64,000 nt of DNA from Syntrophobacteraceae bacterium (GTDB lineage Bacteria > Desulfobacterota > Syntrophobacteria > Syntrophobacterales > Syntrophobacteraceae): positions 266-64,265 of the forward strand of contig JAGPLX010000009.1 in the NCBI GenBank assembly GCA_018053185.1. Direction: 5' to 3'. The translations under genes were made by a program, and so were the position numbers. Shown piece after piece: positions 1-64,000 of this stretch; position 1 is the stretch's first letter; each line of letters begins with the position of its first letter. The notes below the pieces were generated by a model. That model saw nothing but the letters and a program-made list of their open reading frames with translations. It was not told where the DNA came from and did no database searches.

Positions 1-1774
1 TTTCGATTCGGCATGGCTGAAATCCATCCTGCGAGTAATCCGGCGTCGATGGGCGGTTTGCACCCTGTTCTTTATTTCCGCCTTTACCGCCTTTTTGTAT
101 AAAGTCCCCCAATTACTGCAGGGCTACTCACACCGTCATTTTACCCTTTCGGAACGATTGCTCACGGAAGCCCGAGTGGTAGTCTGGTACATTTCGGCCC
201 TGCTCTGGCCCGACCCCGACCGGCTGTCCCTCGAGCACCACTTCGATCTATCCACCGGCCTGTTGACTCCCCTCTCCACCCTTGTGTCCATTCTGGTTAT
301 CTGCATTCTGATCTTCGGGAGCATTTGGAAACGCAAGAGCTATCCCCTGGCAACCTATGGATTGATCTGGTTTTTTCTAAACCTGGCCATCGAATCGACC
401 TTCATCCCCCTCGAATTGGTTTTCGAACACCGCATGTATCTTCCTTCGGTGGGATTGATTCTCACCAGCGTTGTGTGCGCGTCTTCCCTGCTCTCGAGGG
501 TTCCGGCCGGATGGGTCGCGGCAAAATCGCGAACAACCCTGGGATGGTGTCTGGTGGCGATCTTAGCCTCCGCATTCACCCTGGCTACATTCGCCCGGAA
601 TCAAGTATGGGAAACCGCCGTCAAGCTGCATACCCATGATGCGCGACTGCACCCCAGGAGCCCCCGGGCCCACTCCAACCTCGCTGTCGCCCTGGCACGG
701 GCCGGGCTGTTTGAAGAAGCCGTACGCGAGGCGGAAGAAGCCATCGAGGTGGGTATCCCGAACTATGAGGCCGATGCAGTTGCCATGAATATCCTGGTCA
801 TTTCCCACTTTCGACTGGGGCAGCCGGAGGAGGCCATCGAGATAGCGGAAAGATACCTTCGCGAGCGTCCTCCGGAATCGGACGTTGGGGCTGTGCCCAT
901 CATCATGTTGAATCTCGGCAGAATCCGATATCAAACAGGAGACCTGTACCAGGCATACGACACCATCACGAGAGCGTTCACCTACAACAGGAGCATCAGC
1001 CCGAATATTCCCGAGTTCGAGATCCCCGTGTCGGTGCTTCTCGAGGATATTGCCGGCGCCGCAGCTGCAAAAGAGGAAGGGATCGACCTGGACGGGGACG
1101 GCTTGCCGGACCCGGGGGATCTGCCTCCCAAGGCCTGGGTGGCCCAACACTTCCTCCGATGGGGAGATCGAAATACGGCCCTCAAGCTCCTCGATAGGGC
1201 CCTTATCGACAATCCCGACCATGTCGGGTGCAAGAACCTGCACGAACTCATCGAAAACCAGGTTGCGCTGGACAAGATGCAGGAAGAAAAGAAGGACTTC
1301 CTGACCAAATACGTGTATCACCCCTTCAGTCCCTTCAATGCCCGCATGGCGGCGGGGTTCGTCCTCCAGAAATGGGGATTGGGCAAATGGTTGCCGCGAC
1401 TGGGAGAGTCTCTCATCCAGCAGGCACTGCAAATGGAACCCAATTCCCCGGATGCTCACTTACTCATGGGCTGGTACCATTTCAAGAACGATGAACCCCT
1501 CAAAGCGGCGGCGGAGGCACGGCGGGCCCTCGAGCTCGACCCGGAATATGCCAGAGCGTGGCTGGCGCTGGGGTTTTTCCTGCAAAAAGCCGATCAGCAT
1601 GAGGCTGCTGTCGAGGCATTTCAGAAAACCCTGGATCTCTATCCCGGCTTTCCCGACCGGCTGACCGTCAAAAGAATCATCGCCGCTCTCAAAGATTCGA
1701 AATCCCTCGAGGGTCCCGGCGTCGAACCGGCGGTGGTCACACAGAAAGAGCAACTTCCCGCCCACGGATCGTAG
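1..1774 (+). CDS. TPR-repeat membrane protein (TMTC/DUF1736-like N-terminal membrane region plus C-terminal TPRs); 5' end truncated by the window edge
   Basis: The frame is open from position 2 with no stop before the listed TTG at 95. The N-terminus has hydrophobic helices (LVSILVICILIFGSIW, YGLIWFFLNLAIES, HRMYLPSVGLILT). The C-terminal half has repeated TPR-like A/L/Y/P spacing (NLAVALARAGLFEEAVREAEEAI, AWLALGFFLQKADQHEAAVEAFQKTL). Confidence 0.6.
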   Translation, partial: FDSAWLKSILRVIRRRWAVCTLFFISAFTAFLYKVPQLLQGYSHRHFTLSERLLTEARVVVWYISALLWPDPDRLSLEHHFDLSTGLLTPLSTLVSILVICILIFGSIWKRKSYPLATYGLIWFFLNLAIESTFIPLELVFEHRMYLPSVGLILTSVVCASSLLSRVPAGWVAAKSRTTLGWCLVAILASAFTLATFARNQVWETAVKLHTHDARLHPRSPRAHSNLAVALARAGLFEEAVREAEEAIEVGIPNYEADAVAMNILVISHFRLGQPEEAIEIAERYLRERPPESDVGAVPIIMLNLGRIRYQTGDLYQAYDTITRAFTYNRSISPNIPEFEIPVSVLLEDIAGAAAAKEEGIDLDGDGLPDPGDLPPKAWVAQHFLRWGDRNTALKLLDRALIDNPDHVGCKNLHELIENQVALDKMQEEKKDFLTKYVYHPFSPFNARMAAGFVLQKWGLGKWLPRLGESLIQQALQMEPNSPDAHLLMGWYHFKNDEPLKAAAEARRALELDPEYARAWLALGFFLQKADQHEAAVEAFQKTLDLYPGFPDRLTVKRIIAALKDSKSLEGPGVEPAVVTQKEQLPAHGS

Positions 1775-1935
1775 ACACCCTTTGACGCCCCACACCCCGT
1801 GCCAGGATTTCCCCCTCCCAAGGAGGCTTTGGCCGTCCATTCTTTTCTTGCGATTTTCCTCGGGAAATGCGAATTTATCGGCCGCAGGGGTTTCCGCACA
1901 GCTATCGAGAGGATTCACACGAAAGGAGCCGCTCC

Positions 1936-2592
1936 ATGAAGACTACGCCTTCCCTTTGGGAACGTGGTGCCGCAATCGTGGCCTTGTGTTGCTTCTCCGG
2001 GATCCTTTTCCAGCCTGCGGGCAGGGTCAACGGGACCAATCCTCCGTCGGAGGCTGCTGCGCAGGCGCCGACCGAAGCGGTGGGGGCCGTGACCGAGGTT
2101 CCTCCTCCCTCCATTCCGCCCATCCGGGAGTCCACGGAAGCAGATCAATCCGAAATCGTCCTGAGCAAAGTTCGGGAGGCTCTGTTGCAGGAGAATTTTA
2201 CCTACCCGGCGACCAACCTGCCGGACCCCTTCATACCGTTCATTTCCGCCGCGGAGCCCCCCCCTCCGCAGGCTGCAGGCAGCGGCGAGTCCGAAACCGA
2301 CCTGCCCCCGGAACAGCAACGGCCTCTCACCCCCCTCCAGAAAATGACCCTGGCCGAAATCGAGAAGGGGCTCCGGGCTATTACCTGGGGTGATCTCGGT
2401 CGCAAGGCGGTCATCGAGGATGCCGCCGGCAAGGGATATATCGTCGAGGTGGGAACACCGGTGGGTGAGAAGAACGGGATCGTCACCCAGATCTTCAACG
2501 ATCGCCTGGTCATTCAGCAGCAGGTATGGGACCGGCAGTCCAAAAAAATGGTGGCGGTGAATTCCGTGGTGAAGCTCAAGAAGCAACCGTGA
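1936..2592 (+). CDS. PilP-like pilus assembly protein (signal peptide, Pro-rich linker, C-terminal PilP beta-domain)
   Basis: ATG at 1936 lies 7 nt after GAAAGGAG. The N-terminus is hydrophobic (AAIVALCCFSGILF). The C-terminus LRAITWGDLGRKAVIEDAAGKGYIVEVGTPVGEKNGIVTQIFNDRLVIQQ matches the recalled PilP pattern (ALI.d..G.gy.V..Gd.lG...G.V..I). Confidence 0.5.
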   Translation: MKTTPSLWERGAAIVALCCFSGILFQPAGRVNGTNPPSEAAAQAPTEAVGAVTEVPPPSIPPIRESTEADQSEIVLSKVREALLQENFTYPATNLPDPFIPFISAAEPPPPQAAGSGESETDLPPEQQRPLTPLQKMTLAEIEKGLRAITWGDLGRKAVIEDAAGKGYIVEVGTPVGEKNGIVTQIFNDRLVIQQQVWDRQSKKMVAVNSVVKLKKQP

Positions 2593-2653
2593 TTGTGCCG
2601 ACGGGACCCAAAGGGCTGCGGGGAACTCTCGCCCGGCCCGGCGGGAAAAGGGG

Positions 2654-3124
2654 TCAGGCGCGTTGCTTCCGGGGGAGGAACGACACCAGTACCATGACGG
2701 CCCCGGCCGTGATGGCGCTGTCGGCAATGTTGAACGCCGGCCAATGGTGGGTGCCCAGGTAGAAATCCAAAAAGTCGATCACCTCCCCCAGGCGAAGCCG
2801 GTCCACAAGGTTTCCCGCCGCTCCGCCCAAGATCAGTGAATAAGCCGCCCGCATCCATCGGTCTCGTGAAGGAAGTTTCCGGTAGGCAAAGAGCAGGATC
2901 CCCATGACCAGGAGGGTCAAGGTGACGAGAAAAGCCAGGCGCAGGGAGGAGGGGGCCCCCGCCAGGAAACTGAAAGCCGCCCCCGTGTTCCGAACATGGA
3001 CCAGGCTGAAAAAACCCGGCACGACTTCCCGGACGGAATGGAGCGGCATCCACTTCTGAACCAGAGCTTTCGTCACTTGATCCAGGAGCACGATTCCTCC
3101 CATCACAGGAACGAGCAGCTTCAT
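2654..3124 (-). CDS. lspA: Lipoprotein signal peptidase (signal peptidase II)
   Basis: MKLLVPVMGGIVLLDQVTKALV...VHVRNTGAAFSFL...GGAAGNLVDRL..VIDFLDF...WPAFNIADSAI is the classic LspA signature. It sits immediately downstream of ileS, the conserved ileS-lspA pair. ATG at 3124 is preferred over the TTG at 3142. Confidence 0.85.
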   Translation of the reverse strand: MKLLVPVMGGIVLLDQVTKALVQKWMPLHSVREVVPGFFSLVHVRNTGAAFSFLAGAPSSLRLAFLVTLTLLVMGILLFAYRKLPSRDRWMRAAYSLILGGAAGNLVDRLRLGEVIDFLDFYLGTHHWPAFNIADSAITAGAVMVLVSFLPRKQRA

Positions 3125-3170
3125 GGATTCTCGAACCCCCAAGTTTTAGACACCGGGTTCGTTGGCCGGC

Positions 3171-5951
3171 CTATCCGACCAGGACCCCGTGACACCTCTC
3201 GCACAGGGTCGGATGATCGGAGAACTTCCCCACCTTTTCCGAACGCACCCAACATCGCTCACATTTCTCCCCGGGAGCAGGCCCGACGAAGATTTTCACT
3301 CCTTCCACCTCCCGGCCCTCCATGGCGCCGTCGAGGTCTTCCCCGGAGAATTCCACCCTGGACACAATGAGAACCGAACGCAGCAGATCTTCCTGTCCCC
3401 GGAGCATTTCCATCCAGGGAGAAGGGAGCTTTAGCACAACCCGCGCATCGAGGGGATGGCCGATCTTTTTGGACTGGCGTGCAGCCTCGAGGACCCTGGA
3501 AACGTCCGCCCTCAAGGCCAGGATCCTTTGCCACCGCTCATCGAGAGATTCGTCCCGGTATTCCGCTCTTTCCTCCGGGAGGCTTTCCATGTGAACGGAT
3601 TCCCCGGTGTGTCCGGGAAGATGTTCCCAAGCCTCCTCGGAGGTGAAGGACAGGATGGGTGCCATGAGCCGCAGGAGAACGGACAGGATTTCATGGAGCA
3701 CGGTTTGAGCCGATCTTCTGGCTCTGCCGTCGGCTGCCGAGGTGTACAGGCGGTCCTTGAGGATGTCCAGGTAAAAGGCACTCAAATCCACCACGCAGTA
3801 GTTGTGAATCGAGTGGTACACCCGGTGAAATTCGAACCGATCGTAGGCGTTTCGAACCCTCCGGACCAGGTCCTGGAGCTGGTGGAGGGCAAACCGGTCC
3901 AGCTCCTCCAGTTCACCCGGGGGCACGGCGTTTGTCGCTCGATCAAAGTCGTAGAGGTTTCCCAGGATGAACCGGCAGGTGTTTCGGATTCTCCGGTAGG
4001 CTTCACTCAGCCGCTTCAGGATATCGGGAGAAATGCGGATATCGTCCCGGTAGTCCTCGGCGGAAACCCATAACCTGAGGATTTCCGCTCCGTATTGCCT
4101 GATGATCTCCCCGGGGGCGATGACGTTCCCGAGGGACTTGGACATCTTGTAGCCCTGTCCGTCCACCACGAACCCATGGGTCAGAACGGTCTTGTAGGGG
4201 GCCTGGTCCCGGGTCCCCACCGCAGCCAGCAGGGAGGAATGAAACCAGCCGCGGTGCTGATCGCTTCCTTCGAGATAGAGGTCCGCAGGCGACCGCAGGT
4301 AGGGGCGAGCCTCGAGAACCGCCGCGTAGGACACCCCCGAGTCAAACCAAACATCCAGGATGTCCATTTCCTTTGTCATTTGTTTGCTCCCGCAGCTGGG
4401 ACACCTCGCGTTTCCTGGAAGAAGCTCCTCGGAGGATCGCTCGAACCAGCAGTCTGCCCCTTCCTTCTCGAAGAGTGCCGATACATGGTCGAAGACCTCC
4501 CGGGTTGCCAGCAGTTCCCCGCATTCCCGGCAGGTGAAGACGGTGATGGGTACTCCCCAGGACCGCTGGCGGGAGATGCACCAATCGGGTCGATTGGCGA
4601 TCATATTGTGGATACGCTCCCTGCCCCAGGACGGGACCCACCGGACTCGATCGATCCATGCCAGAGCCTTTTTGCGCAAGTCATTTCTCTCCATGGAGAT
4701 GAACCACTGCTCCGTTGCTCGAAAAATGACTGGCTCTTTGCATCGCCAGCAGCAGGGATAGCTGTGGGTTATGCGGGTCTCCAGGAGCAGGTTCCCCGTT
4801 TCCTTGAGCTTGGCGACCACGGCGGGATTGGCGTCGAAAACGAACTGTCCGGCAAAAAAGGGGACCTCTGAGGTGAAGGCCCCCCCGTCATCCACGGGGG
4901 AATAGACATCCAGGCCGTATTCGAGGGCCATGTCGTAGTCCTCCCGCCCGTGGCCCGGTGCCGTATGGACACATCCGGTCCCGGCTTCCAGGGTCACGTG
5001 AGTCCCGAGAATCAAGACCGAATCTCGGTCCAGGAAGGGATGACGACACTTGAGACCTTCGAGCTCCGAGGCCCGGAATTTCCTCAACACCCGGTAGTCC
5101 CGGACCCCGAAAGTCTCCATGCAGGATTCGAGGAGGCCTTCGGCCAGGATCCACGCTTCGTCGCCCACCTCTACCGCCACGTACTCGAAATCCGGGTGAA
5201 GAGCCACGGCCAGGTTGGCGGGGAGTGTCCAGGGAGTTGTTGTCCAGATGAGAACCGATGCGGCCTTTCCCGCCAACTCGGGGAACCGGTTTCGGCTATC
5301 GATACCAAGGGGAAATTTCACGTAGATGGAAGGGGAAACATGATCGTGGTATTCCACCTCGGCTTCCGCCAGGGCCGTTCGATCCGTCGGGCACCAGTAG
5401 ATCGGCTTCCTGCTGCGAACCACGCTTCCTTTCGTGAAGAACCGGCCCAGTTCCCTGGCGATGACGGCCTCATAGTCGAAGGACATGGTGAGGTAGGGAT
5501 GGTCCCACTCCCCCAGGACCCCCAGGCGCTTGAATTCCTCCCTCTGAATGTGGATGAACTTCTCGGCGTACCGACGGCATTCCCGCCGGATCTCGATTTG
5601 GCTCATGGCTTTTTTCCGGGGTCCCAGCTCCTTGTCCACCTGGTGTTCGATGGGAAGACCATGACAATCCCAACCGGGAACATAGACCGCGTTGAATCCG
5701 CTCATCTGGCGGGACTTGACGATCATGTCCTTGAGAATTTTGTTGAGAGCGGTGCCCAGGTGAATGTGACCGTTGGCGTAAGGGGGACCATCGTGGAGAA
5801 TGTAGAGGGGACGCTCCCGGCCCTGTTCCCTCAGTTTCTCGTAAAGCCTCATTTGCTCCCACTTGCCCAGGATCTCGGGCTCGAGCCCGGGAAGGTTCGC
5901 TTTCATGGGAAAGGCCGTCCGAGGCAGGTTCAAGGTGTTTTTGTAGTCCAT
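3171..5951 (-). CDS. ileS: Isoleucine--tRNA ligase
   Basis: The protein starts [20 protein letters not shown] and carries HIGH-type ([15 protein letters not shown]) and KMSKS motifs plus a C-terminal zinc-binding CxxC...CxxC. The real start is ATG 5951. The 64 codons further upstream in the tracked ORF cover a terminator hairpin and are not coding. Confidence 0.95.
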
Positions 5952-6131
5952 GGTCCCTTCTCCCCCACAGAAGAAAATGGCGAACATCGGATGCGGGGCA
6001 GGCACACGGGAAAGGATGCCCGTGGCCATGCCGGGATTCCCGGCTCCCGGAAAGGCTTCTTCCTTAACACACCCTCCGGACATGTCAAGTACCCGGAATG
6101 TGTCGCGACGGGCGGGAAGGAAAGGCTTACC

Positions 6132-6180
6132 GGGGAAAAGCAAGACCCTCTTCTGCCCGTGACCGGCAGAAGAGGGTCTT
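6132..6180 (-). terminator. Rho-independent terminator downstream of groEL
   Basis: A 16-bp perfect stem (AAGACCCTCTTCTGCC 6142-6157 paired with GGCAGAAGAGGGTCTT 6165-6180) has a 7-nt loop. On the minus strand it is followed by GCTTTTCCCC. Confidence 0.65.
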
Positions 6181-6275
6181 TTGCAGCTCTCCGGAGCGAA
6201 TGATTCCGGGTGGGGTCCTTCTTCATACCCGGGCCGGAGTCTGCCAGCCCGGCGATTAAGAAGAAGGAAACGATT

Positions 6276-7940
<1,665 letters not shown>

Positions 7941-7970
7941 TCAGAAGACCCGGGGGAAAAACCGCGCGGG

Positions 7971-8258
7971 TTATTCGATGATCGCAAGGATATCGTCTTC
8001 ACGCATGATGAGAACTTCCTCGCCTTCCACCTTGATTTCATTGCCGGCGTACTTGCTGAAAAGAACACGGTCTCCCACCTTGACATCCAGCGGTCTTCGG
8101 CTTCCGTCCTCCATGAGTTTCCCGTTTCCGACAGCAAGGACTTCTCCCCGGGCAGGCTTTTCCTTGGCGGTGTCGGGAATGATGATCCCACCGACCGTCT
8201 TCTGCTCTTCCTCGGTGCGCTTGACCACAATTCGATCATTGAGCGGCTTCAGTTTCAT
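7971..8258 (-). CDS. groES: Co-chaperonin GroES
   Basis: [49 protein letters not shown] 8258 is preceded by AAAGGAG, and the gene lies directly upstream of groEL. Confidence 0.95.
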
Positions 8259-8399
8259 GGATCTGACTCCTTTCCCATTCGCGGTCATTCTATTGTGATT
8301 TGGATGGATCCCAAGGAGGCACCCGGCCCTTTGCGGGGGGGAGCCTTTTCCTTTCGGCTTTGGGAGCCGATTCGGGGTGGTTAATCCACCCCAGTTCTA

Positions 8400-8426
8400 T
8401 TAGCACTCTATCTTAGTGAGTGCTTA
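8400..8426 (-). promoter_or_regulatory. CIRCE element (HrcA operator) of the groES-groEL operon
   Basis: TTAGCACTC-N9-GAGTGCTTA on the plus strand, which reads TAAGCACTC-N9-GAGTGCTAA on the minus strand. The consensus is TTAGCACTC-N9-GAGTGCTAA. It lies 142 nt upstream of groES. Confidence 0.8.
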
Positions 8427-10170
8427 TAATCACTTGGGGATCGGTTTGCAAGGGGGAAGAAGAGGGGATTGGGAAAAAAAGGGAAAAGGTGGTTCCCGCC
8501 CGGTCGTGGTGCGTTACTTCGATTCTTCCGCCGGCATTTTCCACCAGCTGATAGACGATGCTCAACCCCAAGCCTGTCCCGCTCTCTTTGGTGGTGAAAA
8601 ACGGTTCGAAGACCCGGTCTCGAATCTCGGGCGCGATCCCGTGCCCCTCGTCTCGGATATCCACCCGAGCCTCGGGACCGTTGGCGTCCTCCCTCGAGAC
8701 CAGGCTTAAACGAACGGAAAGGTTCCCTCCCTCCGGCATGGCCTCCAGGGCATTCACCAGGAGGTTCCACAGGATTTGTTGAAGATGATGAGGGTCCATG
8801 AACAGGGTGGGGCTCGCTTCCATAGTCGTGTGAATGGTCTGGTGGGCAGAAACTCTCTCCTTGGCCTTCAAAAGGGCCAGCACATCCTGTATGAGGGCAC
8901 CTGTCGAAATCTTCTCGCTCCTCTCGGGCTTTTTCGATCCCCTGGCCAACCAGAGGAAGTCGTTCACCAGGTCCTTGATCCTGACAATCTCCCGGTCCAC
9001 AATGTTCACCAGTCGGGACTGGATCGAATCCGTTCGGATTTCCCCGCGCAGCATCTGGAAGGCACCGCTCATGGCTGCCAGGGGGTTCTTGATCTCATGG
9101 GCGATTTCCGCGGCGATTTTCCCGGCAAACGCCAGGCGTTCCATGCGCCGCACATGGTCTTCCATGGTTTTGAGATGGGTCAGGTCCTGAAAGATGACAA
9201 TCCAACCCGATGCCTCCCCGTTTCCCTCCTGGAGGACCGAAACCGTGTACCCCAGGGTGACATCCTGCCCCGAAGGTCGTTGATACCGGAGCTCTCGTCT
9301 TCTCATGTTGCATATGGGGGAAGAGAAGGAAGAAGGGATCTCTCTCGACCAGGCGAGCGGATCGACACCTGGAAACACGTTCCGTAAAGGTCGCCCCCGC
9401 AATTCTTCGGCGGTCAACCCCAGGGTCTCCATGGCCGCCCGGTTGCAGAAAATGACCATGCCGTTCTCATCGATGGTAAGGAGTCCGCTGCTCATGCTTT
9501 GCACGATGTTTTGATGGAGAGCCTCGAGCCGGCGTAGATCGAACTTCTGCTTTTCCACCTGGCGGCTCGATCTTTTGAGCTCCTCGGCGAGGGAACCGCT
9601 CAAATAGGCCACCAGGTAAAATCCGGCAATACTCATGAGAATGGTGACGAAATAGGTCCCGCTGTCCCTCAGGTGAGTTCTTTCCGCCACGATTTGGAGA
9701 GGAGAGATCCAGCCGAAATATTGAAGGTCCAGGAGAGTGCCGTACGACAGGCTGCACATGGAAGCGGTGAACAGACTTCCCCTGCGGTGCAGAAGAAGGG
9801 CGGCACTGATGATCACCGGCATATAAAGGAAGGAAAACAGGCTCTCGATCCCTCCCGAGAGAAAGATCAGGACCGTCACGGCCTCCACGTCGAAAAAGAG
9901 CTGAAGGTAGCCGAACCGCACCAGGTTCCGGGTATGTTTCAAGCTCAGCGCGGCCACGATGGTAAAAAGGAAAATCACCATTGAAAAGAAGTACAGGGGC
10001 TGAATTCGGGCCGCCCAGAGGTCTCCCTCCCGGCGACTCTGTACCATGAGGGTCAGAACCAGGAAGAAAACCCCCATGAGCAGCCGAAAGAGGAGAAGAC
10101 CCTGGATCTTCCGTTTCATGGAGGGATCAGGGTAGGGGGGATCTACGCGGGTGCACCTTTCAGGACTCAT
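8413..10170 (-). CDS. Sensor histidine kinase, PilS-like (polytopic N-terminus, PAS, HisKA, HATPase_c)
   Basis: The N-terminal ~190 aa hold about six hydrophobic helices, followed by a PAS-like region (SMSSGLLTIDENGMVIFCNRAAMETLG). An H-box (AAEIAHEIKNPLAAM) and N/G boxes ([27 protein letters not shown]) follow. It lies directly downstream of pilB-pilC as in pilBCSR clusters. The start could instead be M18 (10119). Confidence 0.75.
   Translation of the reverse strand: MSPERCTRVDPPYPDPSMKRKIQGLLLFRLLMGVFFLVLTLMVQSRREGDLWAARIQPLYFFSMVIFLFTIVAALSLKHTRNLVRFGYLQLFFDVEAVTVLIFLSGGIESLFSFLYMPVIISAALLLHRRGSLFTASMCSLSYGTLLDLQYFGWISPLQIVAERTHLRDSGTYFVTILMSIAGFYLVAYLSGSLAEELKRSSRQVEKQKFDLRRLEALHQNIVQSMSSGLLTIDENGMVIFCNRAAMETLGLTAEELRGRPLRNVFPGVDPLAWSREIPSSFSSPICNMRRRELRYQRPSGQDVTLGYTVSVLQEGNGEASGWIVIFQDLTHLKTMEDHVRRMERLAFAGKIAAEIAHEIKNPLAAMSGAFQMLRGEIRTDSIQSRLVNIVDREIVRIKDLVNDFLWLARGSKKPERSEKISTGALIQDVLALLKAKERVSAHQTIHTTMEASPTLFMDPHHLQQILWNLLVNALEAMPEGGNLSVRLSLVSREDANGPEARVDIRDEGHGIAPEIRDRVFEPFFTTKESGTGLGLSIVYQLVENAGGRIEVTHHDRAGTTFSLFFPIPSSSPLQTDPQVIISTH
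8424..8451 (-). promoter_or_regulatory. Candidate sigma70-type groESL promoter abutting CIRCE
   Basis: On the minus strand: TTGCAA (8451-8446), a 16-nt spacer, then TATAAG (8429-8424). The -10 overlaps the first CIRCE arm. The whole element lies inside the last codons of the upstream kinase gene. Confidence 0.4.
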
Positions 10171-10173
10171 GGC

Positions 10174-11388
10174 CTAGCCTCGACCCACAACGTCCGCAAT
10201 CTGGAAAATGGGCAGATACATGGCGATGAGTAGAAACCCGATGGTCACCCCCAGGAAGACGATCATGAGGGGTTCCAGCATGGAGGTGAGAGACTCCACG
10301 GCGATATCCACCTCTTCGTCGTAGAAGTCCGCGATCTTGCCGAGCATCTGGTCCAGGGCGCCGGTCGCCTCCCCGATGGCGATCATCTGGGTGACCATGG
10401 GAGGGAAAACAGCCGTTTCTTCCAGGGGTTCAGCCACCGTGCGTCCCTCGGCAATGGCCGCCCGGGCCTTTCGGATGGCCCGCTCGATGACGGTGTTTCC
10501 GGAAGTGGAGGCCACGATGTCCAGGCCGTCCAGAATAGGCACTCCACTGGCGAGCATGGTTCCCAGGGTTCGCGTGAATCGGGCCACGGCCACCTTCCGA
10601 ATGAGAAGGCCAAAGACCGGGAGCTTGAGAAAAAGGCGGTCCAGGATGTCTCTTCCTTTTTCCGTTTTGCGCACTCGCTTGATGAGAAAAAGCACGATCA
10701 CCACACCCAGGATCATCCAGTGGAAATAGGCCTTGGTGAAATCGCTGACGCTCATGACAAAAAGGGTGAGGGAAGGCAGTTTTGCCCCGGCGTCCTTGAA
10801 CAAACCGGCAAAAACCGGGATCACGTAGATGAGGATGACCGCGACCACGACCAGGGCGATGGCGACGACGATGATGGGGTAGGTCATGGCGCCCTTGACC
10901 TTCTTTTTCAGGTTGGCCACTTTTTCGATGTAGGTCGCCAGCCTGTTCAGGATGATGTCCAGAATGCCGCCCGCCTCTCCTGCGGCAACCAGGTTGACAA
11001 ACAGGTCGTCGAAGGCTTTGGGGTGCTTCCTGATGGCATCGGAAAGGGTGGCCCCCTCCTCGATATCCACCTTCACCTGTTTGACAATCTTTCGAAAGGT
11101 GGGATTTTCCTGTTGCTCCCGCAGGATTTCCAAGGCCTGAACCAGGGGAAGACCGGCATCGATCATGGTGGAAAACTGTCGCACGAAGATGACCAGATCT
11201 CGTTCCTTGATCTTCGCCTGAAGAAAGGGAAGATACTCGCTCAAATCCTTGGGCTTGGGTTTGAGGCTCGTGACGTTGATGCCTTTGCGCGCCAGCAGTT
11301 GCCGGGCAATACTGGGATTATCCGCCTCCGTCTCCCCTTTTTGCTTCTTCCCGGTCCGGTCTGTTCCTTTCCATAGATAGATCGGCAT
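10174..11388 (-). CDS. pilC: Type IV pilus assembly platform protein PilC (GspF family)
   Basis: Two GspF-type repeats are present (FVRQFSTMIDAGLPLVQAL... and FTRTLGTMLASGVPILDGL...) with three TM segments. ATG 11388 follows AGGAGA. Confidence 0.85.
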   Translation of the reverse strand: MPIYLWKGTDRTGKKQKGETEADNPSIARQLLARKGINVTSLKPKPKDLSEYLPFLQAKIKERDLVIFVRQFSTMIDAGLPLVQALEILREQQENPTFRKIVKQVKVDIEEGATLSDAIRKHPKAFDDLFVNLVAAGEAGGILDIILNRLATYIEKVANLKKKVKGAMTYPIIVVAIALVVVAVILIYVIPVFAGLFKDAGAKLPSLTLFVMSVSDFTKAYFHWMILGVVIVLFLIKRVRKTEKGRDILDRLFLKLPVFGLLIRKVAVARFTRTLGTMLASGVPILDGLDIVASTSGNTVIERAIRKARAAIAEGRTVAEPLEETAVFPPMVTQMIAIGEATGALDQMLGKIADFYDEEVDIAVESLTSMLEPLMIVFLGVTIGFLLIAMYLPIFQIADVVGRG

Positions 11389-11548
11389 GTATGTCTCCTG
11401 TAGGGGCATGAGGTTGCACAGGTCACGGCGGTTTCACGGACCTCCGACGGTCCTTGACTCTCTTTTATCTTCGGCGGGCCGGCGATCGCGTTCCCGCCCG
11501 CCTCGGTCCGGCTCCAATCAAGGGCGGAGAAATCACCATCGAGGAGTT

Positions 11549-13243
11549 CTAATCCTTGGCCGAGCAGCGGATCACTTCCTCGAGCGAGGTGATGCCGCTT
11601 TTCAGCTTGTTGATGCCGCTGCGCCGAAGGGTGAGCATCCCCAGCCGAACCGATTCCTTCTTGATTTCCGCCGAGGATGCTCCGAGGAGCACCAGCTCTC
11701 GAATGGGTTCGTGCATGGGCATGACTTCATAAAGGGCGATCCGCCCCCGATAGCCGGTATGGTTGCATATGGGACAGCCCTTTCCGAGGTAGCATGCAAA
11801 GGTCCCCAATTCCTCCTCCTGGACACCCAGGTCCAGCAAGGCTTCCGGGAGCACCTTTTCTTCGATGCGGCATTCCGTGCAGACTCGGCGAGCCAATCGC
11901 TGGGCTACCACCAGGTTGATGGCGGACGACACCAAAAAAGACTCCACTCCCATATTCAAAAGTCGACTGATGGTGCTGGGCGCATCATTGGTGTGGAGGG
12001 TGCTCAGAACCAGGTGACCGGTCAAGGCGGCCTTGATCCCGATCTCCGCCGTCTCGAAATCCCGGATCTCCCCCACCATGATGATATCGGGGTCTTGCCG
12101 GAGAAAGGAGCGCAAGGCCGAGGCAAAGTTGAGGCCGATGGAATCCAGGATCTGGACCTGGTTGATTCCCGGCAGGTTGAACTCCACCGGGTCCTCCGCC
12201 GTGGAGATATTGTGGCTGGTCTTGTTGAGTTCCGACAAGGCACTGTAAAGGGTCGTCGTTTTTCCGCTTCCCGTGGGGCCCGTCACCAGGACCATCCCGT
12301 ACGGGGCATGAATGGCCGAACGGAAAGCCTTGTACTGGGAATCCTCGAAACCCAGCTTGGTCATGTCCACCTGGAGGGTGGACTTGTCCAGAAGGCGCAG
12401 CACAACCTTTTCTCCGAAGAGGGTTGGAAGCACCGAGACCCGGAAGTCCATCTCGCGGCCCTTGGCCTTGAGCTTGATGCGGCCGTCCTGGGGAAGCCTG
12501 CGCTCGGCGATGTCCAGCCGGCTCATGATCTTGATCCTCGAGATGATGGCATTCCGCAGTTGAAGAGGGGGACGCATAATTTCGTGGAGCATTCCGTCGA
12601 TGCGGAAACGCACCCGCATCATCTTCTCGTAGGGCTCCACATGTATGTCGCTGGCCTGTTTGCGAATGGCGTCCATGAGGATCAGGTTGACCAGTTTCAC
12701 CACGGGCGCCTGTTCCGCCGCGTCCTCCAGAAAGGTCAGGTCCACCTCTTCCTGAGATTCCACGAGATCGACGTCCACCTCATCCTTGAGCATGCCCAGC
12801 ATGTCTTCGATGTTCTCGTCGGTAACGTGATGATGGCTGAGGACCTTCCTGATGGAGGATTCGGGAGCCACATGGACCTGAACGTTTTTGCGGGTCAGAA
12901 ACCGGATGTCATCAATGACGAACAGGTTTCCGGGGTCCGCCATGGCCACGTTGAGGGTATTCCCCATGATGCCGAAGGGCACTGCCTGATATTTCTGGGC
13001 CACATCCGTGGGGATCAGGCCGACGACCGCTTTTGGGATCGTCAGTTTGGCCGGATTTACCTCGGGGACATGAAACTGCCTTGCCAGGAATTCCACCAGG
13101 GTATCTTCCCCGATCATCCCAAGCTTGATAAGGACGGCCCCGATCCGCTCCCCGCTGTGATGGTGCTCTTCCAAGGCACGGGCCAGCTGATCGCTGTCGA
13201 CCAAACCTTCAGAAACCAGCAATTCCCCTATTTTCTTTGACAC
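11549..13243 (-). CDS. pilB: Type IV pilus assembly ATPase PilB (GspE family)
   Basis: It has an N-terminal T2SSE_N domain (ELLVSEGLVDSDQLARALEE...), Walker [13 protein letters not shown], Asp/His boxes and a tetracysteine CTECRIEE...CPICNHTGYRGR. The start is GTG. Confidence 0.85.
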   Translation of the reverse strand: MSKKIGELLVSEGLVDSDQLARALEEHHHSGERIGAVLIKLGMIGEDTLVEFLARQFHVPEVNPAKLTIPKAVVGLIPTDVAQKYQAVPFGIMGNTLNVAMADPGNLFVIDDIRFLTRKNVQVHVAPESSIRKVLSHHHVTDENIEDMLGMLKDEVDVDLVESQEEVDLTFLEDAAEQAPVVKLVNLILMDAIRKQASDIHVEPYEKMMRVRFRIDGMLHEIMRPPLQLRNAIISRIKIMSRLDIAERRLPQDGRIKLKAKGREMDFRVSVLPTLFGEKVVLRLLDKSTLQVDMTKLGFEDSQYKAFRSAIHAPYGMVLVTGPTGSGKTTTLYSALSELNKTSHNISTAEDPVEFNLPGINQVQILDSIGLNFASALRSFLRQDPDIIMVGEIRDFETAEIGIKAALTGHLVLSTLHTNDAPSTISRLLNMGVESFLVSSAINLVVAQRLARRVCTECRIEEKVLPEALLDLGVQEEELGTFACYLGKGCPICNHTGYRGRIALYEVMPMHEPIRELVLLGASSAEIKKESVRLGMLTLRRSGINKLKSGITSLEEVIRCSAKD

Positions 13244-13391
13244 GGACGCTCACCCTTTCCCCGACTTCACTGCCTGTACAAACTCACAGTTTTTCCCGCT
13301 TCGGCCTCCTCCCCGAAACTGCCGTGCATTATGTCATCCGGACCCTTGTTGTGCCACGAGATTTTTGACCTCGAAATGGTGATCAAAAGGC

Positions 13392-13419
13392 TTGACACGG
13401 ATCAATTCCCGGTTATTAT
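13392..13419 (+). promoter_or_regulatory. Candidate sigma70 promoter for the PxxKW gene
   Basis: TTGACA (13392-13397), a 16-nt spacer, then TATTAT (13414-13419), about 55 nt upstream of ATG 13476. Confidence 0.5.
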
Positions 13420-13475
13420 TCGCACCAATTTTCCTGGAGTATGGTGTAAAATTCAACACTTTGGAGGTATTCGAC

Positions 13476-13763
13476 ATGATTTGTGCAACGGTGAAGGCCG
13501 GTATGGAATGTGCCTTCATGACCAAGACCGGCTGTGGGTTCAATGGAGGCTCCTGTCACCCCGTGGTGGAGCAGTGTGAAGGTTGCCAGCGAATTGTGGA
13601 TGTAGCATCAGGAAGGTATTGCACCAGCTACCCCAATCCCTCCGTCAAGTGGAGAACCGGCATCTGCAATTTCGCCGGCCATGCCAAGGCATCGGCGCAG
13701 ACCCAACAGCAGGCCAAGATCAACCCCCTCAAGGCATCCAAGCGAGGCACCAAGAAGAAGTAG
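13476..13763 (+). CDS. PxxKW family cysteine-rich small protein
   Basis: ATG 13476 lies 8 nt after GGAGG. The 95-aa product has 8 Cys (CGFNGGSCHP, CEGCQ...) and the name-giving motif NPSVKW, followed by a Lys-rich tail. Confidence 0.6.
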   Translation: MICATVKAGMECAFMTKTGCGFNGGSCHPVVEQCEGCQRIVDVASGRYCTSYPNPSVKWRTGICNFAGHAKASAQTQQQAKINPLKASKRGTKKK

Positions 13764-14211
13764 GGCATCATCGGGAAGGATGAGAGCCATGCCGAGATCT
13801 TGTGGGCCACGGCCTCCAGCCTTCATGGCCTCGCCTTTCGATGACGACTGCGGGCCCACACCTCTTCTCTATCGGAATTCCCCGGGAAATTCTTCATTTT
13901 TTCTCGCCGGGTGCAGGGGTGAAGCCGTGGATCTCCCCGGATTTTGCTCCAAAACCGGCGGGTGGATTCCCCGTGCTTTTGCCTTTCAAAAGCGTTAGGA
14001 TGGTTCGAGCCGGCACACCGGAGGAGAGCGTTTCATCGGGGTCTCGGGATATGACCGCAGAAGGAAATGTCCCCCGGGCGGCAGGGACAGCGGAGGCCGG
14101 ATCGTTGGATGGGTAACGGTCGAAGAACACCCTCTGCAACAATCCCTTGTCCTCGAGAAGGGAGGGGCCGGTGATGCTGCTGGAGCACAGTCAAGAAAGG
14201 ATTCCATCACC

Positions 14212-15420
14212 GTGGGACAGACTCTCATTTTGACGGGCAATCAGGCAGCCGCCCTGGCTGCCAGGCTATGCCGTGTTCAGGTGGTCGCCGCATACCCCAT
14301 CACCCCTCAATCGAAAATCCCGGAAATTCTTTCGGAATACGTGGAAAAAGGAGAGCTGCAGGCGGAGTTCGTGCGGGTGGAAAGCGAACATTCGGCCATG
14401 GGAGTGTGCATCTCCGCATCCCTGGTGGGAGCAAGGGTTTTTACGGCCACTGCGGCCAACGGTCTGGCGTATATGCACGAACAACTGCACTGGGCCGCCG
14501 GTGCACGACTCCCCATTGTGATGCCCGTCACCAATCGCGGTCTCGGCGCTCCATGGACCATTCTCAACGACATGCAGGATACTCTTTCCCAGAGAGACAC
14601 CGGATGGATGCAGTTCCACTGCATGAACAACCAGGAGGTCCTGGACCAGGTCATCATGGCCTACCGCATCGCGGAACAGATCATGGTCCCCATCATGGTC
14701 TGTTTTGACGGATTCAGGCTTTCTCACACCATGATGCCCGTGACCGTTCCCCCCCAGGAACAGGTGGACTCGTTCCTCCCCCCGTATTGCACCCCCTATG
14801 AGCTGAACCCCGACCAGCCCGTGAACATCAACCCGGTAGTGATGACGGACCCCCTTCCCGACAGGGAGGGGAACCTTTGTCCCAGCTACATGGGTTTTCG
14901 CCTTCGGTTGCAGGAGACACTCGAGTCGGCCTTTCCTGTAATTCTCGAGGCTGGGCAGGAATTCGGCCGGGTCTGCGGTCGTTCCTATCCGGACCTTCTC
15001 TATCGTTACCGGGCACAGGACGCGGAAATCCTTTTCGTCACCATGGGCTCGCTTTCCAGCGAGGCCAGTGAAGCCGTCGATCTCCTGAGGGAGGAGGGGG
15101 TGAAGGCCGGGGTCGTGGGGCTACGCGTATACCGGCCCTTTCCTGGAAAGGTCCTGGCCCGGGCCGTGGCACACGCCGGGGGAATCGCCGTGTTGGAGAA
15201 GGGAATCAGCTACGGGTATGAAGGAGCCCTGGCCACGGAGCTCAAAGCGGCCCTCTTTAGCTCGAACGGCCATGGTCCTCCCATCTTCAACTATATTTTG
15301 GGTCTGGGTGGAAAAGACGTGAAGCCTTCGGACCTGGCGGAGCCGGCCCGGGAGGTCCTGGACTCCCTCCGCAAAGGTACTCGGCAGGAATCGCCCCGTT
15401 GGCTCGGCTACGGAGTCTGA
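14212..15420 (+). CDS. 2-oxoacid:ferredoxin oxidoreductase, alpha subunit (PorA/VorA/KorA type)
   Basis: LTGNQAAALAARLCRVQVVAAYPITPQS...ESEHSAMGVCISASLVGARVFTATAANGLAYM is the conserved POR_N signature. The start is GTG. Confidence 0.85.
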   Translation: MGQTLILTGNQAAALAARLCRVQVVAAYPITPQSKIPEILSEYVEKGELQAEFVRVESEHSAMGVCISASLVGARVFTATAANGLAYMHEQLHWAAGARLPIVMPVTNRGLGAPWTILNDMQDTLSQRDTGWMQFHCMNNQEVLDQVIMAYRIAEQIMVPIMVCFDGFRLSHTMMPVTVPPQEQVDSFLPPYCTPYELNPDQPVNINPVVMTDPLPDREGNLCPSYMGFRLRLQETLESAFPVILEAGQEFGRVCGRSYPDLLYRYRAQDAEILFVTMGSLSSEASEAVDLLREEGVKAGVVGLRVYRPFPGKVLARAVAHAGGIAVLEKGISYGYEGALATELKAALFSSNGHGPPIFNYILGLGGKDVKPSDLAEPAREVLDSLRKGTRQESPRWLGYGV

Positions 15421-15454
15421 TTCTCCGGCACAAGAAAGGAACCTGGCAGGAACT

Positions 15455-16381
15455 ATGTCGACGACAACCATGGAATTGCCGGCCAAGGAATACATCCTCC
15501 CCGGAACCCGCACCTGTGCCGGTTGCGGGTTGCCCATCGCATATCGCTACATTTTGAAGGCCCTGGGTCCCAAAACCATCATGACCCACCCTGCGTGCTG
15601 CCTCACCATTCTTCACGGGATCTATCCCAAAACCCCCATCGCCGTCAACGCCGTGAACAATACCTTCGCCGGCACGGCCGCCTCCGCATCGGGGCTGGCG
15701 GCGGGTCTCAAGGCCACGGGGCGCGGGGATTTTACCGTTCTGGCCATGGCGGGGGACGGCGGGACTTTCGACATGGGCATCCAGGCCTTGAGCGGAGCCG
15801 CCGAGCGGGAAACCGATTTCATCTATGTCTGCTACGACAACGAAGCCTACATGAACACGGGGGCACAGCGTTCCAGCGCGACACCGTGCGGGGCCCTCAC
15901 CACCACCACCTCCGTGGTGCCCAAGAAACAACCGAAAAAGGACTTTATCCGCATCATGGAGGCGCACCACCCCGCCTACCTGGCCACCACCTGCTCTTCC
16001 TTCCCCCAGGACCTCTACAACAAGTTCACCAAAGCCAAGCAGATCCACGGCACCCGTTTCATTCATCTCATGGTGCCGTGCCCAACCGGCTGGGGGTTTC
16101 CCACCAAGGACACGATCCGGATCGGCAGGCTGGCGGTGGAAAGCGGCGTGGTCGTGCTCTTCGAGATCGAAGACGGGACGGTTCGCCTCACGGGCAGGAG
16201 CCTGGGCATGGCGCGAAGCGGGAGGAGACGACCGGTAGAGGAGTATCTCCGGGCCCAGAGCCGCTTCCGACGAATGTCCGCCGAGCAGGTCCGGGCTTTC
16301 CAGCGGCAGGTGGACGAACAGTGGCGGCAGCTCCTCACTCGATCCGGATTCTTAGGAAAAAGCACGAAGAATGGTGAGTGA
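15455..16381 (+). CDS. 2-oxoacid:ferredoxin oxidoreductase, beta subunit (TPP-binding)
   Basis: CAGCG near the N-terminus and the TPP motif GDGGTFDMGIQALSGAAERETDFIYVCYDNEAYMNTG. It lies immediately downstream of the alpha subunit. Confidence 0.85.
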   Translation: MSTTTMELPAKEYILPGTRTCAGCGLPIAYRYILKALGPKTIMTHPACCLTILHGIYPKTPIAVNAVNNTFAGTAASASGLAAGLKATGRGDFTVLAMAGDGGTFDMGIQALSGAAERETDFIYVCYDNEAYMNTGAQRSSATPCGALTTTTSVVPKKQPKKDFIRIMEAHHPAYLATTCSSFPQDLYNKFTKAKQIHGTRFIHLMVPCPTGWGFPTKDTIRIGRLAVESGVVVLFEIEDGTVRLTGRSLGMARSGRRRPVEEYLRAQSRFRRMSAEQVRAFQRQVDEQWRQLLTRSGFLGKSTKNGE

Positions 16382-16432
16382 GTCTGCCTTATCACTCCGT
16401 TTGCCCTTTGCGCCCCGATCCCCCGGCAGGCA

Positions 16433-17449
16433 TCATTCCCACCAGCGCAGCAACGCGCTTCCCCAGGTGAAACCCGCCCCAAAGGCGGACATCACCAGAT
16501 AGTCTCCCTTGGAGACACAGTTCCGTTCCACCACGGCCTCATACAAACAGAGAGGAATGGTGCCCGCCGTAGTGTTGGCATATCGGTCAATGTTGACGAT
16601 CACTTTGTTCTTGTCGATTTTCATGCGTTTGACACTGGCCTCGATGATGCGAAGGTTGGCCTGGTGGGGGATGAACATGGTCACATCGTTCCCCGTCAGG
16701 TTGTTTCTCTCGAGTATTTCGGCACAGACGTCGGCCATCCTGGTGACGGCGTATTTGAAGACCTGCCTTCCTGCCTGATACACATAATGCTCCTTGTTTT
16801 TGACCGTCTCAGGGCTGGCAGGCCTTCTGCTCCCCCCCGCCTTCATGTGAAGGAATTCCTCCCCCGATCCGTCCATGTATTGCACAAAATCCAGGACGCC
16901 GTAACCGTCTTCGGGACAAGGCTCGAGCAGCGCCGCACCGGCGGCGTCTCCGAATAGAACGCATGTATTCCGGTCCTCGTAATCGACGATCGTGCTCATC
17001 ACATCGCTCCCGATCACGAGGACTTTGTCGCAGCGGCCCGCCTCGATCATCTGGGCTCCGGTGGTGAGAGCGAAGACAAAAGCCGAGCAACCGGCCGACA
17101 AATCGAAACCCCAGGCCCGGCGTGCCCCGATTTCCCTCTGCACCAGGCACGCCGTGGCGGGAAAAAGCATATCCGGCGTCACCGTTCCCACAATGATGGC
17201 ATCAATCTCCTCGGGAGCCGTCCCTGCTCTCTCGAGGCACTCCTTGGCGGCTCGTACAGCCATGAAGGAGCTCCCGAGACCGGGCTCGAGGACCCGCCTC
17301 TCGCGGATCCCCGTGCGTGTCAAGATCCACTCGTCGGTAGTGTTCACCATCTTCTCAAAATCCTGGTTGGTCAGGCGCCGCTCGGGGAGATAACGACCCA
17401 CCGAACGGATATATGCAGTCCTCGGGGGCATTCTTCTGCCGTTGGCCAT
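16433..17449 (-). CDS. fabH: 3-oxoacyl-ACP synthase III (FabH family)
   Basis: TDEWILTRTGIRERR, active-site context AGCSAFVFAL, HQANLRII, and a C-terminal SAFGAGFTWGSALLRW. Confidence 0.85.
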   Translation of the reverse strand: MANGRRMPPRTAYIRSVGRYLPERRLTNQDFEKMVNTTDEWILTRTGIRERRVLEPGLGSSFMAVRAAKECLERAGTAPEEIDAIIVGTVTPDMLFPATACLVQREIGARRAWGFDLSAGCSAFVFALTTGAQMIEAGRCDKVLVIGSDVMSTIVDYEDRNTCVLFGDAAGAALLEPCPEDGYGVLDFVQYMDGSGEEFLHMKAGGSRRPASPETVKNKEHYVYQAGRQVFKYAVTRMADVCAEILERNNLTGNDVTMFIPHQANLRIIEASVKRMKIDKNKVIVNIDRYANTTAGTIPLCLYEAVVERNCVSKGDYLVMSAFGAGFTWGSALLRWWE

Positions 17450-18240
17450 TACATGATTCCTTTATAAAATCCCCCGTCAATATGGATGGACGCACCCGTG
17501 ATGTAACCGGCGCGCTCCGAGGCAAGAAAAGCGACCAGGGCGCCGAACTCCTCGGGGGTCCCCAAACGTCCCATGGGAATCGAGGACTCCCAACGACGGA
17601 TGACGGCCTCGGGGGTCGTGCCTTCCTTTTCCGCCAGATACCGTGCCAGGCTCCTCACTCTTTCGGTCAGGGTATAGCCCGGGCAAACGTTGTTGACCGT
17701 AATGTTGTACGGAGCCATCTCGTTGGACAGGGTCTTCGCCAGGCCGACCACCGCCGATCGCACCGTGTTTGAGAGAATCAGTCCGTCGAGGGGTTGCTTT
17801 ACCGAAATGGACGTCATGTTGATGATTCGCCCCCAGCGTTTTTCGATCATTACCGGAAGTGCTTCCCTTGTCATGAGGATGGTACTCATGAGGTTCAACC
17901 GGACCCCATGGTGCCACAGGTCCTCATCGATCTCCAGGAAGGTCCGGGAAGGCGGACCTCCGGCATTGTTGATCAGGATATCCACGGTGCCGTAGTGCTC
18001 GATGCTTTGACGAACAAAGCCCCTTGCCTGTTCCGCCACGGACACGTCCGTCGGAACTCCGATGATCTCCCCGCCGCAAAGCGCCTTGATTTCCTCGACG
18101 GCCTTGGGGAGTTTGGGATCATCCAGTGCCCCGACGGCAACTTTCGCTCCTTCCCGGGACAGTTCAACGGCAACTGCCTTTCCCAACCCCTGACTGCCCC
18201 CGGCGACGAGGGCAACTTTCCCCTTCAAGCCCAAATCCAT
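17449..18240 (-). CDS. SDR-family oxidoreductase (FabG-like)
   Basis: LKGKVALVAGGSQGLGKAVA (TGxxxGxG) and NNAG are present, with the YxxxK region (APYNITVNNVCPG is family-like). Its stop overlaps the fabH ATG (TAATG). The likely start is ATG 18240, not the tracked 18354. Confidence 0.8.
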   Translation of the reverse strand: MDLGLKGKVALVAGGSQGLGKAVAVELSREGAKVAVGALDDPKLPKAVEEIKALCGGEIIGVPTDVSVAEQARGFVRQSIEHYGTVDILINNAGGPPSRTFLEIDEDLWHHGVRLNLMSTILMTREALPVMIEKRWGRIINMTSISVKQPLDGLILSNTVRSAVVGLAKTLSNEMAPYNITVNNVCPGYTLTERVRSLARYLAEKEGTTPEAVIRRWESSIPMGRLGTPEEFGALVAFLASERAGYITGASIHIDGGFYKGIM

Positions 18241-18350
18241 CCGCAACCTCCGTGTTCCTTGCACAAAACGGCCCCAACCGGGCCGCAGGTCGGCGGATTC
18301 CCCCCGCTCCACACCGGCCATCGAGGGGATGCCGCCCTTTCCATGTACAC

Positions 18351-19049
18351 TCACTCTTCATAAAATCCCCGCATCTCCGGGGTATAGTCACCATTTTCCC
18401 CGCGGATGAAAAAAGGAGGGGTCACACGAAGCTCTTCCCTCCCACCCTTGAGGAACTCGATGTGAACCAGAGAACCGGGAGAGGACCTCCGAGGATGAAT
18501 CACCGTAAGCCTCTTGGCGCCAAATCCATGGGCTTTGGACTCCAGTAGGGCGCAAACGAGACGGCTTGCCGGGTATACCAGCGCCAGCCGCCCGCCCTGA
18601 GGTAGAAGATAGCTCCCCACCTCCAATATGTCCCCCACCGAGGCCATCAACTCATGCCTGGCAACGGCCTTTTCCGACTCGGGATTGATCCTGCCCGTGT
18701 GAATCGCCCGATAGGGCGGATTGCTCACCACTACGTCGAAGGATCGAGGGGGAAGGTATCCGGGGAGCTTTCGAAAATCCATTTCGATAATCTGAATCCG
18801 GTGCTCCCATCCATTCCGCCGGACGTTTTCCCCGGCAAGCCTTGCCAGGTCGGGTTGAACCTCAACGCCCACCAGGCTGGATCCCCGTTTCCTGAAGGCA
18901 AGCATCAACAAAACAATCCCGCATCCCGTCCCCAGGTCCACGACCCTGTCCGTCTCCTTGATTTTCGTCAGGCCTGACAGCAAAACCGCGTCCACGGAAA
19001 AACGATAACCCTTCCGTTTTTGCAGGACCCTGAGCTTGCCGCCGAACAT
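18351..19049 (-). CDS. SAM-dependent N6-adenine methyltransferase, tRNA1(Val) m6A37 (YfiC/TrmN6)-like
   Basis: GYRFSVDAVLL, the SAM motif VVDLGTGCGIVLL and the catalytic NPPY (VVSNPPY). Start ATG 19049 falls just after the stop of the upstream DUF1015 gene. Confidence 0.7.
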   Translation of the reverse strand: MFGGKLRVLQKRKGYRFSVDAVLLSGLTKIKETDRVVDLGTGCGIVLLMLAFRKRGSSLVGVEVQPDLARLAGENVRRNGWEHRIQIIEMDFRKLPGYLPPRSFDVVVSNPPYRAIHTGRINPESEKAVARHELMASVGDILEVGSYLLPQGGRLALVYPASRLVCALLESKAHGFGAKRLTVIHPRRSSPGSLVHIEFLKGGREELRVTPPFFIRGENGDYTPEMRGFYEE

Positions 19050-19095
19050 CCCGTCTGACGTGATCAAGGGGATTCCCCTGCCCGAAAACCTTTCG

Positions 19096-20424
19096 TCAAG
19101 GTGTGAGAGTGTGAATGACGAGGCCGCTCCCGACCTTGGGGTAGAAGTAGGTGGACTTATGAGGCATGATGAGACCGGAACTTGCCGCTTCCCGCACCTG
19201 TTCGATGCGAGTGGGGTTGATGAAAAATCCGATTTCATAATCTCGGGATCGCACCTTGTCGAGCCCTTCGCTCAATTCATGTTTGAAATGGATGTTGTTT
19301 TCGTCCGCCAGGAACGCCTCGTCCAATCCCATCAGGTGTCGCAGAATCACCTGGTCCAGGACTACCACGTCCAGGCCGTGTAAAACCTCGGCGATCCCCC
19401 TTTCCCTCAGATAATTGGAGACCGGTTCCCGCCGGGCCTTCAAAAGGCAGAGGGCATCCGCCGAATGCCAGAAAAGGCCGATGATGTTTTCCTTGGTCTG
19501 TCTTGCCGATTCCAGGGTCCTCCGCCATTCATTTGCCGCCGACTCATCCGAGGGGTACTTCCAAACATCGAAGAATTCCCCGGCCCTTCGCAGAAAAGAT
19601 TCGGGATCCCATTTTTCAAGGTTTCGAAGCATGCGATGAGTCGGCAGAATGATCATTCCGGGTTGATGGAGATTGGCCAGGTAGATCATGATGTACTCGT
19701 GGGGCGCGTCGGAATCCACGTCACGGAGCTGCTCCCGCCGGATGTCCCGGTAGTTCAAGGCGGTTTCATAACGATGATGTCCATCCGCAATGAAAATGGC
19801 TTTCTCCCGCATGAGTTCCCCCGCATCGTTCAGGACCCTCGAATCGGTGATGGCCCAGATCCGATGACGCATGCCCGACGCGTCCGTGAAGGACAGGGTA
19901 GGCTCCTCTTTCTTGCCTCGCTGGAAACAACGATCCACCGACTGAGAAGGGTCCGAGTACAGCGCAAAAACCGGGCTTAGATTGGCGTGGCAGGAGAGCA
20001 TGAGGCAAAGCCGTTCATTCTTCACCGCCTGGAAGGTCTTTTCGTGAGGTTTCACCATCCCCGTGCTGAAATCCGCCAAACGCATGATGCTGATAAAACC
20101 GTAGCGGGTCCGGTACTGGTTGCCGCCCAGGGCAAAATCCAGCTCGTAGTAATAGATAGCCGGCTCCGGTTCCCTGACAAGGATCCCTTCCCTGAGCCAC
20201 TCCCGCAGGTAGCGGCCCGCCCGGGTATGCGGGTTGTCCGTGGCGGAATCCTGAGGAGTCTTCTTCCCCAACTCCAAACGAATCATGTTGTGGGGATGGA
20301 TCCTGTAAAAAAGGTCCTGTTCCCCCGGCGAAATCACGTCGTAGGGCGGGATCACCACCTCAGCCAGGTTGGGCACCCTCTCCCGATTGTATCGAAGCCC
20401 CCTGAACGGGGCAATTTCCACCAT
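19096..20424 (-). CDS. DUF1015 domain-containing protein
   Basis: The N-terminus MVEIAPFRGLRYN...VIPPYDVIS and the central ADGHHRYETAL are the recalled DUF1015 hallmarks. Confidence 0.75.
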   Translation of the reverse strand: MVEIAPFRGLRYNRERVPNLAEVVIPPYDVISPGEQDLFYRIHPHNMIRLELGKKTPQDSATDNPHTRAGRYLREWLREGILVREPEPAIYYYELDFALGGNQYRTRYGFISIMRLADFSTGMVKPHEKTFQAVKNERLCLMLSCHANLSPVFALYSDPSQSVDRCFQRGKKEEPTLSFTDASGMRHRIWAITDSRVLNDAGELMREKAIFIADGHHRYETALNYRDIRREQLRDVDSDAPHEYIMIYLANLHQPGMIILPTHRMLRNLEKWDPESFLRRAGEFFDVWKYPSDESAANEWRRTLESARQTKENIIGLFWHSADALCLLKARREPVSNYLRERGIAEVLHGLDVVVLDQVILRHLMGLDEAFLADENNIHFKHELSEGLDKVRSRDYEIGFFINPTRIEQVREAASSGLIMPHKSTYFYPKVGSGLVIHTLTP

Positions 20425-20612
20425 GAATCCTTCTCTCTTTTTCCCCTCGAGATCTGTTCAGCTTCCGCCCAAAACCGCAACAAAAAGGTCCTGCCCGGCA
20501 ACCGTGGCGCAGGGTTTTCTTTGCTAGCACACCTCGTTTCTTTTGACAAGCAACATGGGAACGTCGTGAGAAGCCGTGGAATGCCGCGAAGAGTCCTCTT
20601 ACCCCGGCTTCT

Positions 20613-21341
20613 TCAAAACCCTGTAAACCAGTTCTCCCCCGCGAGCGTTTCACGACCTCTGGTGAGAATCAGGGCGGAGAAGTCCGCACAGAAGGACAGC
20701 GACCCGTCGGCGTCCAGGGCGCACCGGGCTAGGTCCAGCCACTTTCCGGATTTTTCCATCACCGCCTGGTCACTGCTGGCCAGGACCCCCTGCACTCCGG
20801 AAAACTCTCGCTCGGGAACTGGCACGGCCCTGGCATCGCCTGGAATGCCGAGAGCCTTCATCCTGCGCCGGTACCGGTCGGCCAGGACTCCACTATGACT
20901 CAGCGGGGCGTCGAAAAAGAAAAAGAGTTCTCGAGGTCGCGAAACCTCCAAGAACCGAAAAATCAGGTCCATGGCCAGATCGCTCGCCTGAGTCAGATGA
21001 AACCGGGCCGACTGACCCGCCAAATCCCTCATGGCTCCATCATTGGCCAGAAGCAGCCTGCGTCCAAGAATGGCACTTTCCACGGTGATCTGGACATTGT
21101 GACCGTCCACGTACAAGGCTTCGCTCTGCCACCGGGACCCTCTACAACTTTTGGCGCGACGGTGCAGGGCGATGTCCTGGCCAAAGACCCCGCGCAACAG
21201 CAACTGGCGTTCCACCTGCTCCAATCCGTAGCGGTTGCCGACCCACTCGAGAGAGCCGGATCGCGGATATTTTCGATTCTGGAGAAAAAAGAAATCGGTG
21301 GCCGCCTCATGGACAAGCCATGGACGAACAGCCTTCTTCAT
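20613..21341 (-). CDS. DUF434/DUF5616-like protein (uncharacterised, PIN-like C-terminal half)
   Basis: The N-terminal FFFLQNRKYPRSGSLEWVGNRYGLEQVERQLLLRGV resembles the recalled DUF434 pattern (LL.RGYP...L..VG..Y.L....R..L.R.V). It is followed by YVDGHNVQITVESAILGRRLLLANDGAMRD. Confidence 0.45.
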   Translation of the reverse strand: MKKAVRPWLVHEAATDFFFLQNRKYPRSGSLEWVGNRYGLEQVERQLLLRGVFGQDIALHRRAKSCRGSRWQSEALYVDGHNVQITVESAILGRRLLLANDGAMRDLAGQSARFHLTQASDLAMDLIFRFLEVSRPRELFFFFDAPLSHSGVLADRYRRRMKALGIPGDARAVPVPEREFSGVQGVLASSDQAVMEKSGKWLDLARCALDADGSLSFCADFSALILTRGRETLAGENWFTGF

Positions 21342-21511
21342 AGGACCTACCCACTCTTGCGGACTGCGGTGGTGATGGAGTTCCGGAGGGACAAGCGAGG
21401 ACCTGATTTCACGTAGACCGGAAATCTTGTCCCCCGTCGCAGCAGGGGGTAAGAAAAGGGTCCGACGGTGCCGGATCGTCGCGATTTCCTGCTTCCAGGG
21501 GGAAAGCCGTC

Positions 21512-22501
21512 TTACTTACAGGCGGACTTGAATTTGCGGATCTCCTCGCAGAAAGCAGGGACGAACTGGAACAAATCCTCGACCACTCCATAATCCACCC
21601 TGCTGAAAATCGGCGCATCGGGATCCTTGTTCACCCCGACGATATACTTGGAAGAACTCATTCCGGCCAGGTGCTGAATGGCCCCGGAAATACCCACCGC
21701 AATATAGAGATTGGGACTCACCACCTTGCCCGTCTGGCCGACTTGGTCCGCATGGGGCCTCCAGCCGGCATCCACTGCGGCCCTGGACGCTCCCACGGCC
21801 GCTCCGAGGATGTCGGCCAGGTCTTGCAGCATGGCGTAATTCTCCGCACCTTTCATCCCTCGTCCGCCGGAGATCACAATCTCGGCTTCGCTAAGGTCGA
21901 CTTTCCCCGTGGAATCGAGATCCACGCTCCGGACCCTGGATCGGCACGGGGGGATGGGAATTTGCAGCTGTTCCACCTCCGCCTTCCCATGTTCCTCGGG
22001 GTCAAGGCAATCCATGACGTTGGGACGACACGAGATGAGAGGCAAGGCGCCGGGAACCCATTCACACCAGGCATGACACTTCCCCGCAAAAACGGGTCGC
22101 TTGGCTTTGATGGTTCCAGAGTCGGTGACAATCTGAATACAATCCTGGGCCAGCCCGGACTCCAACCGTCCGGCAAGACGGGCGCCCAGGTCCTTGCCGT
22201 CGGCGGAAGCCGGCAGAAGCACCGCGGAGGGGTTGCACCGGTGAACCACTTCGGCGACTAGGGCGGCATAGACTTCGGGAATGTAGTTCGCCAGGGAGGG
22301 ATCATCGAGCACATAGACCTTCTCGACCCCGTATTGACCCAGGTCCCCTGCCTTTTCCATCACCCCCGATCCCAAAGCCACGGCACAAAGGCTTACTCCC
22401 AGAGAATCCGCCAATCTGCGCCCTTCGCTGGCCACCTCGAAAGTCACCCGGCGAAAAGCTCCGCCCCGGAATTCGGCAACAACACAAACACATTCCGACA
22501 T
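21512..22501 (-). CDS. etfA: Electron transfer flavoprotein, alpha subunit
   Basis: The C-terminal FAD-binding signature is present (SGGRGMKGAENY...ASRAAVDAGW...QVGQTGKVVSPNLYIAVGISGAIQHLAGM). The probable start is ATG 22501 (MSECVCVVAEF). Confidence 0.85.
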   Translation of the reverse strand: MSECVCVVAEFRGGAFRRVTFEVASEGRRLADSLGVSLCAVALGSGVMEKAGDLGQYGVEKVYVLDDPSLANYIPEVYAALVAEVVHRCNPSAVLLPASADGKDLGARLAGRLESGLAQDCIQIVTDSGTIKAKRPVFAGKCHAWCEWVPGALPLISCRPNVMDCLDPEEHGKAEVEQLQIPIPPCRSRVRSVDLDSTGKVDLSEAEIVISGGRGMKGAENYAMLQDLADILGAAVGASRAAVDAGWRPHADQVGQTGKVVSPNLYIAVGISGAIQHLAGMSSSKYIVGVNKDPDAPIFSRVDYGVVEDLFQFVPAFCEEIRKFKSACK

Positions 22502-22521
22502 GGTTGCTCCTGTCTCGACGA

Positions 22522-23319
22522 TCAAATGACCTTGGCCTCTTCATGCAACAGGCGGACAAGTTCTCTTGCTTTTCCTACGGTATCGAGGTCCCCGTTGATG
22601 ATCCGTCCGGGCTTGCGCGCCGGCGGCATGTCGAGGGCGGTGATTCGGATCTTGGAGGCATTCGGGCCGCACTGGGACGGATCGATGCCCAGGTCGGACA
22701 ATGTCTTGAAGGTCAAAGGCTTCTTCTTGGCTTTCATAATGCCGGGCAGGGATGCGTACCGAGGATTCCACACGGCGTGAGAGCCGCCCAGGGCAACCAG
22801 TGCGGGAAGATCCGCATCGGCGACGACCTTTCCCCCTTCGATGGGACGATCGACGGTAACCTTCGAGCCGTCACAATCGATGGCAAGCGCCTGGGACCAA
22901 TGGGGCCATCCAAGGAGTTCCGCCACCCGGGGGCCCACCTGGGCCTCATCGTCGTCCACCGCCCGGGATCCGCAAAGGATGAGGTCCGGCTCGAGTTCCC
23001 CGGCGGCTGCGGCCAGGACCCTCGCCACCGCCTGACTGTCGCTTCCTTCCATGGCCGGATCGTCTATGAGAACTCCATCGTCCGCTCCCATGGCCAGAGC
23101 TGTTCGAACGGCATCCGCAACCCTCCGGGCTCCGATGCTCAATATGGTCACTTTCCCTCCGAGTTTCCCTTTCAAACGAAGGGCCGCTTCCACCGCAAAT
23201 TCGTCGTAAGGATTGATGATCCACTTGAGATCCTCGGTGACAACGGACTTGCCGTCATCCGCGATGCGAATCACCGATTCCGTATCCGGCGTCTGCTTGA
23301 GTAGCACCACAATGTTCAC
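22522..23319 (-). CDS. etfB: Electron transfer flavoprotein, beta subunit
   Basis: (M)NIVVLLKQTPDTES...INPYDEFAVEAALRLK. GTG 23319 lies 5 nt after GGAGGAG. The gene is directly upstream of etfA. Confidence 0.85.
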   Translation of the reverse strand: MNIVVLLKQTPDTESVIRIADDGKSVVTEDLKWIINPYDEFAVEAALRLKGKLGGKVTILSIGARRVADAVRTALAMGADDGVLIDDPAMEGSDSQAVARVLAAAAGELEPDLILCGSRAVDDDEAQVGPRVAELLGWPHWSQALAIDCDGSKVTVDRPIEGGKVVADADLPALVALGGSHAVWNPRYASLPGIMKAKKKPLTFKTLSDLGIDPSQCGPNASKIRITALDMPPARKPGRIINGDLDTVGKARELVRLLHEEAKVI

Positions 23320-23737
23320 GTTCACTCCTCCGCGTTCCCTCCATCCCACAATGAGACGGCACCCTCATCAAGCATGGGCCCCACACGAACAGCTTAATCG
23401 CCCAACCGGCCTTTTTATAGCAAACCATGGTTCGTCTGTATAGAACCAACGCCGACCTGGAGGCGGCATTTCCCGGGACAGTTTCATCCGGGTCGAACGG
23501 CATTCATTGGAGAAAGGGAAAGCGGAGAAAATTTTGGCGGCATCGGATGCGGCTTGAATACAGGGCTGGAAAATCCCGGGCCGGGGCGTGGTTCCCGCGC
23601 GATGGAACGACCCGGGGAAGGGGGGTATTCGGGGTATTCATCAAAAGGATAGGGACTGTCTCTTCCCGGCCAAAAGGCATTTGGTCGGCGAACTCCCGCG
23701 TGCATTCTTTACGATTGTCGCGGAAAAACCTTGGAAA

Positions 23738-24169
23738 TCATTCTTTGTCGTTATGGCAATTGGAACAATAGCCTTGAATGAGGATCTGATGCCTCAAGAC
23801 ATGAAAACCATGGTCCTCCGGCAGCGAGATCTTCTGGCTCGCGCCGGTGATTTCCAGGTCAATAATGTTCTGGCACTTCAAACACACCATGTGATGGTGC
23901 GAGTCCACGTTTGCGTCATAGCGCGCCACTTCCGTCACCGGACTCACTTTCTGCACCAGTCCGACTTCATGGAACCGCTCGAGAGTTTTGTAGACGGTGC
24001 CCAAAGAAATCATCGGGAACCGCTTTCTCACCTGTTGGTAAATCACTTCCGCGCTGGGATGGTCTTTATTGTCGTATAGAGCCTGGTAAATCGCAAGTCG
24101 CTGATAAGTCACCTGCAATCCGTGGCTGCGAAGCATGGCAATGAAATCCCTTTCGTTTTGCCCCTCCAT
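23738..24169 (-). CDS. Fur-family transcriptional regulator (PerR/Fur/Zur type)
   Basis: A winged-helix region (TYQRLAIYQALYDNKDHPSAEVIYQQV...ISLGTVYKTL), then HHHMVCLKC and a C-terminal CSNCH metal site. Confidence 0.8.
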   Translation of the reverse strand: MEGQNERDFIAMLRSHGLQVTYQRLAIYQALYDNKDHPSAEVIYQQVRKRFPMISLGTVYKTLERFHEVGLVQKVSPVTEVARYDANVDSHHHMVCLKCQNIIDLEITGASQKISLPEDHGFHVLRHQILIQGYCSNCHNDKE

Positions 24170-24280
24170 GGTTTCATCCCCTTTTCGACCGACTCGAGAG
24201 ATCCAAAGGCAACCATATCTGCACGATACTTCCTCTGCTACTCTTTTAGAATAGTTCTCAGGATAAGCACAAGCTTTTTT

Positions 24281-26197
24281 TTATAGTGAGGTTAGCACAT
24301 AATTTCCCGGCTTCTCCCTCCGAAGACTTTCCTCGACCGTCTTCCCGTATCGTTTGAGATAGACCAGAAGGATGGAAAGGGCTGCGGGGGTGATTCCGGA
24401 GATTCTCGATGCCTGCCCCAGGCTCCTCGGCCGAATCTCTTCGAGTTTGTGCCGAATTTCGTTGGACAGCCCCGGGATTCTTCCATAGGGGAAATCCTCC
24501 GGGACGGCGATCTGTTCGAACTGCCTGAACTTCTTTACCTCGGCCTCCTGCCGTCGCAGATATCCCTCGTACTTGCACTCCACCTCAACCTGTTGTTTCG
24601 CAGAATCAGAGAGCCTGATCGAAGGCGGTGAAAGGGCCTCGATGTCCTCATAACAAATCTCCGGCCGTTTGAGCAGTCGATCCAGACAAATGGATTCCCC
24701 CACGACCGGGGATCCTTTGGCCCGAAGAAAGGAATCCAGGGTGGAAGAAGGGGTCACGTAGGTCCCGGCCAACCTTCGGAGTTCCGCCAGGACAGCTTCC
24801 CGCCGCTCCATGGTTTCCCGGTATTCCGAGTGCGTCCGCAGGCCCAAACCATGACCTCGCTCGATGAGTCGAAGGTCCGCATTGTCTTCGCGCAGGAGCA
24901 GCCGGTATTCGGCCCGGGATGTGAAGATGCGGTAGGGTTCCTGGGTTCCCCTGGTCACCAGATCATCCACCATCACCGCCATGTAAGCCTCTGAACGATC
25001 CAACAGGAAGCAAGGCCGCTTTTGAACATTCAGAGCGGCGTTGATGCCTGCCCACAAACCCTGGGCTGCAGCTTCCTCGTACCCCGAGGTTCCATTGATC
25101 TGACCGGCCAAGTACAGGCCTCGAACCAGCTTGGTTTCCAGGGTCGGATGCAGCTGAGTCGGCTGCACGAAATCGTACTCGATGGCATAGGCCGGCCTCA
25201 TGATCTCGGCGTCCTCCAGGCCGGCGATGGAATGGATGATCTCGAGTTGAATCTCGTAAGGGAGAGAATTGCCCGTGCCGCTGGCGTAAATTTCCTCGGT
25301 TTCCAGCCCTTCTGGTTCGAGGATGATTTGATGAAACTCCTTGTGAGGGAATTTCATCACCTTGTCTTCCAGGGAAGGACAATACCGCGCGGACACCCCG
25401 CGGATGGTTCCGTTGTAGAGCGGAGACAGGTGAATGTGTCTTCGGACCAGTTCATGGGTCCTTTCCCGGGTTCTGCCGATATGACAGGATACCTGGGGCA
25501 AGGGTATCCTCGATGTGGACAGGGAAAAGGGACGAGGGGTCTCATCCCCTCCCTGCTTGGAGAAGCGACTGAGATCGATGCTCTCGCGCCGGATGCGCGC
25601 AGGAGTCCCCGTCTTCATTCGGCCGAGGGTAAAGCCCAAGGTCTGCAGCTGGTCCGCCAGGAGATTGGAGGGAAATTCACCGGCTCTGCCGGCGGGAATT
25701 TGCACCGTCCCGATGTGGACCAGCCCGTGCAAAAAGGTGCCGGTGGTCAGCACCCCCACTTCCCCGGGGAAGAATACCCCGAGCTGATCCACAACCCCCC
25801 TGAATCTGCCGCCCTCGACCACCAGAGAATCCACCAGTGCCTGCTTGATATCCAGGTTGGGCTGACGTTCCAGGGTAAATTTCATCAAGGTCCGGTACCG
25901 GACCTTGTCGTTTTGGGTTCGTGTTCCCCGGACGGCGGGGCCCTTTTTGGTATTCAGCCATCGAAACTGGATGGCGGTCTGGTCCGCCACTCGGGCCATC
26001 TCTCCGCCCAGGGCATCGATTTCTTTCACCAGATGACCCTTTCCAACTCCTCCGATGGAGGGAGAGCAAGGCATATGGGCGATAGTGTCGAGGGAAATGG
26101 AAAGAAGTAAAGTTCGACACCCGAGGCGAGCCGCGGCCAGGGCCGCCTCACATCCGGCGTGGCCGGCACCTACAACGATCACATCATATTTCTTCAT
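24281..26197 (-). CDS. mnmG: tRNA uridine-5-carboxymethylaminomethyl modification enzyme MnmG (GidA)
   Basis: [42 protein letters not shown] and a C-terminal GISPAA-type helix ([15 protein letters not shown]). The real start is ATG 26197. Confidence 0.93.
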
Positions 26198-26471
26198 TAC
26201 CCTTAGGAACCTCACCCCTGAAAGCAACTTTTTTCGATCACTCCCGGGCTCATAAACCCGCAAACCATGACAGGCAACCCCAGGCGAGGATGTCGTCCTC
26301 GCTGGATCTGGCACCGGCTCCGTGATATTCTGCAGATCAGTCCATGAAATTCCGGTGGGAGAGCATTCCTCTATGGAGTCCCCAGGGGGACCCCGGGTTG
26401 TAGTCGCCTGAGAGCAAAGCAGGAACCACGCAGAGGGATGCGCGGATTTTTCCGGCGCACGGCAGGGACCG

Positions 26472-27386
26472 ATGAACAGACTTTATCGAGATTACAATTC
26501 CTATCTGCGAGATTTCTTCGGCTGCCGCGTGCGGAAGATCTCCCTGGATGCCGGCCTGACCTGCCCCAACCGCGACGGTACCCTCGGATACGGAGGCTGT
26601 GTCTACTGCAATGATCGCGGGTCCGGAACCGGGGCCGCTCGGTCTCATTCGAGCATTACCGAGCAGATCCAATCGGCGAAATCTTACCTTGCAACAAGGT
26701 ACAAGGCCAGGAAGTTTTTGGCATATTTCCAGTCCTTCAGCAACACCTATGCTCCCTTGACCCGATTGAAGGCACTTTACGAAGAGGCCCTGGCCGTGGA
26801 GGACGTGGTGGGGTTGACTATTGGAACTCGACCGGACTGTGTCCCCGACGAAGTATTGGATTGCCTCCAGGTCATCTCCACCAGGTCCCCGGTCTGGATG
26901 GAATACGGTCTCCAGTCGGCGAAGGATGCCACCCTGAGAGCCATCGGAAGGGGACACTCCGCCCGGGATTTCGTGGACGCTGTTTTGCGCACACACCAGC
27001 GGGGACTTCCCATATGTGCTCATGTGATTCTGGGACTGCCCGGAGAGACCCGCGAGGATATGATGGCCACATCAAGATTCCTTGCCTCCTTGCCCATCGA
27101 CGCCGTGAAAATCCATCTTCTTTATGTGGTCCGAGGGACGGTTTTGGAGGAATGGTACCGTCGGGGGACCTACTCCTGTCTCTCGAGGGATGAATACGTG
27201 TCCCTGGTGGGGGAATTTCTCCTGTACCTCCCTCCACATCTCATTATTCAACGGCTCACGGGAGACCCTCATCCGGATGAATTGGTGGCGCCCGCCTGGG
27301 CCATGGAAAAACAGCAGAATCTTCAAGCGATTCTGACTTATATGGAAGCAAAGGGATTTTACCAGGGAAAGTACTACCCGGGATAG
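26472..27386 (+). CDS. TIGR01212-family radical SAM protein
   Basis: [26 protein letters not shown] is the family-specific Cys cluster context. The length of about 300 aa fits. Confidence 0.8.
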
Positions 27387-27555
27387 ACTCGGCGGTGTTG
27401 GAACCAGCCTGATGACGGGAAGATGCCCGTGAAAAGGGCCTGTGCCCGAGCGAGCCCTTGTTCCGGAAAATACTCGGCCTCGATCGAGGAAGGCACGCCA
27501 GGGTCGTGATCCCGGTCGCGGAGGGGGCCCGAAGGGGCTCGGTTCGGGTGTTGCG

Positions 27556-27584
27556 TTGACACGAGCCGAGAGGTCGGTTAAAAA
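27556..27584 (+). promoter_or_regulatory. Candidate sigma70 promoter upstream of the pseudopilin gene
   Basis: TTGACA (27556-27561), a 17-nt spacer, then TAAAAA (27579-27584), about 125 nt upstream of ATG 27709. Confidence 0.3.
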
Positions 27585-27708
27585 CTCTCGTGCAGAACCG
27601 CAGGGTATTCCAATCGAATGAAGAGAAGGCCGCGGATTCGGGCGCCGGGCTACCCATGAAGGTCCCGCATACATCCGAAACGGAAGGCTTTCTTTAGGGA
27701 GAGGAACC

Positions 27709-28164
27709 ATGGTGATTCAGTCGGAAAGAGCCGGAATGCGTCGACGGCGCCCCCAAAGGTTTTCTGCAGGTTTCACCCTCATCGAGCTGCTCATCGTCAT
27801 GATCATCCTGGGGCTCCTGGCAGCGTTGGTTGCTCCCAAAATGTTCCAGAAGGTGGGTAGCTCCAAGCAGAAGGCAGCCAAGGCACAGATCGCTCTCCTG
27901 GGGACCGCCCTGGATGCCTATCGCCTGGACGTAGGGCGATATCCGACCACGGAGGAGGGCTTGGAGGCTTTGAGAAGGAACCCGGGCCATGCCGGTTGGG
28001 ACGGACCCTATTTGCCCAAGGACGTTCCCCCGGACCCGTGGGGAAAGGCTTATCTCTATCGATCCCCGGGGGAACGGGGAGACTACGATTTGGCGTCTCT
28101 GGGAGCTGACGGGCAGGAGGGTGGAGAGGGCGAAAACGCCGACGTGACCAGTTGGGACAATTAG
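27709..28164 (+). CDS. gspG: GspG-like major pseudopilin (type II secretion / type IV pilin-like, N-terminal methylation site)
   Basis: The prepilin peptidase site is G|FTLIELLIVMIILGLLAAL. It is followed by the GspG core KAKAQIALLGTALDAYRLDVGRYPTTEEGLEAL...WGKAYLYRSPGERGDYDLASLGADGQEGG. Confidence 0.8.
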   Translation: MVIQSERAGMRRRRPQRFSAGFTLIELLIVMIILGLLAALVAPKMFQKVGSSKQKAAKAQIALLGTALDAYRLDVGRYPTTEEGLEALRRNPGHAGWDGPYLPKDVPPDPWGKAYLYRSPGERGDYDLASLGADGQEGGEGENADVTSWDN

Positions 28165-28571
28165 CGATCCCCGGAAAGGATGCTCCGTTCCCGGCTTGGG
28201 AAACGGGCAAGGGCACTTCCTGTATCCCGACATTCCGACCCATGAAGTTGTCCCATCTTGTGAAGACCAGGTTGGGGAACTCCTCGTCAACTGATGTTGG
28301 AAGCCGGGTTTTCCGAATGGCGGGGAAAGACCGCCTGGTGGAAGTCGGAGGGGAAGCCCGCCCTGGGTCCAGATCCCCGGGGGAACGTTTTTCGGGTCCG
28401 GGGGTCGTCCGTGACGGGCTCTTCAGTCTCCGGCGTACCACGGCTCGATGCCGAGCGGCTTCCGAGAGGCGTGGGTGTAACCGCCGGGTTTTTTTTGCGG
28501 GCCGATTGATTGACAGTTTTCGGGGAAAGTGATTGTATGAAAACTTCATGGTTGATGGAAGGAGGTTCTTG

Positions 28572-28660
28572 GCGAGAGTGGCGGAACCGGCAGACGCACT
28601 GGACTTAGGATCCAGCCCTGTTGACGCAGGATGGGGGTTCAATTCCCCCCTCTCGCACCA
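28572..28660 (+). tRNA. tRNA-Leu (anticodon TAG), long variable arm, CCA encoded
   Basis: Acceptor GCGAGAG/CTCTCGC, anticodon stem CTGGA/TCCAG with loop CTTAGGA, a long variable arm and the T-loop GGTTCAATTCC. Confidence 0.9.
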
Positions 28661-28729
28661 TCATTTTCTCGTATCAACCGGCCCGGGTTCCTGTGCCGCA
28701 TCCAACGAAGGAAAGGTTAAGAAGTGGGC

Positions 28730-30043
28730 ATGAACGTCAATGTCGTGGATCTGAGTTCACATCAGAAGAAGCTCCAGGTTCAAGTTCCGCCCGAGGAAGT
28801 TCGGCAAGAACTGGAGAAGAAGTACCGCCAGATCGCCAAGAATGTGCGCATTCGCGGATTTCGGCCCGGCCGGGTCCCTCGAAGCATCCTCAAATCCTAC
28901 TACGGAAAAACCGTCGAAAAGGAAGTCTCTTCCGAATTCATTCAGAACACTTTTCCTCAAGCCCTCCGGGATGCCAATCTGCAGCCCCTCATCGAGGCCG
29001 ATGTGGATGACATGCAATTCGCCGAGGACGGCAGCTTCACCTACTCGGCCGTCGTGGACGTATGCCCCGCTTTCCGGGTGGACGGTCACAGAGGTATCGA
29101 GATCTATCGTCCTCCCGTCCAGGTAACCCAGGAACAGCTGGATACCGAAATGGAGAGACTCCGTCAGCAGCATACCCAGATTCGAACCCTGGAGGTCGAC
29201 CGGCCCATTCGAGAGGGAGACATCGTGCTGGTGGATTTCACCCCCTGGGTGGACGGCAAGATTTTCAAGAAAGGTGAAACCAGGGACTACATGATGGAGG
29301 TCGGCAAGAACGCTCTTCATCCGGACTTCGACCGTCACCTGATCGACCGTTGGCCCGGCGAATCGTTCTCCTTTGAACTGGACTACCCCGAAGATGCCCC
29401 CACCAGGGAAATCGCGGGCAAGCGAGTTCAGTTCGACATAATCGTGCGTGAGCTCAAGGAAAAGGTCCTTCCGGATTTGAACGATGAATTTGCCCGGGAG
29501 ACCGGTTCCTTTGATACCCTGGATGCACTCCGGGAAGAAATCCGCAGGCAGATCGAGAATCGCGAGGAGGAGAAGAGCAGGTCCGAGGTCCGAAAGCAGA
29601 TCGTGGATCGCCTGCTTCAGTCCGTGGAGTTCGATCTTTCTCCCAGGGTCATAGAACGAGAGGTGGATCACCTTGTTCGCATGCTCCGGCACCAGTTCGA
29701 AACCCAGGGACTCAAGATCGACACCGGAAAATTCGACACCCCGGAGATTCGAGCGAGCTACCGACCCCAGGCGGTACAAAACGTGCGCTGGCGTTTGATC
29801 TGTGAACAGATCGCCCGGCAGGAGGGTCTCGAACTTACCGACCAGGAAATGGGGGAGATCTATGCAGAGGTGGCTCGAGTGATGCGGGTCGACGTCGAAA
29901 CCATGAGGAATGAATACACGGACAGCGCCATCGTGGCACAAGCCAGGGAAGTCAAAATCCAGGACAAGGTTTTCCAATGGATTGAATCCGAGGCGGTGTT
30001 CCTGGAACAACCCCAGGAAGCCCAAGGTCCTGCCCAGGAGTAG
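28730..30043 (+). CDS. tig: Trigger factor
   Basis: The ribosome-binding motif GFRPGRVP is present (IRGFRPGRVPRSILKSYYG). There is a PPIase-like middle domain, and the gene lies upstream of clpP-clpX. Confidence 0.9.
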   Translation: MNVNVVDLSSHQKKLQVQVPPEEVRQELEKKYRQIAKNVRIRGFRPGRVPRSILKSYYGKTVEKEVSSEFIQNTFPQALRDANLQPLIEADVDDMQFAEDGSFTYSAVVDVCPAFRVDGHRGIEIYRPPVQVTQEQLDTEMERLRQQHTQIRTLEVDRPIREGDIVLVDFTPWVDGKIFKKGETRDYMMEVGKNALHPDFDRHLIDRWPGESFSFELDYPEDAPTREIAGKRVQFDIIVRELKEKVLPDLNDEFARETGSFDTLDALREEIRRQIENREEEKSRSEVRKQIVDRLLQSVEFDLSPRVIEREVDHLVRMLRHQFETQGLKIDTGKFDTPEIRASYRPQAVQNVRWRLICEQIARQEGLELTDQEMGEIYAEVARVMRVDVETMRNEYTDSAIVAQAREVKIQDKVFQWIESEAVFLEQPQEAQGPAQE

Positions 30044-30046
30044 CCC

Positions 30047-30646
30047 ATGTCTCTCATACCAATTGTCATCGAGCAGAGCAGTCGAGGAGAAAGAGCGTTC
30101 GACATCTATTCACGACTGCTTCGAGATCGCATCATTTTCCTGGGCACGGCCATCAACGATGAGGTGGCCAACCTCATCATTGCCCAGATGCTTTTTCTTG
30201 AATCCGAAGACCCGGACAAAGACATCCATTTCTATATCAATTCTCCTGGAGGCATGGTCACTTCAGGCCTGGCGATCTACGATACCATGCGCTACATCAA
30301 ACCGGATGTTTCCACCTTGTGCATGGGCCAAGCCGCGAGCATGGCCGCCGTTTTGCTCGCAGCGGGAATGAAAGGGAAGCGATTTGCCCTGCCCCATGTT
30401 CGCATCATGCTTCACCAACCCATGGGGGGGTTCCAGGGACAGGCCACGGACGTGGAAATCCAGGCTCGGGAAATCCTGCGACTTCGGGAGGAGATCAACC
30501 AGATTCTGGTGAATCACACGGGCAGGCCCGTCGATCAGATCGAAAGGGATACAGACCGCGATTTCTATATGTCGGGGGTTCAGGCCAGGGAATACGGCAT
30601 GGTGGACGAGGTAATCCTCGGCAGGAAGACGGCAGCAAAATTGTAA
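30047..30646 (+). CDS. clpP: ATP-dependent Clp protease proteolytic subunit
   Basis: [19 protein letters not shown], catalytic context [11 protein letters not shown], and HQPMGG. Confidence 0.95.
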
Positions 30647-31082
30647 GTATGTTTGTTCTTTCCCCTCTCAGAAGGTGCCCGATGCCGCGCCCTTCTGAGG
30701 GGCCCCTCCGCGCCCCGGTCGAGGGTCCCCTCCGGAGCGAATGGGACCGATCTCACGGGTGCTGCTTCTCTTTTTTCCATTCCCTCCCCGCGAAATCCCT
30801 CATTCCTCCCGTCTCCTGATCCGATTTCCTGTGCAGGAGCCTCTGGACAAAGAAAGAAATTGACCTTTTCTTGCCCAAAGGTTACCTGTGAACGTGTAGG
30901 GTGGCTGTGGGCGCCAATCTAGATTTCGAGGTGGCGAGAATTCTCCGGCGACGTTATAATGAGGCATGCGATCGAGAAATTCAACGAGAAAGTCTGCGCC
31001 CATCACTCCGAAGATTCCGCACCGAAACGAGGAAGTTTCTGAGCGGTGGATTTTTCATGCAAGGTGGCCAAGGAGGATTTTC

Positions 31083-32336
31083 ATGGCTAGGAAGCGAGAT
31101 GACCGAGGCGGAGAGCTCAGGTGCTCATTCTGCGGGAAAAGCCAGGACGAAGTCAAAAAACTGATTGCTGGTCCTACTGTCTACATTTGTGACGAATGCG
31201 TGGAGCTCTGCAACGACATCATTGCCGAAGAATACGAACGGGAAGAGGCCGCTAAAGCCACCCAGATCCCGAAGCCCGTGGAAATCAAGGGCATCCTGGA
31301 TCAGTATGTCATCGGCCAGGATCGGGCAAAAAAGATCCTTTCCGTTGCTGTCCACAATCACTACAAGCGCATCGAGCTCAAGCTCGACAAAAACGACGTG
31401 GAGCTGCAAAAAAGCAACATCCTCATGATCGGACCCACGGGATCCGGAAAGACCCTCCTTGCCCAGACTCTGGCGAGGATCCTCAATGTTCCTTTCACCA
31501 TCGCGGATGCCACCACACTCACCGAAGCCGGGTACGTGGGAGAAGATGTCGAGAATATTCTTGTCAGTCTCATTCAGGCGGCGGACTACGATATCGAGAA
31601 GGCATCCCGCGGCATTGTCTATATCGATGAGATTGACAAGATCGCCAAGAAATCGGACAGCCCTTCCATCACCCGGGATGTTTCCGGGGAAGGAGTCCAA
31701 CAGGCGCTTTTGAAGATTCTCGAGGGTACCGTGGCCAATGTACCGCCCAAAGGTGGAAGGAAGCATCCGCAGCAGGAGTTCATCAAGATCGATACCACCA
31801 ATATTCTTTTCATCTGTGGAGGGGCGTTCAACTATCTCGAGTCCATCATTCAGTCGCGGGTGGGAGTCAAGGGGCTCGGGTTCGGCGCGGAAATCCGCAG
31901 CAAGGAAGACCGCAACATCGGTGAAGTTCTTATGCAGGTGCAGCCCGAGGACCTCATCAAATTCGGCATGATCCCGGAATTTGTGGGGCGCATGCCGGTC
32001 ATTGCCACCTTGAATGAACTCATCGAGGATGAACTGGTAAGAATCCTGACGGAACCCAAGAATGCACTGGTGAAGCAATACAAAAAGCTGTTCGAGCTCG
32101 AGGATGTCCGCCTTCGATTCACGGACGGGTCCCTCCGAACCATTGCCAAGGAGGCCTTGAGGAGAAAATCCGGGGCCAGGGGACTTCGATCCATCATGGA
32201 AAACGTCATGCTCGACATCATGTACGATCTCCCTTCCCACCCGGAAATCCAGGAGTGCATTATCGGGGAAGACGTCATCCTCAAGCAGGAAACCCCGCTG
32301 CTGCTGTATCGAGGCCAGAGCCAGGAGTCCGCATGA
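31083..32336 (+). CDS. clpX: ATP-dependent Clp protease ATP-binding subunit ClpX
   Basis: Zinc finger [30 protein letters not shown], Walker [12 protein letters not shown] and [12 protein letters not shown] 31083 follows AGGAGG. Confidence 0.95.
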
Positions 32337-32456
32337 GGGGATCGGTCCTTTCTGAAACTCCGGTCGTGGATCCCCTTGTCGCTCGTGGTGGGGTCGGGAT
32401 TTCAGACGGCTGTTTCATAGGAGATATGAAATTTCAATGAAAAAGAGTGCGATGTT

Positions 32457-34910
32457 ATGTTCAAGCTAAACAGAAACAAAGACGATCAGCAGAACACGGT
32501 GCAGACCCTTTCCCTGCCGTTGCTGCCTCTCAGGGACATCGTGGTTTTTCCCTCCAGCGTCGTCCCTCTGTTCGTCGGCAGAGACAAGTCTGTGAACGCC
32601 CTGGACAAGGCTATGAGTTCCGAGAAGAGGATCTTTCTTGCGGCCCAGACCAAGGCAAAGACGGATACTCCGGGCGAATCGGATATCTATCGCATCGGAA
32701 CTATCGCAAACATCCTACAAATCCTGCGGCTGCCGGACGGTACCGTGAAGGTGCTGGTGGAAGGCGAACAGAGAGCCAGGCTGCTCCAGTTCATCCCCCA
32801 CCCGGACTACTTTCACGTGCAGGTGGAAGTGCTTCCCGAGCCGTCTCCCAACCCCGTCGAAATGGAGGCGTTGCGCCGGGGGCTTCGATCGACCTTTGAG
32901 GCCTACGCCAAGCATAATAAGAAAATCACCCAGGAGGTACTCGATGCCGTCGCAGCCATCGAAGAACCTTCCCGGCTTGCGGACACCATGGCGTCCTACG
33001 TGCCTTTCAAACTGGACGTCAAGCAAAAGCTCCTGGAAACCGTGGACATCATCCAGAGGATGGAGAAGCTTTACGGCCATCTGAGGGCGGAGATCGAGAT
33101 CGGCCTCACCGAGGAACGCATCAAGGGTCGTGTGAAGAAGCAAATGGAGAAGACCCAGCGGGATTACTACCTCACCGAGCAGATGCGGGCCATCCAGAAG
33201 GAAATGGGGGAAAAGGACGATTTTAAATCGGAGCTCGAGGAGCTGGAAAAGCGGATCAAGCGAAAGAGGCTGAGCCAGGAGGCTGCGGCCAAGGTCCGGG
33301 CCGAGTTCAAGAAGCTCAAGCTCATGTCTCCCATGAGTGCCGAAGCGACGGTTGTGCGCAATTACATCGATTGGATCCTTTCCCTGCCATGGTACGAGAA
33401 AACCAAAGACAAAATCGACATCGATGCCGCCTCCGTGGTTCTCGAAGAAGATCACTACGGACTGGAAAAACCCAAGGAAAGAATCCTCGAGTACCTCGCG
33501 GTTCAGGCCCTGGTCAAGAAGATCAAAGGGCCCATCCTTTGTTTCGTCGGCCCTCCCGGTGTCGGGAAGACCTCCCTTGCCCGGTCGATCGCTCGCTCCA
33601 TGAACCGAAACTTCATCCGAGTGTCCCTGGGCGGCGTGCGGGATGAGGCTGAAATTCGGGGACATCGCCGAACCTACATCGGTGCCTTGCCTGGAAAGAT
33701 CATCCAGAGCCTCCGGAAGGTGAAGAGCAACAATCCAGTGTTTTGCCTGGACGAGATCGACAAGATGAGCATGGATTTCCGGGGGGATCCGTCGGCGGCT
33801 ATGCTGGAAGTACTGGATCCCGAGCAGAATTTTGCCTTCAACGACCACTACCTGGATTTAGACTACGATCTTTCCGAGGTCTTTTTCATCACCACCGCCA
33901 ACAACCTGCACTCCATCCCTCCTCCTCTTCGGGACCGGATGGAGATCATCCAGATCGCCGGCTACACGGAATTTGAGAAACTCAACATCGCCAGGAACTT
34001 CCTGGTGTCCAAACAGTGTAAGGCCAACGGACTGCAGCCGGGAAACGTCGTGTTTGCCGACGACATTCTCCTGTACATCATCCGGCATTATACCAAGGAG
34101 GCCGGGGTCCGAAACCTCGAGCGGGAAATCGCGTCCGTATGCCGCAAGGTGGCCAAGGAAGTGGTGCGGCTCGGACCCGAAACCAAAGTGGAACTGACCG
34201 AGGATCTCGTTCAGGAGTATCTGGGAATTCCCAAGTATCGGTATGGCCGGACGGAGGAGAGGGACGAGGTGGGCCTGGCCATCGGGTTGGCGTGGACGGA
34301 ATTCGGAGGGGATATTCTCGGAATCGAATCCATTATCATGCCGGGAAAAGGGAAAATAATCATAACGGGAAAACTGGGTGAGGTCATGCAGGAATCGGCC
34401 CAGGCAGCCGTGAGCTACGTGCGGTCCCGCTCCGCGAGATTGGGGATCGAGCCGGATTTCTATCAGAAATTCGATATTCACGTTCATGTGCCCGAAGGCG
34501 CCATCCCCAAGGACGGCCCGTCTGCCGGTATCACCATGGCGACATCCCTGGTTTCCGCCCTAACCCGCATTCCCGTGCGCAGCGACGTGGCCATGACCGG
34601 AGAAATCACCTTGCGCGGGCGGGTTCTCCCCATCGGAGGACTCAAGGAAAAGATCCTTGCCGCCCATCGCGGCCTGCTGAAGACGGTCCTGATCCCCAAG
34701 GACAACGCTAAGGATCTCAAGGAGATTCCAGCCAAGATTCTCCAGGAGATCGAGATCGTGGTCGTGGAACACATGGATGACGTTCTCCTGAGAGCTCTGG
34801 CCCTCAAGGAGGGACAGGAACTCTTTCGGGAACCGGAAGAGGTCGAGGAGGGGAAAGCGGTTCTTTTCGATGCCCAAAAGCCTTCGGGAGACGAAATCCG
34901 GGCTCACTAG
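32457..34910 (+). CDS. lon: Lon protease (LonA)
   Basis: N-terminal [13 protein letters not shown], Walker [12 protein letters not shown], and the catalytic [19 protein letters not shown] with ...K.. dyad context. Confidence 0.95.
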
Positions 34911-34917
34911 AAAACCC

Positions 34918-34946
34918 TTGACTTGACAGGGACGGCGAAGTATAAG
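34918..34946 (+). promoter_or_regulatory. Candidate sigma70 promoter of the tRNA-Val/tRNA-Asp unit
   Basis: TTGACT (34918-34923), a 17-nt spacer, then TATAAG (34941-34946), about 50 nt upstream of tRNA-Val. Confidence 0.45.
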
Positions 34947-34998
34947 TTCCCCTCGTTCAACCTGCAAGGCGGCAACCCTTGGCCGGGCAGGTGTTCCC

Positions 34999-35074
34999 GG
35001 GCGGATAGCTCAGGTGGGAGAGCATCGGCCTTACAAGCCGGGGGTCACAGGTTCAATCCCTGTTCCGCCCACCA
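34999..35074 (+). tRNA. tRNA-Val (anticodon TAC), CCA encoded
   Basis: Acceptor GGGCGGA/TCCGCCC, D-loop TAGCTCAGGTGGGAGAGC, anticodon loop CTTACAA and T-loop GGTTCAATCC. Confidence 0.9.
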
Positions 35075-35082
35075 CACGATGC

Positions 35083-35159
<77 letters not shown>

Positions 35160-35169
35160 GGAAATATGA

Positions 35170-35198
35170 GGGCTTGGCCCATGAGGCCAGGCCCTTTT
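35170..35198 (+). terminator. Rho-independent terminator after tRNA-Asp
   Basis: A 10-bp stem GGGCTTGGCC / GGCCAGGCCC (one G-U pair), loop CATGA, then TTTT. Confidence 0.75.
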
Positions 35199-35394
35199 CA
35201 CATGCTGTCAGGGGCCTGCCATCGAAGAATCCCGCCGCCGGGGAAGGGTCTGATCCCATGAGATCTCCGCGCTAAGGATGGTCGAATCCGTCCTCAGGCC
35301 AAGAGAGCACGGAACCAGGGCCGGGAAGGATCCACGGAGCGTTTTTATCCTTCTTCAAGGGGTGGATTTTTTGTAATATGTCCTTGGATGGTGG

Positions 35395-35991
35395 ATGATA
35401 AGCGCGCAGCCTCACTTGGCAAAAGCCCGGAGCCATACGAACCTGTTCTCGGAAGTTGTTCGCGAGAAGGATATCGACGACGTGAAAGCAAGGAACTTCC
35501 ACCGCACGGTGGCGATCATCACGGTTAGTGACCGGGCATCGAGAGGAGAGAGGGAGGATGCCTCGGGTAAGGCACTGGAACAACACCTGGGGTCCCACGG
35601 CTTTAAAATCGTCCACCGGGAGATCGTCCCCGACGAGATCCGGGAAATCTCGTCCGCGATAGTTCGGAGTGTGGATGAAAAGGGGGTGGCCCTGGTGGTG
35701 ACCACTGGAGGGACGGGGGTCTCTCCCCGGGATTTCACCCCTGAGGCAACTCTGCGCGTCCTGGACCGGGTGATTCCGGGGATGGCCGAAGCCATGAGGG
35801 CATCAAGCCTGGCAAGGACACCCCACGCCATGATTTCAAGATCTGTTGCAGGCGTTCGCGGAGCGGCCCTCATTGTGAACCTCCCGGGAAGCCCGAAGGG
35901 AGCAGTCGAGAATCTCGAGGCCATCCTGCCCGCCGTGCCTCATGCTCTCGAGAAGATCCAGGGCGATCCCGGCGAATGTGCCACAGGGTAG
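35395..35991 (+). CDS. mogA: Molybdopterin adenylyltransferase MogA/MoaB family
   Basis: VAIITVSDRASRGEREDASG...VVTTGGTGVSPRDFTPEAT...NLPGSPKG is the MoCF_biosynth domain signature. The start is uncertain; GTG 35482 would give a canonical N-terminus. Confidence 0.75.
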   Translation: MISAQPHLAKARSHTNLFSEVVREKDIDDVKARNFHRTVAIITVSDRASRGEREDASGKALEQHLGSHGFKIVHREIVPDEIREISSAIVRSVDEKGVALVVTTGGTGVSPRDFTPEATLRVLDRVIPGMAEAMRASSLARTPHAMISRSVAGVRGAALIVNLPGSPKGAVENLEAILPAVPHALEKIQGDPGECATG

Positions 35992-36052
35992 ACCTACCAG
36001 GCGAGAATCTCGACAGAGGTTTGGCGTTTTCTCTCCTCTCCCGGTCACAGGC

Positions 36053-36457
36053 CTAGCGGACCTCGCCCGAATCGGCCGAGACACCCATCGTGGTACGTTT
36101 GGCGGCGTATCGGGAACGGATTTCCCCCTTGCGCTTCTCGTACTCCTCCTGGATGTCGGCCATGGCGTCCTGAATCGCAAAGAGCCTCGACTCCGCTTCT
36201 TCCGCCTTGCGCAACCGAAACTGTACGCTTTCGGACCTGATCCAGTCACTTTGGTCCTGCTTGTGAAGTCCGTAGACTTCCGCTCCGAGGTCTGCATAGG
36301 CCCGGTCCACTCCCTTACGAACCTTGCATAGCTTCCATTTCTGCCTCTGCATTCTCAAAAACCGCAGACTCCATAGGCAGATAATCCAAAAACGCTCCAT
36401 CCCGAGAGACCAGACTCTCCCCAGCATTCCCAGTACCCCTCGACCCGATTGACTCAT
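36053..36457 (-). CDS. Hypothetical protein (possible N-terminal hydrophobic segment, coiled-coil-like C-terminus)
   Basis: The only support is an open frame co-oriented with and downstream of the Mut7-C gene, plus plausible composition. No family was recognised. Confidence 0.35.
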   Translation of the reverse strand: MSQSGRGVLGMLGRVWSLGMERFWIICLWSLRFLRMQRQKWKLCKVRKGVDRAYADLGAEVYGLHKQDQSDWIRSESVQFRLRKAEEAESRLFAIQDAMADIQEEYEKRKGEIRSRYAAKRTTMGVSADSGEVR

Positions 36458-36538
36458 CTTCCACCTCCTGATTTATTTGCGCTTCAAAAAACTCACGGCA
36501 GTCTGCCCGCCCATGCCGAAGTGGTCGGGCCCGGGCCG

Positions 36539-36991
36539 CTACCGTGGCTCCATTTGCCATGGGAGGAGGGAACACAAACGTTCCCTCATGCGGGAAGGAT
36601 GCGATCCCCCCCAATAAAACCTGTGGCAGGACGGACATCGACAGAACCGACCTTGAGTCTCATAGGTATAGTCGGGGACGTGGCCGAAAGCCTCGATGCG
36701 GGAAACCTCTTCGATCGGATGGTTACAGACCGCGCACCGGCTGAGAAAGTTCACATCGCTTTCCTGAAGCGAAAGCCGCCGTGCCACTTCCGCCAGCTGT
36801 TCCATGGGGTCGTTTGCGCTCAGGCACAGGACGCCCTCGAGTTCGCACCAGCGTCGGTTGCGGGTTAGAACAATTCGCCCCTCGGTTGTGCGGCTCAGTA
36901 TGTCCCATGGGCCGGCCAACGGACCATACAGAGTGTCGAACCCGAGAATGCGGAGCCATCTGGCAAGTTTGCCCAGCATGATGTCGACCAT
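36539..36991 (-). CDS. Mut7-C RNase domain (DUF82) protein
   Basis: MVDIMLGKLARWLRILGFDT..., and a C-terminal zinc ribbon CAVCN...CPSCHRFYWGGSH, typical of PF01927. Start is ATG 36991. Confidence 0.7.
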   Translation of the reverse strand: MVDIMLGKLARWLRILGFDTLYGPLAGPWDILSRTTEGRIVLTRNRRWCELEGVLCLSANDPMEQLAEVARRLSLQESDVNFLSRCAVCNHPIEEVSRIEAFGHVPDYTYETQGRFCRCPSCHRFYWGGSHPSRMRERLCSLLPWQMEPR

Positions 36992-37113
36992 AAACCGCTT
37001 TTCCGGAGGACCTTTCCCCCGCTCGAATCCAGAAATCATTTTTTCTTCCCCAGGAGAAATCGACCTGCACGAAACACCGTCGACCGGCCCAGCCCCGGGC
37101 GCCCGGGATCGCT

Positions 37114-37893
37114 CTAACTCAGGCGGATGAGTCGAAGTCCACTGGGAATGGGGGGATTGAAAGAGGAATCATCCACGGGTGGCGAAGGGGCGATCTGATC
37201 GACGGTGATGTCCATCTCCCACTGCTGAGAGGCGATACGGATCCTCCGTGGGAGCCCGGCCGACTCCAAGTCAACCGACGGCTCGTAGGTGATAGTGTAG
37301 TTCCAGGAAGCCTCCCGAACGTCCACCGCCTCCAGCGCATTGGAAGGAGACGCAAACTTCCAAACCAGGGTACGTTTCGACTCGCTGCCTCCCTCGTATT
37401 CCAGCCATCGGGGTTTTCCTGGGACACCCCGGAGACTTGCCAGCATCTCCGGCGGGATCGAACCGGTGAGGCTGTATCCGAGAGTCTCCAGGTGAACAGG
37501 AATCCCAAGGAAGTGCGCCACGAGGACTTCCGGGTGGTCCGCCGTGTACAGGGTCTTCTCTGATGGAACCCATAGTTCGGCTTGGTCTCCCCTCAAAAGT
37601 AGGAGACCGATGGTCTGGCCCCAGGGGTTGATCGCCTCCAGTCGAAACTGATCGGGAAGCTTAGCCAAGACCACCGTCCGAAAACGGAATTTTCCTTTGT
37701 CGCTCCTGGCCCGGATGGTGAGCTTTGCCTCGTATGTTCGCCACTGCTCGGTCCGGTTTTGAAGCATCGAGGCCCATTGATCCAGTGTCAGCAGTTTTGG
37801 CCGCTCCACCAGGGTGGACCTCGGGGCACAGGCCGTCACGGCAAAGAGCAGGAGCCCCGAAAGGAATAGGAGACAGGACCTGGGAAATCTCAT
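37114..37893 (-). CDS. Outer-membrane lipoprotein, LolB/DUF4292-like
   Basis: The signal peptide carries a lipobox (LLLFAVTAC). A beta-rich body has the LolB-like pattern (WRTYEAKLTIRARSDKGKFRFRTVVLAKLPDQFRLEAINPWGQTIGLLLL). Its ATG overlaps the stop of the upstream TPR gene (ATGA at 37890-37893). Confidence 0.55.
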   Translation of the reverse strand: MRFPRSCLLFLSGLLLFAVTACAPRSTLVERPKLLTLDQWASMLQNRTEQWRTYEAKLTIRARSDKGKFRFRTVVLAKLPDQFRLEAINPWGQTIGLLLLRGDQAELWVPSEKTLYTADHPEVLVAHFLGIPVHLETLGYSLTGSIPPEMLASLRGVPGKPRWLEYEGGSESKRTLVWKFASPSNALEAVDVREASWNYTITYEPSVDLESAGLPRRIRIASQQWEMDITVDQIAPSPPVDDSSFNPPIPSGLRLIRLS

Positions 37894-39674
37894 TGAAGTT
37901 TTTCCAGCTTCCGGCGGATTTTTTCGGGTTCCGTGTGTTGGAACTCGAGTGATTTCTGGTATGCCTCCGCCGCTTTCGTCTTTTTTCCCAAGCTCATGTA
38001 AATATCGCCAAGATGTTCCAGGATGATGGGGTCCTGGGGCACCCGTTTCAATGCTTCCAGAATATAATCCAACGCTTTCTTGTATTGTCCAAGTTTGTAA
38101 TAGACCCACGCCATGCTGTCCATGATGTATCCGTCCTCGGGTTCGATCTCGAGGGCCGTTTTGATCATCTGTTTTGCCTCCATAAGGTTGATTCCCATCT
38201 CTGCGTAGGTATATCCAACAAAATTGAGGGCGTTGGAATTCCGCGGCTCGATGCTCAACACCTTGCGCATGACCTCGACGGCATCTTCTTTCCGTCCCAT
38301 TTTATCCAGAACAACACCCTTGCGAAACAGGATGTCCACGTCCCTGGGATTTTTTTCGAGCCCTCGGTCGAAGGCTTTGAGGGCTTCATCGTATTGTTTC
38401 TGCTCTTCGTGGAGCATCCCAAGGTAGAGGTAGGTGGCCGGAAGATCCGGCTGCTTCTGGATCGCGTCCTGAAGCACTTCCATCGCGCTACGAAAATCCT
38501 TCTTCTTGGCAAAGATGAGAGCCAGCCGGATCTGGGCCGTATTCCAGAGAAGGCTGTTACGGGAGACCAGGCGGAAGTTCAGGATGGCTTGATCAAGGTC
38601 TCCCTTCTCCTCGTAGGTACTTCCAAGATAGTACATGGCTTGATCGTAATGGGGCTGTTCCTTCAGAAGAAAGGTGAAAGCCTGGATGGCATCTTCATAA
38701 TTCTTCTGCTGAAGGTGGATGATCCCTACTTTCAGGCGGCTTTCCGGGTCCCTTCGATTGAGCTTGATGATCTGCCCGAAAACCAGCAGTGCCTCGTCGA
38801 GCTTCCCTTCCCGCATGTAAAGGTTGCCCAGGCGTGTGAGCGCCTGGACACTCGAGTTATTGAACGACAAGATCCGCTGGTACGTCTTTTGAGCTTCCCG
38901 GGTCCGGTCAGTAACCTCGTAGATATAGGCGAGGTCCAGGAGGGCGTTTTCAAAAGTCGGGTCTAAAGCCAGGACTTCCTGGTAAATGGATTCCGCTTGA
39001 CTGTAAAATTTCATATCGAGAAAGATGCGTGCCCGGTAGTAAAGGGCCATGGGATTGTCCGGGAACATGGCTCTCAATTGGTCGAACACCTCCATGGCGT
39101 CGGAAAACCTCCCTACCTGAGCATACAGGGTTCCCAAAAGCAGGTAGGCGTCTTCGTTGGACGGATTCATTTCGACAACCCGCTGATAGGAGGCGATCGA
39201 CTTGTCATACTGCCCAATTCCTGCGTAGAGTTGCCCGAGAAGCATGTGCACCATCTCGTAGGACGGATCATAGGCGGCAGCCTCCTCGGCCAGCTTGAGG
39301 GCCGTTTCGATTTTCCCCTGTCGTAAGTACAGGGCTGCCAACTCGGTGAGGAGAGAACTGGATCGTGGTTCTCTTTTCAGGGTCTGGTGGTAGGCCTCGA
39401 TGGCCTCGTCGATCTGACTGTTGCGAAGGTAATACTGAGCCAAAAGGTAGTCATAATAGGCATCCGCCCTGGGAAGAGTGGTGTCCTGAGGTTGGGAGAG
39501 GGCGGGAGGCTTCACCGACTGGCAGACGGTTCCCATCTGGGCACAGGCACCGCTCAGAATCACAAAGAGGAAGGATAGGTAGAAAAGGATGTTCCCCGGC
39601 CCCATGAACACACCACCCAATATAGCGAAAATACTAATAGAAAACAATAAGCTAGGACTGGGATCAACTATCAT
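37890..39674 (-). CDS. TPR-repeat protein with N-terminal signal/anchor
   Basis: More than 12 tandem TPR units are visible (for example AIEAYHQTLKREPRSS, AYLLLGTLYAQVGRFSDAMEVF, AMYYLGSTYEEKGDLDQAILNF). It is translationally coupled to the lipoprotein gene. Confidence 0.75.
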   Translation of the reverse strand: MIVDPSPSLLFSISIFAILGGVFMGPGNILFYLSFLFVILSGACAQMGTVCQSVKPPALSQPQDTTLPRADAYYDYLLAQYYLRNSQIDEAIEAYHQTLKREPRSSSLLTELAALYLRQGKIETALKLAEEAAAYDPSYEMVHMLLGQLYAGIGQYDKSIASYQRVVEMNPSNEDAYLLLGTLYAQVGRFSDAMEVFDQLRAMFPDNPMALYYRARIFLDMKFYSQAESIYQEVLALDPTFENALLDLAYIYEVTDRTREAQKTYQRILSFNNSSVQALTRLGNLYMREGKLDEALLVFGQIIKLNRRDPESRLKVGIIHLQQKNYEDAIQAFTFLLKEQPHYDQAMYYLGSTYEEKGDLDQAILNFRLVSRNSLLWNTAQIRLALIFAKKKDFRSAMEVLQDAIQKQPDLPATYLYLGMLHEEQKQYDEALKAFDRGLEKNPRDVDILFRKGVVLDKMGRKEDAVEVMRKVLSIEPRNSNALNFVGYTYAEMGINLMEAKQMIKTALEIEPEDGYIMDSMAWVYYKLGQYKKALDYILEALKRVPQDPIILEHLGDIYMSLGKKTKAAEAYQKSLEFQHTEPEKIRRKLEKLQ

Positions 39675-39964
39675 ATTTGTGGAGTGGCGTCAACGTTTTC
39701 CCGGGGAACCAGGAGGTCTTTTTGTGGATCGTATCGGTCCCGGACAAGAACGCGACCCATATACCTGTATACCAACAGGTTTTTTAAGGAAGTCGTCCAC
39801 AAAGGAAAGAGAAAATTTGCCCGGTCAAGGGTTGCCCAAAGCGACGGTATCTGAGATAAAGAATCCATTCCAAACACCATGACTCGAGGAAGAGAAAGGG
39901 CGCGGGAACCTTCCTCTCGACTTGCGTCCCTTAAGAATCCCAAACTAAGAGGAGCGGCAGAAGG

Positions 39965-41197
39965 ATGGAAACCGTGGGAGATCGTCCAAAGCTTCGGTAT
40001 GGCCTCGAGGCCTTTCCCATCGTTCACGGGGGACGACGAATGATCCTGGTGAGAGACCTCCTCGGGTTCTGTGACGATCCACTGTTGTTTTCGCCTCCCA
40101 TGGCAGAATTGCTCCTGCTCATGAACGGCGAAAACTCCCTGCGCGATCTCCAGACCGAATACATGCGCATGACGGGAAACCTCCTTTTTGTGGAACACCT
40201 CGAGGCAGTGGTGAAGGAGTTGGACCAGCGTCTGTTTTTGGAAAACGAGCGGTTCACCCAAGCGGCAGCAGAACGTGTGGCCCGCTTTCGCCAAGACCCC
40301 GTCCGCCGCATGCAGCACGCGGGCAAGAGCTATGCAGAAGACCCTGATGCCCTTCGAGCCCAGCTCGACGCCTACTTCGAACCGGACAACGGCGGGCCCG
40401 GCTTCCCAGGAATCCCCCAGAATGATCGTCCCGTAGTGGGGCTGGTTGCGCCTCACATCGATCTACGGGCCGGCGGGAGGTGTTTCGCCCATGCCTACAA
40501 GGCGGCCTGTGAAGGCCGCACCCCGGCGACATGGGTGATCCTGGGGACAGGTCATGAGCCCATCGAGAACTCCATTGCCCTCACGGCAAAGGATTTTGAA
40601 ACTCCCCTGGGCATTGTACGATGCGCCCGGGACTACTGCCGCGAGCTTTCGGCCAGGGTTTCCCGGGATCTCACCGCCGGCGAATACAGCCATCATCGGG
40701 AGCATTCCGTGGAATTCCAGGCCGTGTTTTTGGCCCACACTCAGCCCGACGTGCGGGTGGTCCCCATTCTCTGCTCTTTCTCCCTGGAAAACTGGGACGA
40801 GGAAAAGACCTTCATTGATGAGGCGGCAGAGGCGATGAGGGACTTGGCCCGAAACAGCCTGGAGCCGGTCGGCTTCCTGGCCGGTGTGGATTTTGCCCAT
40901 GTGGGACCCCGGTACGGGGACCGGTTTTCCCCGGGAGCAGGAGACATCCGGGAGCATCTCGCGGAGGACCGCATTCTTCTGGAAATACTCGAACGATGTG
41001 ACTCTCGGGAATTTATCGAGAGGATTCGACGGGACGACAACCGTCGCCGCATCTGTGGTTTGGCGCCCCTCTATGTCCTCGCCAAAATCCTGGAAGGATG
41101 GGCCGAAGGAAGGACCCTGCAGCAGGGCCACGCGGTGGTGGACCCGCAAAACTCCTTTGTGACCTTTGCGGGTATGGTTTTCTACGGGAAAGCCTAA
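39965..41197 (+). CDS. AmmeMemoRadiSam system protein B (Memo/DUF52 family) with a ~125-aa N-terminal extension
   Basis: Memo-family core: HAGKSY, VVGLVAPHIDLRAGG, EYSHHREHSVEFQAVFL, VDFAHVGPRYGD, ICGLAPLYVL. The N-terminal part is discussed in findings. Confidence 0.75.
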   Translation: METVGDRPKLRYGLEAFPIVHGGRRMILVRDLLGFCDDPLLFSPPMAELLLLMNGENSLRDLQTEYMRMTGNLLFVEHLEAVVKELDQRLFLENERFTQAAAERVARFRQDPVRRMQHAGKSYAEDPDALRAQLDAYFEPDNGGPGFPGIPQNDRPVVGLVAPHIDLRAGGRCFAHAYKAACEGRTPATWVILGTGHEPIENSIALTAKDFETPLGIVRCARDYCRELSARVSRDLTAGEYSHHREHSVEFQAVFLAHTQPDVRVVPILCSFSLENWDEEKTFIDEAAEAMRDLARNSLEPVGFLAGVDFAHVGPRYGDRFSPGAGDIREHLAEDRILLEILERCDSREFIERIRRDDNRRRICGLAPLYVLAKILEGWAEGRTLQQGHAVVDPQNSFVTFAGMVFYGKA

Positions 41198-42123
41198 AGT
41201 TCTTCCAGTGCCGGCGGAAATGCCACCACTTCATCCAGGCTTCGGGCGTCGGCAAGGATCATGACGAGCCGATCCAGCCCCAGAGCGATGCCGGCACAGG
41301 GGGGGAGGTGCTCGATGCTCCGCAGAAATCTCTCCGGCATGGGGTAGAGGAGATCGCCTTGCCTGCGGCGTTTTTCGAGAACCGCCTCAAAACGCCTTCG
41401 TTGTTCCCCGGGGTCGGCGAGTTCACTGAAGCCGTTGGCCAGTTCAATCCCAGCCCAGTAGAGTTCAAAACGCTCGGCGACGGTCGGGTCATCTTCCTTA
41501 AGACGTGCCAGGGCGGCCTGATCCGCTGGGTAATCCTGGAGAAGGCACGGACGGGGAAAGCCCAGTCGCGGCTCGATTTTATCCACCATATCGCGGGAAA
41601 AGAGAAATGGGTCCGGCTTCGAGCCGGGTATCCAGCCGGCAAATCGATTGAAAGCTTCCTTGACCGTGACCCGCTCCCAATCTCCCTCCACTTCCAACCA
41701 ACGTCCATCGAAGGAAAATCCGGGGAATCGCCCCGTCTCGCGGCAGACGGTGGCCAGAAGGCATCGACAGTCATGCTCGAGTCTGCGGTAATCTTCGTGA
41801 GAACGGTACCACTCGAGCAAGGTGAATTCGGGGTGATGCAATCGGCCTGTTTCGTTTCGCCGAAAGGCAGGCGAGATCTGAAAGATTTTCTCATAACCGG
41901 CAGCCAGGAGCCGTTTCATATAGGGCTCGGGGCTCGGCAGCAGGAAATAGCCCTCGGACGGCACGGCATCGACGTGAAGCTCGGGAAGAGGGGAGAGTGA
42001 TCGGACGGGAGTCTGGACCTCCAGGAACCCCCCGGTCAAAAAGAAGGCACGCACGGCCTGGAGAACTGAAGATCGCAGCTCTAGGTTCCGGCGCTTCGCC
42101 TCCAGGAGGACGGTTTCGTTCAT
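41194..42123 (-). CDS. epmA: Elongation factor P--(R)-beta-lysine ligase EpmA (PoxA/GenX)
   Basis: A truncated class-II LysRS-like protein: FLEVQTPV, PSPEPYMKRLLAAGYEKIFQISPAFRNE..GRLHHPEFTLLEWY, ELANGFSEL, GIALGLDRLVM. It is adjacent to efp. Confidence 0.85.
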   Translation of the reverse strand: MNETVLLEAKRRNLELRSSVLQAVRAFFLTGGFLEVQTPVRSLSPLPELHVDAVPSEGYFLLPSPEPYMKRLLAAGYEKIFQISPAFRRNETGRLHHPEFTLLEWYRSHEDYRRLEHDCRCLLATVCRETGRFPGFSFDGRWLEVEGDWERVTVKEAFNRFAGWIPGSKPDPFLFSRDMVDKIEPRLGFPRPCLLQDYPADQAALARLKEDDPTVAERFELYWAGIELANGFSELADPGEQRRRFEAVLEKRRRQGDLLYPMPERFLRSIEHLPPCAGIALGLDRLVMILADARSLDEVVAFPPALEEL

Positions 42124-42291
42124 GGCCCGCCGCCTTCCACCAGGAGAGATCCCGTTTCGTTCCGAGGCGAGACCTGCGCCGGAACCGTGGAGCTCGCCCT
42201 CAATGGATAGCTCGCTCCCTGGGGGCTTCGCGGTTCAGTGCCGAAGGGAATATCGATCATGGGGCAAATTGATGAGAGAATCGGACGGGCA

Positions 42292-42867
42292 TTAATTGGA
42301 CTTCACCCGTTCCACGTAGGTCCCGGAACGGGTATCCAACTTGATGGTCTCTCCCTCCTCGATGAAGAGGGGGACTTGCAGAACATAGCCGGTTTCCACC
42401 GTCACGGGCTTGGTGGCACCCGCGGCCGTATCGCCTTTCACCCAGGGATCCGCTTTGATGACCTTCAAGGTCACAAAATTGGGAAGTCCAATGCCGATAG
42501 GCTTCCCCTGGAAGAGGAGCATGCTCACCGTCTGGTTTTCAATGAGATAATTCTTTGCGTCTCCCATTTGTTCCTCGGATAGCTCGATCTGCTCGTAGGT
42601 ACTGTTGTTCATGAAGACGTAGTTCTTGTCCTGCTTGTAGAGATAAGCCATCTCCTGTTCTTCCAGGTCCGCGGCATTGAATTTGTCCCCGGAACGGTAG
42701 GTGCGATCGAATTGAGTGCCGGTGATCATGTTGCGAAGGCGGCATCGATATAAGGCTTGTCCCTTCCCGGGTTTCGAAAATTCGAAGTCCACGACCAGAT
42801 AAGGTTCTCCATCGATTTCCAGCTTCAGACCCTTTCTCAAGTCGCCGGCGGTGAGCGTCGCTCCCAT
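42292..42867 (-). CDS. efp: Elongation factor P
   Basis: GDLRKGLKLEIDGEPYLVVDFEFSKPGKGQALYRCRLRNMITG, where the Lys in KPGKG is the modification site. The total is 191 aa from ATG 42867. Confidence 0.93.
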   Translation of the reverse strand: MGATLTAGDLRKGLKLEIDGEPYLVVDFEFSKPGKGQALYRCRLRNMITGTQFDRTYRSGDKFNAADLEEQEMAYLYKQDKNYVFMNNSTYEQIELSEEQMGDAKNYLIENQTVSMLLFQGKPIGIGLPNFVTLKVIKADPWVKGDTAAGATKPVTVETGYVLQVPLFIEEGETIKLDTRSGTYVERVKSN

Positions 42868-42918
42868 AGCATTTCCTTTCTTTGGCATTGATTAACACAA
42901 GCGAATCTCGTATTTTAA

Positions 42919-44337
<1,419 letters not shown>

Positions 44338-44572
44338 GACTCACGCCGAAACAGAAGGCTCATCCCCGGGGTTCGGCATCCGGGGTTACCTTGGCAACCC
44401 TCAGAACGTCGAGGAGCAGGGAGGCTTTTTGTCATCCCTCCTCGACCGATCCGGCCGGAGATATACATCCCGAGGGGCTCCGTGAAGCCGGAAGCGCGAG
44501 AGACGCCGGCGGAACCAAGCATATGCTTGACACTCAGTCCGTTTTTCGCTAATTCTTATGGCACGTCAATGA

Positions 44573-44647
44573 GGCGGCATACCCAAGTGGTAAGGGAGCG
44601 GTCTGCAAAACCGTTATTCACCAGTTCGAGTCTGGTTGCCGCCTCCA
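44573..44647 (+). tRNA. tRNA-Cys (anticodon GCA), CCA encoded
   Basis: Acceptor GGCGGCA/TGCCGCC, anticodon loop CTGCAAA and T-loop GTTCGAGTC. Confidence 0.9.
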
Positions 44648-44662
44648 CGATGAAAAATTCGA

Positions 44663-44692
44663 GGGTCCAGCTCCACGGGGCTGGACCCTTTT
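44663..44692 (+). terminator. Rho-independent terminator after tRNA-Cys
   Basis: A 9-bp stem GGGTCCAGC / GCTGGACCC, an 8-nt loop, then TTTTGGTTTT. Confidence 0.8.
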
Positions 44693-44932
44693 GGTTTTCC
44701 AGACGGTGTTGTTGGGAGATTTTCTGAAGGGTGTCGCACTCATTGACTTTTCCAGCGCTTACGGGGTATTGGGTTTTGTAACTCGGATCGTGTGAGTAAA
44801 AAAACAGGGATGGAGGCTTGGGGTCGAAAGGGCAGCGGGCACGCATCCGCCATCGAGTGACCCTGGGTGGGAACTTCTCGGTCACAGATTGCGCTTTTCC
44901 GTCATCGTTTGCTTGAACGCCTCCAAAGGCAC

Positions 44933-45628
44933 ATGCCAATGAGAAGAACTATTGTACGAATCCTCAAGGCATTTCGCTGGATCCTGTCCCCGCTGGTAAT
45001 TCCAGCGTTTCACATCCTCTGGTACCATGACCGAACCACGTGGAAGAAGAACACTTTTCTGGGGTACCGAGTTCGTCAGTGTCCCCTGGATCTTCATCTC
45101 TACCAGGAACTGATTCATCGGGTGAGACCCCGGTTTGTGCTTCAGACAGGAGTGGACCACGGAGGGTCGGTCCTCTACTTTGCTTCCCTTCTGGATCTCA
45201 TCGGGGCTCCGTCTGATTCTCTGGTAGTGGGAATCGACATTGCTCTGTCTGAAGAGGCCAGGAATCTCGTTCACCCCAGAATTCGGCTCATCGAGGGGAG
45301 TTCCACGGACCCCGAGGTTGTACAGCAGGCAAAAGACCTTCTACCCCCAGGCGGAGGTTTCGTCGTGCTGGACTCCGATCACCGGAAAGAGCACGTGGCC
45401 GCGGAGATGGAATTGTACCAGGATTTCGTGGCAGTTGGTTCCTACCTGGTGGTGGAAGATACCAACCTTAACGGGCACCCTGTTCGTCCTGACTTCGGGC
45501 CCGGCCCTTATGAAGCTGTGCGGGATTTTTTGCGCCGCCATCCTGCATTTATTCGGGATGATGCCTTGTGGAGGAGGAACAAATTTTCCTTTCACCAGCG
45601 AGGTTGGCTCAAGAAGGTGCGCCCCTAA
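44933..45628 (+). CDS. CmcI-family (cephalosporin hydroxylase-like) class I methyltransferase
   Basis: [25 protein letters not shown]...[19 protein letters not shown]...[10 protein letters not shown]...[19 protein letters not shown]...GSYLVVEDT matches the recalled CmcI family layout. Confidence 0.7.
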
Positions 45629-46117
45629 ACCAAGCCACCGGCATGGCTGGCAGCCACGTAGGGCGGACTTGAGCTATCGCCTGCCGCGACCAGCCTGGTC
45701 TGTGATTTCTGAAACAGTACAAGGCCTTCCGAACAATAACCGACTTCCGACACAGTAGACACCCCGGCAAGAGACGCCGTGTTCCTCTGGGCAAGTTCCA
45801 GCATCGGTCGAGAGTTCGCTGGACTCCTGTCCCTCCAAGGCCTGCCGGATCGGGCTCAACGCAAGAAGAGAGGGTCTTTTCCTCGAGTTTCAAAAGGAGG
45901 TACGGCCCTTTTCCTGAACTCGAGGTGCAGACATGAGAAACAGGGGGAGCTCACGAAAGACCTGAGCGGAGGTCCTAACTGAAAGTGGATTCCCTCGAGA
46001 CAGAACGAGACCAATTCCTGGCCAAAGCCGGATTCAGATACCTCCGATCGGGTCACCATCAAGAATCTCCGCGTTGATGGACCCCTGGCCTTTCCAATGC
46101 GAGGTGATCATTTTTGA

Positions 46118-46564
46118 TCCCATGGAGTGGGAACGCATCCGTTGAGTCCCCGCTTCAGCCTGGCGGAACTGGTGCAACCATACCAGGTGGACATCGTTTA
46201 GCGTCGCCTGGCCCCCCAGCGGATGTTGCGCCACCTGCGCCACCTTTCCCAGGACTGGTTCCGGCTGTGGGAACAATCCCCCAAGCATCTGACCGGTATA
46301 CTCGAAAAACTCCGATCAGCCCGATTCGACATCAAGATCGAACACCGACGCCTTGATGCGGTCATGAATCGCCTGGTGAACGCCATCCTGGCCGCAGCTC
46401 TTTTCCTGGGGTCCACGGAACTTCTCGGAAACGAGATTCCTCCCCTTGCCTTCGGGGTGTCCGTGCCGGGAATGATTGGTTGCGTGTTGGCGCTGGTTCT
46501 AGGACTGAGGAGCCTCTTGGCAGTACTCAGATCCGCGGCAACTGGATCCGGAGACTCGCAATGA
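46118..46564 (+). pseudogene. Probable remnant of the C-terminal end of an ABC1/UbiB-family kinase gene
   Basis: Only about 115-150 codons remain. They resemble the UbiB C-terminus (LEKLRSARFDIKIEHRRLDAVMNRLVNAILAAALFLGSTELL plus a second helix). An in-frame TAG at 46199-46201 and a TGA at 46115-46117 interrupt the upstream continuation. No kinase core is present. Confidence 0.35.
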
Positions 46565-46834
46565 GGAAAGTTGAAGGTATTCGAGATCCTTGCCCGTTTT
46601 CATGAACCGGCTGCCGATCCACCACTTGGGGCAGAAGCAGAGAGGGGCCCCCGGCTTTGGTTTTTCGGTGGGAAGGTCTTCAATCCCCATTCCCCCAAAG
46701 GCAGATCTTGCCTACAGGTGGATGTGGCCTTCCGCAACCATCCTCCGGCCCGAAGTCTTGTCCCCTCGGATCACCTCCGGGCTTGTTCCTGGACCAACGG
46801 TCACCGGCCAGGTACCGTCGCGTGGAGAGTTGCC

Positions 46835-48835
46835 TCAACGTTTCGCTACGGAGACTTGCTGCAGGGAAAGCTGCTCCTCGAGGGTTGAGAGATCACCCAC
46901 GTCCTGTCCGAGGGCCTTGGCCTTGAGGAGCCGCCTCAGGATCTTTCCGGATCGGGTCTTGGGGAGGGAACTCACAAACTGGATTCGCTCCGGTCTGGCA
47001 ATGGGTCCCATTTCTGCCGCCACATGAGCCTTCAGCTCATCTTCCAGCTCCTCGGAAGCCTCGAATCCTTCGCTCAGAGTGACGTAACAGTGGATGGCAC
47101 TGCCCTTGAGCTCGTGCGGCAACCCGATGGCGGCCGCTTCGGCAACGGCCCGGTGAGAAACGAGAGCGCTCTCGATTTCCGCCGTACCCAGCCGGTATCC
47201 CGAGACCTTGATGACATCGTCCACTCGCCCGATGATCCAGAAGTACCCGTCGGGATCCTTCCTCGCTGCGTCTCCGGTGAAGTAGACGTCGGCGTTCTCC
47301 CCTTTCCAGTATTGTTGTCTGATGCGATCCGGATCGTTTAGGATGGTGCGCATCATGGACGGCCATGGTTTTCGGATTACCAGGAACCCATCCTCGTTGG
47401 GGGAGTTGCTGTTGTTTCGCTCGTCCACTACGTCCGCCACCACTCCTAAAACGGTGCGGGTGCCCGAACCAGGTTTTAGAGGGGTTGTGGGGTCCGGAGC
47501 GATCATAAACGATCCCGTTTCCGTCTGCCACCAGGTATCCATGATGGGACAGCGCTCCTTTCCGATCACCCTGTAAAACCAACGCCACGCCTCGGGATTG
47601 ATGGGTTCCCCCACGGATCCCAGCAGGCGGAGTGTGGATAAATCATAACGGCCGGGCCACGCATCTCCGAATCGCATCAAGCCGCGAATGGCCGTGGGCG
47701 CCGTGTAGAGAATGTTGATTCCATAGCGCTCGACACATTGCCACCAGCGATTGGGGTATGGAAAATTGGGCGCGCCTTCGTACATGAACGAGGTGGCCCC
47801 TTCCATGAAGGGTGCATAGGCGACGTAAGAATGCCCGGTGATCCACCCCGGATCCGCCGTACACCAGTAACGATCCTCCTCCTTGAGGTCGAACGTCATG
47901 TGGAAGGTGGCGGAGATTCCCACCATGTAACCTCCGTGTACATGGACCACCCCTTTGGGCTTGCCGGTACTCCCCGAAGTGTAGAGGATGAAGACGGGAT
48001 CCCCGGCATCCATGGGAACGGTCTCGCACCTGATCGAGGCGATGGGGAGGTTCATGAGGTCATGGAGCCAGTAGTCGCGCCCAGCCTGCATGTCCACCCC
48101 TTGCCCCGTGCGCTGCAGCACGATGCACGCCTGAATGGAGGGACTGTGAGCCAAGGCTTCATCGGCAATCCGTTTCAGACCCACGATCTTGCCGCGCATG
48201 AAGCCGCCGTCCGCAGTGATGAGCACCTTGGACTGGGCGTCTCCGATCCTCTCGCGAACGGCTTCCACGGAAAAACCCCCGTAGATCACGCTGTGAACGG
48301 CTCCGATCTTGGCACAGGCAAGCATGGCGAAGACCAACTCCGGAACTCGGGGCATATAGATGGATACGATGTCCCCCTTGACAACTCCCATGCCTTTCAA
48401 CACGTTGGCCAGCTTGGAAACCTCGCGGTTGACGGCCAGATAGGAATATGTCCTGTGACTTCCGTCCTCGCCCTCCCAGATGAGAGCCTGTTTGTTGCGG
48501 CGCCAGGTTCTCAGATGTCGGTCGATGGCATTGTGTACGATATTGCACCTGGCACCCGAGAACCACTTGTAAAAGGGCTTTGCAGAATCATCCAAAACCT
48601 TTTCCCAGGGTTCGTACCACTCGAGCCGATGCGCCATCTCAGCCCAGTATTCCTCGAAATGCTCGCAACTCCAGCGGTGAAGCTCTTCCCAGGTTTCGAA
48701 TCCCTTTTCCCTCATGTAGCGGGTGATGTTGGCGTTTTCCACAATGTCGGGACGCGGATAGTAGATTTCTTCCCCTTCGATGGCTCCTTCTCTCAAGATG
48801 CTGCCGTCGCGATCTTCCGTCATTTTCCCCTCCAT
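46835..48835 (-). CDS. acs: Acetate--CoA ligase (AMP-forming acetyl-CoA synthetase)
   Basis: YWAEMA...WYEPW, the AMP-binding motif ILYTSGSTGKPKGV, WWQTETG, YFTGDAARKDPDGYFWIIGRVDDVIKVSGYRLGTAEIESAL and LPKTRSGKILRR. Confidence 0.93.
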   Translation of the reverse strand: MEGKMTEDRDGSILREGAIEGEEIYYPRPDIVENANITRYMREKGFETWEELHRWSCEHFEEYWAEMAHRLEWYEPWEKVLDDSAKPFYKWFSGARCNIVHNAIDRHLRTWRRNKQALIWEGEDGSHRTYSYLAVNREVSKLANVLKGMGVVKGDIVSIYMPRVPELVFAMLACAKIGAVHSVIYGGFSVEAVRERIGDAQSKVLITADGGFMRGKIVGLKRIADEALAHSPSIQACIVLQRTGQGVDMQAGRDYWLHDLMNLPIASIRCETVPMDAGDPVFILYTSGSTGKPKGVVHVHGGYMVGISATFHMTFDLKEEDRYWCTADPGWITGHSYVAYAPFMEGATSFMYEGAPNFPYPNRWWQCVERYGINILYTAPTAIRGLMRFGDAWPGRYDLSTLRLLGSVGEPINPEAWRWFYRVIGKERCPIMDTWWQTETGSFMIAPDPTTPLKPGSGTRTVLGVVADVVDERNNSNSPNEDGFLVIRKPWPSMMRTILNDPDRIRQQYWKGENADVYFTGDAARKDPDGYFWIIGRVDDVIKVSGYRLGTAEIESALVSHRAVAEAAAIGLPHELKGSAIHCYVTLSEGFEASEELEDELKAHVAAEMGPIARPERIQFVSSLPKTRSGKILRRLLKAKALGQDVGDLSTLEEQLSLQQVSVAKR

Positions 48836-49402
48836 AGGAAACTGTTGATGGGTCCGAACGATCCGGGTGTGCTGGAAACCTGAATCTCAAGGGAGAACTT
48901 GAATACTTGCGCGAAAACCATAGCGATGGGTGAACCTCTTGGAAGCCGAATTCAACCTAGGCCCATGGGCGCTCCGACTCCGGAATCCCACCACCTTCCG
49001 TTGGGGTGGAAGAGCAGGAATCCTTGGCTGCCCTTGGAAGAACCCAATGGGAAACCTTTGCGCCGCTCCCCTCGCCCCTCAGGGAGTGGATGGGGAGAGG
49101 AGATTGTCGAGCAGACTCTTCCGGGATGGGTCTTACCGGTAAAAAAATAGTATCCGGCCTGTTCCCGCTCTCAACGGTGTTGTCCGGAATGCGGTGAGGC
49201 TTTTTCCCCACTCGTCAAACTGTGCCGTCTATTGCAAATCCTCGATGGATGGGAAGCGCTCATGTCGGGTCTCGGTAAGGTCAGGAAAATATTAGAATAG
49301 TCCTGCTCTGTCAAGAACCATCTCGTGTTTTTCCAAGATCTTATCCCGAACCCGTGTTCCGAAACCTTCGGGAGAATGAGAATCACCCCGTTCTTCCGCG
49401 TG

Positions 49403-50473
49403 TCAATCGGTGGAGGACAGCTCGCCTTCAATGGCCTCTTTCTTGGTTGGGATCAGGATCGGGTCCCTTTGGAGAAGCAGCTTCAAGCCCTCCCGATACC
49501 ATTTTCGGCCGAGCCGGGTTTGCAGTCTTTGAGTGTCAAGGTCTTTGGGAAGCCGATCTCGAGCCATTCGGGACAATACATGGAGCTTGATTTCGTTTTC
49601 GATCTCCCCATGCCCGGAAATGAAATCCACCAAGGCGGCCCACTCAGCAGAGGAAGGCCCTCCCCACCGGCGCGTGAGGGCAAAAAGCCGGTAGCAAACC
49701 AGGGTTGAATCCCGATCCTCCTCCTTCTGAAATGTCCGGCCGCTGTATACTCTCATGGCCTCCCTCCCCACCTGGCTGATATAAGCCAGATGGAACCAGC
49801 GCAAGGTAAAGAAGTAGCCCTCCCGGCTCAGTTCTTTTCCGGCCCAGTAGAGGGGATTTCCCAGGTTCTTGATGTGGACCGCCCACCGGGCCAGGCGGTA
49901 GAGAAACGGATTGCGCCTCGCCACCCGCAGGATGGGATGGTCATTGATTTTCCGATAGACCTGATAATAGCGTTGATAGTCACTGATCTTGCGACTTCCT
50001 AAAAAGCGGAAGGGAGTGATATCGGCAAGGCGGGAGACCCGGACGGCCACCCTGCGCATCAACCGGAGCAGTTCCACCAGCGAGGCCTCATACTCGGGGC
50101 TCCCACTCCCCCGATGATAGACTCGCGCAACGGACTGAACGATGCGGGCGCCCAGGACGGTCAGGGCTTCGACACTGAGCTGCAAGCGCCCATCGGGCCA
50201 TTCCCAAACCTCCCTGCGGAAACCCCGGATGACCTCCATTGCCTCCCGATCCTTTTCTCCCGGAGGAGTGAGCAAATCCAGCTCATGTTCTTCGCCCCAG
50301 GACTCCTCGAGGGACTTCTTCCACCGCCTCTTCAACCACCACTTGGCGGTCAGCAGGACCCCCATGGTCGCCAGGGTCCCCGTCAGGAACGCGACGCTTA
50401 CCCAATGTTCCTGGAGGAATCGATCGAGGATCTCTTTTCCCAGCCCTGGTTCCATGATTGAATGCTGGCTCAC
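49403..50473 (-). CDS. Hypothetical membrane-anchored protein
   Basis: There is one N-terminal TM helix (WVSVAFLTGTLATMGVLLTAKWWL). It is followed by a ~300-aa Arg/Tyr/Trp-rich soluble part. The gene is co-oriented with and downstream of the RdgC-like gene. No family was recognised. Confidence 0.5.
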   Translation of the reverse strand: MSQHSIMEPGLGKEILDRFLQEHWVSVAFLTGTLATMGVLLTAKWWLKRRWKKSLEESWGEEHELDLLTPPGEKDREAMEVIRGFRREVWEWPDGRLQLSVEALTVLGARIVQSVARVYHRGSGSPEYEASLVELLRLMRRVAVRVSRLADITPFRFLGSRKISDYQRYYQVYRKINDHPILRVARRNPFLYRLARWAVHIKNLGNPLYWAGKELSREGYFFTLRWFHLAYISQVGREAMRVYSGRTFQKEEDRDSTLVCYRLFALTRRWGGPSSAEWAALVDFISGHGEIENEIKLHVLSRMARDRLPKDLDTQRLQTRLGRKWYREGLKLLLQRDPILIPTKKEAIEGELSSTD

Positions 50474-50544
50474 TCAATGCATTGCACGGCATCGGCGCGA
50501 GATACGGATCGGGAATCGTACCTCTGCCGTGGAATCCGTTCCTC

Positions 50545-51708
50545 TCAAAAGGGCGCAAGCCGGTCGGATGGAGTGTCGGCCTTTTCGTCGAGCCCTTCCC
50601 CCCTCTCGATCCATTCCCGCATGAGCTTCAAGGTCCCAGTTTCCCAGGAAGAATCCAGCCTCTCCTGCAGGAATTTCGCATAGAGTACATTCAAAGTGGA
50701 GAAAACCTCCTCCAAAAAGAACATCTTTTCCAGGAACCGTCCATCCACATCTTCCTCATGGTAGGCTGGAAGTTGCCTGGGAGTCTTCAATCCCTTGATG
50801 CTCCACAGGGTGTTGTCCAATGTGAAGAGGTACTCATTGTCCCCCACCCGCAAAAAGACCTGGAGTTGTTCCACCTGCTTGCCCAGGCGCAGTGCGGTGC
50901 GGGCCTCGTGCAGGGCGTTGGCCTGGGTAGTGCAGGTGACTCGCTCTTTCCCATCCCTGGGTAAAGAAAGGACGATTTTCTCTCCCAGGTGCACCTCTGC
51001 CTTCCGGTCCGGTGACAGGGACAGAAGCTCGTGGGGTTGCTCGATGAAAAACCACAGCCACGTAAGGAATTCACTACCCAGAAACCGACCTTCCTCGAGA
51101 GCCTGAACACCCCCGGAAACCAGGGAGTTCAAGAAATCTTTCCGGCGCCCGTCCAGGGGGATCAGGTGGGAGGCCCAGTTCACATGAAAAAGCGGGAGTG
51201 GGTAAAGGCGAAAGTGTTTTTCGAAATGCTCCATGAAGGTCTCAAGGAGCTTCGAGCTGGTCGTCCCCAGGAGCATCCACTGGGCCGACGGGTTCCAAAC
51301 CACGTCGAAGCCGCCTGGTTTGGGGAATGCCCTGCTCAGGAGAGCGACCTGCACGTTCTCCTGCATCTCTTGCTTCTGCTGCCGTGACGGCCACTTGCCG
51401 CCCGTTTCTTCCCGATACTTCTGGATTGCTTCTCTCATATGCTGCTTGAGAACCAAAGGGGGAACCTTTTTCTGGTCCACGCGAAAATGAAAGGCGATGT
51501 ACTCTCCCTTGTGATAGCTCCCGGACTCGAAGGAATCGTCGAAAAAATCGTCCCAGGAGGTGAACCCCGCAGACCACTCGTTCTCCTCCCGGCACTCATG
51601 AAAACGACCGGAGTTCAGCTTCTCTTCGACATAACTCCAGAAATCCTCCGCCGGAGGACTGGGCAAGTAATAACGAACAAAAGTTGCAGAGGAAGATTGT
51701 ATGGACAT
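50545..51708 (-). CDS. RdgC-like recombination-associated protein (long form)
   Basis: From ATG 51708: SATFVRYYL..., SAGFTSWDD, FHFRVDQKKVPPLVLKQHMREAI, ...LLSRAFPKPGGFDVVW, and FLTWLWFFIE in the second half. This follows the recalled PF04381 pattern. The length of about 387 aa exceeds the ~300 aa of E. coli RdgC. Confidence 0.55.
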   Translation of the reverse strand: MSIQSSSATFVRYYLPSPPAEDFWSYVEEKLNSGRFHECREENEWSAGFTSWDDFFDDSFESGSYHKGEYIAFHFRVDQKKVPPLVLKQHMREAIQKYREETGGKWPSRQQKQEMQENVQVALLSRAFPKPGGFDVVWNPSAQWMLLGTTSSKLLETFMEHFEKHFRLYPLPLFHVNWASHLIPLDGRRKDFLNSLVSGGVQALEEGRFLGSEFLTWLWFFIEQPHELLSLSPDRKAEVHLGEKIVLSLPRDGKERVTCTTQANALHEARTALRLGKQVEQLQVFLRVGDNEYLFTLDNTLWSIKGLKTPRQLPAYHEEDVDGRFLEKMFFLEEVFSTLNVLYAKFLQERLDSSWETGTLKLMREWIERGEGLDEKADTPSDRLAPF

Positions 51709-51892
51709 GGACGGATATCCTGTGTGGGTGTTTGCCGGGCCAAGCTTGTTCATGGGAAAAAACAGCAGAGCCGGCCAAAACCGGCTCTGAACCTTGCGAT
51801 GGTCAAAAGAGACCCTGTCCACTCTCCAACGGCACAGAGGTCTTTTCCGTGAGAATCAGCGGACCCGGACAAAAACTCGGTCGATGAGCAAC

Positions 51893-52348
51893 TCAGAATT
51901 TGACTGTCTTGACAATCGTTTCGTATTCCTGGATCTCCTCTTGACTCAACTCGCGGCGCAACAGCTTCCGGTTCACCAGAATCGGGACTCTCTCGTGGAG
52001 TGCCAGGGCAACGGCATCGCTGGGCCGGCTGTCGAAGATCGCCTCTTGTCCCTGGATACGGGCATACACCTTGGCAAAATACGTATTTTCCTGCATGGAA
52101 AAGATTTCGACGCGATCGAATACCACACCGGCTCTGTGTAAAATCTCCAAGTAAAGATCGTGAGTCAGGGGTCTTTTGGGTTCCACCAAGCCTTTTTCCT
52201 TGGCGATGGCCGTGATTTCCGCATCTCCCACAAACATCATGAAGTATTGGTTGGAATCCTCGGATTCCTTGAGAATGACCATGTTTCCCTGGATACGGTC
52301 GCTCTTGATGAATACTTCTTTCACTGCGATAAAATTGCCTGCCTCCAT
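51893..52348 (-). CDS. Bifunctional nuclease family protein (DUF151/BFN)
   Basis: MMFVGDAEITAIA...KRPLTHDL...YFAKV...DSRPSDAVALALHERVPILV is the PF02577 signature. Start is ATG 52348. Confidence 0.75.
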   Translation of the reverse strand: MEAGNFIAVKEVFIKSDRIQGNMVILKESEDSNQYFMMFVGDAEITAIAKEKGLVEPKRPLTHDLYLEILHRAGVVFDRVEIFSMQENTYFAKVYARIQGQEAIFDSRPSDAVALALHERVPILVNRKLLRRELSQEEIQEYETIVKTVKF

Positions 52349-52584
52349 GGTTTCCTCCTGGCCCGTCACGGTTGATGAAACTATATACTATGTAGCGAAA
52401 GTCGTTTGCAAGGAGTCTTCGTGAAAGCTTTTACGGCATGGTGGGCGGAACGAGGGTTCGGAGCGCCCACGGGCCGGCTTGACAATAGCTCAAGGAGTCT
52501 TTATACCTCCTATGAACTTCCAAGGCGGATTCAAGTGAGTTTATGAATCGATACCAAATCACCTATCAATCAGAGGTACATCTC

Positions 52585-52965
52585 ATGAAGATCTGTTTTC
52601 CCACAGAAACGCTGCAGGGGCTTCAAAGTATGGTCTATGGGCATTTCGGTTCGGCTCCCGGTTTTGTCATCGTGGACACCAACTCCATGGCATTCGAAGA
52701 GATTGCCAACGCCGACCTCCATCACGCTCACGGCATGTGTCAACCTCTACGGGCCCTCCAGGGAAGGAAAGTGGACGGGGTCGTGGCGGGCGGGATCGGA
52801 ATGGGGGCCCTGATGAAATTGAACGCCCACGGAGTCACCGTTTTCCGTGCTCTAGAAGGAACCGTCCAGGAAAACCTGGACCTCATCCTTGCGGGAAAGC
52901 TGCCTACCTTCACTTCGGAGCACACCTGTGCGGGGCATGCGGGTGGACGAGGATGCGCCCACTAG
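52585..52965 (+). CDS. NifB/NifX-family (dinitrogenase Fe-Mo cofactor biosynthesis domain) protein
   Basis: MKICFPT...VYGHFGSAPGFVIVDT...VDGVVAGGIGMGALMKLNAHGVTVF is typical of PF02579 stand-alone proteins. The tail is Cys/His-rich (HTCAGHAGGRGCAH). Confidence 0.7.
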   Translation: MKICFPTETLQGLQSMVYGHFGSAPGFVIVDTNSMAFEEIANADLHHAHGMCQPLRALQGRKVDGVVAGGIGMGALMKLNAHGVTVFRALEGTVQENLDLILAGKLPTFTSEHTCAGHAGGRGCAH

Positions 52966-53098
52966 CCACGACGAGTCGTTGAAATCCCACCCTTGCCCCG
53001 GGGGATTTCCATGCAAGAGCCGACCGGCCGTTCCGAGCGGGCCGTACACCGCCCGAGGGAATTTCCCGGACGGTCTAGCGTTCCTAAAAGGAGAGCAT

Positions 53099-53350
53099 AT
53101 GCCCATCTACGAATATTTATGTCTGGATTGTTCGCACACCTGCGAGCAACTGGTCCTCGGTCGCGAGGAAAACACCAGGTGCCCCTCCTGCAACAGCACA
53201 CGCCTTCGGAGACTCCTGTCGGCCTCTTCCCCGGCATCCGGCCTCAAGGGAGAAAGAAGGCTTCCCGCGGCCACAGATACCGCCTGCTGTGGTTCACGGC
53301 CGGGGGCCGCCGGGTGCATCCCGGGATCCTGCTGCGGAAAAGCAGGGTAG
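53099..53350 (+). CDS. FmdB-family zinc-ribbon protein (CxxC_CxxC_SSSS)
   Basis: MPIYEYLCLDCSHTCEQLV....RCPSCNST.LRRLLSA is the TIGR02605 signature. The ATG follows AAAGGAGAG. The C-terminal tail is Cys-rich (ACCGSRPGAAGCIPGSCCG). Confidence 0.7.
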   Translation: MPIYEYLCLDCSHTCEQLVLGREENTRCPSCNSTRLRRLLSASSPASGLKGERRLPAATDTACCGSRPGAAGCIPGSCCGKAG

Positions 53351-53375
53351 AAAGAAGGGGGTTTCCCAGCAGCCG

Positions 53376-54857
53376 TTAAAGGAGAACCCGCCAGCGTGTG
53401 CCCTGAGGGGTGTCTTCCAGTTGGATCCTCTTTTGCTCGAGCTCCCCGCGGATACGGTCTGCTTCGGCAAAGTTTTTCTCCTGCCTGGCTTTCCGGCGCA
53501 GTTGGATGAGGCGTTCCACTTCCTCCTCGGTCATGCCGGTGGACTGGATTTTCAAGGATCGCTGTTCCTGCTCGAAAACTTCGGGGTCCCGCGTGAGAAG
53601 GCCTAGAATCCGGGCATGGTCCCTGAGGGCACTCGAGGCCTTCCAGGTCAAGGCTCCAGCTGGGCCCTTGAGCTTTTTCCGGCCGAATCGGTCCAGGAAT
53701 CGTTGCAGGTGGCGCTGAAGAGCGAAGAGATGGCCGATGGCCTGGGCCGTGTTGAAATCGTTGTCCATGGCCTCATGGAAAAGGGTAGGAAGCGTTTCGA
53801 CGGCTTCCCACAGCTCCGTGTCCTGCTCTTTCAGTACCCCTTCCCCAAAGCCTCCGGAGGGAGGGCCGCTTCTTTGGAGGCCGTCCCCCAGAGTGCCGTA
53901 GAGGCGCTCGAGGCCACGGTCGGCCTCTCCCACCGATTCATCGGAAAAATCCACGGGGCTGCGGTAATGCTTGCTCAAGAGGAAGAGGCGCAGCGCTTCG
54001 GGGTGAACCCTCTTCAGCACATCCCGAATGGTGAAGAAATTCCCCAGGGATTTTGACATCTTCTCGTTGTTGATGTTCACAAATCCATTGTGGATCCAAT
54101 AGCGAACAAACGGCACTCCAAAGGCGGCTTCGCTCTGGGCGATTTCGTTTTCATGATGGGGGAAGATAAGGTCCCTGCCCCCTCCATGGATGTCGAAGGT
54201 CGCCCCCAGGTACCGTTTTCCCATGGCCGAACATTCGATATGCCACCCGGGGCGTCCCGGCCCCCAGGGGGAATCCCAGGAGGGTTCCCCCGGCTTGCTC
54301 CCCTTCCATAGGACAAAATCCAGAGGATTTCGTTTGTGGACATCCACCTCCACCCGGGCCCCCGCCAGCATGTCTTCCAGTCGGCGTCCGGAGAGTTTCC
54401 CATAGTCCGCGAACTTCTCCACCTCGAAATAGACGTCCTTCCCCGACTGGTAGGCGAAGCCCTTGTCCATGAGGCGTCCGATGATCTCGATCATCTCGGG
54501 AATGTGGTCCGTCGCCAGGGGTTCCACAGTGGGAGGCAAGGTGCCGAGCGAATCCATGTCCTTGCTGAAACTGGCGATGTAGCGGTCTGCCACCGTCCGG
54601 AAGTCGGAGTTTTCCTCGGAACAGCGGCGGAGGATCTTGTCGTCGATGTCCGTAAAATTCCGCACGTAGGTGACCTCGAAACCCAGGTGAGTGAGATATC
54701 GGTAGATCACATCGAAGACAATGGCGGACCGGGCGTGCCCGATATGACCCAGGTCGTAGACGGTCACCCCGCAGACATACAACCGGACCTTTCCGGGTTC
54801 GAGAGGGACGAACTCTTCCTTGCGTTTGGTGAGGGTATTGTAGACCTGTAATGCCAT
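53376..54857 (-). CDS. cysS: Cysteine--tRNA ligase
   Basis: MALQVYNTLTKRKEEF...YVCGVTVYDLGHIGHARS (HIGH) and KMSKSLGNF (KMSKS). Confidence 0.95.
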   Translation of the reverse strand: MALQVYNTLTKRKEEFVPLEPGKVRLYVCGVTVYDLGHIGHARSAIVFDVIYRYLTHLGFEVTYVRNFTDIDDKILRRCSEENSDFRTVADRYIASFSKDMDSLGTLPPTVEPLATDHIPEMIEIIGRLMDKGFAYQSGKDVYFEVEKFADYGKLSGRRLEDMLAGARVEVDVHKRNPLDFVLWKGSKPGEPSWDSPWGPGRPGWHIECSAMGKRYLGATFDIHGGGRDLIFPHHENEIAQSEAAFGVPFVRYWIHNGFVNINNEKMSKSLGNFFTIRDVLKRVHPEALRLFLLSKHYRSPVDFSDESVGEADRGLERLYGTLGDGLQRSGPPSGGFGEGVLKEQDTELWEAVETLPTLFHEAMDNDFNTAQAIGHLFALQRHLQRFLDRFGRKKLKGPAGALTWKASSALRDHARILGLLTRDPEVFEQEQRSLKIQSTGMTEEEVERLIQLRRKARQEKNFAEADRIRGELEQKRIQLEDTPQGTRWRVLL

Positions 54858-55303
54858 TTCCTTCGGATCTCCTTGCCTCTCTCACCAGGGGGGAGAGGGA
54901 TCTTCCTTCCTTTGACGAAAAGGATCTCCAGGACCTTCCTCTCTCGATGAAAGGAGTTGGCGGCAGGTGAAAAGCCTGAATGCGGATCAACCACGTGCAC
55001 ACAACCGAAGGATCACGGTTCCATGCCCATAATATCATCCCCGCAATTCCTGAAAACATCTCCATGGAATAGAGAATGGGGAAGGCGCCGGATAGGCGGA
55101 GCCATGCGAACGTCCTCGAACGAGTGAGTGTCGGAGGATTTCGCTCATCGACTTCCCTCGTCCTTCGACCCGGGATCCGGAACCCGCATCCTCTCGGGCC
55201 TGCCGTTGGATGGACCCTGACTCATGCGGACCCGTACCAACCCGTGAAGCTGCTTTTGTGCCGGGGTGCAATGATCTGAAGCCCAAGTTCCCGCCCTGGC
55301 CCG

Positions 55304-55795
55304 TCATCTGGTGCCGGGGCAGGTCTTTCTTTCCAGGAGGACCGTCGCGTAAGCGGCAATTCCTTCCTCGCGCCCGGCAAATCCCAGGTGTTCCGTTGTG
55401 GTCGCCTTCACGTTGATGGTTTCCGGACGGGCCCCTGTCACCCGGGAGATCTCCTCGATCATCCGGGGAATATAAGGTGCGAGGCGAGGCTTCTGGCAGA
55501 CGATGGTGCAGTCGATATTTCCGAGATCCCAGCCCTTTTCCCGGATCAGCCTCATAGTCCTTTCGAGGAGAATCAGGCTCGATATCCCCTTGAATTCCGG
55601 GTCCGAGTCCGGAAAATGACAACCGATATCTCCCAGGGACGCGGCTCCGAGCAGTCCGTCACAAATGGCATGGAGCAGGACGTCGGCATCGGAATGCCCC
55701 AGGAGGCCGCAGGAATGGGGAATCACAACCCCGCCCAGGACCAACGGGCGATCCGAAACCAATCCATGCACGTCGTATCCAAAACCCACCCGCAT
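55304..55795 (-). CDS. ispF: 2-C-methyl-D-erythritol 2,4-cyclodiphosphate synthase
   Basis: MRVGFGYDVHGL...LLGHSDADVLLHAICDGLLGAA..GDIG..FPD and ATTTEHLGFAGREEGIAA. Confidence 0.93.
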   Translation of the reverse strand: MRVGFGYDVHGLVSDRPLVLGGVVIPHSCGLLGHSDADVLLHAICDGLLGAASLGDIGCHFPDSDPEFKGISSLILLERTMRLIREKGWDLGNIDCTIVCQKPRLAPYIPRMIEEISRVTGARPETINVKATTTEHLGFAGREEGIAAYATVLLERKTCPGTR

Positions 55796-55856
55796 GCAAG
55801 CCCTTTTGGGGCAGAACCCCCCGGGACGAACTACAGCCCGAACCCGGCGGCAGCCG

Positions 55857-56579
55857 TCAGGATCCCTCCCGGCAGGAACCCCAGTACCAGGCCGCCCACT
55901 CCATATCGGCGGGGGTGGTGACTTTAATGTTCGTGCGCTCTCCTCCCACCACCGCCACAGTCCTTCCCAGGCGCTCGATCAAGGCGGCATCGTCCGTGGC
56001 GACCCATCCGTTCCGTCTCGCAGCTTGATAGGCTTCCAGAAGGAGATCCCTGCGGAAGACCTGCGGCGTTTGCACCAGCCAGATCTCTTCCCGAGCCAGG
56101 GTCTCCATCACCTGCCCTTGCCGCACCCTCTTCACCGTATCGGTGGCTGGGACCGCCGTGATGGCCGCCCCGCTTCGCTGGGCCGTCCTCCAGGTTTCTT
56201 CCAACAGCCGAAGGGATACAAAGGGGCGAACCCCGTCATGAATCAGGACCCACTCGACCTCGGTGGGAAGAGCACTGAGGGCGTTGAAAACACTGTCCTG
56301 ACGCTCCGGCCCCCCCGCAATGACTTGAATGGCGCCGGAGCTTCGACCCCGCCCGCCGGAAACCGCTTCCATCACCCTTCGAACAAGTTCCTGGGATTCG
56401 CCTAGATAATCCTCGGGGACCACCAAAATGGTGCCTCCCAGGAAAGAGGTTTCGCAGACCTTTGTCAAGGTGTGGTACAGAATGGGCTTTCCCGCGATTT
56501 CAAGGAACTGTTTGGGGATTTTTTCCCCCATTCTGAGGCCGCGTCCTGCAGCCGCGATGACTGCATAAGTGTTCACCAT
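55857..56579 (-). CDS. ispD: 2-C-methyl-D-erythritol 4-phosphate cytidylyltransferase
   Basis: [29 protein letters not shown] and VQTPQVF. It lies upstream of ispF. Confidence 0.9.
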
Positions 56580-56604
56580 ACGGGAAACGTTTCAACAGAG
56601 AAAA

Positions 56605-56986
56605 AAGGGAGTCTGGAGCAGATCATAAGCCGGGTTCTGTTCCCTGTCCCCTCGAGGAAACAGGGTGACGATCATTCCTCTAGCCTCACCGTTGCCGATG
56701 AGGTCCAGCAACCTACCCGAGAGCTCGGACGGGCCGCCCTCAAACGCTCTCCTATTTGGTCTTGCACCGGATGGGGCTTGCCTAGCTCCCGATGTCACCA
56801 TCGGGACTGGTGAGCTCTTACCTCACCGTTTCACCCTTACCCCGCTCGAGGCGTGGCGGTTTGCTTTCTGTGGCGCTATCCTCCTCGTCACCGAGACTGG
56901 GCGTTACCCAGCATCCTGCCCTGTGGAGCCCGGACTTTCCTCCCGTTCCACCGACGCGGAACCAGCGATCATCTGCTCTACTCCAA
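56605..56986 (-). ncRNA. rnpB: RNase P RNA, bacterial type A
   Basis: The minus strand reads GGAGUAGAGCAGAU...GGGAGGAAAGUCCGGGCUCCACAGGGCAG...GGUAAGGGUGAAACGGUG...ACAGAACCCGGCUUAUGAUCUGCUCCAGACUCC. The universally conserved GGAAAGUCCGG and ACAGAACCCGGCUUA blocks are present, and the 5' and 3' ends pair as P1. Length is about 380 nt, and a U-run follows. Confidence 0.85.
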
Positions 56987-57109
56987 ACTCCCAACCGAAT
57001 ACCCGGCAAAATCTCCCGTGATTCGGGAAAAAACCTAAATCCAGGGATCACATAACAGAGCGCCCATGACTTTTCAAGATCCGAATGGACGGCAAACAGC
57101 CGAAGAGGG

Positions 57110-57811
57110 TTACCCGCGGAGAGCCTCCTCACATCGCCTTGTGAGTTCCTTGAGAGAGCTCTCGAGGTTTCTCCTCATTGTATCCAGGTCTTTGGAGGAA
57201 GACTCCGGATCGACCCAAATGGGGGAGCCGAAAGCCAGGAAAACATGACCAAAGGGCTTCACAAGGACCGTTCGATCCCAGGTCGGAAAGCGCCAGCACG
57301 GCCGGGCAGCCATGCTTACGGGAACCAGGGGAGCCCCTGTATGGCGGGCCAGGATCAGGATTCCCTTCTGGGCAATCAGGGGAGGGCCCTGGGAACCGTC
57401 GGCGATGAGGCCGCCGGGATATCCCGCACGAATGTGACCGATCATCCTGCGCAGTGCGGTGCCGCCGCCCTTGTCTCGAGAACCCCGAGCACTCTGGAAT
57501 CCCATGTACTCGAGCACGCGTGCCATCCACTCCCCGTCCCGGCTTCGGCTGACCATGAGCATTCCATTCCGGTCTCGAAAATGATAAACGACGGCCGGAT
57601 AGGCGAAATGCCAGCAGGCATAGAGCACGGCGGGACCATGGGATAAAGCTTCCTCCTCATGGTGCGTGCCAAGCAGTGTGAAACGGCAGCTCCAGTGCCA
57701 AAGGCGGAGCGCCCCTCCCAGGAGGGGCGGGAGGAACGGCATCCGGTCCGCCAGAATGGCTCGCTGACGTTCCCCGTTGGGTGTCCGTCGGCTGACAGTC
57801 TCCTCAACCAT
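57110..57811 (-). CDS. DUF374-domain protein (lysophospholipid acyltransferase superfamily)
   Basis: AVLYACWHFAYPAVVYHFRDRNGMLMVSRSRDGEWMARVLEYMGFQSARGS..KGG...GGLIADGSQGP is the recalled DUF374 pattern. ATG 57811 follows GGAGG. Confidence 0.7.
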   Translation of the reverse strand: MVEETVSRRTPNGERQRAILADRMPFLPPLLGGALRLWHWSCRFTLLGTHHEEEALSHGPAVLYACWHFAYPAVVYHFRDRNGMLMVSRSRDGEWMARVLEYMGFQSARGSRDKGGGTALRRMIGHIRAGYPGGLIADGSQGPPLIAQKGILILARHTGAPLVPVSMAARPCWRFPTWDRTVLVKPFGHVFLAFGSPIWVDPESSSKDLDTMRRNLESSLKELTRRCEEALRG

Positions 57812-57844
57812 CAATATCGACCTCCATAGAATGGATCTTCCTCC

Positions 57845-58381
57845 ATGAACGTAAGGGGCGATAATATAGCACTGATTGGATTTCGAACAACAGGGAAGAG
57901 CAGCGTAGGGAGGATTCTTGCCCGCGAGTTGGGAAAAATCTTCGTGGACATGGACGAATTTTTGACCCACTCCTTCGGAACCACCATCGATTGCTGGGTG
58001 CGGCGCCACGGGTGGAAATCCTTTCGGAGGGAGGAATCGGATCTCCTCTTACGACTTGCCCAAATGGACGGAGTGGTGGTGGCTACGGGAGGCGGAGTCG
58101 TTCTGGACGCCACCAACCGAGAGATTCTGAAACGCTCCTTCGAGGTCGTATGGCTCAGGGCTTCACCGGACGCCATCGAATCCCGCATCCTGGCGGATCC
58201 GGCCTCCGCCACGCAGCGCCCTCCTCTTTCCACGCTGCCCCTGCGCGAGGAAATCGAAACCCTGCTTCAGGAACGATCGGCCCTGTATGCGGCCACGGCT
58301 CATGTCTCCCTGGATACGGACACCCTGAGTGAGGAAAGGGTGGCAGAAGAGGTACTCCGTCTTCTCCAGATGGAAAAGTGA
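57845..58381 (+). CDS. aroK: Shikimate kinase
   Basis: NIALIGFRTTGKSSVGRILAREL (P-loop), DMDEF and VVATGGGVV. No clear SD precedes the ATG. Confidence 0.9.
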   Translation: MNVRGDNIALIGFRTTGKSSVGRILARELGKIFVDMDEFLTHSFGTTIDCWVRRHGWKSFRREESDLLLRLAQMDGVVVATGGGVVLDATNREILKRSFEVVWLRASPDAIESRILADPASATQRPPLSTLPLREEIETLLQERSALYAATAHVSLDTDTLSEERVAEEVLRLLQMEK

Positions 58382-58419
58382 GACCGGAGGGGGAACTGCC
58401 ACTGCTCTTCAAGATGACA

Positions 58420-58483
58420 CTCCTAACGAATAAGGATAGATCGTGAGAGCGAAGCGATCCACGATCTATCCTTATTCGTTAGG
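58420..58483 (-). repeat. attC-like site of cassette 1 (array-terminal)
   Basis: Plus strand: TCCTAAC-GAATAAGGATAGATCGTG-[AGAGCGAAGCGATC]-CACGATCTATCCTTATTC-GTTAGGC. The 24-bp stem is perfect (58421-58444 / 58459-58482) with no bulges. Confidence 0.6.
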
Positions 58484-58494
58484 CGCACGATGGA

Positions 58495-59166
58495 TCACTC
58501 CGGCATGAAGGTTCCGACTACGGCCAGGATCAGGAATAGACCTCCCAGCACGATGAGCACAATGTTTGCCGTGCTGTAGCTATCGTTACGCCCTTCCGCG
58601 ATGTCTCCTGCGTACCGCTCATTGACCCGCTGTGCCGCTTGTTGCACCGGCAAGATCGGAATGAACGTCGCGAGACTGATGAGCCACCAGGGATCCGGAA
58701 GGCGCCACGTGATGTTCAGAACCAGATAAAACGTCGCGAGGACTCCCGAACTCCAATCGATCGGCGTTCCCGTTGACAGTGCCAAGGCGCGTATTCTCTT
58801 GAACAAGGAGAACCCCCAGAGTGGCGCGAAGAAGGCTCTCCAAAACGGGCTCAGATTCTCGCCGGAGGCCTGCTTGAGCCGCTTCCAGTTCTGGTAGCAC
58901 CAATAGAGCTCGTAGATGCCGAAGCTGCAGATAGAAAGGACGACGAACTTGTGGGTCGCCACGGGAAACAGCGGCAAGGAGCTGACCCCGGGCGTCGCAG
59001 GCATCTGGGTCTGCTCGGAGTCGGGCGGCTCCGTGGCTCCGGCTGTAGCCTCGCCCGGATGTGCGGGCCCAAGGGCGAAAGCGCCGAGCGGTCGCCCACA
59101 TTGGACACACGTACGGGCCAAGTCGGACACGCTGTGGCCGCAGTCTGGACATGTCCTCAAGGCCAT
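58495..59166 (-). CDS. Cassette 1: zinc-ribbon plus DUF4234-like membrane protein
   Basis: N-terminal CPDCGH...CVQCG, a Pro/Thr linker, then FVVLSICSFGIYELYWCYQNWKRL (the DUF4234-type motif) and further TM helices. The SD is AAGGGGGA. Confidence 0.6.
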   Translation of the reverse strand: MALRTCPDCGHSVSDLARTCVQCGRPLGAFALGPAHPGEATAGATEPPDSEQTQMPATPGVSSLPLFPVATHKFVVLSICSFGIYELYWCYQNWKRLKQASGENLSPFWRAFFAPLWGFSLFKRIRALALSTGTPIDWSSGVLATFYLVLNITWRLPDPWWLISLATFIPILPVQQAAQRVNERYAGDIAEGRNDSYSTANIVLIVLGGLFLILAVVGTFMPE

Positions 59167-59209
59167 TCTTGTTCCCCCTTCATGTGGCTGAAGAAACGCG
59201 CTCTCGTGC

Positions 59210-59270
59210 GCCTAACGCTGGGCATCAGCTGCGCGGCTATGCCGCGTCGGCCTGGATGCCCTTGTTCGAT
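59210..59270 (-). repeat. attC-like site of cassette 2
   Basis: Plus strand: GCCTAAC-gct-GGGCATC-agctg-CGCGGC-tat-GCCGCG-tcggcctg-GATGCCC-tt-GTTCGAT. The extra unpaired bases are on the plus-strand 3' arm. Confidence 0.7.
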
Positions 59271-59279
59271 CATTCATTT

Positions 59280-59810
59280 TCAGAGATTTTTGTGCTCAAA
59301 CCAAACAAACAACCAGATGATTCCAGCCCAGAATACCGGAATTATGAACCAGGTTGAGATGTTCAATAGATCGGCTACACCAATTTTACCGAAGTCCTTC
59401 CAGGCAAGAATCGTGGATTTGAAAAAAGGATAGAGCTCGGCGTAGACAGCCGCCCCTACTACCATGCCTGCAATAGCGAAGACTGCGTGCCAGCGTCCCT
59501 CGCCAAGAGCACCTATGGAGGTTCCCGGACAAAAACCCATTACTGCCCAGCCGCAGCCGAAAAGAGCACCTCCAACCAAGACGGCGCCCAGGTTCATGGA
59601 CTTGTGGCTCAAGGTAATGATTTCGGCGCTGGCGAGAAATTGAATTCCTATCATGCCGACCAGTACGGCAGACAGCATAAACTTGAAGATAGTCATGTCC
59701 TTCAGGAGCATGGCACCGACCTGCTTTTCAAAGCGCAGAACGCGGCCCTTCTGCAGAAGGAACCCGAAGAATATGCCCGTGATCAAGCCAAGTATTTGAT
59801 CTATGTTCAT
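59280..59810 (-). CDS. Cassette 2, gene 2: YeeE/YedE-family (sulfur-transport type) membrane protein, second half-transporter
   Basis: MNIDQILGLITGIFFGFLLQKG..., with a conserved GFCPGT motif and hydrophobic sequence throughout. Its ATG overlaps the stop of the upstream gene (ATGA 59807-59810). Confidence 0.7.
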   Translation of the reverse strand: MNIDQILGLITGIFFGFLLQKGRVLRFEKQVGAMLLKDMTIFKFMLSAVLVGMIGIQFLASAEIITLSHKSMNLGAVLVGGALFGCGWAVMGFCPGTSIGALGEGRWHAVFAIAGMVVGAAVYAELYPFFKSTILAWKDFGKIGVADLLNISTWFIIPVFWAGIIWLFVWFEHKNL

Positions 59811-60349
59811 GATGATATCCTCCTGTACAAAAGTCCGGCAACGATGACCCCGGTACCGAAGAACATGGCCAATGCGATGAAAGAACTGACCGACAACTGC
59901 ATCATGCCACTGAGACCGTGACCACTTGGACAGCCGTCTGCCATGCGGGCACCTATCATGGCCACAATACCTCCCAGAAAGGCTCCTGCGGCTCGTTTTC
60001 CTATTGATGGGCCGAACCGCTCTTGCCAAGTCGGCGGAACACTTTCCAGCTTGAAGCTCCTGTCGGTTTTGGATGAGATCAAGGCCCCGAAGAATATCCC
60101 GATAACGAGCATGAACTGCCAATCCACACGTACTTTTTCCTTGGTGAAGTATTCGTTGGCAGCGACTCTCTCAGGAAAGACCGTCCGTTCAATCAGCCCT
60201 GCGGCACGCACAAAGGTCGTTGATGCGCCGAGATAATTAGTCTTTCCCATCCATTGAGTAGTTGCATACACCGAAACGATAGCCAGCACTCCTAACAACG
60301 CCCCCGCCAGATACGGACTCCAACCACCATCGTCTGTCATCAACTTCAT
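59807..60349 (-). CDS. Cassette 2, gene 1: YeeE/YedE-family membrane protein, first half-transporter
   Basis: SPYLAGALLGVLAIVS..., with the conserved DGCPSGHG motif. A strong SD (AAAGGAGGAG) lies 6 nt before ATG 60349. Confidence 0.7.
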   Translation of the reverse strand: MKLMTDDGGWSPYLAGALLGVLAIVSVYATTQWMGKTNYLGASTTFVRAAGLIERTVFPERVAANEYFTKEKVRVDWQFMLVIGIFFGALISSKTDRSFKLESVPPTWQERFGPSIGKRAAGAFLGGIVAMIGARMADGCPSGHGLSGMMQLSVSSFIALAMFFGTGVIVAGLLYRRISS

Positions 60350-60376
60350 CGCTATCTCCTCCTTTCATGTGCTTGT

Positions 60377-60559
60377 ATCGAACGGGGCGTGCAATAAGCC
60401 GCCGACCGAGCGAAGCGACACCGAAGTGGCAAAGCCACGAGGGGTCGCTTCATTGCGTTGATAGGTGGAGCGCCTTCGGCGCGACACCTGAAACGCAATC
60501 ATTGCACGCCCCGATAGGATGGAGCGCCGAAGGCGGTCCATCCTATCTACAGGTTAGGC
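60377..60559 (-). repeat. attC-like site of cassette 3, apparently interrupted by a 129-bp TIR-bounded insert (60384-60512)
   Basis: Cores are ATCGAAC (60377-83) and GTTAGGC (60553-59). Removing 60384-60512 leaves a 54-bp site: ATCGAAC-GATAGGATGGA-loop-TCCATCCTATC-tacag-GTTAGGC. The insert ends are GGGGCGTGCAAT / ATTGCACGCCCC. Confidence 0.55.
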
Positions 60560-60616
60560 CTCACCCACAGGCGCAATGCATTCACTTGAACAGCCCGGGA
60601 AGCATGAGACCCGCTA

Positions 60617-61231
60617 CTAACCAAAGCGCTGTCTTGATGCCCTTGAGAGTTGAGGTGTAGTCAGGCTGTGGTGGGAGCGGAGGCGGATCCGGTTCAATGG
60701 CGGGTTGTGCGGCGTCCTCGTCAGTGGGGCTACTGGAGATCGTCTGTGGCGCTGTCTCTCGACGCAGCAGCCGTACCGAAAGTACGACGGCCTGCGTTGC
60801 GCTGCCGTGAATGAATAGACGACATCATCTCTTCCGGCGCTTAACAACTGGGCGGAAGCGACTAAAGCCGCTCTGAGGAAAAGCTCCTCGGGGATCGTTT
60901 CAAAGGTGGTTCCCTCTACTTCGACCGTTCGACACTCTGATGCGCCGCAGACGGAGCAACAGGGGCTGCTTCCGACGCTTGCACCGAGCCATTCCTCCAT
61001 CGGTCTCCCCGCAATCCAAATGCGGTTGGATTCCGATGGGTTCGCCTTGAACGATCTCTCATCTATCTCCCTTATCTCGAAAGTTGGCTCAATGCCCAGC
61101 GGCCGGAGGGCCTGTTTGAGTTTTTCGACTGCGCTCTGCATCTCTTGATATGTAGCACTACAGCGATCACATGTCTTGCCCTCGGGGCTCACAAGCCTCT
61201 GCCAAAGGATCGGTAGCGGTTTCATCGACAC
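60617..61231 (-). CDS. Cassette 3: DUF2703-like Cys-motif protein with an atypical ~80-aa basic C-terminal extension
   Basis: The GTG start lies 7 nt after AAGGAGG. EGKTCDRCSATYQEM...LRPLGIEPTFEIREID...SNRIWIAGRPMEEWL...SPCCSVCGASECRTVEVEGTTFETIPEELF resembles the recalled DUF2703 layout. The tail is low-complexity (RRPSYFRYGCCVERQRHRRSP...). Confidence 0.5.
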   Translation of the reverse strand: MSMKPLPILWQRLVSPEGKTCDRCSATYQEMQSAVEKLKQALRPLGIEPTFEIREIDERSFKANPSESNRIWIAGRPMEEWLGASVGSSPCCSVCGASECRTVEVEGTTFETIPEELFLRAALVASAQLLSAGRDDVVYSFTAAQRRPSYFRYGCCVERQRHRRSPVAPLTRTPHNPPLNRIRLRSHHSLTTPQLSRASRQRFG

Positions 61232-61248
61232 GATCTCACCTCCTTGGC

Positions 61249-61320
61249 GTCTAACGCAAAGCTCACCTGCCGCTATGGAGCGCCAGCGGAATAGCGGTCA
61301 GGTGGAGCGCCTTGTTATGC
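61249..61320 (-). repeat. attC-like site of cassette 4
   Basis: Plus strand: GTCTAAC-gcaaa-GCTC-ACCTG-CCGCTAT-[14-nt loop]-ATAGCGG-T-CAGGT-G-GAGC-gcctt-GTTATGC. There are single-base bulges at T61298 and G61304. Confidence 0.75.
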
Positions 61321-61614
61321 CTTCTTTCCCCTCTTTTTCCAATAGTCGGGTTCTCTGTTGAGGTGCATGACAGCGATTATAAATACCTCTTCATCTGTAA
61401 TTTGGTATATGACCCCGTATGGGAAACGATTTGTTAAACATCTTCTGGTATTTGCAGAAAGTGGAGACCAAGCATAAGGAAAGGAAAGAATATTTTGAAT
61501 TGCCAAGTAGACTTCTTTTGCAAATTCCAATCCGAGACCATTTCGACACTCATTATAATAAGCGATAGCATCATTTAACTCCTTTTCGGCATTGGGATGG
61601 AAAGAATAATTCAA
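61315..61614 (-). CDS. Cassette 4: ParE/RelE-family toxin
   Basis: NYSFHPNAEKELNDAIAYY...FPYGVIYQITDEEVFIIAVMHLNREP is the plasmid-stabilisation/ParE pattern. The start is TTG, 5 nt after the antitoxin stop. The stop lies inside the attC core. Confidence 0.8.
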   Translation of the reverse strand: MNYSFHPNAEKELNDAIAYYNECRNGLGLEFAKEVYLAIQNILSFPYAWSPLSANTRRCLTNRFPYGVIYQITDEEVFIIAVMHLNREPDYWKKRGKKA

Positions 61615-61619
61615 GAACT

Positions 61620-61838
61620 TTACCTGCCAAGTATTTTTTTAAATACCTTATCGCCTGGTATCGTTTTTACTTTACCACTTTTTATTTCTTCAACCCTCTT
61701 TTCTGCTTCCGCTGCCCATAATTCGTCTATTTCTTTCTGGAGGGGATGAATACTTCGGAGAAGTTTATCTATAAGTTGCGCTCTTATCTCGACTGGTAGC
61801 GAAACTGCTTCGTCAAAAAGTTCGTGGGTTTTTATCAT
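61620..61838 (-). CDS. Cassette 4: addiction-module antitoxin (TIGR02574-like)
   Basis: LPVEIRAQLIDKLLRSI......IDELWAAEAEKRVEEIKSGKVKTIPGDKVF matches the recalled addiction module component family. GGAGG precedes the ATG, and the gene lies directly upstream of the toxin. Confidence 0.7.
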   Translation of the reverse strand: MIKTHELFDEAVSLPVEIRAQLIDKLLRSIHPLQKEIDELWAAEAEKRVEEIKSGKVKTIPGDKVFKKILGR

Positions 61839-61923
61839 GTTTACCTCCGCATAAGAGCATAAGATATTAGTTTTAGTTTAGTATACCATGTTTCGCCGAT
61901 TGGAAATGTATCTTTTTTGCCTG

Positions 61924-61988
61924 GCATAACGAGTTGGCGTTAACGCGCGGGCGCGCCAGCGCCCGTCGCGTTCAACGCCTTGTTAGGC
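61924..61988 (-). repeat. attC-like site of cassette 5
   Basis: Plus strand: GCATAAC-gagtt-GGCGTT-AACGCG-CGGGC-loop-GCCCG-T-CGCGTT-C-AACGCC-tt-GTTAGGC. The bulges are T61966 and C61973. Confidence 0.75.
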
Positions 61989-62362
61989 TTCCGCTTGCGG
62001 ATGTATGAGAGCGTTCGGTCCATTTCCTCCAGCAGACGAGTGGTGTTTCCTTGGGGCTGGCTCCATGCTTCGCGCAGACCAGACAGAATTCTGTAGGTCA
62101 CCTCGAAGTACCGAGGAAAGTGCCTGAGTTCGAACGCAACAGCCACTTGTCGGTCCACCCATGTGGCGCCCGACTTCTCATCGGGCACGACGAGTTCCTT
62201 GATGAGGCGATGGTACGCTTCGAACTCACGGGTTTGGCGGTCTTGCCGCCTCCCCAGGAAGAACTGGATGGCAGACCAGATGAAAGTCGTCGATGCGCCC
62301 AGAACTCCCAGGGCGGCCAGATGATTGCCAATCCACTCAAGCATGTGAGCTAGCTCGGCCAT
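61940..62362 (-). CDS. Cassette 5: hypothetical protein with N-terminal TM helix
   Basis: A 140-aa ORF with an SD (GGAGA). The hydrophobic N-terminus reads LAALGVLGASTTFIWSAIQFFLG. The 3' end runs into the attC. No family was recognised. Confidence 0.5.
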   Translation of the reverse strand: MAELAHMLEWIGNHLAALGVLGASTTFIWSAIQFFLGRRQDRQTREFEAYHRLIKELVVPDEKSGATWVDRQVAVAFELRHFPRYFEVTYRILSGLREAWSQPQGNTTRLLEEMDRTLSYIRKRKPNKALNATGAGAPAR

Positions 62363-62395
62363 GTGGTCTCCAATCGTCTCAAGCTGGTTCGGTAA

Positions 62396-62473
62396 GCCTA
62401 ACGCCCAGGTTCAACCGCAGCCCTGACGACGCGAAGCGGCGGCAGGGCCGTCGGGTGGAACCTGTTGTTAGCA
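62396..62473 (-). repeat. attC-like site of cassette 6
   Basis: Plus strand: GCCTAAC-gcc-CAGGTTCAACC-gc-AGCCCTG-[acgacGCGAAGCGgcgg]-CAGGGC-cgtc-GGGTGGAACCTG-tt-GTTAGCA. There is a G62457 mismatch and an unpaired T62451. Confidence 0.7.
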
Positions 62474-62474
62474 C

Positions 62475-63008
62475 TCATTCCAGCGGAATGATGATGTCCG
62501 TGAGCTTCCAGCCAATGCCTCGCCTACGAAGGACAAACTTTCCTTCTCCGCCGTTGTCCCCCTTGACCTTTACAACAAATTTGTCAAGAGACTCGTAGGA
62601 CATCGACGCATCCGACAGCGGCTTGCGCCCTGAGTTACCGGCACTACCGTCACCTTGTTCCGCTCCCGGCCGCGGCTTCTCACCGGCCATTAACTGAGTG
62701 ATCCCTGCCGGAGTGACGTAGGCATCCACCATCTTGTCGACCATCACACCTGCGAAGGCCGCGCCCAACGCTGCAAATGGGTTGTTCTTCATATCCTCAT
62801 CTTCGGCTATTTTCTTCGCGAACATGGCATTCATCTGGTCCTTGAGGCTCTGACGAACGCTAGGAAATTCTATGTGCTCGGAAAGGGCTTCGCCGTCATG
62901 GTTTTCCGCCGCAGATTTCATTCGATAAACGGTGATGTAGGGTGCGGCCAATACGTAGACGGCAAAAAGTCCCGCTGCTACACCTAGAACCACTTTCCCC
63001 TTGCTCAT
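62475..63008 (-). CDS. Cassette 6: DUF2939-like protein (N-terminal anchor)
   Basis: VVLGVAAGLFAVYVLAAPYITVYRMKSAAENHDGEALSEHIEFPSVRQSLKDQM resembles the recalled DUF2939 N-terminal pattern. The stop lies 1 nt from the attC core. Confidence 0.55.
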   Translation of the reverse strand: MSKGKVVLGVAAGLFAVYVLAAPYITVYRMKSAAENHDGEALSEHIEFPSVRQSLKDQMNAMFAKKIAEDEDMKNNPFAALGAAFAGVMVDKMVDAYVTPAGITQLMAGEKPRPGAEQGDGSAGNSGRKPLSDASMSYESLDKFVVKVKGDNGGEGKFVLRRRGIGWKLTDIIIPLE

Positions 63009-63024
63009 GTTTCCCCCTGTTAAG

Positions 63025-63089
63025 TGCTAACGCCGAAATCAGCGGCGGGTGTAAGACGTCCGCTGGATTGTTTCGTTGGGCGGTTAGCT
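63025..63089 (-). repeat. attC-like site of cassette 7 (two overlapping candidate distal cores)
   Basis: Plus strand: TGCTAAC-gcc-GAAA-TCAGCGG-loop-CCGCTGG-attg-TTTC-GTTGGGC(63075-81)-g-GTTAGCT(63083-89). GTTGGGC is the exact complement partner of the cassette start TTGGGC at 63663. Confidence 0.65.
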
Positions 63090-63118
63090 TTGCTACACAT
63101 CAATATGGCATACTTGAT

Positions 63119-63526
63119 CTACTCTTTTTGGATGTCGATACTCATTCCACCCAGGAGCTTCCATTGACCCTTATCTCTAGTCCATGTATGTGTGATCCGC
63201 GATGACTGCGCCTTTATGGTTCCGGAAGCATCTGGGCAATCCACATGCAGAATATATTGGGTCAATACCGTATCTCCGGCCTGCTGCAAACCGACACGTT
63301 TAATCCGTATGGAACATGCCGTAGGCTGAGGAATCAGCCTCTTCATGAACTGTGCACTTTCTTCTCTGCCGATAGGCTTGGGCAGGTTGCCGGGCCATCC
63401 CAGAAACTGCTGGTGTACTAGAGAGAGCACCCCTTCATAGTTGGCTTTGTAAAGATTGGTGAAGTAAGCCTCTTCCAATTTCCATATCTCTTCCTCCACG
63501 GTGTTCCCCCAATTTTGTACGCCCAT
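63119..63526 (-). CDS. Cassette 7: SnoaL-like/DUF4440 (NTF2-fold) protein
   Basis: EEEIWKLEEAYFTNLYKANYEGVLSLVHQQFLGWPG...THTWTRDKGQWKLLGGMS is the typical NTF2-like/DUF4440 pattern. The start may instead be GTG 63499, which follows GGGGGA. Confidence 0.55.
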   Translation of the reverse strand: MGVQNWGNTVEEEIWKLEEAYFTNLYKANYEGVLSLVHQQFLGWPGNLPKPIGREESAQFMKRLIPQPTACSIRIKRVGLQQAGDTVLTQYILHVDCPDASGTIKAQSSRITHTWTRDKGQWKLLGGMSIDIQKE

Positions 63527-63538
63527 TGCAAGGGATGG

Positions 63539-63640
63539 CTAACACAACCCGAAAATAAGGGCCAGAACTACAAGTGATCCTGATATCCCTGCGACAGGCG
63601 AAGTGAGATTCATCTTCATTGCGATTTGCCAAGTAGCCAT
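63539..63640 (-). CDS. Cassette 7 (leader position): 33-aa hydrophobic micro-ORF
   Basis: ATG 63640 lies 4 nt after AGGAGA. The peptide is MATWQIAMKMNLTSPVAGISGSLVVLALIFGLC, a single TM-like helix. Support comes only from the SD and its position, so this is tentative. Confidence 0.3.
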   Translation of the reverse strand: MATWQIAMKMNLTSPVAGISGSLVVLALIFGLC

Positions 63641-63657
63641 TCTGTCTCCTAATAATT

Positions 63658-63735
63658 GCCCAACGACCTGCGCTTCAGCCGCACGCGGAGCGAGCGAAGC
63701 GAGCGGAGCGTGTCGGCTGGATGCGCGTGTTAGGC
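63658..63735 (-). repeat. attC-like site of cassette 8
   Basis: Plus strand: GCCCAAC-gacct-GCGC-tt-CAGCCG-CAC-GC-[loop with GCGAAGCG]-GC-GTG-T-CGGCTG-gat-GCGC-gt-GTTAGGC. The bulged base is T63713. Confidence 0.7.
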
Positions 63736-63767
63736 GCAACCCAGCTCTATTAACCGCCATACTGCTT

Positions 63768-64000
63768 TTACAACTCATCGTCCCCTTCAAAGCGATTCTC
63801 AAGGCCGGGCAGATTTCCCCAGCCGAGTTCCCAAGTGTTGACGTCCTTATTCCTGTTATCAATTACACGTGATTTTACAACCTTTCCCTTCTCGATCTTC
63901 ACGTGAATTTCTTGTTCATAGACAGAGCCAAAGCCCATATGTACGTAGTGTAGAACTTCTCCCTGGGGTATTTGGATAACACCAGTGAACCAGTCGGCAG
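63768..64000 (-). CDS. Cassette 8: hypothetical protein, 5' end beyond the window
   Basis: The minus frame is open from the window edge to TAA at 63770-63768. It reads ...ADWFTGVIQIPQGEVLHYVHMGFGSVYEQEIHVKIEKGKVVKSRVIDNRNKDVNTWELGWGNLPGLENRFEGDDEL. The stop lies 33 nt before the attC. It is not in the supplied track because no start codon is in the window. Confidence 0.45.
   Translation of the reverse strand, partial: ADWFTGVIQIPQGEVLHYVHMGFGSVYEQEIHVKIEKGKVVKSRVIDNRNKDVNTWELGWGNLPGLENRFEGDDEL

Follow-up and report, generated by a model that had tools for sequence, protein, structure and literature searches.

Integron-type cassette arrays are a well-known kind of element, and three described systems lie closest to the one analysed here. 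Class 1 arrays, for example the arr-2/cmlA5/aac(6')-Ib-cr/blaOXA-1 array of the K. pneumoniae plasmid NZ_CP061834.1, have heterogeneous attC sites, in which R and L boxes, an unpaired spacer and a variable loop are combined with bulges at positions 16 and 23; attCaadA7 is the structural paradigm of this layout, and the crossover falls at G|TT. Sedentary chromosomal integrons of the Vibrio superintegron type carry many cassettes of unknown function, including toxin-antitoxin cassettes with their own promoter-like leaders, and have attC sites that are more alike (PMC4889954). CALINs are clusters of two or more attC sites that lack an intI (PMC4889954), and IntI is able to insert cassettes at GWT sites in genomes (attG sites; bioRxiv 10.1101/2022.09.11.507474).

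The final 5.6 kb of the 64,000-nt stretch of DNA analysed here (the window) is a genuine integron-type mobile gene-cassette array in an uncultured Syntrophobacteraceae genome, and is a further case of this kind of element. It shares the site anatomy, site heterogeneity and crossover position of class 1 arrays, and covariance models cross-recognise the sites of the two both ways. Unlike them, it is chromosomal, in the metagenome-assembled genome (MAG) of an anaerobic member of the Syntrophobacteraceae, has no resistance genes, is seen with no intI1, attI1 or 3'-conserved segment, and includes two atypical sites. It resembles the sedentary integrons in its chromosomal location, its many cassettes of unknown function and its toxin-antitoxin cassette with a promoter-like leader, but the identity among its attC sites is only about 60%, no integrase is seen in the window, and relatives at 90% AroK identity lack the array, which hence is not an ancient fixed element. 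As in CALINs and attG insertions, at least two attC sites occur with no intI on the sequenced part, the cargo is unrelated to resistance cassettes, and insertion sequence (IS) and intron debris lies nearby in a contig that is probably conspecific. The array is, however, larger than most CALINs, the absence of intI covers the sequenced side only, and the junction is unlike a simple GWT insertion into the sequence of a relative.

Organization of the array

The last conserved chromosomal gene, which forms the left border of the array and is convergent with it, is aroK (shikimate kinase, 57845-58381, plus strand), assigned from PF01202 on identical products and from synteny with relatives, in which the gene order is cysS-ispF-ispD-DUF374-aroK. 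From 58421 to 64000 there are seven complete cassettes and one partial cassette on the minus strand, separated by eight palindromic sites, in keeping with the at least eight palindrome-bounded cassettes recognised in an earlier, sequence-only reading. That reading also placed all genes on the minus strand, which holds for every ORF in the array. The cassettes range from 472 to 1167 nt and share a single orientation. ORF leaders are short (22-49 nt), except in the toxin-antitoxin cassette (91 nt), and in five of the seven complete cassettes the stop codon lies within the attC site or no more than 10 nt from it. The GC content of the cassettes spans 40% to 59%, a compositional spread that points to a mixed origin. 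We consider it very probable that this segment is the promoter-distal end of a chromosomal integron-type cassette array. The evidence consists of the anatomy and covariation of the attC sites, their recognition by a model of known attC sites, the footprint of circular cassettes and the absence of the array in relatives.

Anatomy and covariation of the attC sites

AAC...GTT is invariant in the cores of all eight sites. The fuller RYYYAAC...GTTRRRY core proposed previously is not, since the degenerate positions deviate in places (TCCTAAC in attC1 and GTTCGAT in attC2); the sites themselves lie where they had been reported, apart from the first core pair, which starts at 58421/58478 rather than 58420/58477. 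Six of the eight sites are canonical, reading on the plus strand 5'-RYYYAAC, spacer, imperfect stem, T, 6 nt, G, 8 nt, GTTRRRY-3'. This layout gives bulges at positions 16 and 23, counted from the R'' end, the geometry of G16/T23 in attCaadA7 (PMC5027507). Compensatory changes occur in 12 of the 16 stem pairs of the canonical sites, pairing is 85% compared with 30-40% when the partner columns are slid, and the covariation score was reached by none of 500 shuffles. With a mean pairwise identity of 60% among the sites, the fold is kept and the sequence is not.

Two covariance models were used, R1 built from the window sites only and R2 from four class 1 attC sites of NZ_CP061834.1 only. R1 detects the arr-2, cmlA5, aac(6')-Ib-cr and blaOXA-1 sites of that plasmid with 25-44 bits, each match being antisense to its gene, like those in the window. 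Conversely, R2, whose four training sites had been chosen and aligned with R1 and which is therefore only partly independent, retrieves exactly the six canonical window sites with exact ends (E 9e-11 to 2e-6) and no further site below E 0.4 in the 64 kb.

The canonical sites, all on the minus strand and with cores given for that (top) strand, are attC2 (59210-59270; R'' ATCGAAC, R' GTTAGGC; R1 52.1 bits; R2 33 bits, E 2e-6; supported also by its fold), attC4 (61249-61320; GCATAAC, GTTAGAC; R1 67.7 bits; R2 49.3 bits, E 9e-11), attC5 (61924-61988; GCCTAAC, GTTATGC; R1 68 bits; R2 43.4 bits, E 3e-9; likewise supported by its fold), attC6 (62396-62473; TGCTAAC, GTTAGGC; R1 67.1 bits; R2 33.3 bits, E 2e-6), attC7 (63025-63081; GCCCAAC, GTTAGCA; R1 51.5 bits; R2 38.2 bits, E 8e-8) and attC8 (63658-63735; GCCTAAC, GTTGGGC; R1 62.9 bits; R2 39.7 bits, E 3e-8). 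The geometry of attC5 is canonical with C in place of G at bulge position 16, and attC7 is the shortest site, at 57 nt.

The terminal, promoter-distal site attC1 (58421-58484, minus strand; R'' GCCTAAC, R' GTTAGGA; cores at 58421-58427 and 58478-58484) forms a perfect 24-bp palindrome around a 14-nt loop (-28.8 kcal/mol, z -13) and scores 19 bits with R1 (E 0.02) and only 10.6 bits with R2 (E 2.2). At the start of the cassette to which it belongs, six of six positions match its R''. The 183-nt attC3 (60377-60559, minus strand) is a non-canonical composite junction in which R' (ATCGAAC on the plus strand) abuts a long stem (60384-60395/60501-60512) enclosing two hairpins; an additional 35-nt hairpin (60513-60547), TACAG and R'' (GTTAGGC on the plus strand) come next. 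It folds with -67.5 kcal/mol (z -10.6), has AGGTGGAGCGCCTT in common with attC4, is matched by R1 at 60377-60466 only (19.9 bits, E 0.012) and is not matched by R2. These two sites count against an integron-type assignment, as they fail R2 and have neither bulges nor the unpaired spacer.

Footprint of circular cassettes

We propose that each unit consists of one or two mostly promoterless ORFs and a 3' attC site and was formerly a circle, which would have been inserted by an integron integrase (IntI). IntI would cut the folded bottom strand of attC, the plus strand of the window, between A and C of 5'-AAC-3' (G|TT on the top strand). With a cut at G|TT, the first six bases of a cassette are complementary to the R'' core of that same cassette. 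The sequence-only reading had called this own-core rule decisive, and it is upheld: the first six bases match the cassette's own distal core at six of six positions in six of the seven cassettes and at five of six in cassette 3, while the physically neighbouring core matches at only three to five. Only six of the 5040 permutations of the cores equal the observed score, and these are mere swaps among three identical GCCTAAC cores. The interpretation as circular cassettes inserted by an integron integrase beside housekeeping genes was supported by every test run (attC anatomy, covariation, recognition by the class 1 model, footprint, cassette anatomy and absence from relatives).

Insertion site and the integrase

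Comparison of the aroK flank, suggested earlier as a check, showed the array to be missing from relatives with 90% and 75% AroK identity, in which aroK is followed directly by the cbiM leader or cbiMQO and the aroK-cbiM region contains no array and no model matches. Its absence from these relatives makes the array a lineage-specific insertion; the DNA that holds it entered between aroK and the cbiMQO operon in the source lineage only. DNA homology to the relative L030 extends to about 58419, and the terminal R' (G|TTAGGA on the top strand) lies 7 nt from the end of homology. No cassette turnover between strains was seen, the sole same-species fragment covering cassettes (the independent Logan contig L041, from another sample) being 100% identical over 58443-59442, which includes the end of cassette 2, attC2, cassette 1 and attC1.

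With the minus strand as top strand, attI, Pc and intI, if still present, would lie beyond 64000. A tblastn search of the 64-kb window found no intI; the query was an IntI1 sequence whose residues 1-266 match the truncated intI1 of the class 1 locus L029 at 100% identity. With a length of 64,968 nt, the source contig continues for at most 968 nt beyond the window, and the last ORF takes up about 256 nt of these. This leaves no room for a complete intI beyond the array, which may equally be an integrase-less CALIN.

We see about an even chance that the sequenced cassettes form the distal end of a complete chromosomal integron whose intI, attI and Pc lie beyond the contig end, the version assumed in the sequence-only reading. 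The site orientation that puts attI beyond 64000 was checked on L029, where the intI1 remnant is upstream of the first cassette; at least eight sites including a toxin-antitoxin cassette are typical of chromosomal integrons (PMC4889954; PMC9668308), and integrons are known in Desulfobacterota (PMC9668308). The heterogeneity of the sites argues against a complete integron, because sedentary chromosomal integrons usually have homogeneous attC (PMC4889954). A relative with 92% DNA identity also lacks the array, which therefore is not an old sedentary element.

A CALIN with no adjoining intI, attI or Pc is a serious possibility, to which we give somewhat under an even chance, and which refines the best explanation rather than opposing it. 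It could have arisen by in-trans insertion of a cassette at a genomic secondary site (attG, GWT) downstream of aroK followed by attC x attC additions, or by mobile elements that split the array from its integrase. CALINs are very common, and in MAGs they are what is usually found (PMC4889954; PMC9668308). The lack of intI in 64 kb, the known insertion at GWT sites, the proximity of the terminal R' to the end of homology and the heterogeneous attC sites all agree with such an origin. So does the cbiM side of the gap in L040, a contig that is probably of the same species but may belong to another genome, where an IS-like fragment and a truncated group II intron were found and no intI. However, at least eight sites is large, as 83% of CALINs have fewer than six (PMC4889954), the available array sequence covers the promoter-distal side only, and TTAGGAG, distal to the crossover, is absent from the closest relative's intergenic sequence, which does not fit simple attG insertion into a target resembling that of L030.

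It is very improbable that the perfect palindrome of attC1 misled the assembly into a chimeric aroK/array junction. All four independent aroK contigs (L001-L003 and L039) do end at or within attC1, and L002 shows its loop in the opposite orientation, but the MAG contig spans the junction, and in sample ERR14964777, the source of both L003 and L041, L003 joins aroK to attC1 (aroK, left arm and 8 nt of loop), while L041 continues with loop, right arm and cassettes 1-2; their overlap fits the window, to which both are 100% identical. Least probable, with almost nothing in its favour, is that REP/BIME-like repeats or transcription terminators lie between ordinary genes here and have been taken for recombination sites, a reading refuted for the six canonical sites: the sites are indeed intergenic palindromes downstream of convergent or co-directional genes, and attC1 alone could pass as a terminator-like hairpin shared with aroK, but the sites form no sequence family and share only a fold with compensatory changes, they are detected by the class 1-based R2, the other 58 kb (positions 1-58400) yield no comparable site with either model, a check for dispersed copies having been proposed earlier, the own-core rule is left without explanation, no site is followed by a T run, and the sole terminator-like scan match within a site (63043-63065, in attC7) runs antisense to the genes.

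Cassettes and cargo

All cassettes and their ORFs are on the minus strand. The earlier remark that most cargo is uncharacterised is roughly right, as the families are mostly DUFs, although seven of the nine complete ORFs reach the Pfam cut-off. The 223-aa ORF (58495-59166) of cassette 1 (58427-59215; 789 nt, 59% GC) has sub-threshold zinc-ribbon and DUF4234 matches only. Cassette 5 (61930-62401; 472 nt) encodes a 140-aa product (61940-62362) with no family match among Pfam, NCBIfam and PADLOC profiles, and the 3' end of the ORF overlaps attC5. Cassette 8 (63664-64000) is cut by the window end; its ORF starts beyond the window and stops at 63768, and no family match was found for the full 162-aa product (MBP8645188.1, KBH99_03605).

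Cassette 2 (59216-60382; 1167 nt) has two overlapping ORFs (59807-60349, 180 aa; 59280-59810, 176 aa) that match PF04143 at 1e-23 and 5e-19, with NCBIfam TsuA/YedE matches below the curated cut-off. The pair is 53% identical to a chromosomal pair in L033 and is predicted to be a split YeeE/YedE (TsuA-like) sulphur-compound transporter. The DUF2703 ORF (60617-61231) of cassette 3 (60383-61254; 872 nt) matches PF10865 (1.9e-37) at residues 6-122 only, and its 3' part is probably frameshifted.

Cassette 4 (61255-61929; 675 nt, 40% GC, with values of 0.37-0.45) carries a toxin-antitoxin pair, an Unstab_antitox/TIGR02574 antitoxin (61620-61838) and a ParE-family toxin (61315-61614). Its 91-nt leader contains a putative extended -10-like element, TGGTATACT (plus coordinates 61870-61878), which a promoter scan did not recover. 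The window cassettes would lie at least 5.6 kb from any Pc and are probably silent, with the exception of this one, which has its own promoter-like leader and would stabilise the array.

The 177-aa DUF2939 ORF (62475-63008) of cassette 6 (62402-63030; 629 nt) matches PF11159 (2.7e-32) and, over its full length, the PADLOC phage-defence candidate PDC-S55 (PDLC05037, 4.6e-57). As annotated by family matches, the ParE/antitoxin pair, several DUFs and this defence candidate make up a cargo typical of cassettes. Cassette 7 (63031-63663; 633 nt) contains a SnoaL_3/DUF4440 ORF (63119-63526), in frame upstream of which there is a 33-codon signal-peptide-like ORF that starts at 63640 and ends with TAG at 63539-63541.

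Cassette array downstream of aroK

From position 58421 to the end of the window all plausible genes lie on the minus strand, with eight palindromic sites between them. Numbered from the aroK side and given in plus-strand coordinates that include the 7-nt cores, these are attC1 (58421–58484), attC2 (59210–59270), attC3 (60377–60559), attC4 (61249–61320), attC5 (61924–61988), attC6 (62396–62473), attC7 (63025–63081) and attC8 (63658–63735). The positions previously read by eye stand for sites 2–8 and were shifted by one base for the first. On the top (minus, coding) strand an RYYYAAC-like core opens each site and a GTTRRRY-like core closes it; AAC…GTT is invariant in all eight, and the degenerate core positions mostly fit the consensus. 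The ORFs are co-oriented, short, mostly promoterless and each followed by an attC site, as in a cassette array. Cassette sizes range from 472 to 1167 nt and GC contents from 40% to 59%, with the stop codon located within an attC or no more than 10 nt from it in five of seven cassettes.

The sequence-only reading had regarded as decisive that each cassette begins with the complement of its own distal core, not its neighbour's, and this was reproduced. With the crossover set at G|TT, the first six bases of the complete cassettes (n=7) match their own R'' at all six positions in six cases and at five in the other; the core of the physically enclosing site matches those bases at only three to five positions. 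Six of 5040 core reassignments score equally, and those only swap three identical GCCTAAC cores. We consider it very probable that an integron integrase assembled the array by recombining attC sites on their folded bottom (window plus) strands and that the window holds the promoter-distal end of the array.

The locus adds a documented cassette array for the Syntrophobacteraceae, a family of syntrophic anaerobes. Integrons have already been reported in Desulfobacterota, and full-text literature searches returned no paper linking integrons or attC to Syntrophobacter. The understanding of integrons is not changed, and IntegronFinder-type tools would call the locus routinely; the main practical value is that a cassette array called by eye from the sequence proved correct.

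Conserved fold of the attC sites

The published attC anatomy is present in six of the eight sites (2, 4, 5, 6, 7 and 8) and absent in attC1 and attC3. On the plus strand the six fold into, in order, an R' core, a short unpaired spacer, an imperfect stem, a variable loop, a T, six paired bases, a G, eight bases and the R'' core, with a C replacing the bulged G in attC5. Counting from the R'' end, positions 16 and 23 are bulged, and in all six sites the first bulge stands equally far from R''; attCaadA7 shares these positions, its extrahelical bases being G16 and T23 (Nivina et al., PMC5027507). Class 1-type attC geometry has been kept unchanged in this distant lineage. The fold is common to the sites and the sequence is not, pairwise identity averaging 60%. 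Compensatory changes, in which both sides change and pairing is kept, occur in 12 of 16 stem pairs. Pairing holds in 85% of cells versus 30–40% with the partner columns slid, and the observed covariation score was reached by none of 500 column shuffles.

A covariance model built on the six canonical sites (R1) was used to scan the full window with filters off. Beyond its training sites it found only attC1 (19 bits, E 0.02) and part of attC3 (19.9 bits, E 0.012). The class 1 integron region of the K. pneumoniae plasmid NZ_CP061834.1 served as a test locus, in which R1 recovers the attC sites 3' of arr-2, cmlA5, aac(6')-Ib-cr and blaOXA-1 (25–44 bits), on the strand opposite each gene, the same as in the window; the aadA1 site of the plasmid is truncated and was rightly missed. 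A second model (R2) was trained on those four plasmid sites alone as a surrogate for the attC model of IntegronFinder, which the earlier reading had named as a check. In this test, which is reciprocal and not fully independent since the training sites of R2 were picked and aligned by R1, exactly six of the eight window sites are matched together with their ends (E 9e-11 to 2e-6; next best E 0.4), attC1 and attC3 not being detected. A strict regular-expression scan for RYYYAAC…GTTRRRY and a looser complementary-core scan, which gave 128 pairs across the whole window, were non-discriminating and were replaced by the covariance models. Nothing real was returned for the array by Rfam at a permissive threshold.

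Insertion between aroK and cbiM

Relatives with 90% (contigs L030–L032) and 75% (L033–L038) AroK identity keep the order cysS-ispF-ispD-DUF374-aroK, and in them aroK is followed by a leader of ∼270–330 nt and then directly by cbiM-cbiQ-cbiO-era. Presence or absence of the array in such relatives had been proposed as a comparison from the sequence alone, and at both levels of identity neither the array nor any model match is found at the aroK locus. As far as ∼58419, two bases short of attC1, the window and L030 share 92% DNA identity. Since this homology ends at attC1 and the window contains no cbiMQO, era or rnc, the array lies in DNA inserted between aroK and cbiM, which by sequence comparison is a lineage-specific and recent insertion.

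The cbiM side is seen in L040 (GCA_020049655.1, JAHZTS010001869.1), which is 94% identical to L030 and so may be from the species of the window. Upstream of the cbiM leader, positions 1–1073 of L040 contain 210 nt of unmatched sequence along with a 3' segment of a group II intron (GIIM ORF at 447–761, Rfam Intron_gpII at 774–852) that is cut at ∼240 by an IS-like transposase N-terminus; neither intI nor attC was found on this side. Group IIC introns target attC sites. The window aligns to L030 up to L030 position 1614, and L040 aligns from position 1600. By this overlap, CTTCAA(G/A)ATGACA (window 58406–58418; L040 1076–1088; L030 1600–1614) would flank the insert as a direct repeat if the window and L040 share one genome, in which case the ∼15-nt sequence is possibly an att-like duplication of an integrative element.

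The leader of cbiM is itself conserved in the relatives (L030 1613–1889, L033 10532–10861, L040 1089–1364). Rfam gives no match to it, permissive thresholds included, and it may have a regulatory role, so far undescribed, in the cobalt/nickel transporter operon. A bacterial RNase P RNA of class A (window 56611–56984, minus strand; 324.6 bits) lies between ispD and the DUF374 gene, a position kept in L030.

The two divergent sites

attC1, a perfect palindrome of 24 bp around a 14-nt loop, lacks bulge and spacer and is the longest perfect inverted repeat of the window. As its R'' matches its own cassette at six of six bases, it is probably a real, if degenerate, attC site. The unpaired features of attC sites set strand choice (Nivina et al., PMC5027507), so attC1, which is without them, should not discriminate between strands. 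Four independent aroK contigs (L001–L003 and L039) all end at or inside the attC1 palindrome. In one of these, L002 (SRR11088442), the last 31 nt comprise aroK flank and the attC1 left arm joined to the reverse-complemented loop (window 58446–58459), a 31-mer absent from both strands of the window; the opposite loop orientation reflects either genuine inversion of the loop between its arms or an artefact of the library. The left arm might be ancestral cbiM promoter sequence, as TGACA-N15-GGATAG is common to it and L030, and CTCC(C)T(G/A)AC to it and L033, both matches being short and from different relatives.

attC3 spans 183 nt and consists of a long stem around two hairpins, with an extra 35-nt hairpin wedged before R''; a 14-mer is common to attC3 and attC4. 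In appearance it is a fusion, or the remains, of more than one site, and it may be inactive. A reading as two complete attC sites was rejected, since an internal GTTRRRY/RYYYAAC pair is lacking and the sole match, at 60377–60466, is weak and partial. The symmetrical attC1, the composite attC3 and the recent aroK–cbiM insertion are unusual details that leave the overall picture unaltered.

Origin of the array

The aroK side and the whole 64 kb are without an intI match, as judged by tblastn with an IntI1 query that is 100% identical over residues 1–266 to the truncated intI1 of the plasmid. The source contig is 64,968 nt long and extends past the window by 968 nt at most; with ∼256 of those used by the last ORF, it has no room left for a complete intI. 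An exact 60-mer of the window end is absent from the JGI metagenomes, and an aroK scan of these gave only 37% relatives.

The chances are about even that the array belongs to a complete integron with intI, attI and Pc beyond the contig end, which would suit both its at least eight sites and the presence of a toxin-antitoxin cassette. That it is a CALIN, an array without an adjoining integrase, is a serious prospect at slightly under even chances: CALINs are common, there is mobile-element debris in the vicinity and the attC sites are heterogeneous. We think it improbable that, in place of a classical attI, a non-classical genomic site downstream of aroK is where the array was built or delivered. 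In such a case attC1 could serve cassettes as an anchor or entry point indifferent to strand, since both of its strands fold alike and its loop has been seen in both orientations across metagenomes, or an integrative element would have carried the cassette array in, if the ∼15-nt direct repeat flanks the aroK–cbiM insert. Simple insertion at an attG site (GWT motif) of an L030-like sequence does not fit because L030 lacks the seven bases that lie beyond the crossover on its distal side. Nor does the locus fit a sedentary chromosomal integron, given relatives that lack the array at 90% and 75% AroK identity and attC sites that are ∼60% identical and not homogeneous.

An assembly chimera at the aroK junction is very unlikely. 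The cassette contig L041 (ERR14964777) is 100% identical to window 58443–59442, and L003, also from ERR14964777, has aroK joined to the attC1 left arm and loop; both agree independently with the window, so the junction is unlikely to be a chimera of one assembly. Least credible of all are REP-like repeats or terminators, for dispersed copies, which the sequence-only reading had accepted as grounds for abandoning its call, do not occur in the window outside 58.4–64 kb, the sites share no sequence family, and on the plus strand of the remaining 58 kb R1 gave no other match better than E 5.

Cassette cargo

The cassettes offer small leads on cassette roles in anaerobic communities, namely a split YeeE/YedE transporter of sulphur compounds, a PDC-S55-like phage-defence candidate and a ParE toxin-antitoxin pair. 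Cassette 1 encodes a 223-aa protein with weak zinc-ribbon and DUF4234 matches, cassette 2 a split YeeE/YedE (TsuA-like) transporter in two overlapping ORFs, cassette 3 a DUF2703 protein, cassette 4 a ParE toxin with a TIGR02574-type antitoxin, cassette 5 a 140-aa orphan, cassette 6 a DUF2939 protein (62475–63008, minus strand) and cassette 7 a SnoaL-like protein; the ORF of cassette 8 is cut by the window end and belongs to a family without annotation. Five cassette proteins and the full products of the last ORF (P0001/P0013) were looked up by exact match, and nothing was on record. The DUF2939 protein matches the PADLOC phage-defence candidate PDC-S55, a predicted system, along its entire length (E 4.6e-57). 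Cassette 4, with the toxin-antitoxin pair, stands out as AT-rich and has the sole long leader (91 nt), which contains an extended −10-like motif; toxin-antitoxin cassettes are known to bring promoters of their own and to have a stabilising effect on arrays.

L033 (17645–18696) and also L034–L037 have, in the chromosome, a split YeeE/YedE pair with 53% identity to that of cassette 2. The pair is located between a radical-SAM operon and rnc, where L030 and L040 lack it, and is not flanked by attC sites.

In the region 60585–60860 (minus strand), past the Pfam domain of the DUF2703 ORF, which stops at residue 122 of 204, the remainder of the product is Arg/Pro-rich. Near 60585–60650 on the same strand, another frame encodes a membrane-helix-like ...IKTALWLVAGLMLPGLFK*, and a frameshift in the DUF2703 ORF is probable from these features. 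Cassette 7 opens with a 33-codon ORF that is signal-peptide/lipobox-like (63539–63640, minus strand; …LIFGLC) and stops at a TAG in frame with the SnoaL-like ORF (63119–63526). Either a nonsense mutation in a lipoprotein gene or a sequencing error could account for this arrangement, or the two ORFs could be separate.

The ORF of the last cassette has 22 homologues at 49–78% identity in a scan of genome contigs (L004–L025), patchily distributed among Chloroflexota, Fibrobacter, Cyanobacteria, Thermotogota, Polyangiaceae, Desulfocapsaceae, Gammaproteobacteria and others. None of the 22 is flanked by attC (best R1 match E 0.26) or has intI, and they thus provide no evidence that this ORF travels as a cassette elsewhere. 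The family of its product (MBP8645188.1) has a conserved HYVHMGFGSVYEQE motif.
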